From assembly GCA_902802585.1 (NCBI GenBank), contig CADCMR010000006.1, positions 11,468 through 75,467 on the forward strand: a stretch of 64,000 bases of DNA. The letters run 5' to 3'. Both the position numbers and the translations under genes were made by a program. The notes beneath the pieces were generated by a model that had not been told where the DNA came from, did no database searches, and saw only the letters and a program-made list of their open reading frames with translations. Shown here piece by piece: positions 1 through 64,000 of this stretch (positions are counted from its first letter, which is position 1; every line of letters begins with the position of its first letter). This DNA comes from an uncultured bacterium (GTDB lineage Bacteria > Verrucomicrobiota > Lentisphaeria > Victivallales > UBA1829).

Positions 1-75
1 GTCAGCCTTCCCACCATCGATGCGATTCCGTTCTCCGTCGAATCCATGCGCGTGGTCGAATACTACGCCCGCTGA
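1..75 (+). CDS. rpsD: 30S ribosomal protein S4, C-terminal fragment (5' end outside window)
   Basis: Frame 1 reads VSLPTIDAIPFSVESMRVVEYYAR-stop, matching the typical S4 C-terminus (P..EIP....EQLIVE.YSR). Only 24 aa are visible. Confidence 0.65.
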   Translation, partial: VSLPTIDAIPFSVESMRVVEYYAR

Positions 76-100
76 TCCTGACAGTTTTTTCTGTTTCTTC

Positions 101-140
101 AACCGTTCGGACCATCCCCGTCCGGACGGTTTCTTTTTGG
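101..140 (+). terminator. Rho-independent terminator
   Basis: Stem accgttcggac / gtccggacggt (one G-U) followed by ttcttttt, just after the rpsD stop. Confidence 0.7.
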
Positions 141-329
141 TTGGAAACAGCGGATCGGCTCCCGAAAAAAGCGAAGCGGTCCATGCCCGTCTTATTTGAC
201 GGGACATCATTCGGACGGGAGCCCGGCGCGTTTCTCTTCCGACAGACAGGGAAAAGAGTCAGATCATATTCGGGAATTATAGCTTTTCAAAACCTTTATC
301 CTGCCCTTTTTCTGTATCATCGCAATCCT

Positions 330-1256
330 TTACGAGCCGAACGCGACCAGCAGGAGCACGACGGGAAAGGAAATCGGGATCAGGATCACGTCCGCGACGA
401 CCGCCGACGGGAACCAGAGGACTTTCCAGCAGATCACCCCGAACGAAGGGGATCCGCTGGACTCGTCGCCTCCATAACCTATGATTTCCTTCATCGCCAG
501 GGAACGCCAGTAATCCTGCTTCGTTTCCCGAAGCCATTCCTCGTCGAACGGCATGAGGCTATTACTGCACAGGAGCTCATAACGGTTGCCGTTCATCGCA
601 TAGGGGAACATGCGGTACCGATCCCAGCCGCTTCTTTTTTCCTCCGGGAGTCCCTCGTCGCCCCGATGCCACACGATGAGCCGGAAAGACTGGGACAGGT
701 ACGGCAGGTCATTGGGATGCACGCGGAGATGAATCGTCTCGCCCTCGCCGACCGGCAATTCGTCGACAAATGCTTCGAACTCGAACTGAACAACGGAAAG
801 ATCCGTTACCTCGTCCGGGGAAAGAAATCTCATATCGTTAGAAAATTTTCTCCTATCGTTATCCAAATATTCATCGGGCGGCAGAGGATAAAGCGGCATG
901 ACCTTTGCGCGCGGGGCGTCCGGGGCGGTCTCCACGACCATATTGCACCGGACCAGGTCTTCCGGCAGGGGAATCAGCGGGATGCGTTTCTCATAGTCCT
1001 TGACCGAAGTCCATGCCGGCACCAGGTGAAGCCCCCCGTAAAACGGCAGATAGTTATACTCCTTCGTCCGCTTGCCCGTGAGGATGATCTCGTCGCAGCC
1101 GGGCGACATCTCGTAGCGGTATTCGCTGAAATGCGTCCGGGTCGTGCCGAGGTTCTGAATGACCGACATCGTGCAGCAGCCGGTGCAATAGAATCCCGCC
1201 GCCATGATGAGCACGGCAAAGAGGAAATTGCGGACAAGTGTTTTTTCCCAGGTCAT
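330..1256 (-). CDS. Hypothetical membrane protein/lipoprotein, paralog A
   Basis: 308-aa ORF with a hydrophobic N-terminus ending in CTGCC (lipobox-like) and a C-terminal hydrophobic segment WKVLWFPSAVVADVILIP. Clearly similar to 1395..2390. Confidence 0.8.
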   Translation of the reverse strand: MTWEKTLVRNFLFAVLIMAAGFYCTGCCTMSVIQNLGTTRTHFSEYRYEMSPGCDEIILTGKRTKEYNYLPFYGGLHLVPAWTSVKDYEKRIPLIPLPEDLVRCNMVVETAPDAPRAKVMPLYPLPPDEYLDNDRRKFSNDMRFLSPDEVTDLSVVQFEFEAFVDELPVGEGETIHLRVHPNDLPYLSQSFRLIVWHRGDEGLPEEKRSGWDRYRMFPYAMNGNRYELLCSNSLMPFDEEWLRETKQDYWRSLAMKEIIGYGGDESSGSPSFGVICWKVLWFPSAVVADVILIPISFPVVLLLVAFGS

Positions 1257-1288
1257 GTTATTGCTCCGTATGACTGTGTTGCTGTCAT

Positions 1289-1316
1289 ACTATATCACAA
1301 TAATCCGAAAAAACAA
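1289..1316 (-). promoter_or_regulatory. Sigma70-like promoter of paralog A (equivalent copy near 2423-2450 for paralog B)
   Basis: Minus strand TTGTTT-N16-TATAGT with extended TG; the same blocks are conserved upstream of the paralog. Confidence 0.55.
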
Positions 1317-1394
1317 GCTGAACTAAAAAACAGAGGATTGCGAAAAAAAAGGCGTGAAAGAATGTCTGCCACTGTTGAGAAACCGTCCTCTGCG

Positions 1395-2390
1395 TCAACG
1401 GGTGGGCGGATCGATCATGAATGCGATCGGGATGATGGCGTAGTACGGCAGGGCAATCACGTCCACGACGAGCGCCGTCGGAAACCACAGGACCTTCCAG
1501 CAGACCGCTGCCACCGTGGGAGTGCCGCCGGAACCGCTGTATTCGTCCCGTATTTCCGCCGCCTGGTTCTCCCGGAAGGGATACAGGCTGTCCGACGCCA
1601 GAAGCTCGCGGCGGTCGCCATCCGAGGTCCGGGGAAACATGAGATAATCTCTGATGTCCGAATCAGCATAGCCCGTGCTCTCCACAACAGCGTATCCATA
1701 CGGGAAAAAGTAGATGCTGCTCCGGTCCCGTCCGCCGAATAAAGGAAATGGAGAACCGATCGCCGCGGCCTCGCCCGTTCCTCCGGCGCGGACCAGCCGG
1801 ATGCGGAACGGCTTGGCGAGATACGGCAGGTCTTTCGGGCGCACCTTCAGGCGGAGCGTGTCGCCTTCGCTGAGCGGGAACTTGTCGGCAGTTGCCGTGA
1901 ACTCGAAGATCCCATCGACATAGCCGGAATGACTGCTTCCTTCCATGACATAGAATGGGTCAATCTGGCGCATGACGGGATTTTTGGAGATATTCTCGCC
2001 ATCGTTTTGAAGGAGGGAAAAAGGCGCCAGGTACGTCACGGGCGGAGCGGCCGGGTCGGTCTCCACGATCAGATCGCAATGGCGAAGGTTTCCCGGCATG
2101 GGGTCCAGCGGGATGCGTTCTTCGTAATCCGAGATGGAAGTCCACGCCGGCTTTCGATGAAGCCACCCGTAAAACGGCAGATAGTTGTATTCCGTTTTCC
2201 GTTTGCTCGTAAGGATGACCTCGTCGCGCCCGGGCGACAGCTCGTAGCGGTAATCGCAGAAAGACGTATACGTCGTGCCGAGGCTTTCGATCACCGACAT
2301 GCACGCACATCCGCCGCCGAAACACAACAGGATGCAGCAGCCGATCGCCGAAAACAGGATGTCGCGGACGCGTGCGTTCTTCCATGTCAT
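1395..2390 (-). CDS. Hypothetical membrane protein/lipoprotein, paralog B
   Basis: 331-aa ORF sharing MTW, YRYE.SPG.DE.ILT, EYNYLPFYG.LH..PAWTS, DLPYL..PFR and CWKVLWFP motifs with 330..1256. Confidence 0.8.
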   Translation of the reverse strand: MTWKNARVRDILFSAIGCCILLCFGGGCACMSVIESLGTTYTSFCDYRYELSPGRDEVILTSKRKTEYNYLPFYGWLHRKPAWTSISDYEERIPLDPMPGNLRHCDLIVETDPAAPPVTYLAPFSLLQNDGENISKNPVMRQIDPFYVMEGSSHSGYVDGIFEFTATADKFPLSEGDTLRLKVRPKDLPYLAKPFRIRLVRAGGTGEAAAIGSPFPLFGGRDRSSIYFFPYGYAVVESTGYADSDIRDYLMFPRTSDGDRRELLASDSLYPFRENQAAEIRDEYSGSGGTPTVAAVCWKVLWFPTALVVDVIALPYYAIIPIAFMIDPPTR

Positions 2391-2560
2391 TTTTTCGCTC
2401 CGTGTGATGATGTCGTCAGCATACTATATCACAAAAAACAAAAAAAACAACCTAAATAAAAAAATCAGCGGATTGCGAAAAAAACGGCGTAAATATGGAT
2501 ATCCATGAACCGAGCAAAAACCTTTACTGTTCCCCGGTAGTTTCAACGCCGCCGGGCATA

Positions 2561-2911
2561 TCACAGAAGCGTGATTGCAATGCGTTTCCCGCAGGCGTGT
2601 GCGAAGCGTGCAATTGTGGAATAGGATACGTTCTTTCTGCCGCGCTCGATCGCCGCGATGTAGGACTGCTTCGTTCCCATGCGTTTTGCGAGTTCCTCCT
2701 GCGTAAGCCCTGCCTCTTTGCGCGCCTTGTGGAGCTCCATGACGAGCTGCATGTGGGAAAGCTGTTCGTTCACCTCGTCCTTGTTGGCGGGATCGGAGTA
2801 CCAGGCCCATCTTTCCTCGCTGTCCTTCGTGTATTTGTCCGGATGGACCTTCAGGTCGTCGAGGAATGATTCGAGCTGTTTGTCCGTCATTTCATCCGCG
2901 CGGTCTTTCAT
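2561..2911 (-). CDS. XRE-family HTH antitoxin (HigA-like)
   Basis: C-terminal HTH ARKEAGLTQEELAKRMGTKQSYIAAIERG. The ATG at 2911 overlaps the toxin stop (ATGA coupling). Confidence 0.85.
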   Translation of the reverse strand: MKDRADEMTDKQLESFLDDLKVHPDKYTKDSEERWAWYSDPANKDEVNEQLSHMQLVMELHKARKEAGLTQEELAKRMGTKQSYIAAIERGRKNVSYSTIARFAHACGKRIAITLL

Positions 2912-3258
2912 GATACAAGTCCTTTCTGGATAAGCCATTTCAACGTTTTTCGCGCGATGGCCATTTCCCGTTGGGGTATTTCCTGGGTTTTCTTGACATA
3001 TCCGTGAATGGCATAAACCCGGTTTTCGAGTCCGTAGACATAGAATATCCGGATGTTTCCTGCCTGAATGATACGGATCGCGAACAGGTCCTCTCCCTGG
3101 ATTTTTTCCGCGTAAGGGTAGGAAAGCGTCCCGTCTCTTTCAAGGAGAAAAACGATCCCGTTAAGCTCTTTCTTGACGTCTCCCGACTGTTCGCGCATGA
3201 AATCTTTCACGGAAGGAAACATGATGAACGTCTTTTTCTTTTCAGGTTGCGGATTCAT
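2908..3258 (-). CDS. Type II toxin, RelE/ParE/HigB (Gp49-like) family
   Basis: 116 aa with LFAIRI..RIFY...HGYVKKTQEIPQRE, typical of the Gp49/HigB subgroup; toxin-before-antitoxin order. Confidence 0.85.
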   Translation of the reverse strand: MNPQPEKKKTFIMFPSVKDFMREQSGDVKKELNGIVFLLERDGTLSYPYAEKIQGEDLFAIRIIQAGNIRIFYVYGLENRVYAIHGYVKKTQEIPQREMAIARKTLKWLIQKGLVS

Positions 3259-3290
3259 AATATGCCGTTTTTTTCTCGTTTATCTCTGTA

Positions 3291-3318
3291 AATATATCCT
3301 CGAACATATAAAAATCAA
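3291..3318 (-). promoter_or_regulatory. Promoter of the TA operon with possible operator
   Basis: TTGATT-N16-TATATT on the minus strand, with an imperfect palindrome tatat-N8-atata overlapping the -10 and spacer. Confidence 0.45.
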
Positions 3319-3491
3319 GTCGATTTCCACCTCTTTTTGTGATTTTAAGAGAAAATGCGTGGCAACGAATCCTTGCGCAGGGGTTGGGGTATCGGCAGTT
3401 TTTTCCGTTTCCGGCTTTCATTTCCTGAAAAATGTAGTATATTATATACTCCGTTATCATTCAGAGAACAAACCATAGAGGAGACCCTGCT

Positions 3492-4388
3492 ATGCTGGAA
3501 GATGAAGAAGATAAAAAGAAACTGATCCTCGGCATCCCGAAAGGAAGCCTCGAAGCCGCCACGACCGCGCTTTTCGCGAAAGCCGGCTACAATATCAAGA
3601 TAGATTCCCGCTCGCTGTATCCCGAAATCAATGACAAGACGATTAAGTGCATGCTGCTGCGCGCGCAGGAAATGGCGATGTTCGTGGAGGAAGGCATGCT
3701 CGACTGCGGCCTGACCGGATCCGACTGGATCCGAGAGACCGGGGCAAACGTGGTGGAAGTGTGCGAGCTGGTTTACGGCAAGGTCGGACGCAACCCGCTG
3801 CGCTGGGTGCTTGCCGTGCCGGAGCATTCGGACATCAAGAATGCTTCCGACCTGGAAGGCAAGCGCATCGCGACGGAAGCCGTCGGCATGACGAAACGCT
3901 ATCTGGACGAACACAACGTGAAGAACGTGCGCGTGGACTTCTCCTGGGGCGCGACCGAAGTTAAGCCGCCTCGTTTCGCCGACGCGATCGTGGAGATCAC
4001 GGAAACCGGCAGCAGCCTGCGCGCGAACCACCTGAAGATCATCGACGAAATCTGCACCTCGACGACGCGCTTCATCGCGAACGAGAATGCCATGAAGGAT
4101 CCCGTCAAATCAGCGAAGATCCAGCGCATCGCCATGCTGCTGAAAGCGGTCCTGAACGCCGAAGGCAAAGTCGGGCTCATGCTCAACGTGCAGGAAAAGG
4201 ACCTGGACAACATCCTGAAGAAACTTCCTGCGCTCCAGCGCCCGACCGTGTCCCCGCTCTCCGAAAAGGGCTGGTTCGCGCTGAACACCATCGTGGACGA
4301 AATGGTGGTGCGCGACCTGATCCCGCAGCTGAAGGAGCTGAACGCTACGGGCATTGTGGAATTCCCGCTGAACAAGCTGGTCGACTGA
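3492..4388 (+). CDS. hisG: ATP phosphoribosyltransferase, long form
   Basis: LGIPKGSL, DCGLTGSD, GATE and ITETGSSLRAN motifs plus a C-terminal regulatory domain (PTVSPL); RBS gagga. Confidence 0.97.
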   Translation: MLEDEEDKKKLILGIPKGSLEAATTALFAKAGYNIKIDSRSLYPEINDKTIKCMLLRAQEMAMFVEEGMLDCGLTGSDWIRETGANVVEVCELVYGKVGRNPLRWVLAVPEHSDIKNASDLEGKRIATEAVGMTKRYLDEHNVKNVRVDFSWGATEVKPPRFADAIVEITETGSSLRANHLKIIDEICTSTTRFIANENAMKDPVKSAKIQRIAMLLKAVLNAEGKVGLMLNVQEKDLDNILKKLPALQRPTVSPLSEKGWFALNTIVDEMVVRDLIPQLKELNATGIVEFPLNKLVD

Positions 4389-4488
4389 GTGCAAAAAAGC
4401 AAACATGGAGCAGACCTTCAACGGCCTGCTCTTTTTGTATAAGCCGGAAACAGGCTGTTCCGAACAGAAAAACATCATCATTTCCGCC

Positions 4489-5997
4489 ATGAAAACAATC
4501 CCACAGACAGTCCGCGACCTGCCGCCCGTTGTACGGTTCCTGGGCATAATCATTCTGCTCCAGCTCGTGCTGTGGACGCTCGTGCCGAGCCTGCTGTATA
4601 CCGTCCTGCCGCTGGACTCGCTCGAAGCGGCGGCGTGGGGCAGCGGGTTCTCGCTCGGCAACGCGAAGCATCCGCCGCTCACCGGGTGGATCGCCGGGCT
4701 GACGGCGTCCGCGACCGGGCACGCCGACTGGCCGTTCTACCTTTTGAGTCAGCTGTGCGTGACGGGCGGGATGGCGTGCATCTACTTTATGGCGCGCGAG
4801 TTTTTCGGGCGGGAGGAATCCGCGCTGGCGGCGCTGGCGCCGCAGTTCATTTTCTACTACAACGTCACGACACCGGAGTTCAACGTGAACCTGCCGATGC
4901 TGCTGCTCTGGCCGGCGGCGGCGCTGTGCTTCGTCCGGGCGTACAAACACGACCGGATCCGCGATTGGATCCTGCTGGGCGTCTGCTCCGGGCTGTGCTT
5001 CCTCTGCAAATACTATTCCGTGCTGCTTTTCCTGTCGTTCGGGGTGTTCCTGCTGATCTCGAAGGAACGCCGCCGCCTCATCCTGGGCGCGGGTCCGTGG
5101 ATCGCCGCCGCGAGCGCATGCCTGGTAGTCCTGCCTCACATGATGTGGGCGCTGACCGGCGGCCTCGCGATGATGGAGGAATACGTGGAGAGCCGCATGA
5201 CGTTCTCGCCGGACGCCTCGTGGTTCCATCGGCACATCGCCGGAGTGCTGGTCATCCTCGGCAACGCCGCATTGGTCGTTCTGATCCCGTTCGGGACGTT
5301 TCTGCTGGCGCGGGCGGGCTTCCGTCCGGCACAACTGGAGCGTCCCCGTTTGCCCGCCGATCCGTCATGCCGCGAAGCCGCGCTTTTCTCCGTCGTCATG
5401 ATGGGCGTGCCGCTGCTCGTTCTGACCGGGATCGGACTCTCCGGCAACGCGGTCCGCGCGATGTGGCTGGTGCCGCTCTTCTTCCCGCTCGGTATCCTGA
5501 TGACGGCGCTGTATCCTGCGGAATGGACGCCGAAGCAGACCTGGTGGTTCCGCCTGGAAATCGCCGCGTTCTTCACCGCGTGCCTGATCGGCGTCGCGGT
5601 CGCCGGGACGGTGCACTCCACCAACCGCAAGAACTTCCCCGCGAAACGGTTCGCGGCGGACGTGTCGCGCCTGTACGAGGAAAAGACGGGTCGCAAGCTG
5701 GAGATCATGATCGGCGACGCGTGGGCGTCCGGGCTGATGCGCCACTACGCGCCCGGCCATCCGCAGGGGTGCATCTGGGACAACCGCGGCGAAGTGGAAC
5801 GTCTCGGTCCGATGCTGAGGCGGTGCGGCGGGCTTGCCGTTTCGGACGATCCGAAGGACATCGAATTTGCCGTGGAGCATTTCGGGACGCCGGACTCGCC
5901 GCGCATGTCGCTGGAAATCGAATACAGCGCCCTGCTCGGGCAAAAACGCACGAAAACAATCAATCTGGCGTTTTTAGACAGTTCGGCGGCAAAATAA
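4489..5997 (+). CDS. ArnT/GT39-like (GT-C fold) membrane glycosyltransferase
   Basis: Multi-TM protein with LPLDSLEAAAWG...KHPPL loop motif and LCKYY. Start chosen at MKTIPQ; the ORF extends to 4405. Confidence 0.8.
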   Translation: MKTIPQTVRDLPPVVRFLGIIILLQLVLWTLVPSLLYTVLPLDSLEAAAWGSGFSLGNAKHPPLTGWIAGLTASATGHADWPFYLLSQLCVTGGMACIYFMAREFFGREESALAALAPQFIFYYNVTTPEFNVNLPMLLLWPAAALCFVRAYKHDRIRDWILLGVCSGLCFLCKYYSVLLFLSFGVFLLISKERRRLILGAGPWIAAASACLVVLPHMMWALTGGLAMMEEYVESRMTFSPDASWFHRHIAGVLVILGNAALVVLIPFGTFLLARAGFRPAQLERPRLPADPSCREAALFSVVMMGVPLLVLTGIGLSGNAVRAMWLVPLFFPLGILMTALYPAEWTPKQTWWFRLEIAAFFTACLIGVAVAGTVHSTNRKNFPAKRFAADVSRLYEEKTGRKLEIMIGDAWASGLMRHYAPGHPQGCIWDNRGEVERLGPMLRRCGGLAVSDDPKDIEFAVEHFGTPDSPRMSLEIEYSALLGQKRTKTINLAFLDSSAAK

Positions 5998-6010
5998 TTG
6001 CGAATCCGGG

Positions 6011-6039
6011 TTGATTCCGACGCAGGAGTGTGTTATATT
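6011..6039 (+). promoter_or_regulatory. Sigma70-like promoter for aas-queC-queE-folE
   Basis: TTGATT-N17-TATATT with extended TG. Confidence 0.55.
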
Positions 6040-6135
6040 ATATAGATATACCAAACCGGCGCATGAGTTCCTTGCGGCCGGGTCCCGGGTCCGGAAACTT
6101 CAACCAATGCCAACGATCATCAGGAGTCCCCTCCT

Positions 6136-8412
6136 TTGAATACTCTGCTTATTGTCCTGAGCTGTCTTACGGCGGTCCTGCTCGTGTGGGCCGTCCTGCT
6201 GGTCTGTTTTCCGTACGAAGTCTTCAAGTTCATCATCATGATCCTGCGCCACACGTGCTTCGTGGAGCGGTTCGACGGGGAGGAAAATGTTCCGAAGACG
6301 GGTCCGGCGGTCTTCGTGGCAAACCATGTCTCGATCTTCGACTCGTTCATCATGATGGCGATCACGAAGCGGAAGATCCACTTCATGATGCACACGGAGT
6401 TCTACCACATGAAGTTCTGGGGACCGCTCTTCCGCCGGATGGGTGTGATCGAGGTGCCCGGTCCCGGTCCCAAGAAGATGCAGGCGTTCATGCAGCGGAC
6501 CAAGCAGCTGCTCCAGGACGGCGAACTGATCTGCATGTTCCCCGAGGGCGGCGTGTCCGGCAACGGCCTGATTCTGCGGTTCAAGAAAGGTCTTTCGCGG
6601 ATTCTTCCCGCGGACCGCGACGTGCCGGTCCTGCCGGTGCGCATCGGCATGCTCTGGGGCAGCATGTTCCCGTACTACAAGGGGCATTTTCACTTCATCA
6701 TGCCGCGCCAGTTCCCGATCCCGGTGGCTGTGGCAATCGGCAAGCGCATCAGCCCGGACATCACGCCGTTCCAGCTCCGCCAGCTCATCTCCGAGATGGG
6801 CGCGGACGTGGAGAGCGAGGGATTCCCGAGCGAACGCACCATCCACTACGCCTTCGCGCGCCAGGTGCGCCGCCACCCGTTCCACTGCATGTACAAGGAC
6901 GCGGACAAGGAGGGGCCGAAGGACCTGGACACGCTCATCAAGGCGCTGATTTTCTCTCGCGTGATCCGGAAGCTGGACGAGAAGAACGACAGCAAGTACA
7001 TCGGCGTGCTCCTGCCGAACTGCGTGAACGCCGCCATCGTGCTTTACGGCGTGCTGTTCGCCGACCGCATCCCGGCAATCCTGAACTATTCCGTTGGCGA
7101 GGCGGTGCGCCGGGCGTCCGTCGAGAAGGCGGGCATCAAGCTCATCCTCACAAGCCGGAAATTCCTCGACAAGCTGAAACTCCAGCCGACGCCGGAAATG
7201 TTCCTGCTGGAGGACATCCGCCCGTACATTACGAAGGGCATCAAGTACACGGCAATCCTCGACGCCATCCTGCTGCCCTCGCGCCTTCTGATGTGCCAGT
7301 ATGCGCCAAAGACGTGGCGCGACAGCCTGAACGACGCCGTGCTGCTGTTCTCCAGCGGATCCACCGGAATGCCGAAGGGGATCATGCTGACCCACCACAA
7401 CCTGAACTCGAATTTCTTCAATTTCTGGCGCACCGTGAACTGGACGCCGCACGACACGACCGTCGGCAACCTGCCGCTCTTCCACGCGTTCGGGTTCATG
7501 ATCGGGTTCGTACTGCCGAGCCTGTGCGGCACGCGCGTGACGTTCCTGCTGAATCCGCTGGACGCGCAGGGCGTGTGCAACGCGGTGGAGAAAGACAAGC
7601 TGACGCTTCTGATCGCCACGCCGACGTTCCTGCAGACCTACATGCGCAAACTGAAGCCGGGCCAGTTCAAGTCGCTCCGCTTCATCATCACCGGCGCGGA
7701 GAAGCTCCGCAGCGACATTTCCGAGAAGGTCAAGGAGATGACCGGGCTGACCGTGACCGAGGGCTTCGGCTGCACCGAACTCTCCCCCATCGTCGCCATC
7801 AACCTCGCGCCGTCCATCTTCACGCTCGGCCGCGAGTGCGGCCGCCCCGGCAGCATCGGCGCGCCTCTGCCCGGCATCCACGTGAAAATCGTCGATCCCG
7901 ACACGTTCGAGGAGCTGCCGGAGAACACGCCCGGCCTGATGCTCGTGAAGGGGGGTCTTGTGATGAAGGGCTACCTCGGCGAACCCGAACTTACAGCGAA
8001 AGTCATCAAGAACGGCTATTACAACACGGGCGACATCGCCACGATGGCGTCGGACGGCTACATCACGATCACCGGCCGCCTCTCGCGCTTCTCCAAGATC
8101 GCCGGCGAAATGGTCCCGCACGAGCTCGTCGAAATGACCGTGAGCGAGATCATCGGCAGCGAATCGCACGACGTGGCTGTGACCGGCGCGCCAGACGCGA
8201 AACGCGGCGAACGCCTTGTGGTGTTCTATTCGAATCCGAATCTGGTCCCGGAAAAGGTCATCGAGGAGCTTCAGAAGAAGAACGTGCCGCCGCTCTGGAT
8301 CCCGAAGGTCCCGGATTTCGTCAAGCTCGAACGCATCCCGCTGCTCGGTTCCGGTAAGCTCGACCTCCAGACCATCAACAAGCTCGCCCGCGAACACGGC
8401 GACAAGATCTGA
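6136..8412 (+). CDS. aas: Bifunctional acyltransferase / acyl-ACP synthetase (Aas-like)
   Basis: PlsC motifs NHVSIFD and FPEG, then AMP-binding motifs FSSGSTGMPKG, EGFGCTE, YNTGD and RFSKIAGEMV, and GSGKLD. TTG start with RBS aggag. Confidence 0.88.
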   Translation: MNTLLIVLSCLTAVLLVWAVLLVCFPYEVFKFIIMILRHTCFVERFDGEENVPKTGPAVFVANHVSIFDSFIMMAITKRKIHFMMHTEFYHMKFWGPLFRRMGVIEVPGPGPKKMQAFMQRTKQLLQDGELICMFPEGGVSGNGLILRFKKGLSRILPADRDVPVLPVRIGMLWGSMFPYYKGHFHFIMPRQFPIPVAVAIGKRISPDITPFQLRQLISEMGADVESEGFPSERTIHYAFARQVRRHPFHCMYKDADKEGPKDLDTLIKALIFSRVIRKLDEKNDSKYIGVLLPNCVNAAIVLYGVLFADRIPAILNYSVGEAVRRASVEKAGIKLILTSRKFLDKLKLQPTPEMFLLEDIRPYITKGIKYTAILDAILLPSRLLMCQYAPKTWRDSLNDAVLLFSSGSTGMPKGIMLTHHNLNSNFFNFWRTVNWTPHDTTVGNLPLFHAFGFMIGFVLPSLCGTRVTFLLNPLDAQGVCNAVEKDKLTLLIATPTFLQTYMRKLKPGQFKSLRFIITGAEKLRSDISEKVKEMTGLTVTEGFGCTELSPIVAINLAPSIFTLGRECGRPGSIGAPLPGIHVKIVDPDTFEELPENTPGLMLVKGGLVMKGYLGEPELTAKVIKNGYYNTGDIATMASDGYITITGRLSRFSKIAGEMVPHELVEMTVSEIIGSESHDVAVTGAPDAKRGERLVVFYSNPNLVPEKVIEELQKKNVPPLWIPKVPDFVKLERIPLLGSGKLDLQTINKLAREHGDKI

Positions 8413-8427
8413 AGGAGACGGGGCAGC

Positions 8428-9093
8428 ATGGACAGCCGGTACGCGCTCGTCGTTTTCTCAGGCGGGATGGACAGCACCACGGCGTTGCTGTGGGCGCGCC
8501 GCGAGTTCGCCGGCGTCTCCGCGGTCTCATTTTCCTACGGCGCCAAGCACAACGCGCGCGAACTGGCGGCGGCGAGCATAATCTGCCGCAAGCTCAACAT
8601 TCCGCGCCTCGAAATCCCGCTCGACTTCATCGGAAAATACTTCCATTCGTCCCTGCTCAAGACGGGCGGCAGCATCCCGGAGGGCGCGTACAACGAGGCA
8701 AACATGGCGTCGACCGTGGTGCCGTTCCGCAACGGCATCATGCTGGCGGCGGCCGCGGGGCTCGCGGAGGATTCCGGGTATTCCGCGGTTATTCTCGGCA
8801 ACCACACCGGCGATCATGCGATCTACCCCGACTGCCGTCCCGAGTTCATCGACGGCATGGCGCGCGCGATCGGGACGGGGACCGCGGGCAAGGTGAGGCT
8901 CCTGTCGCCGTTCTGCAATATGACGAAGGGACAGATTGCTTCGCTCGGCGCTTCGCTCGGCGTCGATTTCTCCCTCACCTGGAGCTGTTACAACGGCCGC
9001 GAGAAACACTGCGGCAAATGCGGCACCTGCCGCGAACGCAAGGACGCGTTCCGCGAGGCGGGAATCCCCGATCCGACCGAGTACGAGGACTGA
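8428..9093 (+). CDS. queC: 7-cyano-7-deazaguanine synthase
   Basis: SGGMDST PP-loop, VPFRNG, YPDCR, and zinc site TWSCY..HCGKCGTC. Confidence 0.96.
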   Translation: MDSRYALVVFSGGMDSTTALLWARREFAGVSAVSFSYGAKHNARELAAASIICRKLNIPRLEIPLDFIGKYFHSSLLKTGGSIPEGAYNEANMASTVVPFRNGIMLAAAAGLAEDSGYSAVILGNHTGDHAIYPDCRPEFIDGMARAIGTGTAGKVRLLSPFCNMTKGQIASLGASLGVDFSLTWSCYNGREKHCGKCGTCRERKDAFREAGIPDPTEYED

Positions 9094-9099
9094 CGCGCC

Positions 9100-9678
9100 A
9101 TGTACAAATACCGCGTCAACGAGCTTTTCTATTCCATCCAGGGCGAAGGCGAGTTCGCCGGGGCTCCCGCCGTCTTCGTGCGGTTCTCCGGCTGCAACCT
9201 CAGCTGCCCCTGGTGCGACACCGACCATTCGCACGGCGAGGAAATGACGCGCGACGAGCTGGAATCCGCCGTGCGCAAGCTTCTTGCGGGGCGCGACGGC
9301 GCGATCATCGTGCTGACCGGGGGCGAACCCGCGCTCCAGCTTCACGACGACGAGCCGCTCTTCCAGGGCTTTGCCCGTTTCCTCTGCATTGAAACGAACG
9401 GCACGCTGCCCGTGCCCGGCTGGGTCGACTGGGTCACGGTTTCCCCGAAAAATGAACTCAAGCCCATCGTCCCGCGCCCAAATGAACTGAAATTCGTGTT
9501 CGAACCGGAACACATCCCGTATTATCTCTCCATGCGGGAGGCTGACTGCATCCTGAACATCCAGCCTCTCGCCCGGAAGGACGGCACCAGCAACCTGCCC
9601 GAAGCGATTGATTTCGTGCTCGCCCATCCGCGTTTCAAATTATCCGTGCAGCTGCACAAAATGATAGGAGTTCGTTGA
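9100..9678 (+). CDS. queE: 7-carboxy-7-deazaguanine synthase (radical SAM)
   Basis: [34 protein letters not shown] and QLHK motifs. Confidence 0.95.
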
Positions 9679-9679
9679 T

Positions 9680-10288
9680 ATGCCCAGAAAGGCAGTTACC
9701 CCGCGTCCGGCGGCGACCGAACGCGACCGGCGGATGGAACAGCTCGTGTCGAGCTTCTTCCAGATCATCGGCGAGGACGGTTCCCGCGAGGGGCTCGTCG
9801 AAACGCCTGCCCGTGTCCGGCTGGCCGCGGACGAGATCTTCTCCGGCTACCGCCAGGACCCGAAGAAAATCCTGAAGACCTTCACCCAGGACGTGTGCAA
9901 GGAGATGGTCATCCTCAAGAACTGCGAGTTCTATTCCACGTGCGAACACCACCTGTTCCCGTTCTTCGGCCATATCTCCGTCGCGTACCTGCCGAACGGA
10001 CGCATCGTCGGCATCTCGAAGCTCGCCCGCCTCGTGGACTGTTTCGCGCGCCGGTTGCAGATCCAGGAACGCATGACCGCCCAGATCGCCGATGCCATCG
10101 AGGACGTGCTTGGCGCGCGCGGCGTGTACGTGATGTGCGAAGCCACCCACTTCTGCATGACCAGCCGCGGCATCCGCAAGCAGGACGCCAGCATGGTGAC
10201 ATCCGCCATCCGCGGCGCCTTCGAGAAGAGTGAATCGCTCCGCCTGGAGTTTCTCGCCGCCGTGACCGGAAGCATCTCCGTCAAATAA
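9680..10288 (+). CDS. folE: GTP cyclohydrolase I
   Basis: [33 protein letters not shown] and HFCMTSRG motifs. Confidence 0.96.
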
Positions 10289-10416
10289 CTTTTTCTGAAC
10301 AGAAAAAGGGAGCCGCGCGCCGCGATAATGCGATGTGACGCGGGAACGCCGGACGCCGGCAAAAAGCGGAAAGAACACTTTTCCGTTTTTTCAGCGAAAG
10401 AAAGCCGGAAAACGAC

Positions 10417-10445
10417 TTGATTTTGCTCCGGGAAGACTGTATATT
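10417..10445 (+). promoter_or_regulatory. Sigma70-like promoter of thyX
   Basis: TTGATT-N17-TATATT. Confidence 0.5.
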
Positions 10446-10501
10446 GATGCGGAACTTTTTAAAATCGTTTTTTATCTCTTCAAGCGGAAGGATCGACTGA
10501 A

Positions 10502-11203
10502 ATGGCTCTGACACATGTGAACGTGCCACCGGAAAACCATGTGAAGGTACTCGACGGACAAGGCTGGGTGGGACTCATCGACACGCTCGGCACCGAAACC
10601 ACGATCGTGAACGCCGCGCGTGTTTCGTTCGGCAAGATCCGGCAGGAAATGGACGAGCGCGACGTGGCGCTGCTGCACTACCTGATCGAAAACCGCCACA
10701 CCAGCCCGCTGGAGCACATCGTCTTCACGTTCAGCGTGCACTGCCCGCTCTTCGTGCGCGGCCAGTGGCACCGCCACCGCACCTGGTCGTACAACGAGAT
10801 TTCGCGCCGCTACACGGAGATCGATATGGAATTCTACGTGCCGCCGAAACTCCGCAAGCAGGCGGAGAACAACCGCCAGGCGTCCGTCGCCTGCGAGGAC
10901 TTCGACGACGCCGCGCTCCGCGACCTCATCCGCGCCCAGAACGAACAGTCGCTGAAAGCCTACGAATCCCTGCTCGCCGCCGGCGTCTGCCGCGAACAGG
11001 CGCGCGGAGTGCTCTCCCAGAACATGATGGTCACGTTCTGGGGCACGGTCGACCTGAGCAACCTGATCCATTTCCTGGAGCTGCGCGACAGCGAACACGC
11101 CCAGTGGGAAATCCGCGAATACGCAAAAGCTATCAAGAAGCTGATCAAGCCCGTGGTCCCGCACGTCGCCGAATACTACGAATCCAAGGGCGAAGTCTGG
11201 TGA
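10502..11203 (+). CDS. thyX: FAD-dependent thymidylate synthase
   Basis: ThyX signature RHRTWSYNEISRRY, plus HTSPLEH, REQAR and HAQWEIR. Confidence 0.97.
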   Translation: MALTHVNVPPENHVKVLDGQGWVGLIDTLGTETTIVNAARVSFGKIRQEMDERDVALLHYLIENRHTSPLEHIVFTFSVHCPLFVRGQWHRHRTWSYNEISRRYTEIDMEFYVPPKLRKQAENNRQASVACEDFDDAALRDLIRAQNEQSLKAYESLLAAGVCREQARGVLSQNMMVTFWGTVDLSNLIHFLELRDSEHAQWEIREYAKAIKKLIKPVVPHVAEYYESKGEVW

Positions 11204-11228
11204 CGCCCATTTTCCACGGGGCGGCTGA

Positions 11229-13118
11229 ATGACCGAATATCTGGCGCAGCTCTGCGGCGGAATCCTCCCCGCCATGCTCGTGGCGCTCGCCTTCACGGCG
11301 GGATTCGCGGGGACCGGCTACGGGTTCCTGCGCGTCTGCGGCCTCGGACGCGGCATGATGCACAGACTGACTCTTTGGCTGGTCTCGGTCGCCGCCGGAT
11401 TCGCCGTCTGCGCGTTCTTCTGCGCCGCCGTCCTGATGAGCCTCGGCACGGGCACGCTCCCGTGCGTCCTCTGCCTGTTTCCCGTCCTCGCCGGAGTCGG
11501 CTGCCTGGTCCGCTTCCGCAAAGAGATTATTCCGCCTTTTTCCGTCCGGAACCGGATGCCGTTCGCGGTCCTGATCGTCCTGGTCCCCCTGCTCTTCCTG
11601 TCGATCGGGGCATTCCAGTATCCCGCGAGCTGGGATGAATGCGTGTACCAGCTCGCCGTGCCGGAACGCTGGCTCGCCGACGGACGCGTCCTGCTGTACC
11701 GCGACCTGCCGTATTCCGGATTCCCGATGCTTCCGCAGTTCCTGTACGTACCGATGATGAAGTTCGGCGGGCTTGCGGCGGTCAAGTTCCTGCTGTACGG
11801 CGGCGCGGCGAGCTTTTTCGCCTCGCTGACGCTTCTGGCGTGTGGCGGTATCCGGCGTAACCTGTTCGCGGCAAGTGTCTTCGCTGGGTCGTTCCTGATT
11901 GCGCCGCTGATGGTCCATGTGCTGATCTCCGGCTATGTCGAGCCTCTGATGGGGTCGCTCCTTGCCGCCGGGCTTCTGCTCGCGGACGCCGCGTTGAAAG
12001 CCCCCGGCAAACGCTCCGAATCGCCCGGATTCGCCGCCGCGTGCGGGATTCTGGCGGGAGCAATGGCGGCGATCAAGCTGACCGGAGGATTCGCCGGAGC
12101 CGCGCTGCTGCTGTACATCCTGCTGCGGAAACGCTCCGGGCACATCCGGTTCGCGCTCGTTTTCGCGCTTGCGAGCGCGCTCTTTGCCCTGCTCTTCTAC
12201 CAACGCCCGTGGATTGCGACGGGCAATCCGTGCTATCCGTACCTCGCGAATATCTTCGGTTCGCCGGAGGCGATGACCTCGGAATTCCATCATCAGCTCG
12301 GCACGGCAAAGTTCGCCGGTGTCTCCGTCGTGACCGTCATCCTGCTCCTGCCGGGGTTGACGTTTCCCGCGCTTTCCCGGATGTTCGACGGCGTGTACGG
12401 TCTCCAGGTGCTGCTGTGGGCGTTCCTCGCCCTGACCGCGCTCTGGCGCCGCCCGAAACGCGTATGTGCCGCGCTCCTGCCGCTGCTGTTCCTCGTCGGC
12501 TCATGGATGCTGAGCTCCCCGCAGGCTCGCTTCCTGATCCCCGCGCTGGCGTTACTCGCGCTGGTCATGCGCGACACATTCCCGATCGTTCGCGGACGCG
12601 CCGGACGCATCGTCCTGTGGACCGCCGTCGCGTTTTCCGTGTTCTCCTTCCCGCCGTCCGTCGTTTCCTCCTACGGCGCGAATCTGCGCGCGACGGCTTC
12701 GGGCGGGGACGGACGGCGCGACGTCCTGTACGGACGCACCGGAGACAGCATGCTGCCCGCCGTGTACCTATTGAACGAACAGCTCGCGGAAGACGGCGGG
12801 AAATGCCTGCTGGTCCTGGAGGAGCGCACGCTGTATTTTCCGCGCGTTTGCGAGATCGGCACGCCGTTTTTTCAGGACAAGTATTTCCCCGGCGGCACGA
12901 TCCCGGACGCCGACGGCATGTTGAAACTTCTCGACGATGGCGGATTCACGTGTCTGTATGTCCGGCAGCCCGAGCGTAACCCGGATTATCTGCCGCAATT
13001 CGCGGCGCTTTGGGCGGACGACATGCGGGCGTCGCTGGATACGCTGGTAAAACGCGGCGCCCTTAAACGCGAGGAGATGCCAGGCGGCGCGGAATTGTTC
13101 ACGCGGATCCGCCGCTGA
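11229..13118 (+). CDS. Polytopic membrane protein, probable GT-C fold glycosyltransferase
   Basis: Many TM helices; first-loop WDECVYQLAVPERW, KLTG, TGNPCYP and QARFLIP motifs; soluble C-terminal domain. Confidence 0.65.
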   Translation: MTEYLAQLCGGILPAMLVALAFTAGFAGTGYGFLRVCGLGRGMMHRLTLWLVSVAAGFAVCAFFCAAVLMSLGTGTLPCVLCLFPVLAGVGCLVRFRKEIIPPFSVRNRMPFAVLIVLVPLLFLSIGAFQYPASWDECVYQLAVPERWLADGRVLLYRDLPYSGFPMLPQFLYVPMMKFGGLAAVKFLLYGGAASFFASLTLLACGGIRRNLFAASVFAGSFLIAPLMVHVLISGYVEPLMGSLLAAGLLLADAALKAPGKRSESPGFAAACGILAGAMAAIKLTGGFAGAALLLYILLRKRSGHIRFALVFALASALFALLFYQRPWIATGNPCYPYLANIFGSPEAMTSEFHHQLGTAKFAGVSVVTVILLLPGLTFPALSRMFDGVYGLQVLLWAFLALTALWRRPKRVCAALLPLLFLVGSWMLSSPQARFLIPALALLALVMRDTFPIVRGRAGRIVLWTAVAFSVFSFPPSVVSSYGANLRATASGGDGRRDVLYGRTGDSMLPAVYLLNEQLAEDGGKCLLVLEERTLYFPRVCEIGTPFFQDKYFPGGTIPDADGMLKLLDDGGFTCLYVRQPERNPDYLPQFAALWADDMRASLDTLVKRGALKREEMPGGAELFTRIRR

Positions 13119-13150
13119 TTCCCACTTCTTTCCCCTCCGGGAACCCGCCG

Positions 13151-14566
13151 TCAAGTCGGACGGGAGCTCTTCGCGCACTTGCAGGAACGCCCGAGTCCGA
13201 CGGGATGCTTTGCCCCGAGATGGGTGCGTTTCCCCTTCAGACGGGCGCGGATTTCGTAAACGTAATAAACCAGCAGCATCACGCCGGTGATTGTCCAGGT
13301 GATGCCGGACGCGAAGCACGCCCCGGTATAGCCGAACCATTTCGCCAGGAAAACCGCAGTGAAGATGCGGCTGAGCGTCTCCATGGCGCCGCCGAGCAGA
13401 GGCACGAGCGAACAGCCCATGCCCTGAAGCGTATTGCGGAAGATCAGGATCATGCCGAGCGAAATGTACGCGGGCGCGACCGTGTAGATGTACTGGCGTC
13501 CGGCGCGCAGGATCTCCGGCGACGCCTCCACATCCAGGAACATTTGGAGCAGATGCGCGCTGAACATCATCATCAGAATCGCCCCGACCGCCGAAATAAA
13601 TGCCGTGATCAGCCAGCCGCTTCGCACCCCGACCAGGATGCGCCGGTAATTGTTCGCGCCGCTGTTCTGCGCAGTGTACGCCGCCAGGGTCGTACCGATC
13701 GCGAAGAAGGGGATGCAGATCAGCCCCTCGAGGCGGCCGGCGGCCGTCGTCGCCGCCACCGTGCCGGGACCGAACTGGTTGAACGCGCTCTGCAGGATCA
13801 CGCAGCCGAGCCCGGTCACGGAGAACTGGAGCGACATCGGCACCGCCACGCGCAGATGCTCCCAGTAGAAACGCCAGTCGATGCGCCAGTCGGACCGTCC
13901 GGACGGCAGGAGCTCCGGGAATTTCTTCAGGATGATCCACAGGCAGATCAGGCCGGAGATGAACTGCGACACGATCGTCGCGTACGCCGCGCCCGCCACG
14001 CCCATATCGAACTTACAGACCAGAAGCAGGTCGAGCCCCACGTTCAGGAACGACGAGAACACGATCACGTACAGCGGGCGTTTGCTGTCGCCCAGCGAAC
14101 GCATCAGGAACGACATCAGCAGGTAGAACGTCATGGACGGGGTGCCCGCCACGATAATCCGAAGATACTTCAGCGAATCCTCTTTGATCTCAGGCGGCGT
14201 GTTCATCGCATCAAGGATCGGCTCCAGATACGCCAGAAACACCAGCGTCACCGCCGCCACCAGCGCGGAACACAGCACCACCGCCGCGCAGAACGAACGC
14301 CGCACGCCGGACGCGTCCTTCGCGCCGAACCTCTGCCCCGTGATGATCGTAAGCCCTGCGGGAAGCCCCCAGAAGAACCCGAGCAGCATGAAAATGACCG
14401 ACCCGGCGTTGCCGACCGCGGCCAGCTTCTCCGGTCCGCACCAGCGCCCCACGACCATCGAGTCCACCATGCTGTACAGCTGGTTGCAGGCGTTTCCGAT
14501 TGCCAGCGGAATCGAAAAGAGCAGAATGATTTTCAGGGGATTTCCCCTCGTAAGGTCTTTTGCCAT
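13151..14566 (-). CDS. MATE family efflux transporter
   Basis: DLTRGNPLK..FSIP...NQLYSMVDSMVVG, RSLGDSKRP and GVAGAAYAT..SQ motifs. Confidence 0.93.
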   Translation of the reverse strand: MAKDLTRGNPLKIILLFSIPLAIGNACNQLYSMVDSMVVGRWCGPEKLAAVGNAGSVIFMLLGFFWGLPAGLTIITGQRFGAKDASGVRRSFCAAVVLCSALVAAVTLVFLAYLEPILDAMNTPPEIKEDSLKYLRIIVAGTPSMTFYLLMSFLMRSLGDSKRPLYVIVFSSFLNVGLDLLLVCKFDMGVAGAAYATIVSQFISGLICLWIILKKFPELLPSGRSDWRIDWRFYWEHLRVAVPMSLQFSVTGLGCVILQSAFNQFGPGTVAATTAAGRLEGLICIPFFAIGTTLAAYTAQNSGANNYRRILVGVRSGWLITAFISAVGAILMMMFSAHLLQMFLDVEASPEILRAGRQYIYTVAPAYISLGMILIFRNTLQGMGCSLVPLLGGAMETLSRIFTAVFLAKWFGYTGACFASGITWTITGVMLLVYYVYEIRARLKGKRTHLGAKHPVGLGRSCKCAKSSRPT

Positions 14567-14897
14567 AAAAAAAGCCCCCCTCGTCTTGCTTCTATGAAAG
14601 GGCAAATAATAATATACACTCGTTTTCAGTGTTTTTCAAACAGAAACATCCGCTTGCCTCAAAAAGAATCCGGCATTGACTCGCGGTGCGGGAATCCGTC
14701 GCTGAAGACATAACCGGGAGGTTTCCACACGATGAGACGCTATTGATTCAAAAAATGTCCGGAAATCTTGAAAACCATTTCCTTTTCCGCTTGCATTTTA
14801 GGACAATGCGGAGTATTATACTATAAAGACTAAAATATCCATTTCCAACAATCCCCCAAAACATGGCGGTTTCACCCGCCGGATAAGGATCATCAGC

Positions 14898-17555
14898 ATG
14901 AACGTCCGCTCTTGTTCCCTCCTCGTCGCGGCAGCTCTGGTCGCGTTTCCCGTCGTCTATGCCCATGCTCAAGCCCCCGTCAACGGACAGCAGCCGGGAC
15001 AAGTTCAAACCCAACAGCAGTCCCGGCAGGGGCAGGGTCAGCGCCAGCGGCAGGGTCGCCAGGGACAGGTCCAACGTCAGCCGCAACAGCAGCTGCCGCC
15101 GCGTCCCGCTGGCAGGGAAAAGGAACTCCTCCTGAACGACAAGGGGTATTTTGAACGGCAGGGCGTTAATGTCCTGGTGTTCAGCAATGCGTTCACGGGC
15201 GGGTTCAACGACGAGAAGAATTCCGGCATCGAGATCATCCACCACGGCGTGCGGACCGTCCAGGGCGGCGCGGTCAGGCTTGGCAAGACGCCCGAGCAGT
15301 GGGACCTTGTTCCCGCGTCGCCGTCGCGCAGGGTGAATCCGGAGAACAACTCCATCGAGGTCACGATGCGCTACAACGACTACCGGTTCGATTCCCGCGT
15401 GGTCGTGACCGGGAAAGGCAGCGCCGTGGAAATCGCGGTCTATCTGGACCGTCCGATTCCTGAAGAACTGGTCGGACAGGCGGGATTCAACCTGGAGTTC
15501 CTGCCGTCCCAGTACTGGAACAAGACCTATGTCATGGACGGCAGGTTCAACCGTTTCCCGCGCTACGCCGCCAGCGATACCCAGGCTGTGCCCAACGAGA
15601 AAAAGCCCATGCAGTACCGGGGGTTCCGCACATACGACGACCGCGGTACCGGCAAGTTCGTTGACCCGCTCCCGCTTGAGAAGGGCAATTCCATCATCAT
15701 CGCGCCCGACGCGCCCGAACGCATGATCAAGATCACGTCGGAGGAAGCCACGCTGGAGCTGTACGACGGACGCATCCTCGCGCAGAACGGCTGGTATGTG
15801 CTGCGCAGTCCGCTGCCCGCCGGAAAGACCGGCAAGGTGATCAGCTGGACCGTGGAGCCGCACGCCGTGCCGGGATGGATCCGCGAGCCGAACATCGGGT
15901 TTTCCCAGGTGGGATACGTCCCGGACCAGCCGAAAGTGGCTGTGGTTGAGCTCGACAAAAACGACCGGGTGATCGCGAACGCGGCGATTTTCCGGATTGC
16001 CGAGGACGGCACGGAGAAGCTCGCATACCAGGGCAAGACCTCCGTCTGGGGCGAATACTACAAATACAAGTACGTGAAGTTCGACTTCAGCGAGGTGAAA
16101 AAGCCCGGAATCTACTACATCCGGTACGGCGAGCACAAGACAGGCAACTTCATCATCGACGATTCGGTCTACAACTGGATCACCAACGCCACCAGCGACG
16201 TCTGGATCCCCATCCACATGAACCACATGACGGTGAACGAGGCGTACCGCATCTGGCACGGCGAACCGTTCAAGGAAGGCTATCTCCAGGCTCCGCCGAG
16301 CAACCACTTCGACAACCATTTCCAGGGGCAGCTTACCGGCATCAAGCCCGACGGGACCCACTACGAGCCATACGAGCTCATCCCCGGGCTGAACGTGGGC
16401 GGCTACTTCGACGCGGGCGACTTCGACATTGAGACCGGCGCAAACATCAACGTGGTCTCGACCCTGATCTCCGCCTGGGAACTCTTCAAGAACAGGCGCG
16501 ACGAAACGTTCGTGAGCGAGGAGCAGCGCTATGTCGACCTGCATCGTCCGGACGGCAAGCCCGACCTGCTGCAGTACATCGAGCACGGCGTGCTGAACCT
16601 GGTCGCGCAGGCGGAAAACATCGGGTTCATGTCCTCGACGCTCTCCAACTCGGTCCTCGACAACTACCACCACCTGGGCGACGCCGCCGCCATCACCGAC
16701 GGTCTGCACTATGATCCCTCCCTGAAACGGTACGAGGTTTCCGAGGACGGCAAGCGCAGTGGCACCCCGGACGACATGTGGGCGTTCACCAACCGCAACC
16801 CGGGTCCCGACCCCAATACCGCCGCCATGTTCGCCGCCGCCGCACGCGTACTGAAAGGTCACAATGACGAGCTGGCGGAACGCTGCATGAAACAGTCGCA
16901 GAAACTCATGGGCACGAACCCGCGCGGCAACATGAACCTCATCCTCCAGCTGTACCGCACGACCGGCGAAAAAGAATACCGGGACATGTTCGAACAGCAG
17001 ATATGGCAGTCCCTGGGACGCAGCGCGAACGGCGGCATCCGGACTGCGCTTGACGCGATCCCGTTCATGGACGCCGAGTACAGGAAAAAACTCGAGCCCT
17101 ACGTGAAGCAGTTCAAGGAGTACATGGACAACTTCGACAGGCTCAACCCGTACGGCGTGCCGATCGGCGAGGGCAACTGGGCGGGCAGCGGATCCGTGGT
17201 CAGCTTCGGCGCCACTGCGTGCCTCGCCAACATCTATTTCCCGGAGATCATCGACAAGAGCTACGCCTACAAAGCCGCCGCGTTCATGTTCGGCTGCCAT
17301 CCGTACCACAACTACTCCCTCGTCGCCGCGGTCGGGGCAGCGCGCCCCAAGGAGGTCTTCTACGGCAACAACCGCGCCGACTTCTCGTTCATCCCCGGCA
17401 ACGTGGCGCCCGGCGTGCTGTTCCGCAGACCCGACCACTTCGAGAACTTCGACGACTGGCCGTTCCTGTGGGGTCAGAACGAGGGCACGATCGCCGGCAA
17501 CTGCGGTTATCTGATCTTTGGCGAGGCGCTCAAGACCATGGCGAAGAAAAAATAA
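14898..17555 (+). CDS. Secreted glycoside hydrolase family 9 with Ig-like domain
   Basis: Signal peptide, Gln-rich linker, SQVGY.P...K.A (GH9 Ig-like domain), GGYFDAGD catalytic motif, FGCHP and the C-terminal NE acid motif. Confidence 0.85.
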   Translation: MNVRSCSLLVAAALVAFPVVYAHAQAPVNGQQPGQVQTQQQSRQGQGQRQRQGRQGQVQRQPQQQLPPRPAGREKELLLNDKGYFERQGVNVLVFSNAFTGGFNDEKNSGIEIIHHGVRTVQGGAVRLGKTPEQWDLVPASPSRRVNPENNSIEVTMRYNDYRFDSRVVVTGKGSAVEIAVYLDRPIPEELVGQAGFNLEFLPSQYWNKTYVMDGRFNRFPRYAASDTQAVPNEKKPMQYRGFRTYDDRGTGKFVDPLPLEKGNSIIIAPDAPERMIKITSEEATLELYDGRILAQNGWYVLRSPLPAGKTGKVISWTVEPHAVPGWIREPNIGFSQVGYVPDQPKVAVVELDKNDRVIANAAIFRIAEDGTEKLAYQGKTSVWGEYYKYKYVKFDFSEVKKPGIYYIRYGEHKTGNFIIDDSVYNWITNATSDVWIPIHMNHMTVNEAYRIWHGEPFKEGYLQAPPSNHFDNHFQGQLTGIKPDGTHYEPYELIPGLNVGGYFDAGDFDIETGANINVVSTLISAWELFKNRRDETFVSEEQRYVDLHRPDGKPDLLQYIEHGVLNLVAQAENIGFMSSTLSNSVLDNYHHLGDAAAITDGLHYDPSLKRYEVSEDGKRSGTPDDMWAFTNRNPGPDPNTAAMFAAAARVLKGHNDELAERCMKQSQKLMGTNPRGNMNLILQLYRTTGEKEYRDMFEQQIWQSLGRSANGGIRTALDAIPFMDAEYRKKLEPYVKQFKEYMDNFDRLNPYGVPIGEGNWAGSGSVVSFGATACLANIYFPEIIDKSYAYKAAAFMFGCHPYHNYSLVAAVGAARPKEVFYGNNRADFSFIPGNVAPGVLFRRPDHFENFDDWPFLWGQNEGTIAGNCGYLIFGEALKTMAKKK

Positions 17556-17832
17556 GCCTGTGCTTCCGGTCAGGCGCACCGCGCCGTACAGCGACGCAAC
17601 ATCCCGCCTGACCGCCCCTGTTCAGGGCATGCACCGGGGGGACCGGTTCCGGGCAGCGCTCATCGGATGCCCGGCACCGTTTCCCGGTTACCCTTCCCTC
17701 ATCGTGACACAAAACATGTTCCGGAACAGACAGGACCCTCTGCTTTAGATTGCCTGGATTTGCCCGTTGCGGCGGAATTACAATCGCGTAGCGTCAATCG
17801 TGATAAAAGGGATGTTCTTTTATATTTTGCGC

Positions 17833-17861
17833 TTGACATTCGCGGGGACTGTCGCTATATT
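17833..17861 (+). promoter_or_regulatory. Sigma70 promoter of the topA operon
   Basis: TTGACA-N17-TATATT. Confidence 0.65.
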
Positions 17862-17948
17862 AATAGAATAAGCAAAAGCAACCCTGCCGGACTTGAGCGG
17901 AACATGGAAAAACCGCGCGGATTTCCGGCATTTCCCGGAGTATACAGC

Positions 17949-20498
17949 ATGAGCAAACAACTGGTTATCGTGGAATCCCCCGCGAAAGCGCGCACGATCG
18001 GGCGCATCCTGCCGTCCGAATACATCATCAAGGCATCAATGGGCCATATCCGCGACCTGCCCGAGAATTCGTTCGGCGTGGACATCGAACACAATTTCGC
18101 GCCGCAGTACGAAGAGAGCAAGGCGCGCGGCCACAACCTCGGCGAGCTCAAGACCGCCGCGAAGAACGCGGTCGACATCTATTTGGCGTCGGACCCTGAC
18201 CGCGAAGGGGAAGCTATCGCGTGGCACCTGCAGGAAGTCCTGCGCAAGATCAACAAGAAGGCGCATTTCCACCGCGTCTCCTTCCACGAAATCACCCGCA
18301 GCGCCATCAACCGCGCATTCCAGTCGCCCGGCGAGATCGACATGAACCGCGTGGACGCCCAGCAGGCGCGCCGCGTGCTTGACCGCATCGTCGGCTACCA
18401 GATCAGCCCGCTGCTGTGGTCTCGCATCGAACGCGGCATCAGCGCCGGACGCGTGCAGTCCGTGGCGCTCCGCCTGGTCTGCGAACGCGAACGTGAGATT
18501 CTGGCGTTCATCCCGAAGGAATACTGGGTCTTCGAGGCGCTCTTCCGTCCGGAAGCGGCGCCGGGCCGCTCCTTCCGCGCAAAACTGGCAAAGGTCGACG
18601 GCAAGAACGCCGACGTGCCGGACAAGGAGCAGGCGGAAGCCCTTCGCAAGCTGATCGACGACGCATCCGCATGGCATATCGCCGACCTGGAGACGTCGCC
18701 GCGCCGCAAGTTCGCGCCGCCTCCGTTCATCACCAGCACACTCCAGCAGGCCGCCAGCTCCGCCATGGGGTTCACCGCGAACCAGACCATGCAGACCGCC
18801 CAGCAGCTTTATGAAGGCATCACGCTCGACAACGGACCCGTCGGCCTCATCACCTACATGAGAACCGACGCGGTGAACATCGCCGCCGAAGCCCAGGCCG
18901 CGTGCCGCGCCTACATTGAGGCGACGTTCGGTCAGGACTACGTCCCGCCGAAGCCCAATATCTACAAATCCAAGGCGAACGCGCAGGCTGCGCACGAGGC
19001 GATCCGTCCGACCGACGTCAACCTGACCCCGGACAAGCTCCGTCCGTTCCTGAATCCCGCCCAGTTGAAACTCTACACGCTGATCTGGCGCCGTTTCGTG
19101 GCGTGCCAGATGAACCCGGCGCTGCTTGAGACCACGACCGTCACCGTCGAAAACGCCGCGTCCGCGCCGCATGTCTTCTCGTTCCGCTCCTCCGCGACCG
19201 TGACCAGGTTCCCCGGATTCCTCGCCGTCTACAACGTCAAGGACGAAACGCACACGGCGGAGGATGACCAGGACGAGTCCGCGCCCGATCCCGAACTCCT
19301 CGGCATGCTCCGCACCGGCACGAAGTGCGAACTCGCCGGATGCAAGCCCGAACAAAAATTCACCGAGCCCGCGCCGCGCTACTCCGAAGCCACGCTCATC
19401 AAGGAACTCGAATCCAACGGCATCGGACGTCCGTCCACGTATGCCACGATCGTGAACACCATTCAGGTGCGCAAGTACGTGAACCGCGAGAAGGGCAAGC
19501 TCATCCCGACCGAACTCGGCTTCCGCGTGAACGACTACCTCGTGAAGTCGCTGCCCGAGCTCTTCCAGGTCGGATTCACCGCCGACATGGAAAAGAAACT
19601 CGACAACGTCGAGGACGGCGAGGTCGAATGGACCGCCATGCTCCGCGATTTCTACGGCGTCTTCTCCGACTGGCTCAAGGAGGCGAAATTCGCCGACGCC
19701 CCGGACGACGACAAGGCCGCCGCGCTCATCGGCATCCTTTCCGGATTCCAGGGCTGGGAAAAGCCGGTCGCGCAGCCCGGCGCAAAGCGCCCGTTCAACG
19801 AAAAGACATTCTTCAACTCGGTCGTCTCCAAGAAGCAGTCCGGCGTTCCGGTCACGGTCAAGCAGTGGAACGCCCTCCTCTCCATCGCGGCGAAATACCG
19901 CGACAGACTTCCCGGTCTGGAGAAAGCCGCCGCAAAGTACGGCTTCACCGGCGAGCTGGACGAGGCGCAGGCGAAACTGAACGCGCATCTTCAGGCGATC
20001 CGGGAACGCCAGGCAGAACAGGTCGAAACGCCGAAGTTCGAGGCGGATCCGCGCCTGGAAGCAGTGTTCCAGGCGGCGGAGAAGGTCAAGTGGAACAAGG
20101 CGGAGCGCATCCGCGGACGCGTTTACGACGATGCCGCGTTCGTGGAATCCCTCCGCAAGCAGTACAAGGCTGGCAAGACGCTCAGCGCCAAGCAGATCGC
20201 CGCGCTCGTCCGCGTCATCCGCAAATACCCGGGACAGTTCCCCGAAGGCGACCTCACCGCCGCAGCGCCCGCGCCCGAGCAGAACCCCGCCGCGAAGGCG
20301 CAGATCGACGCCCTGCTGAACGCGTTCAAGTCGTTTGAAAGCTGGAACGAGCCCACGGTCCGCCGCGGACGCACGTTCAGTGACCGCGACTTCATCGCGT
20401 CGCTCGCAAAACAGCACGCATCCGGCAAGGTCCTCAGCGAAAAACAGGTCGCCGCGCTCGAGCGCATGGCCGCCAAGTACAACCTGAAACCGGTATGA
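17949..20498 (+). CDS. topA: DNA topoisomerase I with atypical repeated C-terminal domain
   Basis: LVIVESPAKA, GHIRDLP, DPDREGE, SAGRVQS, ITYMRTD (catalytic Tyr), AHEAIRPT and GIGRPSTY motifs. Confidence 0.97.
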   Translation: MSKQLVIVESPAKARTIGRILPSEYIIKASMGHIRDLPENSFGVDIEHNFAPQYEESKARGHNLGELKTAAKNAVDIYLASDPDREGEAIAWHLQEVLRKINKKAHFHRVSFHEITRSAINRAFQSPGEIDMNRVDAQQARRVLDRIVGYQISPLLWSRIERGISAGRVQSVALRLVCEREREILAFIPKEYWVFEALFRPEAAPGRSFRAKLAKVDGKNADVPDKEQAEALRKLIDDASAWHIADLETSPRRKFAPPPFITSTLQQAASSAMGFTANQTMQTAQQLYEGITLDNGPVGLITYMRTDAVNIAAEAQAACRAYIEATFGQDYVPPKPNIYKSKANAQAAHEAIRPTDVNLTPDKLRPFLNPAQLKLYTLIWRRFVACQMNPALLETTTVTVENAASAPHVFSFRSSATVTRFPGFLAVYNVKDETHTAEDDQDESAPDPELLGMLRTGTKCELAGCKPEQKFTEPAPRYSEATLIKELESNGIGRPSTYATIVNTIQVRKYVNREKGKLIPTELGFRVNDYLVKSLPELFQVGFTADMEKKLDNVEDGEVEWTAMLRDFYGVFSDWLKEAKFADAPDDDKAAALIGILSGFQGWEKPVAQPGAKRPFNEKTFFNSVVSKKQSGVPVTVKQWNALLSIAAKYRDRLPGLEKAAAKYGFTGELDEAQAKLNAHLQAIRERQAEQVETPKFEADPRLEAVFQAAEKVKWNKAERIRGRVYDDAAFVESLRKQYKAGKTLSAKQIAALVRVIRKYPGQFPEGDLTAAAPAPEQNPAAKAQIDALLNAFKSFESWNEPTVRRGRTFSDRDFIASLAKQHASGKVLSEKQVAALERMAAKYNLKPV

Positions 20499-21154
20499 GC
20501 CGTGTCCGCCGCATCAGCCGCACCAGGATAATCGTTCTCTTCTGGACAGCGGCGACCCTGCTCGCCGCACTGGAGGCCGTCCTGGTCGCGAACTGGCTGG
20601 TCGGCAAAACGTCTCCGCGTATTTATTCCTCTGTGGAAGACATCCCGGCACGCGAGATCGGGATGGTCCTCGGCACACCGGAGTTTTCCGGCGGACGCCC
20701 GAGTCCCGTGCTCGCCGGACGGCTTCAGGCGGCGGCGGAACTCTATCACGCGGGCAAGGTGAAGACGCTGGTCGTATCCGGCGCAAGCCGTCCGGAGCAA
20801 TTTTACGACGAGATTTCAGCCATGACGCGGGGGTTGATCGCGCTGGGCGTCCCGGAGGACGCCATCGTCGGTGACGGCAAGGGGCTCCGGACGCTTGACT
20901 CCATTCTCCGCATGAGGGACGTCTTCGGATACGACGACTTCATTTCCGTCTCCCAGCGGGACCACCTCGAACGCGCGCTTTATCTGTCGGACCACCACGG
21001 CATTTCGACGATCGGGTTCGAGTCGGGGATTCAGCCGCCGGGACTATATCCGGATGAATGGCTCGGATCCGCAATCCGCGCGCCGCTGTCCAACGTGAAA
21101 GCGATTCTGGACATCGCGGTCAACCGTCGTGCGAAATACCCGACCGAACGGTAA
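20495..21154 (+). CDS. SanA/YdcF (DUF218) family protein
   Basis: N-terminal TM, GMVLG, RLQAAAELYHAGKV..LVVSG, GLRTLDS and SQRDHLERAL motifs; ATGA overlap with topA. Confidence 0.88.
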   Translation: MSRVRRISRTRIIVLFWTAATLLAALEAVLVANWLVGKTSPRIYSSVEDIPAREIGMVLGTPEFSGGRPSPVLAGRLQAAAELYHAGKVKTLVVSGASRPEQFYDEISAMTRGLIALGVPEDAIVGDGKGLRTLDSILRMRDVFGYDDFISVSQRDHLERALYLSDHHGISTIGFESGIQPPGLYPDEWLGSAIRAPLSNVKAILDIAVNRRAKYPTER

Positions 21155-21181
21155 ACCAGCAAACGGACAAGGAGCGGAAAA

Positions 21182-21907
21182 ATGAATCCTGTTTCCGATA
21201 CGGCATTGATCCTGGCGGCGGGCGGAGCCTCCACCCGGTTCGGCGGCGGCTCCAAGCTCTTCGCGGAACTCGACGGCATTCCGGTTTTCCTGCACGCCGT
21301 CCGCACCGCCGCGTCCGTACTCGCGCCCGGCTCGATCATTTTATCGGTTCCGGCGGCGGGCGAAGCGGATTTCCGCGCCGCCGCGAAAACGCATCTTCCC
21401 GACGTTCAGCTTCATTTCACACATGGCGGAGCGACCCGCACGCTGTCCGTCCTGAACGCCCTCGAAGCCGCCGCGAAACTCGGCGAAACGCGGTTCAAGC
21501 TCGCCGCCGTCCACGATGCCGGACGCCCGATGCTCACGCCGGAACTCCTGCTGGCGTGCCTGGATGCCGCCCGCATCCACGGCGGTGCGATGGCGTGCCG
21601 CAAAGTCGCCGAAACCGTCAAGCGCATCACCCCGGACGGATTCCTCGGCGAGACCGTCCCGCGCGACGAACTCCGCACGGCGGAAACACCGCAGGTCTTC
21701 CGGTTCGATGCTCTCCTGGATGCCTACCGCCGCGCCGCCGCGTCCGGCGAAGTCTTCACCGACGACGCGCAGGTCATGGAACGGTTCGCCCCGGTCCGCG
21801 TGTTCCCGGTCGAACACGAATTCCCGAATCCGAAGATCACATACCGTCCCGACCTGGAGCTGTGCCGCACCCTGCTGCGGCTCCGCCGCGAGGAATCCGG
21901 CGCATGA
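21182..21907 (+). CDS. ispD: 2-C-methyl-D-erythritol 4-phosphate cytidylyltransferase
   Basis: LAAGGASTRFG, GGATR..SV, VHDAGRP, ETPQVF, TDDA and NPKITY motifs. Confidence 0.92.
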   Translation: MNPVSDTALILAAGGASTRFGGGSKLFAELDGIPVFLHAVRTAASVLAPGSIILSVPAAGEADFRAAAKTHLPDVQLHFTHGGATRTLSVLNALEAAAKLGETRFKLAAVHDAGRPMLTPELLLACLDAARIHGGAMACRKVAETVKRITPDGFLGETVPRDELRTAETPQVFRFDALLDAYRRAAASGEVFTDDAQVMERFAPVRVFPVEHEFPNPKITYRPDLELCRTLLRLRREESGA

Positions 21908-23802
21908 AGCCGAAGGCAAAAGCCGCTAAAACCTCCTCCGGCATCCCGCCCGTACGCCGCCGGAACACCCTGTATTTCCCGGTCGTCCTCGCAATTCTAG
22001 CACTTGTCGCCGTTGTGCTCCGCATCGTCATGTCGGTCCAGGTCGTCAACACGGATCCCTTCGCGTACAATCCGCCGGACGTCACGGACATGGCAACGTA
22101 CCACGCGCTTTCACGCGGCATCCTGAACGGCGTTTTCCCGGCGGAGTTTGTCTACCAGCCGTTCTATTATTCGGTCTTTCTCCCGGCGGTGAAATTCCTG
22201 CTCCGCTCCGAATACCTGGGCGTGGGCATCGCACAGTCCGTCTGCGTCGGCGTCATCGTGTGGTTTGCGGGGCTCACCGGGGCGATGCTGAGGTCGCGCA
22301 TGACCGGTCTCGTGGCGGCGGCACTGTGCGCGTTCTCCACGATGCTGTTTTTCTACGTGCCGTACGCGCTGATCGAGATCCAGCAGGCGATGTGGTTCAC
22401 GCTGCTGCTGTATTTCACGCTGCGGGCGATGCGGACCGGGCGCGCGGGTTTCTTCGCGGCGGCGGGTTTGATCCTGTCGTTCGCGATCCTGTCGCGCGGC
22501 AATGCCTGGTGCTTCCTGCCCGCGCTGGGATTCGCGTACTGGACGGCTCTGCGCAGAAAACGCTTTCCCTCGCGCCGCAGAGCCGTTCTGGCGGCGGTTC
22601 TCTGTCTTGCCGCGATTCTGTTGCCCCAGGCGCCTTTTGCCGTCAGAAATACCCTTGCGACGCATTCGCTGTCCGGCCCCTCGACCGCTGGTCCCGCGGT
22701 CCTGACGCTCGGCAACAACCCGGAATCCGCGCCCGGCGGCCTCCCGATCCCGTATCCGCCGACCTACGACGAGTGGATGGACCACGAATCCGAGTATTCC
22801 ATTCCGTGCCGCATCCTAGACTGGTTCCGCGCGGAGCCAATGGCGTTCCTTCAGCTCCAGGCGGAGAAGTTTTTCCTGTTCTTCGATTCGGGCGAAATCC
22901 CGAACAACATCCAGCTGGGCGTGAACGCAAAAGAAAGCGGCGTCTTCCGCTTGTTCGGCTTCGTTCATACCGGGTTTGTCATCGTCCTCGCGCTCGCCGG
23001 GTTCTTCCTGTATTTCCTCCGCCTGAAGTCGCACCCCGGACGCCTTCTGCTGTATCTGTTCCTTTTCCTGTACGCGCTCGCTACCGTGGCGTTTTACGTG
23101 CTGGCGCGTTTCCGCGTGCCTGCCATCCCGTTCTTCGCGGTCGGCGCGGCGCTGTTCGTCATGGACTACATTCGGGCAGTGCTTGGCGGATGCGGGAACA
23201 GACGCCGGATCCTGTTGCGATTCTGTCCGGCGCTGCTCGCGGGCATTTGTTTCACGGTGTTTTTCTATCCGGTTTACAGGGATTCGTACGAACCCGGTCT
23301 GACGAAACTGACGCGGCCGGACGGCGTGCGGCTGGAGACGGCTTCAATACTGCTGGCACATGACAACGGTCCGAACTATCTCGACGGCTGGGCGGCGGCG
23401 AAGCTCGACGGCGCCGTGACGTTCACCAAGACGTTCTCACCCCATAATCTTGACCTGAGCAAATACGCGAAAGCATACGTGACGTTGTCATTTTTCACGG
23501 AACAGCCTCGAGAAATCGAGGTCGTCTGCAACGGCAAACGCGAAACCGTCAATCTGATTCCATACAATCTGTATCGTCTGCCGCTCATCCCGGTCCGACT
23601 CGGACCGTTCCCCGTGCCGGATGACCTGACGTTCACGTTCTCGTTCCCCGGGCTCGCGCCGGACCTGGTCGGACTTGCGGTCGATTTCCACCGCGACTAC
23701 GGACGCACGACGTATCAGGGGAAAGTCTTCCCCGCGGAGGCGGTCGTAAGCATTGAACTTGAAAAGGACGCGCCGCCACAATCCGACGACGCGCCCAAAT
23801 AA
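21904..23802 (+). CDS. GT39/PMT-like (GT-C fold) membrane glycosyltransferase
   Basis: ATG overlapping the ispD stop; DMATYH loop, YQPFY, SRGN, GNNPES and ARFRVP motifs; many TMs. Confidence 0.8.
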   Translation: MKPKAKAAKTSSGIPPVRRRNTLYFPVVLAILALVAVVLRIVMSVQVVNTDPFAYNPPDVTDMATYHALSRGILNGVFPAEFVYQPFYYSVFLPAVKFLLRSEYLGVGIAQSVCVGVIVWFAGLTGAMLRSRMTGLVAAALCAFSTMLFFYVPYALIEIQQAMWFTLLLYFTLRAMRTGRAGFFAAAGLILSFAILSRGNAWCFLPALGFAYWTALRRKRFPSRRRAVLAAVLCLAAILLPQAPFAVRNTLATHSLSGPSTAGPAVLTLGNNPESAPGGLPIPYPPTYDEWMDHESEYSIPCRILDWFRAEPMAFLQLQAEKFFLFFDSGEIPNNIQLGVNAKESGVFRLFGFVHTGFVIVLALAGFFLYFLRLKSHPGRLLLYLFLFLYALATVAFYVLARFRVPAIPFFAVGAALFVMDYIRAVLGGCGNRRRILLRFCPALLAGICFTVFFYPVYRDSYEPGLTKLTRPDGVRLETASILLAHDNGPNYLDGWAAAKLDGAVTFTKTFSPHNLDLSKYAKAYVTLSFFTEQPREIEVVCNGKRETVNLIPYNLYRLPLIPVRLGPFPVPDDLTFTFSFPGLAPDLVGLAVDFHRDYGRTTYQGKVFPAEAVVSIELEKDAPPQSDDAPK

Positions 23803-23810
23803 TCACCATC

Positions 23811-26105
23811 TCAGTTTTTCTCTTTCACGCACATCACGTGGTACACGCCGTCGATGGTTTCGGCGCCCTCGGTGACGTGTTCGAATCCGGGGAACTCGGC
23901 GTCCCACGTTTCGAGCTGGCGCAGATACCGGATCTGCGGGCAGTTTTCGTCGCCGAAGACCTCGCCGGACATCAGCATCGGGATCCCCGGCGGATACGGG
24001 ATCACGGCGTTCGCCGCGACGCGTCCCGCGAGGCTGTGCGACGGGACAGCCTCCACGTCGCCAGTCACGATGCGGCGGTATGCTTCGCGCGGCGTGAGTT
24101 TCTGGCGCGGGAGCTCGTTGAACGCACGATCGAGCATGGCTTCAGGTGTCTTCTCGCGGATGTAGCGGAACATGCGTTCGGAGAGGGTGCGGACGCCGTC
24201 TTTGCCGTAGTGCCTGGGATGCGCGGCGGCGAGCTCGGGGAAGACCTCGGCGACGGGCGCGTTCGCCTCGTAGAGCCGTTTGAAGTTCAGGAGCGTGTTC
24301 AGGAGCGTGCCCCATTTGCCCTTCGTGATGCCCATGGAGAAGAGGAACATGATTTGGAAATCCGTGGTGCGCGTGGGGACAATGCCCTCACGGTACAGGT
24401 AATACGACACGAGCGCCGCCGGAACGCCGTGTTCCTGAACAGTTCCGTCGTCGCCCATGCCGGGCGTGAGGATGCTGACCTTGATGGGGTCAAGCATGAC
24501 CCAGTCTTCCTCAATACCGGAGAACCCGTGCCATGCCGCGCCCTCCTCAATCCGCCAGCAGCGCTGGTCGGTCGCGAGGAGCTCGCGCGGCGCGTCGGCG
24601 AAGGCGTACGCGCGCCCGGTCTTCGGCTCCGTGACCGTGTCGGCGTTCCACGGCCTGAAAAACCAGCTCCCGTCCTTTTCCGCCTGGCGGCAAATGCGCG
24701 CGAGCGCCTGCCGGAAGTCCACCGCCTCCTCAATGACCTCCTGCGTGAGGGAGCGACCGCAGCGCGCCATCATGGCGGCGGAGATGTCGTTCGAGGCGCA
24801 GATGGCGTAGAGCGGCGAGGTGGTGGCATGGAGCATGTACGCCTGGTTGAAGCTTTCGAACGGGACAGGGCGGCGTCCCTCGCGGACGTGGATGTAGGAC
24901 GCCTGCGAAAGGGCGTTCAGGAGCTTGTGCGTGGAGTGCGTGGCAAAGACGGTCGCGCCCTTGTGTCCGGCGGGATCGCCGCGCATGGCGAAATGGTCCG
25001 TGTACATGGGGTTGAAGCGCGCGTAGCCGTACCACGCCTCGTCCATGTGGATCACGTCGACCGACTTGTCAAGCTCGGTCTCGACCTTCGCGCTGTTGTA
25101 GCAGAGGCCGTCGTAGGTGCAGTTCGTGACGACCGCGTAGGCGGGACGCGCGCCCTTCGGCACAATCGTGCTGGCGGCGATCTTCGCGCAGATTGCGTTG
25201 GGCGTCATCTCCGGGCGCAGGATCGGACCGATGATGCCGTAACGGTTGCGCGTCGGGACCATGTAGATCGGGGCCGCTCCGGTGAGGATAAGTCCCTGTT
25301 CGATGGACTTGTGGCAGTTGCGGTCGCAGACCGCCACGTCGGCGTCGGTCAGCATGCCCTGGATCACGGTGCGGTTGCTGCCGGAGGTGCCGACGACCAC
25401 GGAGTACGACCGGTGCGCGCCGAACGTCTTCGCGGCGAGCGCCTCGCTCTTCTCGAACGCGCCCTCGTGATCGAGCAGGGACCCGATGCTGCCGCGTTCG
25501 ATCCCGGTGTCCGTGCGGAAGAGGTTTTCGCCGTAGAAATCGAAGAATTTCTTGCCCTCGGGCGACTTGGTGAAGCCGACTCCGCCCTGGTGGCCGGGCG
25601 CCGCCCAGGAGTACTCGTGGCTGGACTCATTGTAATCCCAGATCGCCCGCATGAGCGGCGGGAGCAGGTTGTCGCGCCAGCGCCGGATCGCGGCTTCGAT
25701 ACGCCCGGCGATGAACCGCGGGCTGTCCTCGAAGATCCAGACGAACTCGTTGGCGAGCGCCATCAGGGATTCGCTGAGGTTGCGGCTGGTCGCGGCGCGA
25801 TCGGCGAGCAGGAAGACCGGAACGCCCGCCTGACGTTCCCGGACGTGCTTCAGGAAATCGAGCGTTCGGCGTTCGGCGGTCTTCCCGAACTCCATGTCGG
25901 TGGCGACGAGGAAAGCGTCGAGGTCCATGTTCGTGGCGGCGACCGGGAACGCCTCGCACACGCTCTGCGCGAACTGGACGGCGATGCTCCGGTCGGCGAG
26001 CGCGTCGGCGAGGCGCATGACGGCGTTGTGCAATGTGGAATCGTTTTCGGAAACAATGTCCTCGACGACGAGGACCTGCCTGAGCTGCAGTTCGGACTTG
26101 TTCAT
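23811..26105 (-). CDS. PLP-dependent Orn/Lys/Arg decarboxylase (probably AdiA-like arginine decarboxylase)
   Basis: Wing domain, APGHQGG, DRNCHKS, TNCTYDG, HMDEAW, PLP lysine in ATHSTHKLL, TTSP and PYPPGIP. Substrate is inferred. Confidence 0.9.
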   Translation of the reverse strand: MNKSELQLRQVLVVEDIVSENDSTLHNAVMRLADALADRSIAVQFAQSVCEAFPVAATNMDLDAFLVATDMEFGKTAERRTLDFLKHVRERQAGVPVFLLADRAATSRNLSESLMALANEFVWIFEDSPRFIAGRIEAAIRRWRDNLLPPLMRAIWDYNESSHEYSWAAPGHQGGVGFTKSPEGKKFFDFYGENLFRTDTGIERGSIGSLLDHEGAFEKSEALAAKTFGAHRSYSVVVGTSGSNRTVIQGMLTDADVAVCDRNCHKSIEQGLILTGAAPIYMVPTRNRYGIIGPILRPEMTPNAICAKIAASTIVPKGARPAYAVVTNCTYDGLCYNSAKVETELDKSVDVIHMDEAWYGYARFNPMYTDHFAMRGDPAGHKGATVFATHSTHKLLNALSQASYIHVREGRRPVPFESFNQAYMLHATTSPLYAICASNDISAAMMARCGRSLTQEVIEEAVDFRQALARICRQAEKDGSWFFRPWNADTVTEPKTGRAYAFADAPRELLATDQRCWRIEEGAAWHGFSGIEEDWVMLDPIKVSILTPGMGDDGTVQEHGVPAALVSYYLYREGIVPTRTTDFQIMFLFSMGITKGKWGTLLNTLLNFKRLYEANAPVAEVFPELAAAHPRHYGKDGVRTLSERMFRYIREKTPEAMLDRAFNELPRQKLTPREAYRRIVTGDVEAVPSHSLAGRVAANAVIPYPPGIPMLMSGEVFGDENCPQIRYLRQLETWDAEFPGFEHVTEGAETIDGVYHVMCVKEKN

Positions 26106-26144
26106 GGTATGTGCCCTCCTTTTTCGGCTTGGATGAACGTGGTG

Positions 26145-27623
26145 TCAGATTTTGATCTTTCCGGTCGCGGCGAGCACGACGGCGATGATCGCGACGACGA
26201 CCATGGCGATCGCGCACACGGCTTCCGTCGGCGTGAACGACGGCTTTTCCTTCAGTGCGCGGTCGGAGGCGTCCTCGCGTGCCTGGGCGCATGCGCGGAT
26301 GTACACCGGGATGCCGAGCACGAGGAAGCAGAACGCCATCAGCAGGTACGTCAGACCGGCGGCGTAGATCATCCAGAGCGCGTACAGCGTGCCGGCGACG
26401 CCGCAGAGCATCGCGAAGGGGCGTTTCACGGGCAGGTTGTTCGGGTATTCCCCGGTCATGCAGAGTTTCCACAGGTACGCCGTACACGCGAGGTAGGGCG
26501 GCAGGATCATCACGGATGTGACCGAGAGCATCGTGTTCCAGGCGTTGTTCTCGAAGTAGACGAAGACCATGGTGAGCTGCATGAGACCGCTGGTGACCCA
26601 GAGCGAGGCGGACGGGCTTTCGTGCGCGTTTTCGCGGCGGAAGAACCTCGGGAACGTACCGTCGAGCGCGGCGGCGTACGGGATCTGCGCGATCATGATC
26701 GTGAACGCCAGCCAGCTCGTCAGGAGCGCGACGATCACGCCGAGGTTCATCACCCAGCCGCCCCACGAACCGACGACTTTCGCCAGGATCGGCGCGGTCG
26801 AAGGGTTCTGCAGCGCGGCAAGATGACCCTGCGACATGTAGCCGAACGGCAGCATGGAGAGCAGGAAATAGATCGTGAGGCACGAGAAGAAGCCGAGCAC
26901 GGTCGCCCGCCCGACGTCGCGCTGGCTTTTCGCCCGACCGGAGATCACTACGGCGCCCTCGATGCCGATGAACGCCCACAGCGTGACGAGCATGGTCGAC
27001 TTGATCTGGGGCAGGATGCCGCCCAGCGGCTTGTCCGCGAGCGCCTTCGAGCACGCGCGCCCCCAGAAGTCGAACTTGAACGTGTCGAACCGGAAAACGA
27101 ACAGCATCACGACGATGAAGAGGACGATCGGGACGAGTTTGCAGACCGTGCCGACCACGTTCAGAAACGCCGCCTGCTTCACGCCGCGCAGCACGAGGAA
27201 GTTCATGAGCCAGATCACGCAGGAGCCGCCGATGATCGACGGGATGTTGTTGCCGTGCGTGAACGTACCGGGGAAGAAATAGTCGAGCGCGTCCATCAGC
27301 AGTACGGCGTACGCCACGTTCCCGAAGACGTTGCAGAGCCAGTAGCACCATGCCATCTGGAATCCGGCGAACCTGCCGAACCCGAGGCGGGCGTAGGCGT
27401 AGATGCCGGCCGTGGCGTCCGGACGCGCGTCGGCGAGGATCCGGAACGTGTTGGCGAGGAAAAAGATGCCGACGCCGGTGATGATCCACGCGACCAGCAC
27501 GGCTCCGGCGCCCGCCCCCTGCGACATGTTCTGCGGCAGGCTGAATATACCGCCGCCCACCATGGCGCTGACGACCAGCGCCGCCAACATCATCACGCCA
27601 AGTTTCTTCGATTGTTCTCCCAT
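26145..27623 (-). CDS. Basic amino acid/polyamine antiporter (ArcD/AaxC-like APC family)
   Basis: VSAMVGGGIFSLPQNM, GIYAYARLGFG and TLWAFIGIEGAVV motifs; about 12 TMs; RBS GGAGG before the ATG at 27623. Confidence 0.92.
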   Translation of the reverse strand: MGEQSKKLGVMMLAALVVSAMVGGGIFSLPQNMSQGAGAGAVLVAWIITGVGIFFLANTFRILADARPDATAGIYAYARLGFGRFAGFQMAWCYWLCNVFGNVAYAVLLMDALDYFFPGTFTHGNNIPSIIGGSCVIWLMNFLVLRGVKQAAFLNVVGTVCKLVPIVLFIVVMLFVFRFDTFKFDFWGRACSKALADKPLGGILPQIKSTMLVTLWAFIGIEGAVVISGRAKSQRDVGRATVLGFFSCLTIYFLLSMLPFGYMSQGHLAALQNPSTAPILAKVVGSWGGWVMNLGVIVALLTSWLAFTIMIAQIPYAAALDGTFPRFFRRENAHESPSASLWVTSGLMQLTMVFVYFENNAWNTMLSVTSVMILPPYLACTAYLWKLCMTGEYPNNLPVKRPFAMLCGVAGTLYALWMIYAAGLTYLLMAFCFLVLGIPVYIRACAQAREDASDRALKEKPSFTPTEAVCAIAMVVVAIIAVVLAATGKIKI

Positions 27624-27722
27624 AAAAGCCCCTCCCGGTTGTGTTTGTTTTTTTGAGCCGGGAAAGGACATGCGGACGCAATCGGATGCGGACGCCCCTC
27701 CCCGGAAGTCCGTTGTCAGATT

Positions 27723-27750
27723 AACATAACACGGTCCGGGAGAAAAGCAA
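27723..27750 (-). promoter_or_regulatory. Promoter of the antiporter-decarboxylase operon
   Basis: TTGCTT-N16-TATGTT with extended TG on the minus strand. Confidence 0.5.
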
Positions 27751-27807
27751 ATGGCGAAAAGGTCCGGCGGAACCCGAAAAAAAGCCCGGAATGACGGGAA
27801 AATGCGC

Positions 27808-27835
27808 TTGCTTTTTGGCGAAGATGATGTATAAT
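27808..27835 (+). promoter_or_regulatory. Promoter of mraY
   Basis: TTGCTT-N16-TATAAT. Confidence 0.6.
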
Positions 27836-27904
27836 ATTCCGCATAAAATCAAGCACCCTGTTTTTTTCTAAATTTCATCCCACCCCCCATCCTCAGCCGC
27901 CGCC

Positions 27905-29002
27905 ATGCTCTATTACCTCGTCTCCCTCGTCCCCGACTTCGAAAAGACCCCCCTCCGCCTGTTCAACTACTTCACCTTCCGCGCCGCCGCCGCGCTCCTC
28001 ACCGCCACGCTGCTGGGCATCCTGCTCGGCCCGCTGACGGTGCGCCTGCTGAAGAAGGCCGTTGCGCCGCCGCGCCTGGAGGGGATCGTGGAGGAGAAAT
28101 TCATCGACCACTCGAAGGACAAGACGCCGAGCATGGGCGGACTGCTGGTGGTGATGTGCATCATCTTGGCGACGCTGCTGTGGGGCGACCTCACGAACCG
28201 TCTGCTCCTGCTCTTCCTGTGCACGCTCACGGCGTTCAGCGCCATCGGGTTCGTCGACGACTTCACGAAGGTCAAAAGCAAGAAGGACGGCGTGTCCGCC
28301 AAGTACAAGCTCGTCTGCCAGTTCGCCGTCTCCACCATGGCGATCCTGATTTATTCCCACCTCACGCCCGAGATTGCAAAGACGTTCTGCCAGCTCTACG
28401 TGCCGTTCATCAAGGAGCCGGTCTGGACCATGCCCTACTCCGTGGCGGTCGCATTCGCCGTGATCGTGCTGGTCGGCACGTCCAACGCCGTGAACCTGAC
28501 GGACGGGAAGGACGGTCTCGCGACGGGCTGCACGGTCTGGTGCATGCTGACGTACGCGCTGATCGCGTACCTGTGCACGAACTCAATCTTCGCCTCGCAC
28601 CTGGACCTGCCGTTCATCCGCAACGGCGCCGAAATCGTCGTGTTCGCCGCCGCGATCATCGGGGCGTGCGTCGGATTCCTGTGGCACAACTGCAAGCCCG
28701 CGTCCATGTTCATGGGCGACACCGGCAGCCTCGCGCTCGGCGGCATCATCGGGTTCATCTCCATCCTCGTGAACCAGGAACTCCTGCTCATCCTCGTGGG
28801 CGGGGTCTTCGTAATGGAGATCGTATCCGTCATGATTCAGGTCCCGGTTTTCAGGCTGACCGGAAAGCGCATCTTCAAGTGCACCCCGATCCATCACCAT
28901 TTCGAACAGCTCGGGTGGACGGAAACGCAGATCGTGACGCGGTTCTGGATCCTTGCGGGGCTCTTCGCGCTCGCCGGAGCCGCGACGATGAAACTGCGCT
29001 GA
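27905..29002 (+). CDS. mraY: Phospho-N-acetylmuramoyl-pentapeptide transferase
   Basis: TPSMGG, GFVDD, SNAVNLTDG.DGLA, FMGDTGSLALG and PIHHHFE motifs. Confidence 0.96.
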   Translation: MLYYLVSLVPDFEKTPLRLFNYFTFRAAAALLTATLLGILLGPLTVRLLKKAVAPPRLEGIVEEKFIDHSKDKTPSMGGLLVVMCIILATLLWGDLTNRLLLLFLCTLTAFSAIGFVDDFTKVKSKKDGVSAKYKLVCQFAVSTMAILIYSHLTPEIAKTFCQLYVPFIKEPVWTMPYSVAVAFAVIVLVGTSNAVNLTDGKDGLATGCTVWCMLTYALIAYLCTNSIFASHLDLPFIRNGAEIVVFAAAIIGACVGFLWHNCKPASMFMGDTGSLALGGIIGFISILVNQELLLILVGGVFVMEIVSVMIQVPVFRLTGKRIFKCTPIHHHFEQLGWTETQIVTRFWILAGLFALAGAATMKLR

Positions 29003-29107
29003 GGGCGGCGGCGCCTCCTGCGGTTGTGCCGTGCTTCGCGACGGCACAGGGAAAACAAATCAATCGGACCGTTTACAAACGGTCAATCAAACAACGCCCG
29101 ACGGTTT

Positions 29108-29536
29108 TTACTTTCCGAAATCCAAAATGGATTTCGAGGAAGAAGGGGACTGGTCTGGACGTTTTTCGTAGTCCGGACAGTCGTCCATCGGCTGAACCTC
29201 GCAGTGTTTGCGCGTGCAGATCACGGCAAAGGCGTTCACGAGCGAATGGGCGCAATCCCGGCAGAAACGGTGTTCCGACGGGGTGTCCATGTCCAGAATC
29301 GAAGTTTTCTTTTCTGCGGATTCATCGTTGCCGAACAGCGCGTCCAGCGCCTTGCGTCCGGCGGAAACCGGGGCGGAGTCTTCGGACTTCGGAGCGTCGG
29401 GAGCGCCCGCGTCCGCGCCGCAGACCGAGCAGACCAGATGCTCGCCCTTCACGTCCCAGCCGTCGAGGATCTTTTCGAGCTTCGCGAACGCGGTGAAGCC
29501 GCAGGCGGGACAGGTGAACTGTTCGCCGGGTTTCAT
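29108..29536 (-). CDS. Hypothetical Cys-rich (zinc-ribbon) protein
   Basis: CPACG...CSVCG and CRDCAH...C...C motifs; ATGA overlap with the upstream gene. Confidence 0.75.
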   Translation of the reverse strand: MKPGEQFTCPACGFTAFAKLEKILDGWDVKGEHLVCSVCGADAGAPDAPKSEDSAPVSAGRKALDALFGNDESAEKKTSILDMDTPSEHRFCRDCAHSLVNAFAVICTRKHCEVQPMDDCPDYEKRPDQSPSSSKSILDFGK

Positions 29537-31017
29537 GCGCCGGGATCCGTGCTGCTCTGCGCCTGCATCGCCTTACGGCGTCTGCGGGCGTTCAAGGTCT
29601 GGTAGAAGAGCGGGACGAGGAGCTTCAGGAGGGCGGCGGCGGGCACGGCGAGGATCATGCCGGAGATTCCTGCGACGACCGCGCCGAGCAGGACCACGAT
29701 GATCGTTTCCACGAGCGTCAGTCCGATCGCCTCGCCGACCAGCACGGGGTACAGCAGGAGCTGTTCCAGGATCACATGGATCAGCAGGTAAGCCAGCGAG
29801 ATACCGATGATGGGCATCACGATGCCTTCCCGCGCGAAGATGATCGCCACGACAATGGACAGGATGGCGGCGAGCACGGGTCCGAGGAACGGCAGCAGGA
29901 TCGTGGAGCCCGCGATGAGCGAGAGTACGGGCCAGAACGGGACGTTGAACGGGATGAAGAACAGCGCGTACAGGATCGTCTCCAGCACGATGATCCAGAA
30001 ATAGCCGACCAGCCACGCCCGGAACATCTTGTAGATATGGTTGATAATGTGCGCGGCGCCGGTGCGTTCGTGTTCAGAGGCGTCCGGGAGCCAGCCGCTT
30101 TCGTAAATGCTGCTCACGGTCCATTCGCCGAGGTTCTGCCCGGAATCCGCGCTTCCGGCGGCGAAGAGCGCCATCCTGAGCAGGAAATAGTAGTAGAAGA
30201 ACAGGAACATCACGAGGTCGAACGCGAATGTGCCAACCCAGCCCGTGATACGGAACGCGTTTTTGACCAGTTCGTTGCCCGCCTTGAGCGTGTATTTCGC
30301 GAAGTCGGCGTTGTGCTCCTCCATCGCCTCGGTGATCCGGTTCCGCAGGCGTTCGCGGACGTTCATGCCCTCTTCCTCTTTCGAGGGCGGGTCGAGGCGG
30401 TCCAGCAGTTCGCCGAGCTTCTGCTCCAGCTTCTCGACCGCGTGGTTGTTCTGCGCCCACTGGGACAGGGAATCGCCGGACATGGCGGCGAACGGGCGGA
30501 TGAAATGAACGAGCGTCCAGGAAAGCAGGACGGTCACGATCACGACGAGGATGACCGCCAGGGCGGAGGACTGGGTCGCGATGCGGCGGCGTTCACCCTC
30601 GGAGAGCCCGCCGGGCTGTTCCGGCGGACACACCTCCTCAGCCTCGGACGGCTGTGCCGATTCGTCGCCGAAACGGCGCGTGATGCGCTTACGGAAGGCG
30701 GTGAACGGGGCGGTCAGCCTCACGAGGAAGTCATGCAGGCCGAGCATGCACTTCGTCCCGAAGAAACGGCGTTCGAGGAACTGCTCGAACTGGAACGTCA
30801 GAACGGCGGCCAGGATGCCGAAGAAAAGCGACTTGACGAAAACTGCGGCCAGTACAAACAGGACCAGGATCACGAAGACCGGGATGAACCCGTGCGCGGG
30901 CGCGACGAACGTGTCCGCCTTCGGACGGCGGAGGAACTTGCGCGCCCCGGAACCGGAAGAGACGGAAGCCGCCTGTTCCTCGGGCCGTGCCGCTGCCTTG
31001 TCCTGTTCGGCGTCCAT
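29533..31017 (-). CDS. AI-2E (PerM) family transporter
   Basis: LPFLGP, ILEQLLLYPVLVGEAIGL and GISGMILAVP motifs; multi-TM. Confidence 0.85.
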   Translation of the reverse strand: MDAEQDKAAARPEEQAASVSSGSGARKFLRRPKADTFVAPAHGFIPVFVILVLFVLAAVFVKSLFFGILAAVLTFQFEQFLERRFFGTKCMLGLHDFLVRLTAPFTAFRKRITRRFGDESAQPSEAEEVCPPEQPGGLSEGERRRIATQSSALAVILVVIVTVLLSWTLVHFIRPFAAMSGDSLSQWAQNNHAVEKLEQKLGELLDRLDPPSKEEEGMNVRERLRNRITEAMEEHNADFAKYTLKAGNELVKNAFRITGWVGTFAFDLVMFLFFYYYFLLRMALFAAGSADSGQNLGEWTVSSIYESGWLPDASEHERTGAAHIINHIYKMFRAWLVGYFWIIVLETILYALFFIPFNVPFWPVLSLIAGSTILLPFLGPVLAAILSIVVAIIFAREGIVMPIIGISLAYLLIHVILEQLLLYPVLVGEAIGLTLVETIIVVLLGAVVAGISGMILAVPAAALLKLLVPLFYQTLNARRRRKAMQAQSSTDPGA

Positions 31018-31023
31018 GCGCGC

Positions 31024-32067
31024 TTACTCGGTGACGACGGACTTGCCGGAGCCTTCCGTGACCTCGCCGACGACGAACGCGCGGATGCCGGCGGATTCGG
31101 CGGCGTCCATGGCGGCCTTTGCGGCGTCGGGACGGACGAACCAGACCATGCCGACGCCCATGTTGAACACGCGGTAGGCTTCCTGCACGGGGAGGCTTCC
31201 GATCTTGACCATAAGGTCGAAGATGGCGGGACGGAACGGGATCATCGCGGTGTGGAAGACGGCATCAACGGTCTTCGGCAGGATGCGCGGGACGTTGTCG
31301 ATGAGACCGCCGCCGGTGATGTGGGCGATGCCGTTGATCGCGACGCCCGCGGCCTTTGCTGCCTTGATGGCGGGGAGGTAGCAGGTATGGGGTTTCAGGA
31401 GCGCTTCGCCGACGGATTCGCCGCCGAGCTCCGACGGAGTGGATTTCACCGTGTATCCGGCTGCATCGAAAAGGAGCTTGCGGGCGAGGCTGAAACCGTT
31501 GGTGTGGAGACCGTTGGACGCGAGCCCGATGGCGACGTCGCCGGGGGCGATGTTCTCGCCGGTGATAATCTCGCTCTTCTCGACGATGCCGGTGATGATG
31601 CCGACCAGGTCAAAGTCGTTGCCGTACATGCCGGGCATTTCCGCGGTCTCGCCGCCAAGCACGGCGCAGTTTGCGGCGCGGCAGGCATCGGCGATGCCGC
31701 CGAGAACGTCTTCATAGAGCGGGCTGCGGAGTTTGCCGATGCCGATGTAGTCGAGGAAATAGATGGGCTCCGCGCCCTGCACGGCGATATCGTTGATGCA
31801 GTGGTTCACGATGTCGAAGCCGACCGTGTCGTATTTCTGCATTTCCGCGGCGACCATGAGCTTGGTGCCGACGCCGTCGATGCTGGCGACGAGGACTGGT
31901 TCGCGGTAGCCGGGGAAACCCGCCTGGAAGAGACCGCCGAAGCCGCCGATAGGGGCGAGCATTTCGGGGCGGCGCGCGGCAGCGAGACGGGGCTTGACGC
32001 GGCCGAGGAGTTCAGTAGCGAGGTCGATGTCGACGCCGGCTTCTTTGTAGGAGGAAGGAGTTTGCAT
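31024..32067 (-). CDS. purM: Phosphoribosylformylglycinamidine cyclo-ligase (AIR synthetase)
   Basis: SYKEAGVDI, DGVGTK, GGETAEMPG, SNGLHTNG, AHITGGG and FNMGVG motifs. Confidence 0.97.
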   Translation of the reverse strand: MQTPSSYKEAGVDIDLATELLGRVKPRLAAARRPEMLAPIGGFGGLFQAGFPGYREPVLVASIDGVGTKLMVAAEMQKYDTVGFDIVNHCINDIAVQGAEPIYFLDYIGIGKLRSPLYEDVLGGIADACRAANCAVLGGETAEMPGMYGNDFDLVGIITGIVEKSEIITGENIAPGDVAIGLASNGLHTNGFSLARKLLFDAAGYTVKSTPSELGGESVGEALLKPHTCYLPAIKAAKAAGVAINGIAHITGGGLIDNVPRILPKTVDAVFHTAMIPFRPAIFDLMVKIGSLPVQEAYRVFNMGVGMVWFVRPDAAKAAMDAAESAGIRAFVVGEVTEGSGKSVVTE

Positions 32068-32099
32068 GCGGCAGGGGTGCTTTCGTGTTGTATGTGAAG

Positions 32100-32903
32100 T
32101 TATTTGAGTTTGAGATTGGAGAACGCGGCTCCGAGGCTGCCGAAGGGTTCGTTGCTCGACGGAAGCGGATAGGCGGAAAGGATCTTGTTCTGCGCCTCGA
32201 AAACCGGGGCGAGCCCGACCTGCGCCAGCTCAAGGATTTTGTCGAGCTGTTCACGGTCGAACGGGACCTCCTCGGCGGTGCCCTGAAGCTCGATGAACTT
32301 GCCGGACTCGGTCATGACGACGTTGAAATCGACGTCCGCGCCGGAATCCTCCTCGTAGCAGAGGTCGAGCAGCGGCACGCCGCCACGGATGCCGACACTG
32401 ATCGCGCCGACGTTCTCGCGCATGGGGAACCGCTGGATCTTTTTCCCGGCGAGGAGCTTGCGGAACGCGATCTGGAGCACGACGCTGGCGCCGCAGATGG
32501 AGGCGCAGCGGGTGCCGCCGTCCGCGTCGATCACGTCGCAGTCGATGTACAGCGTGTTCTGACCGAGCGCCTGCAGGTCGATGACGGAACGGAAGGAACG
32601 CCCGATGAGGCGCTGAATCTCCATGGTACGTCCGGACTGCTTGCCGCGGGAGGCTTCGCGCGCGACGCGCGTATTGCCCGCGCCGGGGATCATGCCGTAT
32701 TCGCTGGTGACCCAGCCGCCGGAAACGCCCTGCTGGCGCATCCAACCGGGGACGCCCTGTTCGAACGAGGCGGAGCAGATAACCTTGGTACCGCCGACTT
32801 CGATGAGCGCGGAGGCGATCGGGTGGGCGAGGTAGTCCGGGGTGATGCGGAATTTGCGCGGCTGGGACGGCGCGCGACCGTCGATGCGTCTGGTGTTGTT
32901 CAT
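32100..32903 (-). CDS. rph: Ribonuclease PH
   Basis: GWVTSEYGM, SGRTMEIQRLIGR, ADGGTRCASI, DLCYEEDS and QGTAE motifs. Confidence 0.96.
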   Translation of the reverse strand: MNNTRRIDGRAPSQPRKFRITPDYLAHPIASALIEVGGTKVICSASFEQGVPGWMRQQGVSGGWVTSEYGMIPGAGNTRVAREASRGKQSGRTMEIQRLIGRSFRSVIDLQALGQNTLYIDCDVIDADGGTRCASICGASVVLQIAFRKLLAGKKIQRFPMRENVGAISVGIRGGVPLLDLCYEEDSGADVDFNVVMTESGKFIELQGTAEEVPFDREQLDKILELAQVGLAPVFEAQNKILSAYPLPSSNEPFGSLGAAFSNLKLK

Positions 32904-32929
32904 GCGGAATCCATTGGTTCAAAAGAAAA

Positions 32930-33041
32930 GCCGCCGCCCGACAGATGACCTACGCGCAAGGTCTTAACGCTTAGAGCTGCTTTGTTCCCAACCTGACTCG
33001 GTTCACGCAATTCCATCGCACAGGGTCCGGCGGACGACGGC
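32930..33041 (-). ncRNA. ffs: Signal recognition particle RNA (small bacterial 4.5S)
   Basis: Minus strand contains TGAACC-GA-GTCAGG-TTG-GGAA-CAA-AGCAGC-TCTAAGCG (domain IV), with terminal pairing gccgtcgtccg / cgggcggcggc followed by a U-run. Confidence 0.9.
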
Positions 33042-33046
33042 AAATA

Positions 33047-33997
33047 TTATGCTGGTTTCTGTTTGCGGGAAGATTTTCCCGCCTTATTTACTTTACACCG
33101 TTTTGTGAAATATTCAAGGCAAAGTGTGAGTTCCGCCCGTAAATTTTTCCGTTCGATGATCCGGTCGACGAAGCCCTTCTGGAGCAGGAACTCCGAAGTC
33201 TGGAATCCCTCCGGAAGCTGCGCCTGCGTGGTCGCCTCGATCACGCGGCGTCCGGCGAAGCCGACCATCGCGCCCGGTTCGGCGAGGATCAGGTCGCCGA
33301 GCGAGGCGAAACTGGCGGTGACGCCGGCGGTGGTGGGATGGGTCAGGATCACGATGTACGGCAGACCGGCCTCCTTGTGGCGGTACAGAGCGCCGCTGGT
33401 CTTCGCCATCTGCATGAGGCTGATGAGCCCCTCGTACATGCGCGCGCCGCCGCTGGCGGTGACGATCACGAGCGGGAGGCGCTTCGCGGTGGCGGTCTCG
33501 ATGGCACGCGTAATCTTCTCGCCGACGACTGCGCCCATGCTGGCTCCGAGGAAGCGGAAGTCCATGACGGCGAGGACGTACGGGATGAAGTTGATGGCGG
33601 TAACGCCGGAGATCACGGCATCGCGGAGACCGGTCTTCTCGTGGTTGGCGCGGAGCTTTTCGACGTAGGGGGACACACCCTCGAACTTGAGCGTATCGAC
33701 GGATTCGAGCTTCGGGTCGAGCTCCTGGAAACTGCCGAGGTCGGTCAGCAGGTCGATGCGCTCCAGCGCGGTCAGCGGGTAATGGTAGCCGCACTTCGGG
33801 CAGACCTGCAGGTTTTCCTCCTTGCGGCTGGAGAAGATCAGTTCATTGCAGTTTTTGCATTTTTCCCAAAGCCCCTGCGGGATGTCCTTCCGTTTCGCGA
33901 CCTCGGCCTGTTTCTGGATGCCGTGATGCGCGATGACGCCGACCGGAACCGCGGAGGTCGTCGGCAGAGGTTTGACTTTTTTGGTAAAAGCAGCCAT
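33047..33997 (-). CDS. accD: Acetyl-CoA carboxylase carboxyltransferase beta subunit
   Basis: LWEKCKNC...CPKC zinc finger, DFRFLGASMG, SGGARM.EG and GFAGRRVIE motifs. Confidence 0.96.
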   Translation of the reverse strand: MAAFTKKVKPLPTTSAVPVGVIAHHGIQKQAEVAKRKDIPQGLWEKCKNCNELIFSSRKEENLQVCPKCGYHYPLTALERIDLLTDLGSFQELDPKLESVDTLKFEGVSPYVEKLRANHEKTGLRDAVISGVTAINFIPYVLAVMDFRFLGASMGAVVGEKITRAIETATAKRLPLVIVTASGGARMYEGLISLMQMAKTSGALYRHKEAGLPYIVILTHPTTAGVTASFASLGDLILAEPGAMVGFAGRRVIEATTQAQLPEGFQTSEFLLQKGFVDRIIERKNLRAELTLCLEYFTKRCKVNKAGKSSRKQKPA

Positions 33998-34044
33998 GGC
34001 AGCACCTTATCTTTAGGTTGATTCCGGCTTGTAATTCATATTTC

Positions 34045-34764
34045 TCAGCGGCGGGCAGCCGAAACGGCGAAGACCCTGGCGGCTCCCGCGTCAAGCAGGA
34101 CAGACGCCGCGGTGGCAAGCGTGGTGCCCGTCGTCAAAACATCGTCTACAATTAATATAGCACGTTTTTCGCATTTTGTCGAATCCGTCGGCGAAAAAGC
34201 GCCCGTTAAATTCAAAATTCTTTCCCTGCGGCTCAGACGCGCCTGCTGGCGGGTGCGCCGGACACGTCGGAGCGCCCGGACCACCGGGATGCCGAGCTCC
34301 GCGGAAATGCCCTGGCTGATCAGGTCCGCCTGATTGAATCCGCGCTGGACGAAGCGCGTCCAGTGGAGCGGGACGGGAGCGATCATGTCGGCGGGGCAGG
34401 GCAGCTCGCGTTTCAGCTTGGACCCGAGCAGTCGTCCGAGCGAACGCGCGAACTCCGGGCGGTTGCGGTATTTCAGCATCATGACCGCGAGGCGCGCGTT
34501 TCCCTCCATGTGGAAGAGCGAAAACGCCTGGCTCCAAGGACGCTGCGGCTGGTGAAGGCATTTCGGACAGACGTCCAGGATGCCGTCCATCGGACCGCCG
34601 CAGCCCGGGCAGTACGGCGGCGCAATGAAGGGCAGCGACTCCAGACACTCCGCGCAGAACATCCCCGGCGTGCCGTCGAACGGCGGTTTCCCGCAAACAG
34701 GACAGCGGAACGGCGCGACCGCGGAAAGGCACGGCATGAGCAGGGATTCGAGGCGGAACGGCAT
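34045..34764 (-). CDS. comF: ComF family protein (zinc finger + phosphoribosyltransferase)
   Basis: Four CxxC motifs, PVPLH, RGFNQA and VDDVLTTGTT. Confidence 0.9.
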   Translation of the reverse strand: MPFRLESLLMPCLSAVAPFRCPVCGKPPFDGTPGMFCAECLESLPFIAPPYCPGCGGPMDGILDVCPKCLHQPQRPWSQAFSLFHMEGNARLAVMMLKYRNRPEFARSLGRLLGSKLKRELPCPADMIAPVPLHWTRFVQRGFNQADLISQGISAELGIPVVRALRRVRRTRQQARLSRRERILNLTGAFSPTDSTKCEKRAILIVDDVLTTGTTLATAASVLLDAGAARVFAVSAARR

Positions 34765-34773
34765 GGCGCTGCC

Positions 34774-35931
34774 TCAGCGTTTTTTCGAGTAGGTGCCGTC
34801 CGGATTCTTGCGGACGCGGTGGAGGATCTCAAGGCCGATCATCGTGGAGATCACGGTGGACGGTGGGATGTCCGTCGATTCGGAGATCGCGTCGACGTTC
34901 GCCGGGCCTTTCGCCAGCACGTTCAGGATCGCCGTCTCCTCCTCGGAGAACATGGAGTCGTCGAGCGCGTCCGGTTCGCACTGCGAGGCGTCGGCGTCGT
35001 CCGCGCCGAACGGGCTGACGGGCGTTTCCTTGAGCGCGGCGGGATGGAATCCGGGCAGGAAATCGAATTCGTCCAGGATGTCGTCGAAGTTCATGACGAG
35101 TTTCGCGCCCTGCTTGATGAGTGTGTTGCATCCCGCCGCCGAGGGGTTGTCCGCCTCGCCCGGCACGGCAAACACGTGACGGCCCTGTTCCAGCGCCTGC
35201 GCCGCCGTGATCAGCGAACCGCTGTTGACGCCCGCTTCGACCACCAGCGTGCCGCAGGACAGCCCCGCGATGATGCGGTTGCGCATCGGGAACGTGTGGC
35301 GCGTGGGCACGGTGGTCATGGGGAACTCGGAAATGACCGCGCCGCCGGACCGGATGATGGCGCGGGCGAGGTCGAGGTTTTCGACGGGGTGAAGCTTGGC
35401 GAGGCCGCCGCCGAGCACGGCGATGGTTTTGCCGCCCGCGTCGACCGTCGCCTGGTGCACGATCGTGTCGATGCCGACCGCCAGTCCGCTGACAGTGGCC
35501 CAGCCGCCGTACGCGGCGGATTCCGAGAGGTGGCGCGCCATGCGTGCGCCGTAGTTCGAGGCGTTGCGCGTGCCGACGATGGAGATGGAGCGGACGGCGA
35601 GGTCGGCGGGCAGGCTTCCGCGCATGTAGATGCAGAGCGGGGCATCGCGGAGTTCGCGCAGAGCCGCCGGATACTCGTCGTCGGTGCGGCAGAGGATGGT
35701 CACGCCGCCGTTCCGCGCGATCTCAAGCTCGCGGTCGAACTCGACGAAATCGCGCCAGCGGAGGATGCGTTCGGCGAGTCCGGAACTGATGCCGCGGATA
35801 CGGGAAAGCGAGGCGGCGTCCGACTCGAAGATGGCGGAAACGGAGCCGCAGAATTCGATCAGGGCATTGGCGCGGGAACCGCCGATGCCGTTCAGCATGT
35901 TCAGGATAATGCAGCCGTCATGGTCGTTCAC
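34774..35931 (-). CDS. dprA: DNA-processing protein DprA
   Basis: IVGTR, VSGLAVGID, FPMRNRIIAGLS, VVEA...SGSLITA and GCNTLIKQGA motifs. GTG start at 35931 after GGAGG. Confidence 0.93.
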   Translation of the reverse strand: MNDHDGCIILNMLNGIGGSRANALIEFCGSVSAIFESDAASLSRIRGISSGLAERILRWRDFVEFDRELEIARNGGVTILCRTDDEYPAALRELRDAPLCIYMRGSLPADLAVRSISIVGTRNASNYGARMARHLSESAAYGGWATVSGLAVGIDTIVHQATVDAGGKTIAVLGGGLAKLHPVENLDLARAIIRSGGAVISEFPMTTVPTRHTFPMRNRIIAGLSCGTLVVEAGVNSGSLITAAQALEQGRHVFAVPGEADNPSAAGCNTLIKQGAKLVMNFDDILDEFDFLPGFHPAALKETPVSPFGADDADASQCEPDALDDSMFSEEETAILNVLAKGPANVDAISESTDIPPSTVISTMIGLEILHRVRKNPDGTYSKKR

Positions 35932-37015
35932 AGACTTCCTCCCAGACGGCTTCGATCGCCTCGCGCGGCACATCCGTGCGGACCTCGGCGTGCCCGATTT
36001 CGAGCGGCAGGACGATGCGCGGCACCCCGGAAACAGCCTTCTTGTCCGACGCCATCGCCGCCAGCAGCGCGGCGGGTTCGCAGCCGGAGACCGTGACGGG
36101 CAGACGGTACTGGCGGAGCAGCGCGGCGATCTTTTCGGCGGAATCCGCGTCGAGTTTGCCGAGCCGGACCGAGAGCCGGGCGGCGGCGGCGGTCCCGACC
36201 GCGACCGCTTCGCCATGCTCCAGCCCGCGGTAGTCCTGCACTTTTTCGATCGCGTGTCCGAAAGTATGCCCGAGGTTGAGCAGCATGCGTTCGCCGCGTT
36301 CCTGTTCGTCACGGGAAACCACGGCGGCTTTCAGAGTGCAGGAACGCGCCACGAGGGACGCGAGGCGGGCATGGTCATGGAACAGGGAATCTCCGGCGGC
36401 TTCCAGTTCGTCGAAGAGTGTGCGGTCGAAGAGAACGGCGTGCTTGATGAGCTCGGCGAAACCGTTCGCCATCTCGCGGGGCGGGAGCGACGCCAGGAAC
36501 GAGGTGTCCATCAGGACGGCTTTCGGCTGGTAGAACGTGCCGACCAGGTTCTTTCCCTCGGGCAGGTCCACGCCGGTTTTGCCGCCGACGCCGGAGTCGA
36601 TCATCGCCAGCAGAGACGTCGGGACCTGCACGCAGCGGATCCCGCGCATGTAGACCGACGCGGCAAACGCAGCCATGTCGCCGGCCACGCCGCCGCCCAG
36701 TCCGACGATCAGCGAACCGCGGTCAAGCCCGGCGCGTGCAGCGTCCTGGCAGATGTCCCCGATCGTGGCGAGGTGCTTGGAGGTCTCGCCGGCGGGGAAG
36801 ACGGATTCGGACACGCCGGAAGCACCGGCGTCAAGAAGCGTACGGGACAGGAGTCCGCCGTACAGCGGAAAAACGTTGGAATCGGAGACGACCAGGACTT
36901 TCACGCCCTTCGCGAACGGCGCAAGCAGTCCGGAGGCGGCGCCCGAAGCGAAGAGGTCCCGCGCCACGGAAATATCGTAGGAGCGCGCACCGAGGCTGAC
37001 TTGCACGGTCTCCAT
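35918..37015 (-). CDS. aroB: 3-dehydroquinate synthase
   Basis: GETSK, GGGVAGD, PTSLLAMIDSGVGGKTG, KNLVG, LNLGHTFGHAIE and HGEAV motifs. Confidence 0.96.
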   Translation of the reverse strand: METVQVSLGARSYDISVARDLFASGAASGLLAPFAKGVKVLVVSDSNVFPLYGGLLSRTLLDAGASGVSESVFPAGETSKHLATIGDICQDAARAGLDRGSLIVGLGGGVAGDMAAFAASVYMRGIRCVQVPTSLLAMIDSGVGGKTGVDLPEGKNLVGTFYQPKAVLMDTSFLASLPPREMANGFAELIKHAVLFDRTLFDELEAAGDSLFHDHARLASLVARSCTLKAAVVSRDEQERGERMLLNLGHTFGHAIEKVQDYRGLEHGEAVAVGTAAAARLSVRLGKLDADSAEKIAALLRQYRLPVTVSGCEPAALLAAMASDKKAVSGVPRIVLPLEIGHAEVRTDVPREAIEAVWEEVCERP

Positions 37016-37016
37016 G

Positions 37017-37760
37017 TCAGCGGGCGTCCTTGTCCTGCGCGGCGGCGAGAAGCTCGGCGTAGGTGGTACGGCCGTCGTAGAGCGCCTTGCCCACGATCGC
37101 GCCTTCGAGGTTTGCGCAGCCGAGCGAGACCAGGTTGCGCACGTCCGCGGACGAGCTCACGCCGCCAGACGCGATGATCTTGCAGTCAGGGAGCTGTTCG
37201 CAGAAGCTCCGCATGAACGGGAGGTTCGGCCCTTTCAGCGCGCCGTCGGTGGCGATGTCGGTGAAGATGAAGCGCTCGATACCGAAGAGGAACAGCGACC
37301 GTGCGAGCGCCGCGGCGTCGACCGTGGAGGTCTCGACCCAGCCGCGCGTCGCGACCTTGCCGTCGCGGGCGTCAATTCCCGCCACGATCTTCTCCTGCCC
37401 GAACGCGTTGATGAAGTCCTCGGCGCTCTTCGGATCGTCGCAGACCGCGGTCCCGAGGATCACGCGGGACACGCCCAGGTCGAACGCCCGTTTTGCGTCG
37501 TCGACGGTGCGGATGCCGCCGCCGAGCTCGCACGGGATGGAGACGCGGGCGCAGACCGCGCGGATCGCTTCGGAATTGGTCATCGCGCCGGATTTCGCGC
37601 CATCGAGGTCGACGAGGTGGATCAGCGGCGCACCGGCCTGTTCCCAAACAGCGGCCTGGTCGGCGGGCGTGCTCTCGTAAACCGTCTCCTTCGCGTAGTC
37701 GCCCTGGAAGAGGCGGACACAGTTGCCGTGAAGCAGATCAATGGCGGGGAATAATTTCAT
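37017..37760 (-). CDS. hisA: ProFAR isomerase HisA
   Basis: FPAIDL...VRL.QGDY, HLVDLDGA, GGGIR, TDIATDG and ASGGV motifs. Confidence 0.96.
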   Translation of the reverse strand: MKLFPAIDLLHGNCVRLFQGDYAKETVYESTPADQAAVWEQAGAPLIHLVDLDGAKSGAMTNSEAIRAVCARVSIPCELGGGIRTVDDAKRAFDLGVSRVILGTAVCDDPKSAEDFINAFGQEKIVAGIDARDGKVATRGWVETSTVDAAALARSLFLFGIERFIFTDIATDGALKGPNLPFMRSFCEQLPDCKIIASGGVSSSADVRNLVSLGCANLEGAIVGKALYDGRTTYAELLAAAQDKDAR

Positions 37761-38386
37761 GGCTGATTCTCTCCTTTGCACAGGGCCGAAAATCCGCGCA
37801 GGATCGCCAGCCCGTTTTCCTGGCTTTTCTCCGGATGGAACTGCGTCGCCGCCAGGTTGCCGCGCGACACAGCCGAAGTGAAACCGCAGATATAATCCGT
37901 TTGTCCGGCGGTCACGGACGCGTCATCCGGCACAACATAGAACGAATGGACGAAATAGAACCATTTCGGTTCCTTGAACGAAGCGAAGCACGGGTGCGCC
38001 GAACGGAAGGAAACCGTGTTCCAGCCCATGTGCGGCACTTTCTCCGTCGCGGACTCGAACTTGCGGCAGCAGCCCTTCAGGATCCCGAGCCCCGGCACGC
38101 CCGGTGCTTCCTCGCTGGATTCGAACAGCATCTGGAGCCCCAGGCAAATCCCGAGGAACGGCTTGTCCGCCGCGGTCCAGTCGCGCAGGAAGCCGACAAA
38201 ACCGGCGCGGTCGAGATTCTTCATCGCGTCGTGGAAATTCCCGACGCCCGGCAGGACCACGCCCGCCGCACCGGCGGCCTCGGCCGGCGCGCGCACGATG
38301 CGGACTTCGGCGCCCGCATAAATCAAGGCTCTCTCCACGTTGCGGAGATTGCCCATGTCGTAGTCGATGAGTGCGATCAATGCCAT
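37757..38386 (-). CDS. hisH: Imidazole glycerol phosphate synthase glutaminase subunit
   Basis: IDYDMGNL, LPGVG, GICLGLQ, PHMGWN, YFVHS and QFHPEKS motifs. Confidence 0.96.
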   Translation of the reverse strand: MALIALIDYDMGNLRNVERALIYAGAEVRIVRAPAEAAGAAGVVLPGVGNFHDAMKNLDRAGFVGFLRDWTAADKPFLGICLGLQMLFESSEEAPGVPGLGILKGCCRKFESATEKVPHMGWNTVSFRSAHPCFASFKEPKWFYFVHSFYVVPDDASVTAGQTDYICGFTSAVSRGNLAATQFHPEKSQENGLAILRGFSALCKGENQP

Positions 38387-38661
38387 ATTGATCCATCCTT
38401 ATTTACAAAATAGAACCGTCATTTAATATACGCCTTTTTCTTAAAAAAGTCAAATAACACCCTCGATTTCGCCGTGAAGAGCTTTCCATCTCATTGTCCA
38501 GGGACAGTCTTTTCCTATGTTTTTTCAAGTTTTTCTGAAAAAGTGTATCTTTTTTTAAATTTTTTTTGATTTTCGGCTTTCTTTTTTTAAAATCGGGGTT
38601 ATGTTTACGGTAAGGGTTTTTGCCATTCGGCAGGAACGTTCACATATCACATTTGGAATTT

Positions 38662-38919
38662 GCTGCGAAAACGAGGCCGCGCTCCTGAAAAAAGCGCCGC
38701 CCGAAACAACCGCGCATTGCGGATCGAACGGGAAATATGACTTGGAGTTTGGACAAATCAAGGCTGACGGCAGGTCGGAACGCATCATCGGCGGTCCGAC
38801 GCCGCCGCTGTCGCATTTGATTTGATACCGGGAAGTCGGGCGGAATGCCGTCCGGTCCGGGTTCCTTTTCCACATGTTCCCGCCCAGTCCCCGGCGCGGA
38901 TGCCATTCGTTTTCGCCGC
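38662..38919 (+). ncRNA. Candidate 6S RNA-like structured RNA
   Basis: Nested long-range stems forming a rod with an asymmetric A-rich bubble, located directly upstream of 5-FCL-rny, the usual ssrS position. Folded by eye only. Confidence 0.5.
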
Positions 38920-38941
38920 TTCGCAGAAAACGCAGTGGTTC

Positions 38942-39601
38942 ATGTACGACGAACAGACAGTCGATCATGCCGGTCCGGTCTGCGGCACGCCCTCCGCGGC
39001 GACCACGGATGCTGTAACATTGCATGATCTGAAAAAAGCCGTCCGGCGCGAGAAAATCGCGCTGCGCCGCGCGATGCCGCCCCACATACGTTCGGCGGCG
39101 GACGACGCGATCAACGGCACGCTTCTGGACATCGTCCGGACGGAGAAACCGTCCGGGCTCGTCGCGTATGTCAGCGACGGCACGGAACCCGATCTCGCAC
39201 CGGTCATGCGGTACGCGCTTCAGGCGGGCATCACGCTCTGCCTGCCGCGTTTCGAGCAGTCCGGCGCATATTCCATCGTGACGGTGCGTTCCCTGGACTT
39301 TCCGGTGTCCCACTGGGGCATCCCGGAACCGTCCGCCGATGCCCCGGCGGCTCCATCGGAACTGCTTGCGGAAGCCCTTTGGCTGGTACCCGGCGTGGCA
39401 TTCGATCCCGCCTGCCGCCGTCTCGGACGCGGCAAAGGCGTTTACGACCGCCTGCTTGCCCGGGGAGCCGGAAAAACCATCGGTATCTTTTATGAACTCC
39501 AGAGATGCGCGGAGCTGCCCTGTGAGCCCACGGACCAGCCCGTCGGCCGCGTCGTCACCGAATCCGGCGTCTTTGGTTGCAAAAACAATGTCAGGAGTTA
39601 A
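38942..39601 (+). CDS. 5-formyltetrahydrofolate cyclo-ligase (YgfA family)
   Basis: WGIPEP, LVPGVAFD...RLGRGKG.YDR and D..V..VVTE motifs. Start uncertain (ORF open from 38822). Confidence 0.9.
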   Translation: MYDEQTVDHAGPVCGTPSAATTDAVTLHDLKKAVRREKIALRRAMPPHIRSAADDAINGTLLDIVRTEKPSGLVAYVSDGTEPDLAPVMRYALQAGITLCLPRFEQSGAYSIVTVRSLDFPVSHWGIPEPSADAPAAPSELLAEALWLVPGVAFDPACRRLGRGKGVYDRLLARGAGKTIGIFYELQRCAELPCEPTDQPVGRVVTESGVFGCKNNVRS

Positions 39602-39606
39602 TTCCC

Positions 39607-41214
39607 ATGTTTTCCAATGTCATCATTGCCGCCTTCGCATGGAGGGAGCCTCTGGAATTGATCGCCGGTTTTCTTATCGGCACCGCCCTCTATCACATCA
39701 TCGTCGCCATCCTTTCCAAAAAAGGAAAGACCAAAGCCACCCGTGATGCCGCAAAAATGAAAGAGGACGCCGAGCGCGAAGCCTCCCAGATCCTCCGCGA
39801 AGCCCGCGTCACCGCCAAGAGCGAGGCTCTCAAGATCAAGGACGACGCCCTGAAAATCAAGGATGAAGTCGAAAACGAGATCAAGGAACGCCGCCGCGAG
39901 ATCGCCCAGCAGGAAAAACGCCTCACGCAGAAAGAGGAAAACCTCGACCGCAAGAACGATTCCCTCGACGCCAAGATTAAGAACAACGAGCGCAGGGAAG
40001 CCGAACTCGTGCAGCAGCGCGAACGCCTCGTCCAAAAGGAGGAGGAGCTCAAGAGCACGATCGACCGACAGATCAACGAACTGGAACGCATCGCCGAGCT
40101 CGACCGCGAGACCGCGCGCGGCATGATCCTCGACAAGCTCAAAGGCGAGGTCGAAAACGAATCCGGTCTCCTCATCCGCAACATCGTTGAGGACGCCCGA
40201 CAGCGCGCCGAACGCGAATCCCAGAAGCTCCTCGCCTACGCCATCCAGCGCTACGCCGGCGACTGCACCTACGAACGCACCACCGCCACCATCCCGCTCC
40301 CCAACGACGAGATGAAGGGCCGCATCATCGGCCGCGAAGGCCGCAACATCCGCGCGCTTGAGGCGGCGACCGGCGTCAACATCCTCATTGACGATACCCC
40401 GGAAGCCGTCGTCATCAGCTGTTTCGACCCCGTCCGCAAGGAAGTCGCGCGCCGCATGATGGAGAAGCTCATCGGCGACGGACGCATCCACCCGACCCGC
40501 ATCGAGGAGCTCGTGAAGAAGATGCGCAAGGAGGTCGACGAGGAAATCTTCAACGCGGGCGAACAGGCGGTGCTGGACTGCGGCCTGCAGGGCGTCCCGA
40601 AACCGCTCATCACCCTCATCGGCACGCTCCAGTTCCGCTACAGCTTCTCCCAGAACGTGCTCAAACACTGCATCGAGACCTCGGCGTTCATGGGCGCAAT
40701 CGCCGCCGAGCTCGGACTTGATGAACAGCGCGCGCGCCGCATCGGACTCTTCCACGACATCGGGAAGGCGGTCGACCACGAGATCGAGGGCACGCACGCC
40801 CAGATCGGCGCCGATCTGCTCCGCAAATACGGCGAGAACAAGGACGTCATCAACGCCGTCGCCGCCCACCATGGCGAGGTCGAAGCCACCAGCATCTACG
40901 CCATCCTCGCCAACGCCTGCGACGCCCTCAGCGCGTCACGCCCCGGCGCACGCAGCGAAACCACCGAACTCTACCTCAAACGCCTTGAACAGCTCGAATC
41001 CATCGCCAAGGACTTCCCCGGCGTGGACACCTGCTACGCCCTCCAGGCGGGTCGCGAGGTCCGCGTGGTCGTCGAGCCGGAGAAGATCAACGAGGCGCAG
41101 GCGCAGGTCATCGCCCGCGACATCTGCAACCGCATCGAGAAGGAAATGACCTATCCCGGCCAGATCAAGGTCACGATCATCCGCGAGACCCGCTCCGTGG
41201 AATACGCCAAGTAA
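39607..41214 (+). CDS. rny: Ribonuclease Y
   Basis: N-terminal TM, coiled coil, KH domain (MKGRIIGREGRNIR), HD domain (FHDIGKA) and ASRPGAR. Confidence 0.97.
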   Translation: MFSNVIIAAFAWREPLELIAGFLIGTALYHIIVAILSKKGKTKATRDAAKMKEDAEREASQILREARVTAKSEALKIKDDALKIKDEVENEIKERRREIAQQEKRLTQKEENLDRKNDSLDAKIKNNERREAELVQQRERLVQKEEELKSTIDRQINELERIAELDRETARGMILDKLKGEVENESGLLIRNIVEDARQRAERESQKLLAYAIQRYAGDCTYERTTATIPLPNDEMKGRIIGREGRNIRALEAATGVNILIDDTPEAVVISCFDPVRKEVARRMMEKLIGDGRIHPTRIEELVKKMRKEVDEEIFNAGEQAVLDCGLQGVPKPLITLIGTLQFRYSFSQNVLKHCIETSAFMGAIAAELGLDEQRARRIGLFHDIGKAVDHEIEGTHAQIGADLLRKYGENKDVINAVAAHHGEVEATSIYAILANACDALSASRPGARSETTELYLKRLEQLESIAKDFPGVDTCYALQAGREVRVVVEPEKINEAQAQVIARDICNRIEKEMTYPGQIKVTIIRETRSVEYAK

Positions 41215-41221
41215 ACACGGT

Positions 41222-42028
41222 ATGGAAACGGATACATTCACACTGGCACGTGCGGCATTCGAGCGTCATGTCGCGAGATTCCGCGACGACGTCGGCACGT
41301 TGCCGTTCGCGCTCGAAGCCAAGTTCAAACACACCGGCGAAGTCTGCGAGATCACGGAGAAGATCGTGGCGGGAGAAGCCCGTTTTTCCCCGCGCGACAC
41401 GCTCGTCTTCCGCCTCTGCGCGCTCTTCCACGACATCTCCCGTTTCGAGCAGTTCGCCCAGTTCAAGACCTTCCTCGACCGCAATTCGTTCGACCACGGC
41501 GAACGCAGCGCAGCCCTGGTCGAAGAGCTCGGGCTCGTGCCGGAACTCCTCGCCGAAGACCGCGCGTGCATCATCGACGCCGTGCGCGTTCACAACAAGT
41601 TCGCGATCCCGGCGGACTTCCCCTCTGCGCACCTCGACGCCGCGAAGATGGTCCGCGACGCAGACAAGCTCGCCATCCTGCGCCTCATCATCCGCTTCTT
41701 TACCGGCGACTATTCCGACCCGACCATCAAGCTCGAACTCCCCGACACGCCCGGCTGGACACCATCCATCCTCGAAACCGCCATGCGCGGGGAATGCGTG
41801 GTCTACACCGACATGAAGAACGTCAACGATTTCAAGCTCGGGCTCTTCGCGTGGTCCTGCGACATCAATTATCCCGCGTCCGCCGCCCTCGCGCTCGACG
41901 AGGACCTCTTTGGACGCATCCGCGCCACGCTTCCCGAATCGGACCAAGTCGATTCCCTGCTGAAATCCGCCCGGATCCGCCTCGCCGCGCTCCGGGATTC
42001 CAACCCGTCCCTCCGACAGAATCCCTGA
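41222..42028 (+). CDS. HD-domain phosphohydrolase
   Basis: KFKHT, LFHDISRFEQ, DHGERS, HNK and RDADKL motifs. Confidence 0.85.
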   Translation: METDTFTLARAAFERHVARFRDDVGTLPFALEAKFKHTGEVCEITEKIVAGEARFSPRDTLVFRLCALFHDISRFEQFAQFKTFLDRNSFDHGERSAALVEELGLVPELLAEDRACIIDAVRVHNKFAIPADFPSAHLDAAKMVRDADKLAILRLIIRFFTGDYSDPTIKLELPDTPGWTPSILETAMRGECVVYTDMKNVNDFKLGLFAWSCDINYPASAALALDEDLFGRIRATLPESDQVDSLLKSARIRLAALRDSNPSLRQNP

Positions 42029-42031
42029 CCG

Positions 42032-43033
42032 ATGCCGCTCCTCACCGCCTCCCACCTGAAAAAATACTACCCCGTCGCGCGGGGCTTCTTCGGCAAGCCC
42101 GACTTCGTGCGCGCCGTGGACGACGTCTCCTTCACGCTGGAACAGAGCGAGACGCTCGGCCTGGTCGGCGAATCCGGCTGCGGCAAGTCCACGCTCGCGC
42201 GGCTCCTGCTCCGACTGGAGGACCCGACCGAAGGCTCCATCCTGCTCGACGGCGTGGAGATGACCGGCATCCGCGGCGAGGAACTCCGCCGGATGCGCGG
42301 GAAATTCCAGATGATCTTCCAGGACCCGTACGGCTCGCTGAACCCGCGCATGAGCATCTTTTCCATCCTGGAGGAGGCGCTGAAGCTCCACACGAAGCTC
42401 GACGCTGCCGGACGGGACAAGCGCATCCGCGAGCTCATGAAGCTCGTCGGGCTCAATCCCGACTACGCCATGCGCTATCCGCACCAGTTCAGCGGCGGTC
42501 AGCGCCAGCGCATCGGCATCGCCCGCGCGCTCGCCGTCAATCCGGCGTTCATCATCGCCGACGAACCCGTCTCCGCGCTCGACGTCAGCGTTCAGGCGCA
42601 GATCGTGAACCTCCTGCAGGACATCCAGAAACAGACCGGCGTGGCATTCCTCTTCATCGCGCACGATCTCGCCGTCGTGGAGCACATCTGCCACCGCATC
42701 ATGGTCATGTACCTGGGACGCATCATGGAGATCGGTCCGTCGGAGGAAGTCTGCTCCAATCCGCTCCATCCGTATTCCCTCGCCCTCCTCTCCAGCGTCC
42801 CGCAGATCGACCAGTCGCGACGCCGCGACCGCATCATCCTGAAAGGTGACGTCCCGTCTCCGCTGAATCCGCCGTCCGGATGCCGTTTTCACACCCGCTG
42901 TCCCTTCGCACAACCGCGCTGCGCCACGGAAATTCCCGCGCTTCAGGAGGTCTCGCCAGGTCGTTTCTGTGCCTGTCACGCTCCCGGCGTCTTCCGGAAG
43001 TTGGAAACCGCACAACAAGATGCAATATATTGA
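42032..43033 (+). CDS. Oligo/dipeptide ABC transporter ATP-binding protein (OppF/DppF-like)
   Basis: [33 protein letters not shown] and GCRFHTRCP motifs. Confidence 0.94.
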
Positions 43034-43200
43034 TAATCATGGATATGACGGAATAACGAATAGATTTGACGGTTCGACGGCTGATCGGTTCTTTCCTGGT
43101 TTTGCGACAATTCGCTACAAATAAATTCAGCTCATAAAAACAAATAATTGCAAGTGTCATTCTGACACATTCAAACATTATAAAATACCGGATTCATTCC

Positions 43201-43974
43201 ATGGACCAGCCTGTTTCCATCATCCTGCCGAACTACAAAACCCCGGAACTGACGCGCCTTTGTCTGCGTTCCCTCCGCAAATTCACGCCGCACGACGCCA
43301 TCCGCATCATCGCCGTCGACAACGCGTCCGGCGACGAATCGGTGGAGTATCTGCGGTCGCTCGGCTGGATCCGGCTGATCGAACGCACCCCTGCGGACAT
43401 CGCCGGCATGGCACCCGCGCTGATGCACACCACCGCCATGGATCTGGCGCTGAAAGAAGTCGACACGCCGTTTGTCCTGTCGTTCCACACGGACACCATC
43501 GTGTACCGCCCGGACTGGCTGGATTTCCTGCTCGGGCGCATCAACCGCGATGAAATGATCGCGGGCGTCGGCAGCTGGAAACTCGAATTCGTGCCGCCGC
43601 TGAAACGCTTCGGCAAGGAAATCGAGGACGGAATCCGGCAGCTCCTCGGCATAAGGAAGAAGGAATACCGGTTCCTGCGGAGCCATTGCGCGCTGTACCG
43701 TACCGAGCTGCTGAAACGGCACACGCGCGGATTCGGCGACGGCGAATGCGCCGGCAGCTCCATCCACAGATGCCTGACCGCCGCCGGGTACGATATGGAG
43801 TTCATCCCGCCGGAAGTCCTGATCAAGTACATGGACCACCTGAACCACGCCACCATGATCCTGAACCCGGCAATCGGCTCCCGCAAGACCGCCGCCCCGA
43901 AGGCGCGCCAGTCGCTCGAATCCCGCCTGGCACGCTACCGCGCCGTCCTCGCCGACGATTCCCTCGACAAGTGA
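43201..43974 (+). CDS. Glycosyltransferase family 2
   Basis: VSIILPNY, CLRSL, VDNASGD and HTD (DxD-like) motifs. Confidence 0.85.
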   Translation: MDQPVSIILPNYKTPELTRLCLRSLRKFTPHDAIRIIAVDNASGDESVEYLRSLGWIRLIERTPADIAGMAPALMHTTAMDLALKEVDTPFVLSFHTDTIVYRPDWLDFLLGRINRDEMIAGVGSWKLEFVPPLKRFGKEIEDGIRQLLGIRKKEYRFLRSHCALYRTELLKRHTRGFGDGECAGSSIHRCLTAAGYDMEFIPPEVLIKYMDHLNHATMILNPAIGSRKTAAPKARQSLESRLARYRAVLADDSLDK

Positions 43975-44011
43975 CGAAGACAGACGCAAATAGATTGATA
44001 CAGAGACTGTT

Positions 44012-44557
44012 ATGGAATTGGATGCTTTGCGAAAGGATTGTGCCCGGAAACAGAAAAAGGGGCTGCCGTTCATCCTGACATCCGTGCCCATCTGGACGGG
44101 GATCCTCTGCGTCCACCTGACCGGGCTGCCGATCGTGACCCAAAACCTGCTGACATTCTGCTGCGCCGCGCCGCTGGTCCCGATTGCATTTCTCGTCTCG
44201 AAGCTGATCGGGGTGGATTTCCAGGGGAAGGACAACCCGCTGACCAAACTCGGGCTGATCTTCACCGTGAACCAGATCGTATATCTGCTGATCGCCATGT
44301 GGGTTTACAATGCCATGCCGGAGAAAATGCTCATGGTCTTCGCCATGATCTTCGGCGCGCACCTGATGCCCTATAGCTGGCTTTATCTGTCAAAGAGTTA
44401 CTTCGCATTTTCCATCGTCGTGCCGCTCCTCTCCCTGATCGTCGGACTGATGTTTCCGCCGTTCGTGCTCGCCGCCGTGATGATCGGCGTGGAGATTCTG
44501 TTCTGCATCCTGCTCTGCCTCGAAGTCAGGAGCTTGAAACATGACAACGCCAAATGA
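44012..44557 (+). CDS. Hypothetical 6-TM membrane protein
   Basis: 181 aa, hydrophobic; KGLPFILTSV, NPL..LG and GAHLMPYSWLY motifs recall a Firmicutes-type DUF7010-like family (from memory, not searched). Confidence 0.75.
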   Translation: MELDALRKDCARKQKKGLPFILTSVPIWTGILCVHLTGLPIVTQNLLTFCCAAPLVPIAFLVSKLIGVDFQGKDNPLTKLGLIFTVNQIVYLLIAMWVYNAMPEKMLMVFAMIFGAHLMPYSWLYLSKSYFAFSIVVPLLSLIVGLMFPPFVLAAVMIGVEILFCILLCLEVRSLKHDNAK

Positions 44558-45989
44558 ATCCGCCCCTCAGACCGCCCCGCTGAAAAAGCGCATCGCGTTC
44601 TTCTGCATCCCGGCGCACGGCCACACCAACCCGATGCTCCCGGTCGCCGCCGAGCTGATCCGGCGCGGAAATACGGTCAGGTTCTATTCATTCGGGGGCG
44701 CAGGCGGTCTGCCCGATTTCTCGGAGAAGATACGGAAGACGGGCGCGGAGTTCGTCTCCTGCGACGCCTACATGCCGGCGGTCTCGGCGGAGGAGGTCGC
44801 CGGGCTGAAACGCGTCTCAATCACGGAAATGACCGTGCAGGCGATTCGCATCACACTCGCCATGGACGCGTTTCTGGATGCGGAGTTCAAATCGTTCCTG
44901 CCGGACGTCGTATACACGGACTCCGCGTGTTTCTGGGGCAAGCTGAACGCCTGGAAACATCATGTGCCGATGGTCGTCTCCACCAGCACGTTCGCGTTCA
45001 ACCAGCTGTCCTCGACCTACATGAAGCATCCCCCTGCGGAGCTCGTGGACATGATCTTCGGGTTGGCGCGCATCGGGAAGGCGCTGAAGTCGATGGAACC
45101 GTACGGGTACAAGGTGAAAAACCCGCTGACGCTGGTCCAGAGCGACAACAAAACGGATTCCGTGGTCTACACCTCGCGGCGGTTCCAGCCGTACGCGGAG
45201 AGCTTTTCCGGGCATTACGTGTTTGTCGGCCCGTCGGTGTTCTCGAATGCAGTCCCAAATAAGATTAAGAAACGTCCGCTCATGTACATCTCCCTCGGCA
45301 CGGTCATCAACGACCGCCCGGATTTCTACAACAAGTGCATCAAGGCGCTGAAGGACATGGACGTCGACGTCCTGATCTCCTGCGGCATGGCGCTGAACCG
45401 CGAAAAGCTGGGCGTCCTGCCGGAGAATGTCCGGGTGGAGCCGTATGTGGACCAGCTCGACGTCCTGTCCCGCGCGGACGTCTTCCTCACGCACTGCGGC
45501 ATGAACAGCGTGTCGGAGAGCCTGTACATGGCGACGCCGATGGTGCTCTATCCGCAGACCGGCGAACAGTACGCCGTGGCGAAGCGCGCCGCCGAGCTCG
45601 GCGCGGGCGTCCTGCTGAAGGACGATTCCGTCGCGGGAATCCGCGCCGCCGTGCAGAACGTGCTGGAAAATGCGTCGTACCGGGACGCCGCGGCGGAGTG
45701 CAGCCGGGATTTCCGGGCGTGTTCCGGGGTCGCCGGCGCGACGGAATTCATCGAAAACGCCCCGCATGAATGGGATGGCATCGACGTCCTGAAAGAGCTG
45801 AACAAAACCAATATCAGGTTCCAGATCGTTTACTGGAGCATCGTCTCCGTCCTGATCTTTCTTGCTGGTTTTTATGTCGACAGAAAATACCTCTGGATCC
45901 TCGGTCTCGCCGCCGGAATCATCTCCAAGCCGATCGGCAAGCGCTTGCAGAACCGCCGCTATGCCCAGCTTGTCCCGGATGAAAAGTAG
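44541..45989 (+). CDS. MGT/macrolide-type UDP-glycosyltransferase (GT1) with C-terminal membrane extension
   Basis: PAHGHTNP, YISLGT and the UGT signature VDQLDVLSRADVFLTHCGMNSVSESL. Confidence 0.88.
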   Translation: MTTPNESAPQTAPLKKRIAFFCIPAHGHTNPMLPVAAELIRRGNTVRFYSFGGAGGLPDFSEKIRKTGAEFVSCDAYMPAVSAEEVAGLKRVSITEMTVQAIRITLAMDAFLDAEFKSFLPDVVYTDSACFWGKLNAWKHHVPMVVSTSTFAFNQLSSTYMKHPPAELVDMIFGLARIGKALKSMEPYGYKVKNPLTLVQSDNKTDSVVYTSRRFQPYAESFSGHYVFVGPSVFSNAVPNKIKKRPLMYISLGTVINDRPDFYNKCIKALKDMDVDVLISCGMALNREKLGVLPENVRVEPYVDQLDVLSRADVFLTHCGMNSVSESLYMATPMVLYPQTGEQYAVAKRAAELGAGVLLKDDSVAGIRAAVQNVLENASYRDAAAECSRDFRACSGVAGATEFIENAPHEWDGIDVLKELNKTNIRFQIVYWSIVSVLIFLAGFYVDRKYLWILGLAAGIISKPIGKRLQNRRYAQLVPDEK

Positions 45990-46011
45990 CTTTTCAGGCA
46001 GGGAAACAGAC

Positions 46012-46530
46012 ATGACAACGGACGCGACGAAAATGAACTGGAAGCGGATCCTCTTCTGGGGATCCATCCTGGTGCTCATCATCCTTCTCCCGTTTTTCAT
46101 CGACGAGCCCGTCTGCGTCCGCACCTATCTCAATACCAGAACGTTCGAATACGAGTCGTATGTCCGGGTCGGACCGCTCGTGTTCAAACAGGACAGCGCA
46201 TCCTTCTTTCAAGGCGATCTCGAACCGTACCGGAACGCGGTACAGCAGGAACGCCTCCCGGAATACTGGCTCCTCATCTACATGCAATCCTACACTCTTC
46301 TGGGCAGCCCGGTCTTCTACGACATGAGAGGCGGCAAATACCCTGTCAAAGTGAAATACTTCCTTTGGGAACACTATCAGGAGATGTTTGACCCGGATTA
46401 TAAAGAAACCGAGGAGGAGTTCTCCAACCGGTTTACCGACTTCATCCTGTCCCTCAATGCGGATGAAAGATTCAAAGGTGCCCTGCTCCCCGCGGACACG
46501 GATCTCCGTGCCCGTTCCAGAGAGTTCTGA
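46012..46530 (+). CDS. Hypothetical protein with N-terminal TM anchor
   Basis: Hydrophobic ILFWGSILVLIILLPFFI, then an aromatic-rich soluble domain. Start is 46012 or 46033. Confidence 0.6.
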   Translation: MTTDATKMNWKRILFWGSILVLIILLPFFIDEPVCVRTYLNTRTFEYESYVRVGPLVFKQDSASFFQGDLEPYRNAVQQERLPEYWLLIYMQSYTLLGSPVFYDMRGGKYPVKVKYFLWEHYQEMFDPDYKETEEEFSNRFTDFILSLNADERFKGALLPADTDLRARSREF

Positions 46531-46560
46531 CCACCCTTGATTCTCCCTTTTTTGAACGCG

Positions 46561-46602
46561 AAAAACCCGGATGGCTTTGAGGTCCATTCCGGGTAATTTT
46601 TT
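46561..46602. terminator. Probable bidirectional terminator
   Basis: A-run, stem acccggatgg / ccattccgggt, then a T-run, between convergent genes. Confidence 0.6.
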
Positions 46603-46695
46603 GCTCGCGGGGCGCACTCTGTCAGGTTCGAGTCCTGACAGGGTACGCTTTGTCCGGGGCGCCACGTTTTACGGTGACGCCCGGTTTACGCCGCC

Positions 46696-48438
46696 TCAGA
46701 ATTTCTTGCGGGCGGTGTAGGATGTGTGGAGGAGCTTGTGCGCCAGGTGGCTGCCGGGCTCGCCGAGGTATTCTTCGTAGAGCTTCTGGATGGACTTGTT
46801 CTGGTGGGACTTGCGAATCGGGTGATTCAGGTCGTCCTGGTAGAGCGCTTCCATACGCTTCTTGATGATCTCGGTATTGCCGTGGTGGTAGGGCTGGCCG
46901 CCGCCATCGATGCAGCCGCCGGGGCAAGCCATGATCTCAATAGCATGGTACTTGGCTTCGCCGGCTTTGATCTTCTCGAGGAGCTTGCGGGCGTTGCCGA
47001 GACCGGAGCAGATCGCAGCTTTGAGCTTGATGCCGCCGACGTCGACTTCGGCTTCCTTGATGCCTTCGAGGCCGCGGACAGGCGTGTAGTCGATCTCCTG
47101 CACGTCCTTGCCGGAGAGGATGTCGGCCGCGGTACGGAGCGCGGCTTCGAGCACGCCGCCGGACGTACCGAAAATGGTGGCGGCGCCGGTGCCTTCTCCG
47201 AGCGGAGAATCGTATTCGGAATCCTCAAGCTTGTCGAACTGGATGCCGGCTTCGTGGAACATCTCGGCGAGTTCACGGGTGGTCAGGACGATATCGACGT
47301 CGCGGACGCCGTCGCGGGTGAACTCGGGACGGGCGGCCTCGTACTTCTTGGCGAGGCAGGGCATGACGGAGACGACGATGAGGTCTTCCGGCTTGATGCC
47401 GGTCTTCTCGCAGTAGTAGCTCTTGGCGATCGCGCCGAACATCTGCTGCGGAGACTTGGCGGTGGAGGGCATGTAGGTGAGTTCGGGGAACTGGTGTTCG
47501 AGGAATTTGACCCAGCCGGGGCAGCAGCTGGTAAGGATCGGGAGGTTCTCGTTCTTCTTGATGCGTTCGATCAGCTCGGTACCCTCTTCCATGATGGTGA
47601 GGTCGGCGGAGAAGTTGGTGTCGAACACCTTGTCCGCGCCGAGCATCTTCAGGGCGGTGACCATCTTGCCGGTGCTGATGGAGCCGGGCTCCATGCCGAA
47701 GGCTTCGCCGATGGCGACACGGACGGCGGGAGCGGTCTGGAAGACGACGGTCTTGGTCTTGTCGTTGAGGGCGCGCCAGACATCGTACTTGTAGTTGATC
47801 TCGGTGAGCGCGCCGACGGGGCACGCCTGGACGCACTGGCCGCAGAAGACGCACTGCGTGTCGGCAAGCTTCTTGAGACCGGCGGGAGCGACGACGGCGT
47901 GGAATCCGCGGCCGACGCCGGAGAGGACGCCGACAGTCTGGATATTGTTGCAGGCGTTTTCGCAGCGGCGGCACATGATGCACTTGTCAAGGTCGCGGCG
48001 GATGGCGGCGCTGCTCTCGTCGAGCTCGTACGTGGACTGCTCGCCGCTGTACTGCAGGTTGTGGACGCCGAGCTCTTCGGCGATCTTCTGAAGTTCGCAG
48101 TTCAGGCTCTTCGGGCAGGTGAGGCAATCTTTCGGATGGTCCGAAAGGAGCAGGTCGAGGATGGCGCGGCGCGCGTTGATGGCGCGGAGCGTGTTGGTGT
48201 GGACGACCATGCCTTCCATGACGGGCGTGCAGCAGGCGGGCGCCAGGTTGGGGCGCTTTTCGACCTCGACGACGCAGATACGGCAGGAACCGCATCTGTG
48301 CTCGACGTGGAATGCATCCATCTTGAAATGGCAGAGAGTCGGGATTTTGATATCGAGTTTTTCCGCGGCTTCGAGGATGGTGGAACCGGCCTCGACAGCA
48401 ACGGCTTTATCGTTGATGGTAAGATTGACGGTGCTCAT
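46696..48438 (-). CDS. hydA: [FeFe]-hydrogenase catalytic subunit (HydA/HndD)
   Basis: H-cluster motifs TSCCPGW, MPCLAKKYE and EIMACPGGCIDGGG; N-terminal 2Fe-2S, His-ligated 4Fe-4S and 2x4Fe-4S domains. Confidence 0.96.
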   Translation of the reverse strand: MSTVNLTINDKAVAVEAGSTILEAAEKLDIKIPTLCHFKMDAFHVEHRCGSCRICVVEVEKRPNLAPACCTPVMEGMVVHTNTLRAINARRAILDLLLSDHPKDCLTCPKSLNCELQKIAEELGVHNLQYSGEQSTYELDESSAAIRRDLDKCIMCRRCENACNNIQTVGVLSGVGRGFHAVVAPAGLKKLADTQCVFCGQCVQACPVGALTEINYKYDVWRALNDKTKTVVFQTAPAVRVAIGEAFGMEPGSISTGKMVTALKMLGADKVFDTNFSADLTIMEEGTELIERIKKNENLPILTSCCPGWVKFLEHQFPELTYMPSTAKSPQQMFGAIAKSYYCEKTGIKPEDLIVVSVMPCLAKKYEAARPEFTRDGVRDVDIVLTTRELAEMFHEAGIQFDKLEDSEYDSPLGEGTGAATIFGTSGGVLEAALRTAADILSGKDVQEIDYTPVRGLEGIKEAEVDVGGIKLKAAICSGLGNARKLLEKIKAGEAKYHAIEIMACPGGCIDGGGQPYHHGNTEIIKKRMEALYQDDLNHPIRKSHQNKSIQKLYEEYLGEPGSHLAHKLLHTSYTARKKF

Positions 48439-48460
48439 AGTAGTATAATGCTCCTCTCGG

Positions 48461-50302
48461 TCAGATCTTGGCGATGGCATGGAACTTGCAGGCGTTGAAG
48501 CACGCGCCGCACTTGATGCACTTTGCCTGGTTGATGACGTGTTTCATCTTCTTCTCGCCGGAAATCGCGCCGACCGGGCAGCGCTTGGCGCAGAGACCGC
48601 AGCCGACGCACTTGTCGGTCACGTTGAACTGGATGAGGTTGGCGCAGACGCCGGCGGGGCAGCGGTGGTCCTTCACGTGCGCGAGATATTCGTCTTCGAA
48701 GTTCGCGAGCGTGGAGAGCACCGGGTTCGGGGCGGTCTGGCCGAGGCCGCAGAGGGCGGTGTCCTTGATGGTGGCGGAGAGCGTCTTGAGCTTTTCGAGG
48801 ATCTCCATGTTGCCTTCGCCGGAGGTGATCTTGTTGAGCAGCTCGAGCATACGGCGGTTGCCAACGCGGCACGGGGTGCACTTGCCGCAGGATTCGTCGG
48901 CGGTGAAGTCGAGGAAGAACTTGGCGATGTTGACCATGCAGTCATCCTCGTCCATGACGATCATGCCGCCGGACCCCATCATGGAGCCGATAGACTTGAG
49001 GGCTTCGTAGTCGATCTGGAGGTCGAGGTTCTTCTTGGTGATGCAGCCGCCGGACGGACCGCCGGTCTGCACGGCCTTGAATTCGCGGCCGTCCTTGATG
49101 CCGCCGCCGATCTCGTAGATGATCTGGCGGAGGGTCATGCCCATCGGGACTTCGGCGAGACCGACCTTGGAGATCTTGCCGGCGAGGGCGAAGACCTTCG
49201 TGCCCGGGGAACCGGCTGTGCCGAGGCCCTTGAACCAGTCGGGGCCCTTGCGAATGATCGCCGCGATGCAGGCGTAGGTTTCGACGTTGTTCACGACGGT
49301 CGGGCGCTTCCAGAGTCCCTGGATGGCGGGGAACGGGGGCTTGAACGTGGGTTCGCCGCGCTGGCCTTCGATGGAGTGGATGAGGGCGGTTTCCTCGCCG
49401 CAGACGAACGCGCCCGCGCCGAACTTGATCTCAAGCTTGAAATCGAAGCCGCTGCCGAAGATGTTCTTGCCGAGGAAGCCCTTTTCCTCCGCCTGTTTGA
49501 TGGCGTTTTCGAGGCGCTTCACAGCAAGCGGATATTCCGCGCGGATGTAGATGACGCCGTTGTGCGCGCCGATCGCGTAGCCGCCGATCGCCATTGCTTC
49601 GAGGACGGCGTTCGGGTCGCCTTCGAGCACGGCGCGGTCCATGAACGCGCCCGGGTCGCCTTCGTCGGCGTTGCAGATGATGAACTTTTCGCCTTCGGGC
49701 TGGGCAGCGGCGAAGGACCATTTCTTACCGGTGGGGAAGCCCGCGCCGCCGCGACCGCGGAGGTTGGAGGCGGAGATCACGTCGATGACATCCTGGGGCT
49801 TCATGGTGGTAACGACCTTGGCGAGGGCGGAATAGCCGCCTTCTGCGACGTACTGGTCGATGTCTTCGGGATTGATGCGGCCGGTGTTGCGGAGGACGAT
49901 GCGCGCCTGGAGTTCGCCTTCGGCGGGGGATTCATCTTCGGGATAGTACCAGCAGCGGTCGATGGTGTGAGTGCCGGTGGCGGGGGCTTCGAGTCCGGCC
50001 TGCATGATAGCGGGGATCTGGTGCGGAGTCACGTCGCCGTAGATGATGCGCTTGCCCTTGTCGTCGGTGAGCATGATGACGGGCTCGGCATAGCAGAGAC
50101 CCATGCAGCCGACTTCAACGACGTCGAAGGCTTCTTCGAGCTTGTTCTCGGTGATGTAGTCGTTGATTGCCTTCAGGACTTCGCCGGTACCGGCGGCGAT
50201 GCCGCACGTTCCCATGGAAACGAGCAGTTTGACGGGCGCGTGCTTACGCGCCTTGAGGGCGGCCGCGTAATCCGCGAGCGCCGCGGGAGACTCAATTCTC
50301 AT
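48461..50302 (-). CDS. hydB: NADH/FMN-binding hydrogenase subunit (HydB/HndC, NuoF-like)
   Basis: LRGRGGAGFPTG, CNADEGDPG, GAFVCGEETAL, ESCGKCTPCR and C-terminal 2x4Fe-4S. Confidence 0.95.
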   Translation of the reverse strand: MRIESPAALADYAAALKARKHAPVKLLVSMGTCGIAAGTGEVLKAINDYITENKLEEAFDVVEVGCMGLCYAEPVIMLTDDKGKRIIYGDVTPHQIPAIMQAGLEAPATGTHTIDRCWYYPEDESPAEGELQARIVLRNTGRINPEDIDQYVAEGGYSALAKVVTTMKPQDVIDVISASNLRGRGGAGFPTGKKWSFAAAQPEGEKFIICNADEGDPGAFMDRAVLEGDPNAVLEAMAIGGYAIGAHNGVIYIRAEYPLAVKRLENAIKQAEEKGFLGKNIFGSGFDFKLEIKFGAGAFVCGEETALIHSIEGQRGEPTFKPPFPAIQGLWKRPTVVNNVETYACIAAIIRKGPDWFKGLGTAGSPGTKVFALAGKISKVGLAEVPMGMTLRQIIYEIGGGIKDGREFKAVQTGGPSGGCITKKNLDLQIDYEALKSIGSMMGSGGMIVMDEDDCMVNIAKFFLDFTADESCGKCTPCRVGNRRMLELLNKITSGEGNMEILEKLKTLSATIKDTALCGLGQTAPNPVLSTLANFEDEYLAHVKDHRCPAGVCANLIQFNVTDKCVGCGLCAKRCPVGAISGEKKMKHVINQAKCIKCGACFNACKFHAIAKI

Positions 50303-50342
50303 ATTGGTTATTCTCCATGATTAATCGGTGGAAGGGGGTCGA

Positions 50343-50870
50343 TCAGTCTTTGCAGTCGTCCAGGAGTCCCTGGACTTTTTCCGGGGTCATGTGGCCGTAG
50401 ACTTTGCCGTTGACCATGACGACGGGAGCCATGCTGCATGCGCCGAGGCAGCGGAGGACGCCGAGGAAGTATTTTCCATCGGCAGTAGTCTCGCCCTCGG
50501 AGACGCCGAGCTTGCGCTTGAGTTCGTCGACGACCTGCGCCGCGCCCTTGACGAAGCAGGCGGTGCCGGTGCAGACGTTGATGGCGTAGCGGCCGATTGG
50601 CTTGTCCGTGAAGAAGCTGTAGAAGCTGATCACGCCGTAGACTTCCGCGAGGGAGATGCCAAGGCGTTCGGCGACGAACGACTGGACTTCGACCGGGAGA
50701 TAGCCGAAGAGGGACTGTGCCTTGTGAAGCGTCTGGATCAGGAATCCGCGCTTACGGGTCGGGTTGTCCGCGAGAGGCAGACTTTTGATGTAGGCGTCGA
50801 GTGCCTCCATCTGGGAGGATTTGCGGGAGGACATCTCGCAAACTCCGTTCACGCAATGCATTTCACCCAT
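50343..50870 (-). CDS. hydC: 2Fe-2S hydrogenase subunit (HydC/HndA, NuoE-like)
   Basis: VCTGTACFVKGA and RCLGACSMAP motifs; GGAGG upstream of the ATG at 50870. Confidence 0.93.
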   Translation of the reverse strand: MGEMHCVNGVCEMSSRKSSQMEALDAYIKSLPLADNPTRKRGFLIQTLHKAQSLFGYLPVEVQSFVAERLGISLAEVYGVISFYSFFTDKPIGRYAINVCTGTACFVKGAAQVVDELKRKLGVSEGETTADGKYFLGVLRCLGACSMAPVVMVNGKVYGHMTPEKVQGLLDDCKD

Positions 50871-50916
50871 GTTTGAATGAGCCTCCAATGTAGAGAGTTA
50901 GGGATATGGTTTAAGG

Positions 50917-50978
50917 TTGTGAAAAGGGTCTCACGATAAATCGTTCCGTAATATACTCCGCACTTAGGATAAAAGCAA
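50917..50978 (-). promoter_or_regulatory. hyd operon promoter with Rex-like operator
   Basis: TTGCTT-N17-TATATT (50978-50950), followed by GTGAGAC-CCTT-TTCACAA (50934-50917), which matches 11 of 14 positions of TTGTGAA-N4-TTCACAA. Confidence 0.5.
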
Positions 50979-51125
50979 GCCCAATTCGATAAAAAAATAT
51001 TGAATTCTTCGACTTTTTTATTTAATATTTAAAATGCGAAGATTCCGGAATACCTTCCAGAACAAAAGAATCGCGACGGAAGGGGATGCTCCGCCGTGAA
51101 CATACGGGAAAATGCGTTAGGACAC

Positions 51126-51818
51126 CTAAATACCGGATTCTGTTTCTCCGTTTTCGTCCAGGATCTCGAAATTCGGCTCAAGGAAAGCGTAGAGGTAATC
51201 CACTTTTTTCTTTTCCATTTCCATCGTGCCGTCTTCCCACGCCGCGACATTCTCTTCTGTCTCGTCCATCATGGACGCCGCTTCTTTTCTTGTTTTGCCC
51301 CCTTCATACATCATCGCCATGATTTCTTTCGGACTCGGCCTGATTTCCCTTTTCCTGATGGCAAATGGGATTTCGACCGGCTCCAGCACATCGCCCAGAA
51401 CAACCCTTAAACGGGGCTTTCCCGAAATTGATGAATACCGGATATCCAACACTTCCGTACAAAGGTTCGGATAATTCCTGTATTTCCGGAACATGAGAGT
51501 GAAAACGACGAGATTTTCTCCTTTCTGGTACTCGTCCGCCGTCGATTCGGATTCATCATCCAGTATTTCTTCGGGTACGGGGAGACCGCGAACCGCATAG
51601 TTCCAAGCGGTCATACCCATTCTCCAAAGATTCATGCGCCCATTGAAATCAAGCCTGAATTTGTCATTCACCAGCCTATACTCCAACGGAGCACAAATAT
51701 CCATAATGGCATCGGCTATGTGATCGACCCTTGCCTGCTCCAGTTTCGCCGAAGCAGCCTTCTGTGCCTTCAGTTTTGCCCGGCGTTTTGCTTCCCTGTC
51801 GTGTCCGGATTTTGGCAT
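51126..51818 (-). CDS. Hypothetical protein with C-terminal XRE-like HTH
   Basis: Basic N-terminus; C-terminal PSPKEI.AM...GKTRKEAASMMDETEENVAAWEDG resembles HTH_3. Visibly more AT-rich than its neighbours. Confidence 0.65.
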   Translation of the reverse strand: MPKSGHDREAKRRAKLKAQKAASAKLEQARVDHIADAIMDICAPLEYRLVNDKFRLDFNGRMNLWRMGMTAWNYAVRGLPVPEEILDDESESTADEYQKGENLVVFTLMFRKYRNYPNLCTEVLDIRYSSISGKPRLRVVLGDVLEPVEIPFAIRKREIRPSPKEIMAMMYEGGKTRKEAASMMDETEENVAAWEDGTMEMEKKKVDYLYAFLEPNFEILDENGETESGI

Positions 51819-51870
51819 GATAGCTCATTTCATTCAGCTTGTTTTTGTACGGAAGTACGTCGCATTCCGC

Positions 51871-52479
51871 CTACTGAAGCTGGTTCAGGAAGGATTCGCT
51901 CAAATTGCGGATTGCCTGGACCGTGCCGCCGAGCGTCTGCCGCTCATCGTCGTTCATGTCCGGGATCACTTCCTGTTCGATGGCGCTGATGTTCTGCAGG
52001 GCGGACTGGGCGCGCGCAACGGCGTCGGCGCGTTGCTGGTCGTTCATTCCCGCGGCGAGCTGCCCCGCGTTGGCGGTGACGGCGTTGAGGATGACGTTCA
52101 CGATGCCGAGCGCGAACTTCGTCTTGTTCTTGTCCTCCTCGGACTGTTCGCGGTAGGTATCGAGCGCCTGCCAGGCGGATTCGACCGCCTCCTCGGGGGT
52201 CTGATTGTGGAACTCCTTGGGCTGCTCGCCTCCGTTGTCCGCGGCGTTGTTCTGCTGGACGGGAGCCATGCCGGAGAACGTGGAGCCGATGTCGACTTTG
52301 CGGCGGACTCTCGGTCCGTGGCGGCGTTCGGGCTCGGGCTGTTCGACCTCCGCCACGGTCTCTTTCTCCGCGGGCGGAGGCGTATTGGTGTTCTGGAGGA
52401 TCTTGACCGTGGCGACGGCGAGGAAGGCAATGAGGATGACGCCGCAGACGGCGACAAGGATCGTGTTTCTCTTTTCCAT
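51871..52479 (-). CDS. Hypothetical membrane-anchored helical protein, paralog C
   Basis: N-terminal TM, Pro/Glu linker; similar to 52514..53095. Confidence 0.8.
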   Translation of the reverse strand: MEKRNTILVAVCGVILIAFLAVATVKILQNTNTPPPAEKETVAEVEQPEPERRHGPRVRRKVDIGSTFSGMAPVQQNNAADNGGEQPKEFHNQTPEEAVESAWQALDTYREQSEEDKNKTKFALGIVNVILNAVTANAGQLAAGMNDQQRADAVARAQSALQNISAIEQEVIPDMNDDERQTLGGTVQAIRNLSESFLNQLQ

Positions 52480-52513
52480 GGGGGTTCTATGTCCTTTTCC
52501 CGATAGGTTCGAC

Positions 52514-53095
52514 TCAGAAAAGCGCGGAGTTCATGAGGGATTCGTTGAGGTTGCGCATGGACTGGAACACGCCGCCGAACACCTGCATTTCCTCGTTGGT
52601 CACATCGTACATCATCTCCTCCTGAATGGCGTCGAGGAGGTCCAGCGAGCCGCCCGCGGCCTGGAGGAGCTGGTCACGCTGTTCCGGGGTCATCCGCTGA
52701 ACGAACTGGCCGGCGTTCTGCGCGATACCGTTGACCATGTATGAAGCCATGTTCATGACCATCGCCATCTGCTGTTTTTCCTGCGGAGACGCTTCGCGGT
52801 AGGAATTGAGGATGTCCCTGGCGGCATCGACGGCCTCCTCACGGGTGGGCATGCCCTGAACCTGGTCGCCCTGCATCGGCATCATGCGGTTGATGCTGGA
52901 GTTGACGTCGCGTCTGCGGCGCGGCTTCGGCTGTTCTTCTGGCTCGGGTTCCGGTTCTTCGACGACGGGTTCTTCGACGACCACGACCGTCGGCGCGACG
53001 GTGTCCTTGTGCTTCTTCAGCAGGATGAAGCCTCCTACGACGAGCGCGGCGGCGAGGATGAGGACGACGGGCAGGATGATGTTGTTCTTATTCAT
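52514..53095 (-). CDS. Hypothetical membrane-anchored helical protein, paralog D
   Basis: N-terminal TM, EPEPEPE linker; shares EEAV..A, YRE, NAGQ and GG..Q..RNL.ES with 51871..52479. Confidence 0.8.
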   Translation of the reverse strand: MNKNNIILPVVLILAAALVVGGFILLKKHKDTVAPTVVVVEEPVVEEPEPEPEEQPKPRRRRDVNSSINRMMPMQGDQVQGMPTREEAVDAARDILNSYREASPQEKQQMAMVMNMASYMVNGIAQNAGQFVQRMTPEQRDQLLQAAGGSLDLLDAIQEEMMYDVTNEEMQVFGGVFQSMRNLNESLMNSALF

Positions 53096-53255
53096 GATCG
53101 GGTTCCTTAAATGTTGGTTTTGATCTAATATGTTACTAAATCACGCTTTTCGCGGATTGTCAAGCAGAAATGACGTTTTTTTTCGGAAAAAAGTCGTTCG
53201 GTTTTTATGAGAAACAGACGGATTTTTTGTTTGGGCAAGTGTAATTATTTCGAGT

Positions 53256-54122
53256 TCAGGCGAGTTCGGCGGCATCGGCTTCCGGGTCCGGTTCCACGCC
53301 CTCGCTGGCCTTGATGTACTGGCCGCAGAGGTAGCAGTTGCAGAAGAGATAGCAGAAACACAATGCGAGCAGCGAGAAGATGATGCCGACCGAGAGCAGA
53401 ATCCACGCGATGAGTGGCGGACACTGCCTGGAGATGAACGTGAAAATCGCGTTGGAACCGAAAACAAGGCAGAAAAGCCAGTACAGGATCACCAACATGC
53501 CGACGATCCCGAGCAGGAACTCCTTCCATATCTTCAGCAGGAGCAACAGCGAACGCCAAAGCATCTTAAACGGGTTGACTGTCTTGTCTCGAGTCAGCAC
53601 CGGGATCACGATGCACATGGAAGCGACCCACATGAAATTAAACGGGGTAATCAGCAGGGACCAGGTCACCAGACTCCAAAAATGGGAGGCGGCAGTGCAC
53701 CAGCCGCGTTTGAAGTCGGCTCTCTGACCATTCCACACACGGATGATCTCGCTGTCCAGCGTGAGCAGCAGGAAATTCGAAATGAACGTGCCGAAGAACT
53801 GGATGGTCAGTGCGACCGCAAGCAATATGACCTTGTGCTCCTGTTGATTGTAAAATGCATTGAATTCCTCTTGCGTGCGGCACGGCTGCCCCATCATAGC
53901 GGGGTAGAGAAAGAAGCCACCGAGGAACAGTCCGATGTAAAACACCTGAAGCATGAGGTTCACGGAGGCGAGGTTGAGCAGTACGGAGTCGCGGACGGAA
54001 ATCTGGAGCGCGTTTTTCAGCATTCTGCGGACGGAGGCAACTGTGGATTCGGATTTGACGGGCGCGGACGCGTCGGCGATCAGAGTATCGGAGGAAATCA
54101 TGGAAGAAGACCTTTCATTCAT
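53256..54122 (-). CDS. Hypothetical membrane protein co-transcribed with the GntR regulator
   Basis: 288 aa with 5-6 hydrophobic segments; overlaps the regulator stop (ATAA/ATG junction). Confidence 0.7.
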   Translation of the reverse strand: MNERSSSMISSDTLIADASAPVKSESTVASVRRMLKNALQISVRDSVLLNLASVNLMLQVFYIGLFLGGFFLYPAMMGQPCRTQEEFNAFYNQQEHKVILLAVALTIQFFGTFISNFLLLTLDSEIIRVWNGQRADFKRGWCTAASHFWSLVTWSLLITPFNFMWVASMCIVIPVLTRDKTVNPFKMLWRSLLLLLKIWKEFLLGIVGMLVILYWLFCLVFGSNAIFTFISRQCPPLIAWILLSVGIIFSLLALCFCYLFCNCYLCGQYIKASEGVEPDPEADAAELA

Positions 54123-54526
54123 TTGCTGTTTATCGTGATGACGGCGTGTTTCGCGGTCAGGTAGTCGGAAACGTCCTGCTCCGAGATGCCAAACATCCCG
54201 GCGGACGTGACCAGTGAGGCGAATAGTGTGTCCAGATGGCGCTGTTTCTCCTCATCGGTGAGCGTGTGGCGGGCGTCGGCGCGTTCGGCGACGAAACAGC
54301 CCATGCCGCGGCGGGTTTCGATCAGTCCCGCGAGTTCAAGTTCGCGGTACGCCTTCGCCACCGTGTTCGGATTCACGTTCAGCTCGGCGGTCACGTCGCG
54401 AATCGACGGGATCTTTTCGCCCGGGGAAAGCGCCCCGGAGAGGATCTTCCCGGAGAGCAGCTGGACGATCTGCCGGTAGATCGGGACCCCGGATGAGAAG
54501 TTCAAGGTCAGTTCGGAAACATTCAT
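54119..54526 (-). CDS. GntR-family transcriptional regulator, YtrA subfamily
   Basis: PIYRQI, PGEKIPSIR, VNPNTVAKAYRELE and RRGMGCFV motifs; short C-terminal domain. Confidence 0.92.
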   Translation of the reverse strand: MNVSELTLNFSSGVPIYRQIVQLLSGKILSGALSPGEKIPSIRDVTAELNVNPNTVAKAYRELELAGLIETRRGMGCFVAERADARHTLTDEEKQRHLDTLFASLVTSAGMFGISEQDVSDYLTAKHAVITINSK

Positions 54527-54571
54527 GGTTCGGAAAAATCTCCGTTGGGGTTAAAGTGTATTTGTTTCGCA

Positions 54572-54593
54572 GTGTACTATTAAAATAGCACAC
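54572..54593. promoter_or_regulatory. Palindromic operator, probable YtrA-type autoregulatory site
   Basis: GTGTACTAT-taaa-ATAGCACAC about 45 bp upstream of the regulator, overlapping a TTGACA (minus strand, 54604-54609) promoter region. Confidence 0.65.
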
Positions 54594-54656
54594 CATAACA
54601 CACTTGTCAAGCCATGTTCTGGATTTTTCTCAAAAAAAGTTGGAAACAGAACCGAC

Positions 54657-54908
54657 GGGAATGAGGCGGAACAGAAAAATGCTTTCGCGCACACACGCTA
54701 GTTTCAGTTAAAACTACCATCTTTTAACTGAAACTAGACTTGATTTTCCGGTTTTGTTCTCCAAGTTCGGATTGTTTTGCGAAAAAAACACTGGTTTCGG
54801 GACTGAGGGAATGAGGCGGAACAGAAAAATGCTTTCGCGCACAAGCGCTAGTTTCAGTTAAAACTACCAACTTTTAACTGAAACTAGACTTGATTTTCCG
54901 GTTTTGTT
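54657..54908. repeat. Two 102-bp direct repeats (54657-54758, 54807-54908), each with a perfect 16-8-16 inverted repeat
   Basis: The copies differ at 3 positions. Arms CTAGTTTCAGTTAAAA / TTTTAACTGAAACTAG with spacers CTACCATC and CTACCAAC. Confidence 0.95.
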
Positions 54909-55166
54909 TGCTGTTTTTTCCAGAGAGGATTCTGAAAGGGGGAAATGGGCGGATGGCGGAACGGAATCCTATCCAACGCCGTCCGGATACGGTTGCGCCA
55001 TTTTTCCATCGTTTTCCTCCGAAATCCGGTCTTTTTCGGGTTTCATATTTGAAAAAAACCCGTTTCGGCTGTATTATAACTTTGTACTGCTTTAGTATGG
55101 ACACGCGCGCCTTCCGCCGCGTACCACAAGGATAAACCAACGCAAAACGGTCAGGAAACGGGAATT

Positions 55167-58100
55167 ATGGCTACGGATTTCGTGCATCTGCATTTACATA
55201 CGGACTACAGCCTGCTGGACGGCGCGTGCGCCATCTCGTGGGCGAAACTGAAGAAGGAAGACGCCGTGGGCAAGGTGGACTTGGTCACGATGGCGCAGGA
55301 ATACGGCATGAAGGCCTGCGCGATCACGGACCACGGGGTCATGGGCGGATGCTACGAGTTCCACAACGCCATGAAAAAGGCGGACATCAAGCCGATCATC
55401 GGGTGCGAGACGTACATCGCGCCCGGCAGCCGCCTGGAGAAACAGCCCGGCATCCCGAACATCAAGGGATTCCACCTGATCCTGCTGGCGAAGAACAACG
55501 TCGGCTACCACAACCTGTGTAAGCTCAATTCCGAAGCGCACATGACCGGGTTCTACTACAAGCCGCGCATTGACCGCGAACTCCTCGCGAAATACCACGA
55601 GGGCATCATCGGCATGAGCGCGTGCCTGCAGGGCGAGATCGACGTGGCGATCCTGCGCGGCGGCGTGGACGCCGGCCGCAAGGTGCTGTTCGACTACCTC
55701 GACCTCTTCGGCGGGAAGGAGAACTTCTGCCTGGAGCTCATGTACCACGGGATTGAGGACCAGAAGACCGTCAACCGGGGTTTGATCCAGCTCGCCCGCG
55801 AGAACGACGTCCGGCTGGTCGCCACGAACGACGTGCATTACCTGAAGAAGGAACATGCTCGTTCCCACGAGATCATGTTGTGCATCCAGACGCGGACCAC
55901 ACTGGACGACGAACGCCGCATGAAGATGGAGTACGACGAATTCTACTTCAAATCGGGCGACGAGATGATGCAGGTCTTCGGAACCGAGGTCCCGGACGCG
56001 ATCACGAACACGCTCGCGGTCGCCGAACAGTGCGACGTCGAGATCGGCTACGAGAACCACTATCCGGAATACACGCCGCCGCAGGAGTTCGTTGACACGC
56101 TCGACCTGAGCGCCATCCGCGTCGAAGCCGAACAGGAGATCGCCGACGAGATCGTGAAGGAGCATGAGAAGGAACCCGACAAGCCGCTCCCGGACGACGC
56201 CAAGCGTGCCAACCTCATCGAACGCCGCATCGTCATGAAGAAATCCGCCGCCTACCTCCGTAAAATCTGCCTGTACGGCACGGGTCGCGCGGACAGCGTG
56301 TGCGGCTACGAGAAGAAATACGGCTACGACCCGTTCAATCCGCCGGAGGACAAGAAGGAGGAGGCGAAACGCAACCTCGAACGCATGGACTTCGAGCTGT
56401 CGGTCATCAACCGCACGAAATATCCGAGCTACTTCCTCTGCGTGTGGGACTTCATCAACTGGGCGAAGGAGCACGGCATCCCGGTCGGGCCGGGGCGCGG
56501 CTCCGGCGCTGGCTCCATCGTGGCGTACCTGAGCGGCATCACAAACATCGACCCGATGAAATACGACCTGCTGTTCGAGCGATTCCTGAACCCGGACCGC
56601 GTGTCGCCGCCGGACTTCGACACGGACTTCTGCGAACGCCACCGCCAGGAGGTCATCGACTACGTGATCCGGAAGTACGGCGAGGACAGCGTCTCGCAGA
56701 TCGGCACGTACGGTACGCTGAAGGCGAAAGCCGTCGTGAAGGACGTCGCGCGCGTTCTCGGGCGCACCCCGGCGGAGGGCAACATGATCACGAAGCTCAT
56801 CCCGGAGGACCCGAAGATGACGCTCGCGAAAGCAGTCAAGGAATCACCCGAGCTCAAGGAACTGCTCGAAAAAGAGTCCTGGGTCCGCGACATCTTCGCG
56901 TACTGCGCCCCGATCGAACAGCTCAACCGCCAGATGGGCATCCACGCGTGCGGCGTCATCATCTGCAACCAGCCGCTCGCCGACCTCGTCCCGCTCGGAC
57001 GCGGCGCGCACGAGGAAGTCATCACGCAGTACGTCGCGCCGCTCTGCGAGAACATCGGACTGCTCAAGATGGACTTTCTCGGCCTCCGCACACTGACCGT
57101 GATCCAGGACGCCGTGGACAACGTGAAGCGCACGCGCGGCATCACGCTCGACATGGACACGATCCCGCTGGATGACCAGAAGACCTACGACCTCATCAAC
57201 CGGGGCGACACCGTCTCCGTGTTCCAGCTCGAATCCGGCGGCATGCAGGACCTCTGCCGCAAGTTCGGCGTGGAGAACCTCCGGCACATCATCGCGCTCG
57301 TGGCGCTCTACCGCCCCGGTCCGATGCAGTTCCTCGACCTCTTCGTCGGGCGCAAAAAAGGCACCATCCCGCTCGAATACGACCATCCGCTCATGGAGCA
57401 GTACCTGAAGGAAACGTACGGCATCATGCTTTACCAGGAGCAGATCATGCAGTGCGTGCAGGTGCTCGCCGGGTTCTCGCTCGGCCAGGCGGACATCCTC
57501 CGCCGCGCCATCGGCAAGAAGAAGATCAAGGACATGGAGGCGCAGCACGACAAATTCATCGACGGCTGCTCAAAAACGAACCAGATCCCGACGGCGCAGG
57601 CGGAACGCATCTGGGAAAACATCAAGAAGTTCGCCGAGTACGGGTTCAACAAGTCGCACAGCGCCGCCTACGCGCTCCTCTCCTACCGCACCGCGTACCT
57701 GAAAGCGAACTACCGCCCGGAATTCATGGCCGCCGTGCTCACCAGCGAACTCTCCAACGCCAAGAAGCTCACATTCCTCATCAACGAATGCCGCACCACC
57801 GGGATCCGCATCCTGCCGCCGGACGTGAACACCAGCGACGTGAACTTCACTGTGGACGGCGATGCCATCCGCTTCGGACTCGGCGCGATCAAGGGGTTCG
57901 GACAGGGCATCTCCGCCGCCATCATTGAGGCGCGCAAGGAAGGACCGTTCACTTCGATGGCGGACCTGGCGGAACGCACCGAGGGGCTGAACGCGAAGGG
58001 GCTTGAGGCGCTCATCCGCTGCGGCGCGCTCGACTCCACCGGCCTCAAGCGCTCCCAGCTCATCGCAATGATCGACTCCGCGCTGACGGCGGCGGCCGCC

Positions 58101-59015
58101 GCACGGCGCGACCGCGAATCCGGTCAGGCAAGCCTGTTCGACATGCTGGACGACCCGAAGGACGCGGGGCTTGAGGAGCAGGCTCCGCCGGATATCCCGG
58201 AGTTCCCGGACAACGAAATGCTGGAGGACGAGAAACAGCTCCTCGGATTCTATGTTTCCGGGCATCCGCTCTCCTCCTCGAAAAAGACCATCGACACGTT
58301 CTCCACGGCAAACCTCGCGGAAATCTCCCGGATGCCGGGCGACATCGGCGTCAAGTTCGGCGGTCTCGTGACCTCGGTCGCCAAGAAATACACCAAGAGC
58401 GACAGCAAGCCGTTCGCAATCGTCCAGATCGAGGACCTCACCGACACCATCGAGTGCGTCTGCTACAACCGCCTCTACATTGAGGTCAACCAGCTGCTCG
58501 CCGAGGGCGCTAAGGTGTTTGTCCGCGCCGTCACCAAGAGGAGCGGCGAGGAGGACGCCGAAGTCTCGCTTCAGCTCGAAGACGTGATCCCGCTGGAGGA
58601 CGCGCCGTTCTACAACGCCAGGACGCTGCAGGTCAATCTTTTCGAGGACGGCATGAAGCCGGACACCTGCGAAAAACTGCGCGCCCTGCTCGCGCGCCAC
58701 GCCACGCCGCCGCCCGAGCTTTTCCCGACAGGAACCGGGCAGGACGACGCGGAGGGCGGCATGAAGCGCAAAGGCGCGAAACAGAAGCAGGGGCCGGAGC
58801 CGGTTCCCGTGCTCATCTGCGCCGCCACGGCAGACCGTCTGGCGGCATTCATCGAACTTCCGCAGTCCGTGCGCGTCTACGTGTCCAGGGGGCTCCTGGA
58901 CGACCTCGACGCGCTGCTCGGGGCGAACCACTACACAGTCAAACCAAACGACGACGTCCCGCAACCGCGCCGCCAGTGGCGCCGGGACAAGGAATCCGAA
59001 CCGGCTTCCGCCTGA
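55167..59015 (+). CDS. dnaE: DNA polymerase III alpha subunit
   Basis: PHP domain (HLHLHTDYSLLDG, TDH, TNDVHY), GPGRGSGAGS, PDFDTDF, LLKMDFLGL, YGFNKSH and OB fold. Confidence 0.97.
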   Translation: MATDFVHLHLHTDYSLLDGACAISWAKLKKEDAVGKVDLVTMAQEYGMKACAITDHGVMGGCYEFHNAMKKADIKPIIGCETYIAPGSRLEKQPGIPNIKGFHLILLAKNNVGYHNLCKLNSEAHMTGFYYKPRIDRELLAKYHEGIIGMSACLQGEIDVAILRGGVDAGRKVLFDYLDLFGGKENFCLELMYHGIEDQKTVNRGLIQLARENDVRLVATNDVHYLKKEHARSHEIMLCIQTRTTLDDERRMKMEYDEFYFKSGDEMMQVFGTEVPDAITNTLAVAEQCDVEIGYENHYPEYTPPQEFVDTLDLSAIRVEAEQEIADEIVKEHEKEPDKPLPDDAKRANLIERRIVMKKSAAYLRKICLYGTGRADSVCGYEKKYGYDPFNPPEDKKEEAKRNLERMDFELSVINRTKYPSYFLCVWDFINWAKEHGIPVGPGRGSGAGSIVAYLSGITNIDPMKYDLLFERFLNPDRVSPPDFDTDFCERHRQEVIDYVIRKYGEDSVSQIGTYGTLKAKAVVKDVARVLGRTPAEGNMITKLIPEDPKMTLAKAVKESPELKELLEKESWVRDIFAYCAPIEQLNRQMGIHACGVIICNQPLADLVPLGRGAHEEVITQYVAPLCENIGLLKMDFLGLRTLTVIQDAVDNVKRTRGITLDMDTIPLDDQKTYDLINRGDTVSVFQLESGGMQDLCRKFGVENLRHIIALVALYRPGPMQFLDLFVGRKKGTIPLEYDHPLMEQYLKETYGIMLYQEQIMQCVQVLAGFSLGQADILRRAIGKKKIKDMEAQHDKFIDGCSKTNQIPTAQAERIWENIKKFAEYGFNKSHSAAYALLSYRTAYLKANYRPEFMAAVLTSELSNAKKLTFLINECRTTGIRILPPDVNTSDVNFTVDGDAIRFGLGAIKGFGQGISAAIIEARKEGPFTSMADLAERTEGLNAKGLEALIRCGALDSTGLKRSQLIAMIDSALTAAAAARRDRESGQASLFDMLDDPKDAGLEEQAPPDIPEFPDNEMLEDEKQLLGFYVSGHPLSSSKKTIDTFSTANLAEISRMPGDIGVKFGGLVTSVAKKYTKSDSKPFAIVQIEDLTDTIECVCYNRLYIEVNQLLAEGAKVFVRAVTKRSGEEDAEVSLQLEDVIPLEDAPFYNARTLQVNLFEDGMKPDTCEKLRALLARHATPPPELFPTGTGQDDAEGGMKRKGAKQKQGPEPVPVLICAATADRLAAFIELPQSVRVYVSRGLLDDLDALLGANHYTVKPNDDVPQPRRQWRRDKESEPASA

Positions 59016-59034
59016 CGCACATGGAGAGCCCCGC

Positions 59035-60639
59035 ATGACCAGTACGATCCGCACCATCCTGATCCTTCCGCTCTGCACGGTCCTGTTCGCCGCATCCGGC
59101 GTCCTCCTTCACGCCGCCCCGATCAAAAAGCTCCCGGACGAGCCGGAGGAACCCGCGTCCGCCGTCAAAAAGCTCCCGGACGGGGAGGAAAAGCCGTCCG
59201 CCGGAGCGGAGGGGCGGACGGAGGAAAGCGAAGCGAAACCCGCGAAGACCGAAGCCGAGGCGATCAGGGAGATTACGAACCGCCTCGACAAGATGATCTA
59301 TCCGTACAAGCCGCTTCAGCGCAGCCGCGAACCGATCCTGAACCGCGCGCTTTCCGACGAGGTCATCCCGTCCTGGCGCCTGATCTACGTGAAGCCCTTC
59401 GACAAGCCGCAGGACGCGAACACGGCGGAGGCGCCCGCCGCGCCTGCGGAAACGGCGGACGACGACGAGGACGAGAAGGAGGATTTCGCCGCGGTCACGC
59501 TGATTCCGGTCAAATCCATCCGCCTGTCCAACGCACTGCGCCTCAGCGCCGTGGGGAAGCCGGAGGAGACGAGCCTCCAGCAGCTTTTCTTCACGAAGTA
59601 CGGAATCATGTGGCGCAAGCTCCAAACGCAGTACGAGAACTACACGCTCTACCTCGGCGCCACGGATGACTTCCACGTGTTCGCCTCCGCCAACATCGGC
59701 GTCATCTACACGCTTTTCCGCAACGTCAAAATGAGCGGCGGCACCGATCTGATCACCCTGCTCGTGGATTGCCTGGACATTGAGGACGAGGAGTATTTCA
59801 CGAACCGGTTCGCGCTCGTGCACCTGGCGGAGTTCAAGGACGCCTCGATCCCCGCCCTGCAGCGCGCCATCAAGCGCATTGCGGCCTCGGGTCAGCCCCC
59901 GATCCAGCAGTTCCTCGGTCTCACGAACATCGCCTCGCCCAAGGCGTTCGAACTGCTCAACGAGGCGGCGGATTCCGCGGACGCCCAGATCCGCGACGCG
60001 GCGTTCACGGCGATGATCGGAATGCCGACCGTGTACAAGGAGCTGAAGCATTCGTACGTCCGTATGGTCGAATCGCGCGAAAAGGTCTGGGCGGGATTCG
60101 CCGCCTGCGACCTCCTCGGCTGCGCCAAGGAGCTTTCCCCGATGCTGGACGCCTACTACGCGAAACCCCGGTCCGTGGCGGAATTCGAGGCCGTCGCCCG
60201 CGCCCGCTGGCTGCTCAAGGACCCGGACCTGAACCTCGTGCACACCAGGGCGCTGAACGAGATCACCATCGCGTCCATCCGCGGCGGCGAAATCGCGAAC
60301 TCACCGCAGTTCCGCAACGTGCAGGAGACGGACGCCTCCCGCAACGCGCGTCTTCAGGTCGAAGACGAGAAGCGCATCGCGTCCGCGAAGGAAGCCATCC
60401 TGAAAGCTCCCCAGACCGACCTCAGCGTCTGCGCAGGAATCGAACTCGTCATGTTCACCACCAAGGACAAGCGCGTCTCCACGCAGTACATCCGCCGCGT
60501 GAACCAGGTCGGCATCGACATCCTCCGCGCGCTCCCGCGCCAGGAGACGCTCCGCTACTTGGACGCCATGATCCGCTACAATGAATCCGTCCCGGAAGCG
60601 GAAAAGCTGTCCGACATCCGCGCCAGGATGGGGAAATAG
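59035..60639 (+). CDS. Hypothetical exported protein with HEAT-like helical region
   Basis: Signal peptide, low-complexity acidic N-terminus, and ASPKAFELLNEAADSADAQIRDAAFTAM, which resembles a HEAT repeat. Confidence 0.7.
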   Translation: MTSTIRTILILPLCTVLFAASGVLLHAAPIKKLPDEPEEPASAVKKLPDGEEKPSAGAEGRTEESEAKPAKTEAEAIREITNRLDKMIYPYKPLQRSREPILNRALSDEVIPSWRLIYVKPFDKPQDANTAEAPAAPAETADDDEDEKEDFAAVTLIPVKSIRLSNALRLSAVGKPEETSLQQLFFTKYGIMWRKLQTQYENYTLYLGATDDFHVFASANIGVIYTLFRNVKMSGGTDLITLLVDCLDIEDEEYFTNRFALVHLAEFKDASIPALQRAIKRIAASGQPPIQQFLGLTNIASPKAFELLNEAADSADAQIRDAAFTAMIGMPTVYKELKHSYVRMVESREKVWAGFAACDLLGCAKELSPMLDAYYAKPRSVAEFEAVARARWLLKDPDLNLVHTRALNEITIASIRGGEIANSPQFRNVQETDASRNARLQVEDEKRIASAKEAILKAPQTDLSVCAGIELVMFTTKDKRVSTQYIRRVNQVGIDILRALPRQETLRYLDAMIRYNESVPEAEKLSDIRARMGK

Positions 60640-60773
60640 GCTTTTTTTCCATGTGCTTTAGACATTTATCTAAAAAAACCATCCGGCGCGTTTGAAAAAT
60701 AAAAAACAGCGTGTAAAGTATTAAGATATTTTATATACGTCAACCACTATCAAAACAATCAGGAACGGAGCGA

Positions 60774-62015
60774 ATGATTCCCGTCGTCATTACAGGCCGT
60801 GGTCTGATCACCCCGATCGGGCTGAGTCTGGCCGAAAACTTGGAGTCGCTGAAAACCGGAAAAAGCGGAATCAGGCGCGATCCGTACTGGCAGGAACTTA
60901 ATCTGGACTCGCAGGTCGCCGGAACGGTGAACCTCGACGGATTCGAATGCCCCGCGTTCGACCGCAAACAGCTCCGCTTCATGCCGCACAGCGCACGCAT
61001 GGCGGTGGCGGCGGCCTACGAGGCGATCACCGAGGCTGGCTACACAATGCAGGACCTCCCCGGCTCGAAAATGGCGGTGATCACCGGATGCGGCGGCAGC
61101 AGCTACTCCGAGTATTTCCACTCCATCCAGACCTACGAAAGAACGCACTCCACGCGCAAGATTTCCCCGTTCAGCATTCCGCGCATCATGCCGTCGTCCG
61201 CCGTCGCAAACCTCTCGCTCGTCTACAAGATCGGCGGCGAAAGCTACGACGTCAGCTGCGCCTGCACCAGCGGCGCCGTGGCGCTCATCCAGGCGTTCCG
61301 CCTGATTCAGTCCGGCGCATACGACATCGTGATGGCGGGCGGCTGCGAGGAACTCTGCTGGCAGCAGGCCGTCGGGTTCGGCGCGATGCACGCGCTGGCG
61401 CACAATTTCAACGAAGAGCCGGAGAAGGCAAGCCGTCCGTTCGACAAGCAGCGCACCGGCTTCGTGCTTTCCGAGGCAGCCGGCATCATGATCCTGGAGA
61501 GCGAAGCCCACGCGAAGGCGCGCGGCGCAAAAACCTACGGCAAGATCAGCGGCTACGCCTGCAACAGCAACGCCTGCGACATGGTCGCGCCCAGCCGCGA
61601 AGTCTCCGCCGCGGTCATGTCCGACGCCATCGCGAACGCCCACCTCAAGCCGTCCGACATCGACTACGTCAACACGCACGGCACGGGCACGCCGGTCGGC
61701 GACCCCGTCGAAGTCGACGCCCTCAAGACCGTGTTCCACGACTGCGGCGCATCCCCGATGGTCAACAGCACCAAGTCCATGACCGGGCATCCGATCGGGG
61801 CGGCGGGCGCGATCGAGCTTATTTTCTGCTCGCAGATGATCGAGCATTCCTTCGTCAGCCCATCCATCAACGCGGACGACATCGAGGAGTCCATGCTTTG
61901 GGCGGACATCGTGCGCACGCCGCGCATGAACGTCCCGATCCGCCACGCGCTCAGCAACAGCTTCGGTTTCGGCGGCACAAACGCCGCGATCATCATTTCC
62001 CGCGACGACGCCTGA
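60774..62015 (+). CDS. Beta-ketoacyl-ACP synthase (FabF/FabB)
   Basis: VVITG.G..TPIG, CACTSG (catalytic Cys), SRPFD, NTHGTGT..GD, STKSMTGH and SNSFGFGGTN motifs. Confidence 0.95.
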   Translation: MIPVVITGRGLITPIGLSLAENLESLKTGKSGIRRDPYWQELNLDSQVAGTVNLDGFECPAFDRKQLRFMPHSARMAVAAAYEAITEAGYTMQDLPGSKMAVITGCGGSSYSEYFHSIQTYERTHSTRKISPFSIPRIMPSSAVANLSLVYKIGGESYDVSCACTSGAVALIQAFRLIQSGAYDIVMAGGCEELCWQQAVGFGAMHALAHNFNEEPEKASRPFDKQRTGFVLSEAAGIMILESEAHAKARGAKTYGKISGYACNSNACDMVAPSREVSAAVMSDAIANAHLKPSDIDYVNTHGTGTPVGDPVEVDALKTVFHDCGASPMVNSTKSMTGHPIGAAGAIELIFCSQMIEHSFVSPSINADDIEESMLWADIVRTPRMNVPIRHALSNSFGFGGTNAAIIISRDDA

Positions 62016-62025
62016 GGCCGGTTTC

Positions 62026-63045
62026 ATGCCCCCGGGGCTTTATCCGCCGGGCGCGGCCGTCATGGCGCCAATCGCCGGGCACACCGACATCCCGTTCCGC
62101 CGCATGGTACGGCGTTTCGGCTGCCGCCATGCGTTCACCGAAATGATCGATACCGGGTCCCTCGTGTTCCAGGGGGAGAAAACGCTCCGGCTCGCGCAGC
62201 GCGGGTCCGACGCGGGCTTCCTCGGCATCCAGCTGGTCGGCTCCGACCTCCCCACGCTCAAACGTGCCGCGGAAATCATTAACGATATGGATTTCGACGT
62301 GCTGGATTTCAACCTCGGCTGCCCCGCGCCGAAAGTCGCCCGCAAATGCGAGGGGATCCGCTTCGCGCTGGAGAATCCGGACGGAGCCGTCCGCGCGTTC
62401 GAAACGCTCGTTTCCGCCTCGCGCCTGCCCGTCACCGCCAAGACGCGGATTCAGGACGAATCCGATCCCGCTCCGACCGTCGCGTTCTGCCGCCGCCTGC
62501 GCGACGCGGGCGCAAAAGCCATCACGATCCACGGCCGCCTCATGCGGAATTTCTATTCCGGACCCGTGTTTTATCAGATCATTTCCGCGGTCCGCGAATC
62601 GCTCGACATCCCCGTGGTCGCCAACGGCGGAGCAATGGACGGCGCATCGTTCCGCACGCTTCTGCGGGAAACGGGGTGTTCCGCCGGCATGGTCGCGCGC
62701 GGCGCGCTCGGCAATCCGTGGATTTTCCGGGAGATCGCCGACCCGTCCGCGCCGCCGCCGGACGTGGCGGAGTTCACGGAGACCATCCGCGTGTACATGG
62801 AGGACATGCTGGACTGCTACGGACCGGAGTTCGCGTACGTCGTGGCGCGGAAATCCCTGCTGGAGTTTCTAAGGGGACGCGGCTACCCCGGCGCGCTTCG
62901 GGCATCTATTTCTTATCTGGATTCCGCCGACGCACTGCAACGGCTGCTCGACGCGGTCGCGGCGGGTCCGACCGAACGCTACCTGGAGAATCTGGTTCTT
63001 CATCCAGAGTCCGTCGAACGGAAACTCGTCCGAAGCCATTCGTAA
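62026..63045 (+). CDS. tRNA-dihydrouridine synthase (DusB-like)
   Basis: MAPIAG.TD.PFR, FTEM, DFNLGCP, HGR, VANG and MVARGALGNPWIF motifs. Confidence 0.92.
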   Translation: MPPGLYPPGAAVMAPIAGHTDIPFRRMVRRFGCRHAFTEMIDTGSLVFQGEKTLRLAQRGSDAGFLGIQLVGSDLPTLKRAAEIINDMDFDVLDFNLGCPAPKVARKCEGIRFALENPDGAVRAFETLVSASRLPVTAKTRIQDESDPAPTVAFCRRLRDAGAKAITIHGRLMRNFYSGPVFYQIISAVRESLDIPVVANGGAMDGASFRTLLRETGCSAGMVARGALGNPWIFREIADPSAPPPDVAEFTETIRVYMEDMLDCYGPEFAYVVARKSLLEFLRGRGYPGALRASISYLDSADALQRLLDAVAAGPTERYLENLVLHPESVERKLVRSHS

Positions 63046-63096
63046 AAAACTGGGAGACGAAGAATCGATATTCCGCACCGCGGCGTCTGTTCCGGC

Positions 63097-63585
63097 TCAG
63101 CCGCGGCGTCTGTTTGCGATGGCGCGCCGCATGTCCATGTCGTCCTGTTTGCGGCGGAGCGTCTCGCGTTTGTCGCCGAAGGTCTTGCCTCGGGCGAGAC
63201 CGAGCTCAACCTTCACGTGCATGCCCTTCAAATACATTTTCAGGGGAATGAGCGCGTAGCCTTTTTCCTTGACCTTGTTTGCGAGGCGCAGGATTTCCTT
63301 TTTGTGCATCAGGAGCTTGCGGGGGCGTTTCGCCTCGTGGTTGAACCGGTTGCCGAACGAATACAGCGAGATGTGGATCCCGTAGGCGAGGAGCTCGCCG
63401 TTCTCGATCCGGGCGAAACAGTCCTGGAGCTGGACGCTGTGGCCGCGGCAGCTTTTGACTTCGGTCCCGACTAGCACGATCCCCGCCTCGCAGGTCTCGA
63501 TGATCTCGTAGTCATGGAACGCCTTGCGGTTGCGCGCGATGACGGGATCGTTGCTGTTTTTGTCTTTGTTCTTTGCCGAAGCCAT
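63097..63585 (-). CDS. smpB: SsrA-binding protein
   Basis: NRKAFHDY, EAGIVLVGTEVKS, RKLLMHKKEI and GK...DKRE motifs. Confidence 0.97.
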   Translation of the reverse strand: MASAKNKDKNSNDPVIARNRKAFHDYEIIETCEAGIVLVGTEVKSCRGHSVQLQDCFARIENGELLAYGIHISLYSFGNRFNHEAKRPRKLLMHKKEILRLANKVKEKGYALIPLKMYLKGMHVKVELGLARGKTFGDKRETLRRKQDDMDMRRAIANRRRG

Positions 63586-63603
63586 GGTGCTTGTCCGGTC
63601 CGG

Positions 63604-64000
63604 TTATGTGTGCAGGAACTTCGCGGCTTTCGCGCGGAATTCCGCCTGTTTCGGGTAGTTCGCGCCGGTCAGGCCGAGCGACGCGATCGTCTTCTGCTGT
63701 TCGGGGGTCAGCCCGGACGGGATTTCCACGAGGATGCGGACGATCTGGTCGCCGCGCGCTCCGCCCTTCAGCGCGGGCACGCCCTTGCCGCGCAGGCGCA
63801 GCATCGTGCCGTTCTGCGTGCCGGGGGCGATCTTCATGCGGGTGCGACCGGAAACGGTCGGCACGTCCACGACGCCACCCTGGAGCGCGCATTCGAGCGT
63901 GATCGGCAGTTCACAGACCAGGTCCTGCCCCTTGCGTTCGAAGACGGGATGCGGGCGCAGTCCGATGATGACGTAGAGGTTGCCCGCCGGACCGCCGCCC
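63604..64000 (-). CDS. dnaJ: Chaperone DnaJ, C-terminal part (5' end outside window)
   Basis: GGPAGNLYV, HPVFERKGQDL, PGTQNG..LRLRGKGVP and RGDQIV motifs. Confidence 0.92.
   Translation of the reverse strand, partial: GGGPAGNLYVIIGLRPHPVFERKGQDLVCELPITLECALQGGVVDVPTVSGRTRMKIAPGTQNGTMLRLRGKGVPALKGGARGDQIVRILVEIPSGLTPEQQKTIASLGLTGANYPKQAEFRAKAAKFLHT

What the first reader, a model, noticed from the sequence alone, without database searches (positions are those of the whole stretch)
19710..20498. Topoisomerase I with three copies of an unrecognised ~60-aa C-terminal repeat instead of zinc ribbons
Seen: after the core there are no CxxC motifs. Instead three repeats occur at ~19713-19898, ~20052-20228 and ~20301-20480: W.KP......FNEKTFFNSVVSKKQSGVPVTVKQWNALLSIAAKY; WNKAERIRGRVYDDAAFVESLRKQYKAGKTLSAKQIAALVRVIRKY; WNEPTVRRGRTFSDRDFIASLAKQHASGKVLSEKQVAALERMAAKY. 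Consensus: W-x9/10-[FY]-x-[DE]-x2-F-x2-S-x6-G-x2-[LV]-[ST]-x-KQ-x2-AL-x5-KY. Known: TopA C-termini normally carry C4 zinc ribbons or beta-rich Topo_C_Rpt repeats that bind ssDNA and RNA polymerase. Inference: a third, helical and basic type of TopA accessory domain; similar F..S...Q...G..LS.KQ motifs are recalled from small phage proteins.
Basis: partly seen in the sequence, partly recalled or inferred. Interest (0 to 1): 0.7.

Follow-up and report, generated by a model that had tools for sequence, protein, structure and literature searches.

The report
Unrecognised C-terminal repeat of topoisomerase I
The only topoisomerase I of this Lentisphaeria bacterium ends in three copies of a small, basic, cysteine-free domain that no domain library names, where better-studied bacteria have zinc ribbons; the same domain sits on the topoisomerases of a whole branch of related bacteria and probably holds DNA.

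Summary
The TopA gene (17949-20498, +; 849 aa) has a normal Toprim/Topoisom_bac core. After it come 276 residues with no cysteine and three copies of a 60-70 aa unit (19701-19907, 20043-20243, 20280-20495). Repeats 2 and 3 are 50% identical. Repeat 1 is diverged, but scores 34.8 bits against a profile built without it; the best of 2000 shuffles scores 12.1. Pfam, NCBIfam and PDB sequence searches give nothing on this region. AlphaFold (single repeat, pLDDT 90.6) predicts helix, beta-hairpin, helix, helix, and no solved structure matches convincingly. It is not a zinc ribbon, Toprim_C_rpt or Toprim_Crpt. The module is clade-wide: 192 of 301 genomes sampled across the phylum, including all 100 of the window's class. 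Named carriers include Kiritimatiella, Pontiella and Tichowtungia. Every full-length carrier seen is a type IA topoisomerase, sometimes also with a zinc ribbon or a Toprim_Crpt. The repeats are basic (70 of 73 net positive), with an invariant aromatic residue in a G-[KR]-R-x-[YFW] hairpin. Nucleic-acid binding, as for known TopA C-terminal repeats, is the best reading but is inferred. Helices 2-3 are remotely similar to phage proteins of unknown function. This is a new variant of a known kind, of moderate interest.

The parts
17949..20498 (+). topA gene, 849 aa from the likely start ATG at 17949 (the mechanical ORF begins at 17667); stop codon at 20496-20498
   Evidence: TIGR01051 topA_bact scores 699 bits against a cut-off of 456.4. 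Relatives are 849-850 aa. It is the only Topoisom_bac match in the 92.85%-complete genome.
17958..18293 (+). Toprim domain
   Evidence: PF01751, E=2e-19, ORF residues 98-209
18336..19643 (+). Topoisom_bac core (contains the ITYMRTD motif)
   Evidence: PF01131, E=9e-116, ORF residues 224-659; sequence
19701..19907 (+). Repeat 1, the diverged copy (W at 19755; GAKRPFNEK in place of G-[KR]-R-x-Y-D-D)
   Evidence: 34.8 bits against an HMM built without repeat-1 or window sequences; best shuffle 12.1. 59.7 bits in the own-genome scan. In the 276-aa model, residues 14-76 hold the three helices of the unit (H14-25, H45-57, H64-76); no hairpin strands are called for this copy.
19908..20042 (+). Linker between repeats 1 and 2, predicted helical (includes a long helix, C-terminal-region residues 94-119)
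   Evidence: AF2 model of the 276-aa region. Aligned with relatives but weakly conserved.
20043..20243 (+). Repeat 2 (W at 20091)
   Evidence: 50% identical to repeat 3, E=1e-14; 80.4 bits; helix, hairpin, helix, helix in the model
20280..20495 (+). Repeat 3 (W at 20343), running to the end of the protein
   Evidence: 82.4 bits. Single-repeat AF2 model: pLDDT 90.6, pTM 0.72; H3-17, E26-28, E31-33, H35-47, H54-66.

Best explanation
This is the cell's single housekeeping topoisomerase I. Its usual C-terminal DNA-holding repeats are replaced by three tandem copies of a distinct 60-70 aa domain.

Shown here: the domain is a real, conserved family. Its predicted fold is a leading helix, a short beta-hairpin carrying G-[KR]-R-x-[YFW]-D-D, and two further helices (F-x2-S-L-x2-Q, then G-K-x-L-S-x-[KR]-Q-x2-A-L-x5-K-Y). 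It is basic. Every full-length carrier seen is a type IA topoisomerase, and it can be combined with a zinc ribbon or a Toprim_Crpt repeat.

Inferred: each copy binds nucleic acid, most likely single-stranded DNA next to the cleaved strand, through the basic hairpin and the two conserved aromatic residues. The array would then tether the enzyme to underwound DNA and raise relaxation efficiency and processivity, as zinc-ribbon and Topo_C_Rpt arrays do in E. coli and mycobacterial TopA.
For: It is a real repeat family. Repeat 2 against repeat 3 gives E=1e-14, and repeat 1 is confirmed by an independent profile. There are 3-4 copies in all 37 proteins, and 3 copies in 48 of 49 genome loci, with 4 in one.

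It is clade-wide and conserved. It was found in 192 of 301 genomes of the phylum, 100 of 100 in the window's own class. Across 1.84 billion representatives, 640 score E<=1e-3 and 119 score E<=1e-30.

It is bound to topoisomerases. Of the 120 best longer hits, 113 carry PF01131 and the other 7 have no Pfam family; no other family appears apart from PF01751 and PF01396. It occurs only in topA in the window's own genome. It sits where the DNA-binding repeats of other TopA enzymes sit.

It is modular with known topoisomerase repeats. It is followed by a Zn_ribbon_Top1 in 14 sampled genomes and in P0077, and it follows a Toprim_Crpt in P0146.

It is basic. 70 of 73 repeats are net positive, with median pI 9.4; the C-terminal region carries +12 against -2 for the core.

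Key positions are conserved across 73 repeats: aromatic at position 33 in 73/73, aromatic at position 22 in 72/73, R/K at position 31 in 66/73, G at position 29 in 60/73. [quoted passage not shown]

The fold is predicted with confidence: pLDDT 90.6.
Against: No binding was measured or modelled, so the function rests on position, charge and analogy.

Several of the most conserved polar residues (D35, S53, Q56) sit at helix starts in the model. They may be structural caps rather than ligand contacts; this is my reading.

The G-[KR]-R-x-aromatic resemblance to the G(R/K)(Y/F)G turn is a short motif and may be coincidence.

In E. coli the C-terminal domains also bind RNA polymerase (abstract of PMC4678816), so a role in binding a protein partner is equally compatible with the position.

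The relative placement of the three repeats is uncertain: pTM is 0.48 for the 276-aa model.
Confidence: 0.6

Rival explanations
1. The repeats are mainly a docking module for a protein partner, such as RNA polymerase, SSB or a lineage-specific factor. They would bring TopA to transcription or replication sites rather than bind DNA themselves.
Against: No partner is identified. The consistent positive charge (70/73), the invariant exposed-type aromatic residue in a basic hairpin, and the tandem 3-4 copy array typical of ssDNA-tracking repeats all fit nucleic-acid binding better. The two roles do not exclude each other.
Confidence: 0.2
2. The repeats are an extremely diverged form of a known topoisomerase repeat: a zinc-ribbon-like domain that lost its cysteines, a Toprim_C_rpt or a Toprim_Crpt.
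For: E. coli domains D8-D9 are zinc ribbons that lost their cysteines (section 2.1 of PMC9369019). The hairpin motif G-[KR]-R-x-[YFW] recalls the G(R/K)(Y/F)G turn.
Against: The protein gives no HMM match to any of these families at E<=1, and none of them is among the 25 families shown for the 73 repeats at E<=10. hhalign against Toprim_Crpt gives 1.75%. The predicted structure has three helices and a two-stranded hairpin, not a four-stranded sheet with one helix. Bona fide zinc ribbons and Toprim_Crpt repeats stand beside the new repeat in relatives and are recognised easily.
Confidence: 0.04
3. The region is a structural spacer or solubility tail with no specific ligand, conserved only by descent.
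For: No function has been measured. The linkers are variable.
Against: Specific residues are kept across classes and across copies within a protein (Q56 in 73/73, Y67 in 72/73, F38 in 69/73, S41 in 70/73). The copy number is held at 3-4. The module is reused on a Topo III-like enzyme.
Confidence: 0.1

Closest known systems
Topo_C_ZnRpt / Zn_ribbon_Top1 (PF01396), C-terminal domains D5-D7 of E. coli TopA
   Same: Small tandem repeats placed directly after the TopA core, with a basic residue and an aromatic residue near a beta-turn. In 14 sampled relatives one such zinc ribbon follows the three new repeats in the same protein.
   Different: There are no cysteines in the last 330 residues and no HMM match (own genome 0 matches). 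The predicted fold is helical rather than a four-stranded sheet. Where both occur, the zinc ribbon comes last, unlike the order reported for ZnRpt/C_Rpt mixtures, in which ZnRpt directly follows D4 (section 2.1.3 of PMC9369019).
Topo_C_Rpt / Toprim_C_rpt (PF13368), mycobacterial TopA D5-D8
   Same: Cysteine-free tandem C-terminal repeats of TopA of similar size; an arginine and an aromatic residue in a hairpin.
   Different: The signature GR(F/Y)GPY is absent. There is no HMM match, and the family was found in 0 of 301 genomes of the phylum. The known fold is a four-stranded sheet plus one helix, against three predicted helices plus a hairpin.
Toprim_Crpt (PF13342), C-terminal repeat of Topo III-like enzymes
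   Same: A repeated C-terminal module of type IA topoisomerases. It is the module used by four checked genomes from phylum families that lack the new repeat, and it stands beside two new repeats in P0146.
   Different: No sequence relation: hhalign 1.75%.
SWIB domain of Chlamydia trachomatis TopA and lysine repeats of Streptomyces TopA
   Same: Lineage-specific, non-zinc C-terminal extensions of TopA. The chlamydial case comes from the same PVC superphylum (abstract of PMC12445093 and abstract of PMC7398561).
   Different: SWIB is a single domain of eukaryote-like origin and gives no Pfam hit here. Lysine repeats are low-complexity tails, not folded domains.
Phage protein families phrog_27072 (e.g. 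Bacillus phage JL gp190, 225 aa) and phrog_21015, function unknown
   Same: They share the motif F-F-x-S-L-x2-Q-x3-G-x2-L-S-x-K-Q-x2-A-L, that is helices 2-3 of the repeat. HMM E-values are 5e-8 and 1e-7; 17/73 and 19/73 repeats match at E<=0.01; hhalign gives 96.1% over 37 columns.
   Different: In gp190 only the last two helices align. These proteins have no topoisomerase context and no known function, and the structural match in BFVD is not significant (best E=0.17; JL protein E=2.0).

Membership tests
Bacterial topoisomerase I (TIGR01051 topA_bact) | Toprim plus Topoisom_bac core scoring above the curated cut-off | tested here: met
   699 bits against a cut-off of 456.4 over residues 5-580; PF01751 and PF01131
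Bacterial topoisomerase I (TIGR01051 topA_bact) | Active-site tyrosine motif | tested here: met
   The sequence holds GLITYMRTD. That this is the catalytic-tyrosine motif is recalled, not tested.
Zn_ribbon_Top1 / Topo_C_ZnRpt (PF01396) | Four zinc-binding cysteines (CxxC ... CxxC) | tested here: not met
   No cysteine after residue 465 of 849
Zn_ribbon_Top1 / Topo_C_ZnRpt (PF01396) | HMM match | tested here: not met
   None at E<=1; 0 matches in the own genome, with the control ringing in 8 of 14 known genomes
Topo_Zn_Ribbon (PF08272, cysteine-less zinc-ribbon-like) | HMM match | tested here: not met
   None at E<=1 on the protein
Toprim_C_rpt / Topo_C_Rpt (PF13368) | HMM match and the GR(F/Y)GPY signature | tested here: not met
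   None on the protein at E<=1. Not among the 25 families shown of the 35 matched by the 73 repeats at E<=10. 0 of 301 genomes, with the control ringing in 5 of 14. The sequence has G-[KR]-R-x-[YFW]-D-D and no GPY.
Toprim_C_rpt / Topo_C_Rpt (PF13368) | Four-stranded antiparallel sheet with a C-terminal helix | tested here: inconclusive
   The AF2 model has three helices and a two-stranded hairpin, which disagrees, but it is a prediction. Fold searches list no such domain, and that does not exclude it.
Toprim_Crpt (PF13342) | HMM or profile match | tested here: not met
   None at E<=1. hhalign of 73 repeats against 4 Toprim_Crpt repeats from the same phylum gives 1.75%.
SWIB-type TopA C-terminus (Chlamydia) | SWIB domain HMM match | tested here: not met
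   No such Pfam hit at E<=1
phrog_27072 / phrog_21015 (phage, unknown function) | HMM match over most of the family profile | tested here: inconclusive
   The matches are partial: profile positions 179-211 of 225 and 40-94 of 103; 17/73 and 19/73 repeats at E<=0.01; hhalign 96.1% but over only 37 columns.

The most novel reading that the evidence does not exclude
The repeat is a previously undescribed nucleic-acid-binding fold (helix, basic aromatic hairpin, helix-loop-helix). It arose, or was captured from phages, in the common ancestor of Lentisphaeria and Kiritimatiellia. There it displaced zinc-ribbon arrays as the strand-tracking device of the only topoisomerase I, so it is a fourth, structurally unrelated solution to the same task. 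Its helix-loop-helix core is a wider mobile module shared with phage proteins.
Probability: 0.35. Interest if true: 0.65.

Novelty: new variant of a known kind. Interest (0 to 1): 0.55.

Why it matters
The C-terminal repeats of bacterial topoisomerase I decide how the enzyme finds underwound DNA and RNA polymerase. Recent surveys describe essentially two repeated types plus a few lineage oddities (section 2.1 of PMC9369019; passages of PMC10969213). Neither text contains the word Verrucomicrobia (0 occurrences), and PMC10969213 has none of Verrucomicrob*, Lentisphaer* or Planctomyc*.

A further folded repeat covering two whole bacterial classes would fill a gap in domain libraries, where hundreds of TopA proteins currently have about 270 unannotated residues. 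It would give a natural test of whether very different folds can do the same strand-tracking job. It would also give a first functional handle on phage protein families of unknown function that share its core motif.

Cultured carriers exist (Kiritimatiella glycovorans, Pontiella agarivorans, Tichowtungia aerotolerans), so the question can be tested directly.

Tried and rejected
- Sequence libraries on the C-terminal 276 aa. NCBIfam: 0 families. PDB by phmmer: best E=0.21, arfaptin, judged chance. Pfam on the 73 separate repeats gave only scattered weak hits; the most frequent families were matched by 4 of 73 members.
- Phage links by direct search. tblastn of repeats 2+3 against 50,697 phage records at E<=0.01 found none. 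Another repeat at E<=10 found none. A third gave only E=0.2-7 hits; one of these, Bacillus phage JL, was then supported by hhalign, and the Vibrio phage hit was not (16.5%). A viral-contig scan with alignment A3 matched 231 pattern stretches, none confirmed. The ESM Atlas best score was 0.88, to viral hypothetical proteins; below 0.9 this is only a lead.
- Stand-alone forms. The search at 34-126 aa gave 14 proteins, all on contigs of 4.3 kb or less. The four of them printed and the 17 short hits printed read like C-terminal pieces of TopA. Of the 150 best representatives, 29 are at least 780 aa and 121 are shorter. Free-standing copies among the 490 unlisted weaker hits are not excluded.
- The search for related loci with alignment A1 failed because no stretch was conserved enough. 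It was repeated with the narrower A3, whose single peptide pattern biases the 68 loci returned.
- No complex prediction was run, because no partner is claimed.
Full report
**The gene**

The window carries a + strand ORF at 17667-20498. Its product has a Toprim domain (PF01751, E=2e-19) and a Topoisom_bac core (PF01131, E=9e-116). It passes the NCBIfam equivalog for bacterial topoisomerase I: TIGR01051, 699 bits against a cut-off of 456.4. The likely true start is the ATG at 17949 (MSKQLVIVESP), which gives 849 aa, the length of its closest relatives. It is the only Topoisom_bac match in the window's own assembly, which has 31 contigs and is 92.85% complete. It is therefore presumably the cell's sole type IA topoisomerase. 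Close relatives are named 'type I DNA topoisomerase [Lentisphaeria bacterium]' by their sources.

**Checking the observation**

- All five cysteines of the 849-aa protein lie in the core. None lies in the last 330 residues.
Their W residues are at nt 19755, 20091 and 20343, and their terminal KY ends at exactly the coordinates given.
- Repeats 2 and 3 are 50% identical over 46 residues, E=1e-14.
- Repeat 1 gives no pairwise BLASTP hit. An HMM of repeats 2 and 3 alone already finds it in register, i-E=6.6e-5.
- A cleaner test used a profile of 47 non-first repeats from other genomes, with no window sequence and no repeat 1. Repeat 1 scores 34.8 bits against it; the best of 2000 shuffles scores 12.1.
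The unit is slightly larger than quoted, because each W is preceded by a conserved amphipathic helix.

**What the unit looks like**

I made two alignments. A1 holds the 276-aa C-terminal region of 11 proteins. A2 holds 73 single repeats taken by reference from the window and 23 genomes.

AlphaFold2 on A1 gives mean pLDDT 85.8 but pTM 0.48. The domains are confident, but their mutual arrangement is not. On A2 the third repeat alone gives pLDDT 90.6 and pTM 0.72. Its elements are helix 3-17, strands 26-28 and 31-33, helix 35-47 and helix 54-66.

Conservation over the 73 repeats:

| Position | Residue(s) | Count of 73 |
|---|---|---|
| 22 | aromatic | 72 |
| 25 | P | 55 |
| 29 | G | 60 |
| 31 | R/K | 66 |
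| 33 | aromatic | 73 |
| 35 | D | 70 |
| 38 | F | 69 |
| 41 | S | 70 |
| 45 | Q | 60 |
| 53 | S/T | 73 |
| 56 | Q | 73 |
| 60 | L | 67 |
| 67 | Y | 72 |

The repeats are basic. 70 of 73 are net positive, with median pI 9.4. The window's C-terminal region carries +12 (pI 9.66), against -2 (pI 6.64) for the core.

**What it is not**

- Pfam (a copy with models to 2025) reports nothing on the region at E<=1.
- The 73 repeats scanned one by one at E<=10 match 35 families, only thinly: no family is matched by more than 4 members. None of the topoisomerase repeat families is among the 25 shown.
- NCBIfam gives nothing, and PDB sequences give nothing credible.
- Toprim_C_rpt was found in 0 of 301 genomes of the phylum, although the control rang in 5 of 14 known genomes.
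- Zn_ribbon_Top1 has no match anywhere in the window's genome.
- A profile comparison with Toprim_Crpt repeats from the same phylum gives 1.75% probability.

A missing fold match does not prove that the fold is new.

**How widespread it is**

A profile of the whole C-terminal region found the module in 192 of 301 genomes sampled across the phylum. That is 100 of 100 in the window's class and 92 of 201 elsewhere, and some families have none (0/21, 0/26, 0/23). The matches sit in frames of about 820-1090 aa.

All 49 loci examined carry the repeats: 48 have three copies and one has four. Record titles from a pattern-based, and therefore biased, scan of GTDB species genomes gave 68 loci. By my hand count of the titles:

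| Label in record title | Loci |
|---|---|
| Kiritimatiellia, Pontiella, Tichowtungia | 20 |
| Lentisphaerae, Victivallales | 17 |
| Verrucomicrobia | 17 |
| PVC group | 2 |
| Spartobacteria | 1 |
| Spirochaete-labelled MAGs | 2 |
| Unlabelled | 9 |

A profile search of 1.84 billion representatives gives 640 proteins at E<=1e-3, 251 at E<=1e-10 and 119 at E<=1e-30. This is a modest, lineage-restricted family. That Lentisphaeria and Kiritimatiellia are classes of GTDB's Verrucomicrobiota is recalled, not tested.

**In what proteins it occurs**

- Of the 120 best longer hits, 113 carry PF01131 and 7 have no Pfam family. Two also carry PF01396. Apart from PF01751, no other family appears.
- Named carriers include Kiritimatiella glycovorans, Pontiella agarivorans and Tichowtungia aerotolerans. 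All are annotated simply as type I DNA topoisomerase.
- The short hits I printed read as fragments of TopA from short contigs. Free-standing copies among the 490 unlisted weaker hits are not excluded.
- In the window's genome the repeat occurs only in topA.
- The module combines with known topoisomerase repeats. In 14 sampled genomes of sister families, a Zn_ribbon_Top1 lies 60-90 nt downstream of the third repeat in the same frame; for example G289:C2 has the repeats at 9761-10606 and the ribbon at 10682-10786.
- P0077 shows three repeats and then a zinc ribbon. P0146, a Topo III-like enzyme, shows one Toprim_Crpt and then two new repeats.
- Four genomes from phylum families without the new repeat have an enzyme with two or three Toprim_Crpt repeats instead.

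**Link to phages**

- PHROGs families phrog_27072 and phrog_21015, both of unknown function, hit the region at 5e-8 and 1e-7.
- They match 17 and 19 of the 73 repeats at E<=0.01.
- A weak tblastn hit led to Bacillus phage JL gp190, 225 aa and a full-length member of phrog_27072.
- Its C-terminal 37 residues align with helices 2-3 of the repeat at 96.1% hhalign probability, E=3e-9.
- A Vibrio phage hit was not supported: 16.5%.
- Direct searches of phage records and viral contigs otherwise found nothing.
- Atlas and BFVD rows point to uncharacterised phage proteins, but below significance.
The helix-loop-helix core F-F-x-S-L-x2-Q ... L-S-x-K-Q-x2-A-L is shared with phage proteins, whose function is unknown.

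**Mechanism**

Shown: a conserved, confidently predicted, basic, tandem domain. Its carriers are type IA topoisomerases (every full-length carrier seen). It occupies the place of, and is interchangeable in architecture with, the known C-terminal repeats.

Established for those known repeats: each Topo_C_ZnRpt or Topo_C_Rpt binds two consecutive nucleotides of ssDNA by stacking on two aromatic residues. One of these is next to an arginine or lysine at a beta-turn. The array recognises underwound DNA (passages of PMC10969213; section 2.1 of PMC9369019).

Inferred: the new repeat does the same job with a different scaffold. It would use the G-[KR]-R-x-[YFW] hairpin and the position-22 aromatic residue on a positively charged surface. 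I put this at about 0.6.

The main rival is docking to a protein partner such as RNA polymerase, at about 0.2. Extreme divergence from a known repeat is unlikely (0.04). A ligand-free spacer (0.1) fits poorly with residue-level conservation across classes and copies.

**Novelty**

Four full-text searches returned no paper on this domain. The two recent surveys of type IA C-terminal domains (section 2.1 of PMC9369019; passages of PMC10969213) list zinc ribbons, Topo_C_Rpt, zf-GRF and zf-CCHC. PMC10969213 also lists lysine repeats. Neither text contains the word Verrucomicrobia (0 occurrences). The chlamydial SWIB case is separate (abstract and one passage of PMC12445093). I did not see the supplementary tables of PMC9369019, which list representative TopA sequences by class and could include a member. 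InterPro, CDD and AlphaFold DB were not available.

I rate it a new variant of a known kind. It is a new domain family, and probably a new small fold, in a well-known role. Interest is moderate, at 0.55: a specialist would want to add it to the catalogue and test it, but it does not overturn how TopA is thought to work.

Noticed in passing
G289:C2:9761-10786 and 13 further genomes (G274, G295, G154, G220, G160, G100, G286, G169, G196, G073, G109, G079, G205); also P0077: In sister families of the same class, TopA reads core, three new repeats, then one C4 zinc ribbon at the very end. This order differs from the published rule that the zinc repeat directly follows the core when repeat types are mixed. 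The window's family (0 of 20 genomes) has no such ribbon, so it was either lost there or gained in the sisters.
   Followed up: partly
L050-L053 (G001, G005, G012, G015): In four genomes from phylum families that lack the new repeat, the only Topoisom_bac enzyme found carries two or three Toprim_Crpt (PF13342) repeats. The phylum seems split between two kinds of type IA enzyme.
   Followed up: partly
P0146 (859 aa, metagenomic): A Topo III-like enzyme with one Toprim_Crpt followed by two copies of the new repeat, so the module is not tied to TopA proper.
   Followed up: partly
L056:264-941 (Bacillus phage JL gp190, phrog_27072): A phage protein of unknown function whose last ~37 residues match helices 2-3 of the repeat (hhalign 96.1%). 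Pfam finds nothing in it.
   Followed up: partly
window 20495-20498: The topA stop codon overlaps the ATG of the next gene (20495-21154, DUF218 family), which suggests translational coupling. An IspD gene follows at 21182-21907, and a glycoside hydrolase family 9 protein lies upstream at 14898-17555.
   Followed up: partly
L070 and L073: Two contigs from MAGs labelled Spirochaetae and Treponematales carry a TopA with the repeat. This is either mis-binning, mislabelling or lateral transfer.
   Followed up: no
P0033 (602 aa, metagenomic): A protein whose precomputed Pfam is only PF00180 (isocitrate/isopropylmalate dehydrogenase), joined to a TopA C-terminal region with three repeats. It is probably an assembly or gene-call chimera.
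   Followed up: no
P0037 and P0095 (1039-1051 aa): Longer TopA relatives with four to five repeat matches, some degenerate and lacking the hairpin. This suggests that repeats are gained and decay within the family.
   Followed up: no

Follow-up and report, generated by a model that had tools for sequence, protein, structure and literature searches.

Repetitive extragenic palindromes (REP) and their mosaic clusters (BIME) are found in enterobacteria and pseudomonads. They occur in alternating or inverted clusters (REPIN doublets), have a conserved GTAG head and reach hundreds of copies, and in RAYT-associated systems the genome encodes a Y1 transposase (RAYT) with the repeats on its flanks. Other palindromic sites are built for recombination. 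The integron attC sites fold into an imperfect stem with extrahelical bases, the foot of which carries the R''/R' cores (RYYYAAC / GTTRRRY), and clusters of attC sites without an integrase are known as CALINs. The 13-8-13 sites of Cre and Flp are loxP and FRT; their arms, read as duplex DNA, are uniform for a given enzyme, and a cognate recombinase gene accompanies them or is close by. CRISPR arrays combine repeats of ~23-47 nt with unique spacers of ~21-72 nt and are accompanied by cas genes or a leader. MITEs are recognized by terminal inverted repeats, a duplicated target site and, in relatives, clean empty sites. Intrinsic terminators consist of a stable stem with a U-tract immediately behind it, placed downstream of a gene and oriented like that gene; bacterial sRNA genes have a promoter of their own at a fixed distance and yield a discrete transcript; and the operator of a YtrA-type GntR regulator is a palindrome across the promoter it controls, conserved along with the regulator.

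Here, we report a previously undescribed interspersed hairpin repeat family of one rumen Victivallales genus. A full-text literature search found no description of such repeats in Lentisphaerota/Victivallales. The family adds a well-defined repeat to the Lentisphaerota (order Victivallales), a phylum known almost only from metagenome bins.

Two units of the family lie between gntR and dnaE in the window (the whole 64,000-nucleotide stretch of DNA that was analysed, on contig C6 of the source genome, G000). As the original prediction described, a 102-nt sequence occurs twice on the + strand (family D1; 54657-54758, used as reference, and 54807-54908) with a start-to-start distance of 150 and 97% identity. 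The three mismatches spare the palindrome arms; two fall in the leader (54694/54844 and 54695/54845, CACACACGC versus CACAAGCGC) and one in the loop (54720/54870, CTACCATC versus CTACCAAC). The first copy consists of module 1 with 26 nt upstream and 21 nt downstream. Module 1 starts with the GC-rich, alternating purine/pyrimidine leader TTTCGCGCACACACG (54683-54697), its version of the family leader consensus TCCCGCGCATACGCG, in which conservation starts at -15 from the hairpin start. The hairpin that follows (54698-54737) is a perfect 16-8-16 palindrome with the loop CTACCATC and belongs to a minority 'CTAG' subfamily; its arms (inverted repeat I2, 54698-54713 and 54722-54737) are 100% complementary, with 8 nt between them. 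The unit, taken as single-stranded DNA, has a predicted fold of -17.3 kcal/mol (z -3.98), and it scores 83.6 bits on the + strand and 38.6 on the - strand against R1, a covariance model of the repeat. Module 2 has the leader TTTCGCGCACAAGCG (54833-54847) and a second perfect 16-8-16 hairpin (54848-54887) with the loop CTACCAAC, whose arms (inverted repeat I3, 54848-54863 and 54872-54887) are again 100% complementary and 8 nt apart (80.3 bits on the + strand). No sigma-70-type promoter match and no supported ORF were found in the spacer between the modules (54738-54832, + strand). The hairpins were rightly described as AT-rich in a GC-rich genome (70% A+T versus 59.9% G+C for the source genome). 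Allowing up to three mismatches, the 40-mer pattern has two matches in the window, and none of 100 dinucleotide-preserving shuffles contains it. By eye, the possible start of a decayed third unit is also visible at 54948-54966 on the + strand (GGGCGGATGGCGGAACGGAA versus GGGAATGAGGCGGAACAGAA), as had been suggested; it lacks a hairpin and is similar to the opening 20 nt of the 102-nt repeat.

The pair is not a unique local duplication, since the module has other copies and is conserved. The source genome carries eight copies at five loci, and of its 14 distinct perfect hairpins (arms of at least 13, loops of 3-10) six belong to this family. R1 has matches in 13 of the 15 other genomes of the genus and in none of 45 genomes from outside it, so that the module marks the genus. 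Matching genomes contain 13-44 R1 matches with both strands counted, versus 16 for the eight units of the source genome, and roughly 6-22 copies each. An exact-pattern search of 185k species genomes returned 56 stretches, all in rumen MAGs, with titles naming Lentisphaeria, Lentisphaerae or Victivallales, or just 'uncultured bacterium'. The phage, plasmid and viral contig records searched contain no module match. In the two module-free members of the genus (G006 and G007), perfect hairpins with arms of 11 or more are absent from the dnaE and yajC loci. Mis-assembly of the pair is unlikely because the same tandem arrangement is seen in 13 further genome assemblies and in 66 metagenome stretches; the module itself is likely to break contigs and to give rise to rearrangements in these MAGs.

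The module is ~57 nt long and oriented, with the GC-rich leader TCCCGCGCATACGCGC preceding a 40-nt AT-rich hairpin whose 8-nt loop is conserved. Conservation spans only positions -15 to +41 in 105 anchored units and nothing outside is conserved; the arms are matched in conservation by both the loop, which is asymmetric, and the leader, which is present on one side only. Over 50 matches, R1 scores are 58.7-86.8 bits on one strand versus 29.5-46 bits on the other. A perfect 16-bp stem is present in 96 of 126 units. Across 150 matches, 99.3% of the cells pair, double-sided changes affect 7 of the 16 pairs (41 cells) and G-U is found in only 3 of 2303 cells; these pairing values were reached by 0 of 500 shuffles. 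The 24 stem mismatches have no wobble bias (T:G 3, A:C plus C:A 7). Some of the loci behind these stem statistics were fetched with an exact-arm pattern, and arm variation is therefore understated. G000 contains three different arm variants side by side and G004 two (L034 versus L045), each of them self-complementary. With compensating changes and no wobble intermediates, the module is a clean test case for the upkeep of palindrome perfection. The CTAG ends of the window hairpins characterize a minority subfamily, the majority of copies being CAAG...CTTG.

Some further structural features were noted. The leader could form a mini-hairpin (CGCG-CATA-CGCG) directly against the main stem, but a common G-to-A variant breaks it. 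The upstream flank pairs with the downstream flank in 63 of 104 single-sequence folds, in an inconsistent register. A small ORF ending in the hairpin (...FPRIRASFS*) was considered and rejected, as an in-frame ATG is present in 37 of 105 units versus 30 and 25 in control frames.

Modules (M) are intergenic and occur either as singletons or, together with spacers (S), in direct arrays of two to four units of the form M(SM)n. Among 75 arrays, 30 have one unit, 30 have two, 10 have three and five have four, and in none is the orientation mixed. Based on a simple purpose-made gene caller, 27 arrays are in sense and 26 in antisense where the two flanking genes are co-directional, and divergent spacers contain 16 arrays and convergent ones six; array orientation is thus random with respect to the adjacent genes. 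The neighbours include dnaE, gyrB, lexA, yajC-secDF and proS. Hairpin-to-hairpin gaps range from 93 to 318 nt (median 155). The DNA between units varies and is mostly unrelated, with 73 spacers falling into 57 clusters (44 of them singletons). One spacer family is common to non-orthologous loci, with homology running exactly from a module start to the next module end (242 nt, 83%). A sigma-70-type promoter pattern that does detect the dnaE and yajC promoters was applied to 112 units. It has no match in the 100 nt to either side of the hairpin start, and the 200 nt upstream of the units contain a single sense match in total. Sense promoters with a -10 ending 160-260 nt downstream of the hairpin start accompany 22 of the 112 units, and divergent promoters 100-240 nt upstream accompany nine. 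A link to the replication strand was rejected, as module orientation flips six times in 100 kb of G014:C7.

The module has been gained and lost among species and has changed in number. At dnaE, the repeat was inserted or has expanded in one lineage, and the pair is species-specific in the genus set. Units are located upstream of dnaE in one of 16 genus genomes, and in two others, G003 and G013, gntR and dnaE meet at the same junction with no units between them. Sites in G000 are empty where G003 carries three units and G004 carries two, and half-module remnants are found at G000:C8:26505 and C8:56035. Alignments of filled and empty sites (L043 of G003 and L045 of G004 versus G000:C8; the G000 dnaE locus versus G003 and G013) reveal unrelated sequence in replacement and no target-site duplication.

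One orthologous site lies upstream of yajC, where the module is far better conserved than its flanks. It is present there in 11 of the 14 genus genomes with some upstream DNA available, and absent from G002, from the outlier G007 (~1.5 kb of upstream DNA each) and from G010 (422 nt only). Mean pairwise identity is 0.83 for the module versus 0.50 and 0.51 for the 70-nt flanks; for reference, the promoter reaches 0.91 and an unrelated control 0.47. The locus contains one to three units, with spacers that differ among species. In G014 the module has decayed, and both there and in G002 the promoter is unchanged. The idea that modules mark rearrangement breakpoints was also considered. The flanks of three of 10 arrays examined are non-adjacent in G000; the upstream neighbour of dnaE differs in six of six further species, in none of which it is gntR. 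Synteny is thus fluid in general, and non-adjacent flanks are therefore no evidence for a role of the module.

We give a probability of about 50% to the reading that the module is a new DNA hairpin repeat of a REP/BIME-like type, structural or selfish in nature, which an unlinked factor probably recognises. Like REP and BIME elements, it is a short, intergenic, palindromic hairpin that is lineage-specific, dispersed and found in small arrays with other short motifs; its copy number varies among close relatives, and no coding capacity was found in it. Unlike them, its arrays are always direct, never alternating or inverted, it has tens rather than hundreds of copies per genome, its perfect stem is AT-rich against a GC-rich genomic background, and it has a one-sided GC-rich leader rather than a GTAG head. 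A RAYT is also missing. The Y1 transposase domain (Y1_Tnp, PF01797) has no match in G000, a genome that is 92.85% complete, and the five matches in the genus, spread over five of its 16 genomes, have no module within 1.5 kb (E up to 10); a Y1 transposase or RAYT as the driver of the repeat was rejected on these grounds.

If the module is REP/BIME-like, it would act at the DNA level, as a hairpin or cruciform extruded in single-stranded or supercoiled DNA. Recognition of the leader and loop by a trans-acting factor encoded elsewhere, as in REP/BIME elements, is purely an inference. Arrays may grow, shrink and swap spacers via recombination between near-identical modules, and the module would have no dedicated regulatory role at dnaE. 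Several points count against the REP/BIME-like reading. The copy number is low for a selfish repeat, the GTAG head, inverted pairs and Y1 transposase are missing, and the conservation of loop and leader at an orthologous locus also fits an RNA or a recombination site.

Among the earlier proposals, that of a non-autonomous mobile hairpin element with CTAG ends came closest. The repeat is indeed dispersed, and its presence and absence differ among genomes, but CTAG ends are restricted to a minority, and the analysis found neither a transposase nor any duplicated target site or clean empty site. The module is only partly comparable to MITEs and to Correia/NEMIS elements. Like these, it is a small non-coding insert with inverted termini, located near promoters and present or absent among relatives; unlike these, it gave no duplicated target site or clean empty site in the alignments, its unit is only ~57 nt long and asymmetric, and its arrays are tandem and direct.

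Another possible explanation, which we regard as rather unlikely, is that the module or an M-S-M stretch is transcribed as a multicopy ncRNA, with the hairpin and loop as a functional or processing element. Parallels would be tandem sRNA families or a precursor built of repeats and spacers. Strict module orientation, a conserved loop and leader, a co-varying stem, the exclusively direct arrays and the module at yajC, conserved between randomised flanks, all suit an RNA. A search for sequencing runs gave only small shares (0.04-0.13). We compared the region with contigs of four RNA runs at 90% likeness, which covered the coding parts of gntR and dnaE. A low-depth contig from one of these metatranscriptomes (run X1) covered the repeat region, with a depth of 11.4 at 54668-54731 and 3.2 at 54732-54795, possibly due to DNA carry-over; cover by the contigs of the four runs was zero over 54604-54667 and 54796-55115. 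The promoter pattern speaks against transcription of the module, as no sigma-70-type promoter lies up to 100 nt from the hairpin start and a single sense promoter was detected in the 200 nt upstream of all 112 units. Conservation ends at -15, and no U-tract directly follows the stem, where there is just a weak 'ttt' at +45. The near-absence of G-U pairs and the mismatches without wobble preference also count against an RNA, and the spacers are mostly unrelated. Rfam has no match over 53500-56000 (E up to 10) and none over 16 array loci (E up to 0.01). In its boldest form, the ncRNA alternative holds that the arrays would be precursors, made of repeats and spacers, from which small RNAs of a new class are processed.

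The first of the ideas in the original prediction was that the two palindromes are paired sites for a trans-acting tyrosine recombinase, or a minimal cassette array. As stated, this is unsupported; no recombinase is linked to the pair and the arms vary. The 13-8-13 geometry of Cre and Flp sites is present, in that the inner 34 nt consist of 13-nt inverted arms around an asymmetric 8-nt spacer, in two direct copies. It is weak evidence because it is a subset of a longer 16-8-16 palindrome, with conservation extending into the 15-nt leader. Unlike loxP and FRT, the module occurs in eight copies in G000, and its arms vary with compensating changes within one genome, which fits intrastrand pairing rather than sequence-specific arm binding of the Cre/Flp type. 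The accompanying statement that the window encodes no recombinase or cas gene holds for its 53 called genes (51 plus GntR and DnaE). A whole-genome scan for Phage_integrase gave six matches, on C3, C4, C15 and C22 and none on the window contig; the nearest (C3:223001) is ~43 kb from the unit at C3:179366. Across the arrays examined no recombinase is adjacent, and neighbouring genes reveal no link to a transposase or to cas. We see no sign of a recombinase-site or gene-switch role.

Given the cassette-like M(SM)n mosaic, the recombination-site reading survives as a minority rival in another form, in which an unlinked recombinase would act on the module, folded or as duplex, and would insert, excise and shuffle short non-coding S+M cassettes in the manner of attC sites and CALINs. 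Arrays have modules at both ends with unrelated spacers side by side, array content at one locus differs among relatives (as at yajC), the shared spacer has homology bounded by modules, and the genome has six tyrosine recombinase genes elsewhere. The module also resembles attC and CALINs as a folded palindromic site in direct orientation that separates short unrelated segments without an adjacent integrase. Nevertheless, we judge this form of recombination site unlikely, as the attC hallmarks were not seen. Stems are mostly perfect and without extrahelical bases; the module's GTTAAAA/TTTTAAC is located beside the loop rather than at the stem base, one position off the consensus, and the stem base itself is CAAG/CTTG or CTAG/CTAG. 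The 'cassettes' of 93-318 nt have no coding sign in the one frame tested, and there are many arrays of one to four units rather than one large array, with no linked IntI-type gene. Precise junctions or empty sites were not found, the module is on none of the viral contig, phage or plasmid records searched, and RecA-type homologous recombination and gene conversion among 57-nt repeats can yield all of the same patterns.

A related proposal, in our view also improbable, is hairpin-directed exchange, in which an enzyme encoded elsewhere would read the folded leader and loop and move S+M cassettes between intergenic loci. Its target loci would lie ~150 nt upstream of housekeeping promoters. Such a system would be a miniature integron-cassette analogue, ORF-less and unlinked to an integrase, that rewires promoter-upstream DNA. 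If a dedicated binding or recombining factor exists, M(SM)n arrays would represent a new way to organise or exchange DNA upstream of core promoters.

The module shares some features with CRISPR arrays: its repeats run in direct orientation, end in GTTTC...GAAAC and contain a hairpin, and the spacers between them are mostly unique. Unlike these, it is ~57 nt long with hairpin gaps of 93-318 nt, it forms arrays of one to four units at many loci per genome, the window has no cas gene and the spacer is partly duplicated along with the repeat.

A perfect AT-rich palindrome in a GC-rich genome could also be a high-affinity dimer site in duplex DNA for a regulator or nucleoid protein, for instance an operator or an upstream activating site, arrayed ~150 nt from the promoters of dnaE, yajC, gyrB and others. 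The sense promoters downstream of 22 of the 112 units, the divergent promoters of nine and neighbours such as lexA and proS would be consistent with such a binding array. We consider it very unlikely, however, since a dimer of fixed specificity would not select compensating arm variants within one genome, and the asymmetric loop and one-sided leader match the arms in conservation. In addition, dnaE units are missing from 15 of the 16 genus genomes with the dnaE promoter kept in the two that were aligned, the yajC promoter is unchanged where its module has decayed or is absent, and gntR possesses its own conserved operator-like repeat. A parS or ParB-type site was rejected, as the genome has no ParB_N match and dnaA is on another contig.

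A locally duplicated bidirectional intrinsic terminator, or an assembly artefact, has almost no probability left: a consensus scan labels both window hairpins terminator-like on account of a T-run located a few bases past them, but the pair lies between divergent promoters with nothing to terminate, the family has only the weak 'ttt' (+45 to +47) and no T-run directly after the stem, arrays are split between 27 sense and 26 antisense placements with 16 of 75 in divergent spacers, and the same architecture recurs in the other assemblies and metagenome stretches.

Finally, the spacer between gntR and dnaE contains two signals that are separate from the repeat. The original prediction had raised the possibility that the units are a tandem operator between the two genes, which does not agree with the sister species G003 and G013, where the junction is kept without them. 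We find instead, on the - strand, a conserved inverted repeat, GTGTACTAT-TAAA-ATAGCACAC (54572-54594), that overlaps the -10 of the gntR promoter (TTGACA at 54605-54610, TATTTT at 54582-54587) and is kept in two sister species that have no units. This repeat is the better operator candidate and is likely the GntR operator (YtrA-type). For the window, the outcome is that a supposed regulatory or recombination feature can be struck from the gntR-dnaE spacer. The second signal is the dnaE promoter (TTGAAA-N17-TATTAT, 55049-55077, + strand), which starts 162 nt downstream of hairpin 2 and is likewise kept in sister species.

A minus-strand GntR-family gene (54119-54526; 135 aa) and plus-strand dnaE (55167-59015) are separated by a 640-nt spacer, which carries two 102-nt copies (54657-54758 and 54807-54908) that are 97% identical at a period of 150 nt. 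Each contains a perfect 16-8-16 palindrome (54698-54737 and 54848-54887, respectively), and of the three mismatches two fall in the leader and one in the loop, bearing out the repeat pair described in the original prediction. The 40-mer palindrome pattern (up to three mismatches allowed) had two matches in the window and was absent from all 100 shuffles, and a unit folded as single-stranded DNA gave -17.3 kcal/mol (z -3.98). The 53 called genes of the window are housekeeping genes based on a Pfam scan. As had also been claimed, no recombinase or cas gene is among them, nor is any transposase or reverse transcriptase family. On the minus strand at 2561-3258, a Gp49-like (DUF891) gene adjoins an HTH_3 gene (Pfam), as in HigB/HigA-type toxin-antitoxin pairs.

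The palindromes are no local peculiarity; they belong to a dispersed repeat family. The genome holding the window (G000; 2.61 Mb, 31 contigs, 59.9% G+C, 92.85% complete) contains eight hairpin copies at five loci: the window pair on contig C6, pairs with periods of 164 nt (C1:35719/35883) and 146 nt (C3:146469/146615), and single units at C3:52001 and C3:179366. Six of its 14 distinct perfect hairpins with arms of at least 13 nt belong to this family. Of the 15 other genus genomes, 13 were matched by a covariance model built from the eight copies; it gave no match in 45 genomes representing other genera and families within the order. The two genomes without matches are outliers, with a DnaE N-terminus 72-76% identical compared with 96-99% for the others. 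Matches per genome range from 13 to 44 with two strands counted, or roughly 6-22 units. An exact-pattern scan of 185k species genomes returned 56 stretches, every one in rumen MAGs titled Lentisphaeria, Lentisphaerae, Victivallales, or just "uncultured bacterium", and a metagenome collection added 66 more. The module was not found in viral contigs, phage records, or plasmid records.

The module is oriented: 50 matches scored 58.7-86.8 bits on one strand versus 29.5-46 bits for their mirror matches. In 105 units anchored on the hairpin, conservation spans -15 to +41, with none beyond either limit (consensus TCCCgCGCATACGCGC, AAGTTTCAGTTAAAA, CAAgTTCC, TTTTAACTGAAACTT, GA). The leader alternates purines and pyrimidines and is reiterated in some copies. 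Perfect pairing of the stem, found in 96 of 126 units, is kept by compensating changes, and leader, stem, and loop are under constraint. Across 150 matches aligned to the model, pairing holds in 99.3% of cells and two-sided changes occur at 7 of 16 stem pairs (41 cells), values attained in none of 500 shuffles; retrieval of many of these loci by an exact-arm pattern leads to an underestimate of arm variation. Stem variants are self-complementary (among them GTTTCTGTCAAAA/TTTTGACAGAAAC, GGTACAGTAAAAA/TTTTTACTGTACC, and ...AAAT/ATTT...), with CTAG...CTAG in the window subfamily and CAAG...CTTG in the majority of copies.

Individual sites turn over. Only one of 16 genus genomes has units upstream of dnaE. 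The gntR-dnaE junction is retained in G003 and G013, with spacers of 277 and 363 nt and no unit; G000 has ~355 extra nt, and neither a clean boundary nor a duplication was found around this DNA. Conversely, sites with three units in G003 and two in G004 are empty in G000, by replacement and not by clean insertion. Half-module remnants lie at G000 C8:26505 and C8:56035, where relatives have full arrays: in one, unrelated sequence follows the leader and left arm, and the other is an isolated right arm within the 5' region of a TRL-family gene. At G000 C9:81500-81700, outside the window, a ~100-nt direct duplication (CCGGGATATTGCTGTTTTTCTGTGGAAGAGTGATCTGCC...) lies downstream of a CYTH-domain gene, a position where G002 and G014 have module arrays beside gntR.

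Of 14 genus genomes with some DNA available upstream of yajC, 11 have the module there, as one to three copies and in the orientation of yajC in every case. It is decayed in G014, absent from G002 and the outlier G007, and not present in the 422 nt of upstream DNA available for G010. Mean pairwise identity at this locus (10 species) is 0.83 for the module versus 0.50 and 0.51 for the 70-nt flanks, with 0.47 for an unrelated control and 0.91 for the promoter and 5' UTR. Thus, the module has been kept beside randomised neutral flanks, though individual copies are dispensable.

Array orientation is independent of the neighbouring genes. Among 75 arrays with called genes at either side, 27 are sense and 26 antisense between co-directional genes, 16 lie in divergent spacers, and 6 in convergent spacers, a mix close to that of G000 spacers of at least 300 nt (143 co-directional, 101 divergent, 38 convergent); contexts come from a codon-usage gene caller trained on G000, and arrays of related genomes are not independent. 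The neighbours are ordinary, including dnaE, gyrB, lexA, feoB, yajC-secDF, proS, UDG, GH115, and MFS transporters. The module is a dispersed, oriented element that turns over and is independent of neighbouring transcription units, and it is best read as a new REP/BIME-like DNA hairpin repeat restricted to the genus. It may act through extrusion or folding of the DNA and recognition by an unlinked factor, and recombination between modules could drive array dynamics. Full-text literature searches gave nothing relevant on Victivallales palindromic repeats among the matches listed, and no report on repetitive extragenic palindromic elements in Lentisphaerae.

A multicopy non-coding RNA is a less likely alternative. 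Rumen metatranscriptome contigs cover the coding parts of gntR and dnaE, and the repeat is covered in one run only (contigs only; depth 11.4 and 3.2 over 54668-54795). G-U cells are nearly absent from the stems (3 of 2303) and mismatches lack a wobble bias, which lends no support to RNA-level selection. A pattern that detects the clade's sigma-70-type promoters of dnaE (TTGAAA-N17-TATTAT) and yajC (TTGTTT-N17-TATATT) had no match in 112 units within 100 nt of the hairpin start, and a single sense match in the 200 nt upstream; in 22 units a sense promoter lies downstream, its -10 ending 160-260 nt from the hairpin start. No Rfam family matched the module. A small ORF terminating in the hairpin was unsupported across units.

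Cassette recombination is likewise a less likely alternative. The 75 arrays comprise 30 single, 30 double, 10 triple, and 5 quadruple, none of mixed orientation, with a median hairpin-to-hairpin gap of 155 nt (range 93-318 nt). The 73 distinct spacers form 57 similarity clusters, 44 of them singletons, so that direct units split by mostly unlike spacers give the form M(SM)n (M, module; S, spacer). One spacer family is common to two arrays at non-orthologous positions, at yajC in G009 and at a TRL gene in G003, and the 242-nt homology (83%) begins precisely at one module's start and stops at the next module's end. Six tyrosine recombinase genes occur in G000, all off the window's contig, and no ParB was found in this genome. 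Spacers and flanks often have short tandem repeats of their own, such as ~57-nt and ~45-nt units between two modules upstream of gntR (G014 C7:26150-26430), CCGGCATATCCGGCTT repeats at locus L026, and repeats of ~23 nt (CGTTTCCAACGATTTTCCC) at L028 and L029.

Judged against the generally known features of REP/BIME elements, attC, loxP/FRT, CRISPR, and MITEs, the module does not qualify as a CRISPR array, integron attC, RAYT-linked REP, or MITE, nor as an intrinsic terminator. The Y1 transposase (PF01797) is absent from G000 (92.85% complete) and occurs in 5 of 16 genus genomes: two have intact genes (IS200/IS605-type; G008 C99 and G015 C9) and three have fragments, with no module within 1.5 kb of any. 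The paired loxP/FRT-type sites first proposed for the window also fail: several stem variants coexist in one genome, which favours intrastrand pairing over a duplex site read by a dimer.

The hairpin pair does not qualify as the proposed GntR operator between gntR and dnaE either. A more likely operator is the inverted repeat GTGTACTAT-TAAA-ATAGCACAC (54572-54594). It overlaps the -10 of the minus-strand gntR promoter (hexamers 54605-54610 and 54582-54587), is near-invariant across G000, G003, G013, and G014, and probably serves as autoregulatory operator for this YtrA-type GntR gene and its downstream genes. Within 55020-55077, a conserved GGGTTTC...AAACCCG inverted repeat precedes and overlaps the dnaE promoter, and the yajC promoter of the same clade has a similar T-run/CGGG/A-run motif just upstream. 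In all six further species examined (dnaE loci L110-L122) the upstream neighbour of dnaE differs, and in none is it gntR, so that, module or not, this junction is a hot spot of rearrangement in the genus.
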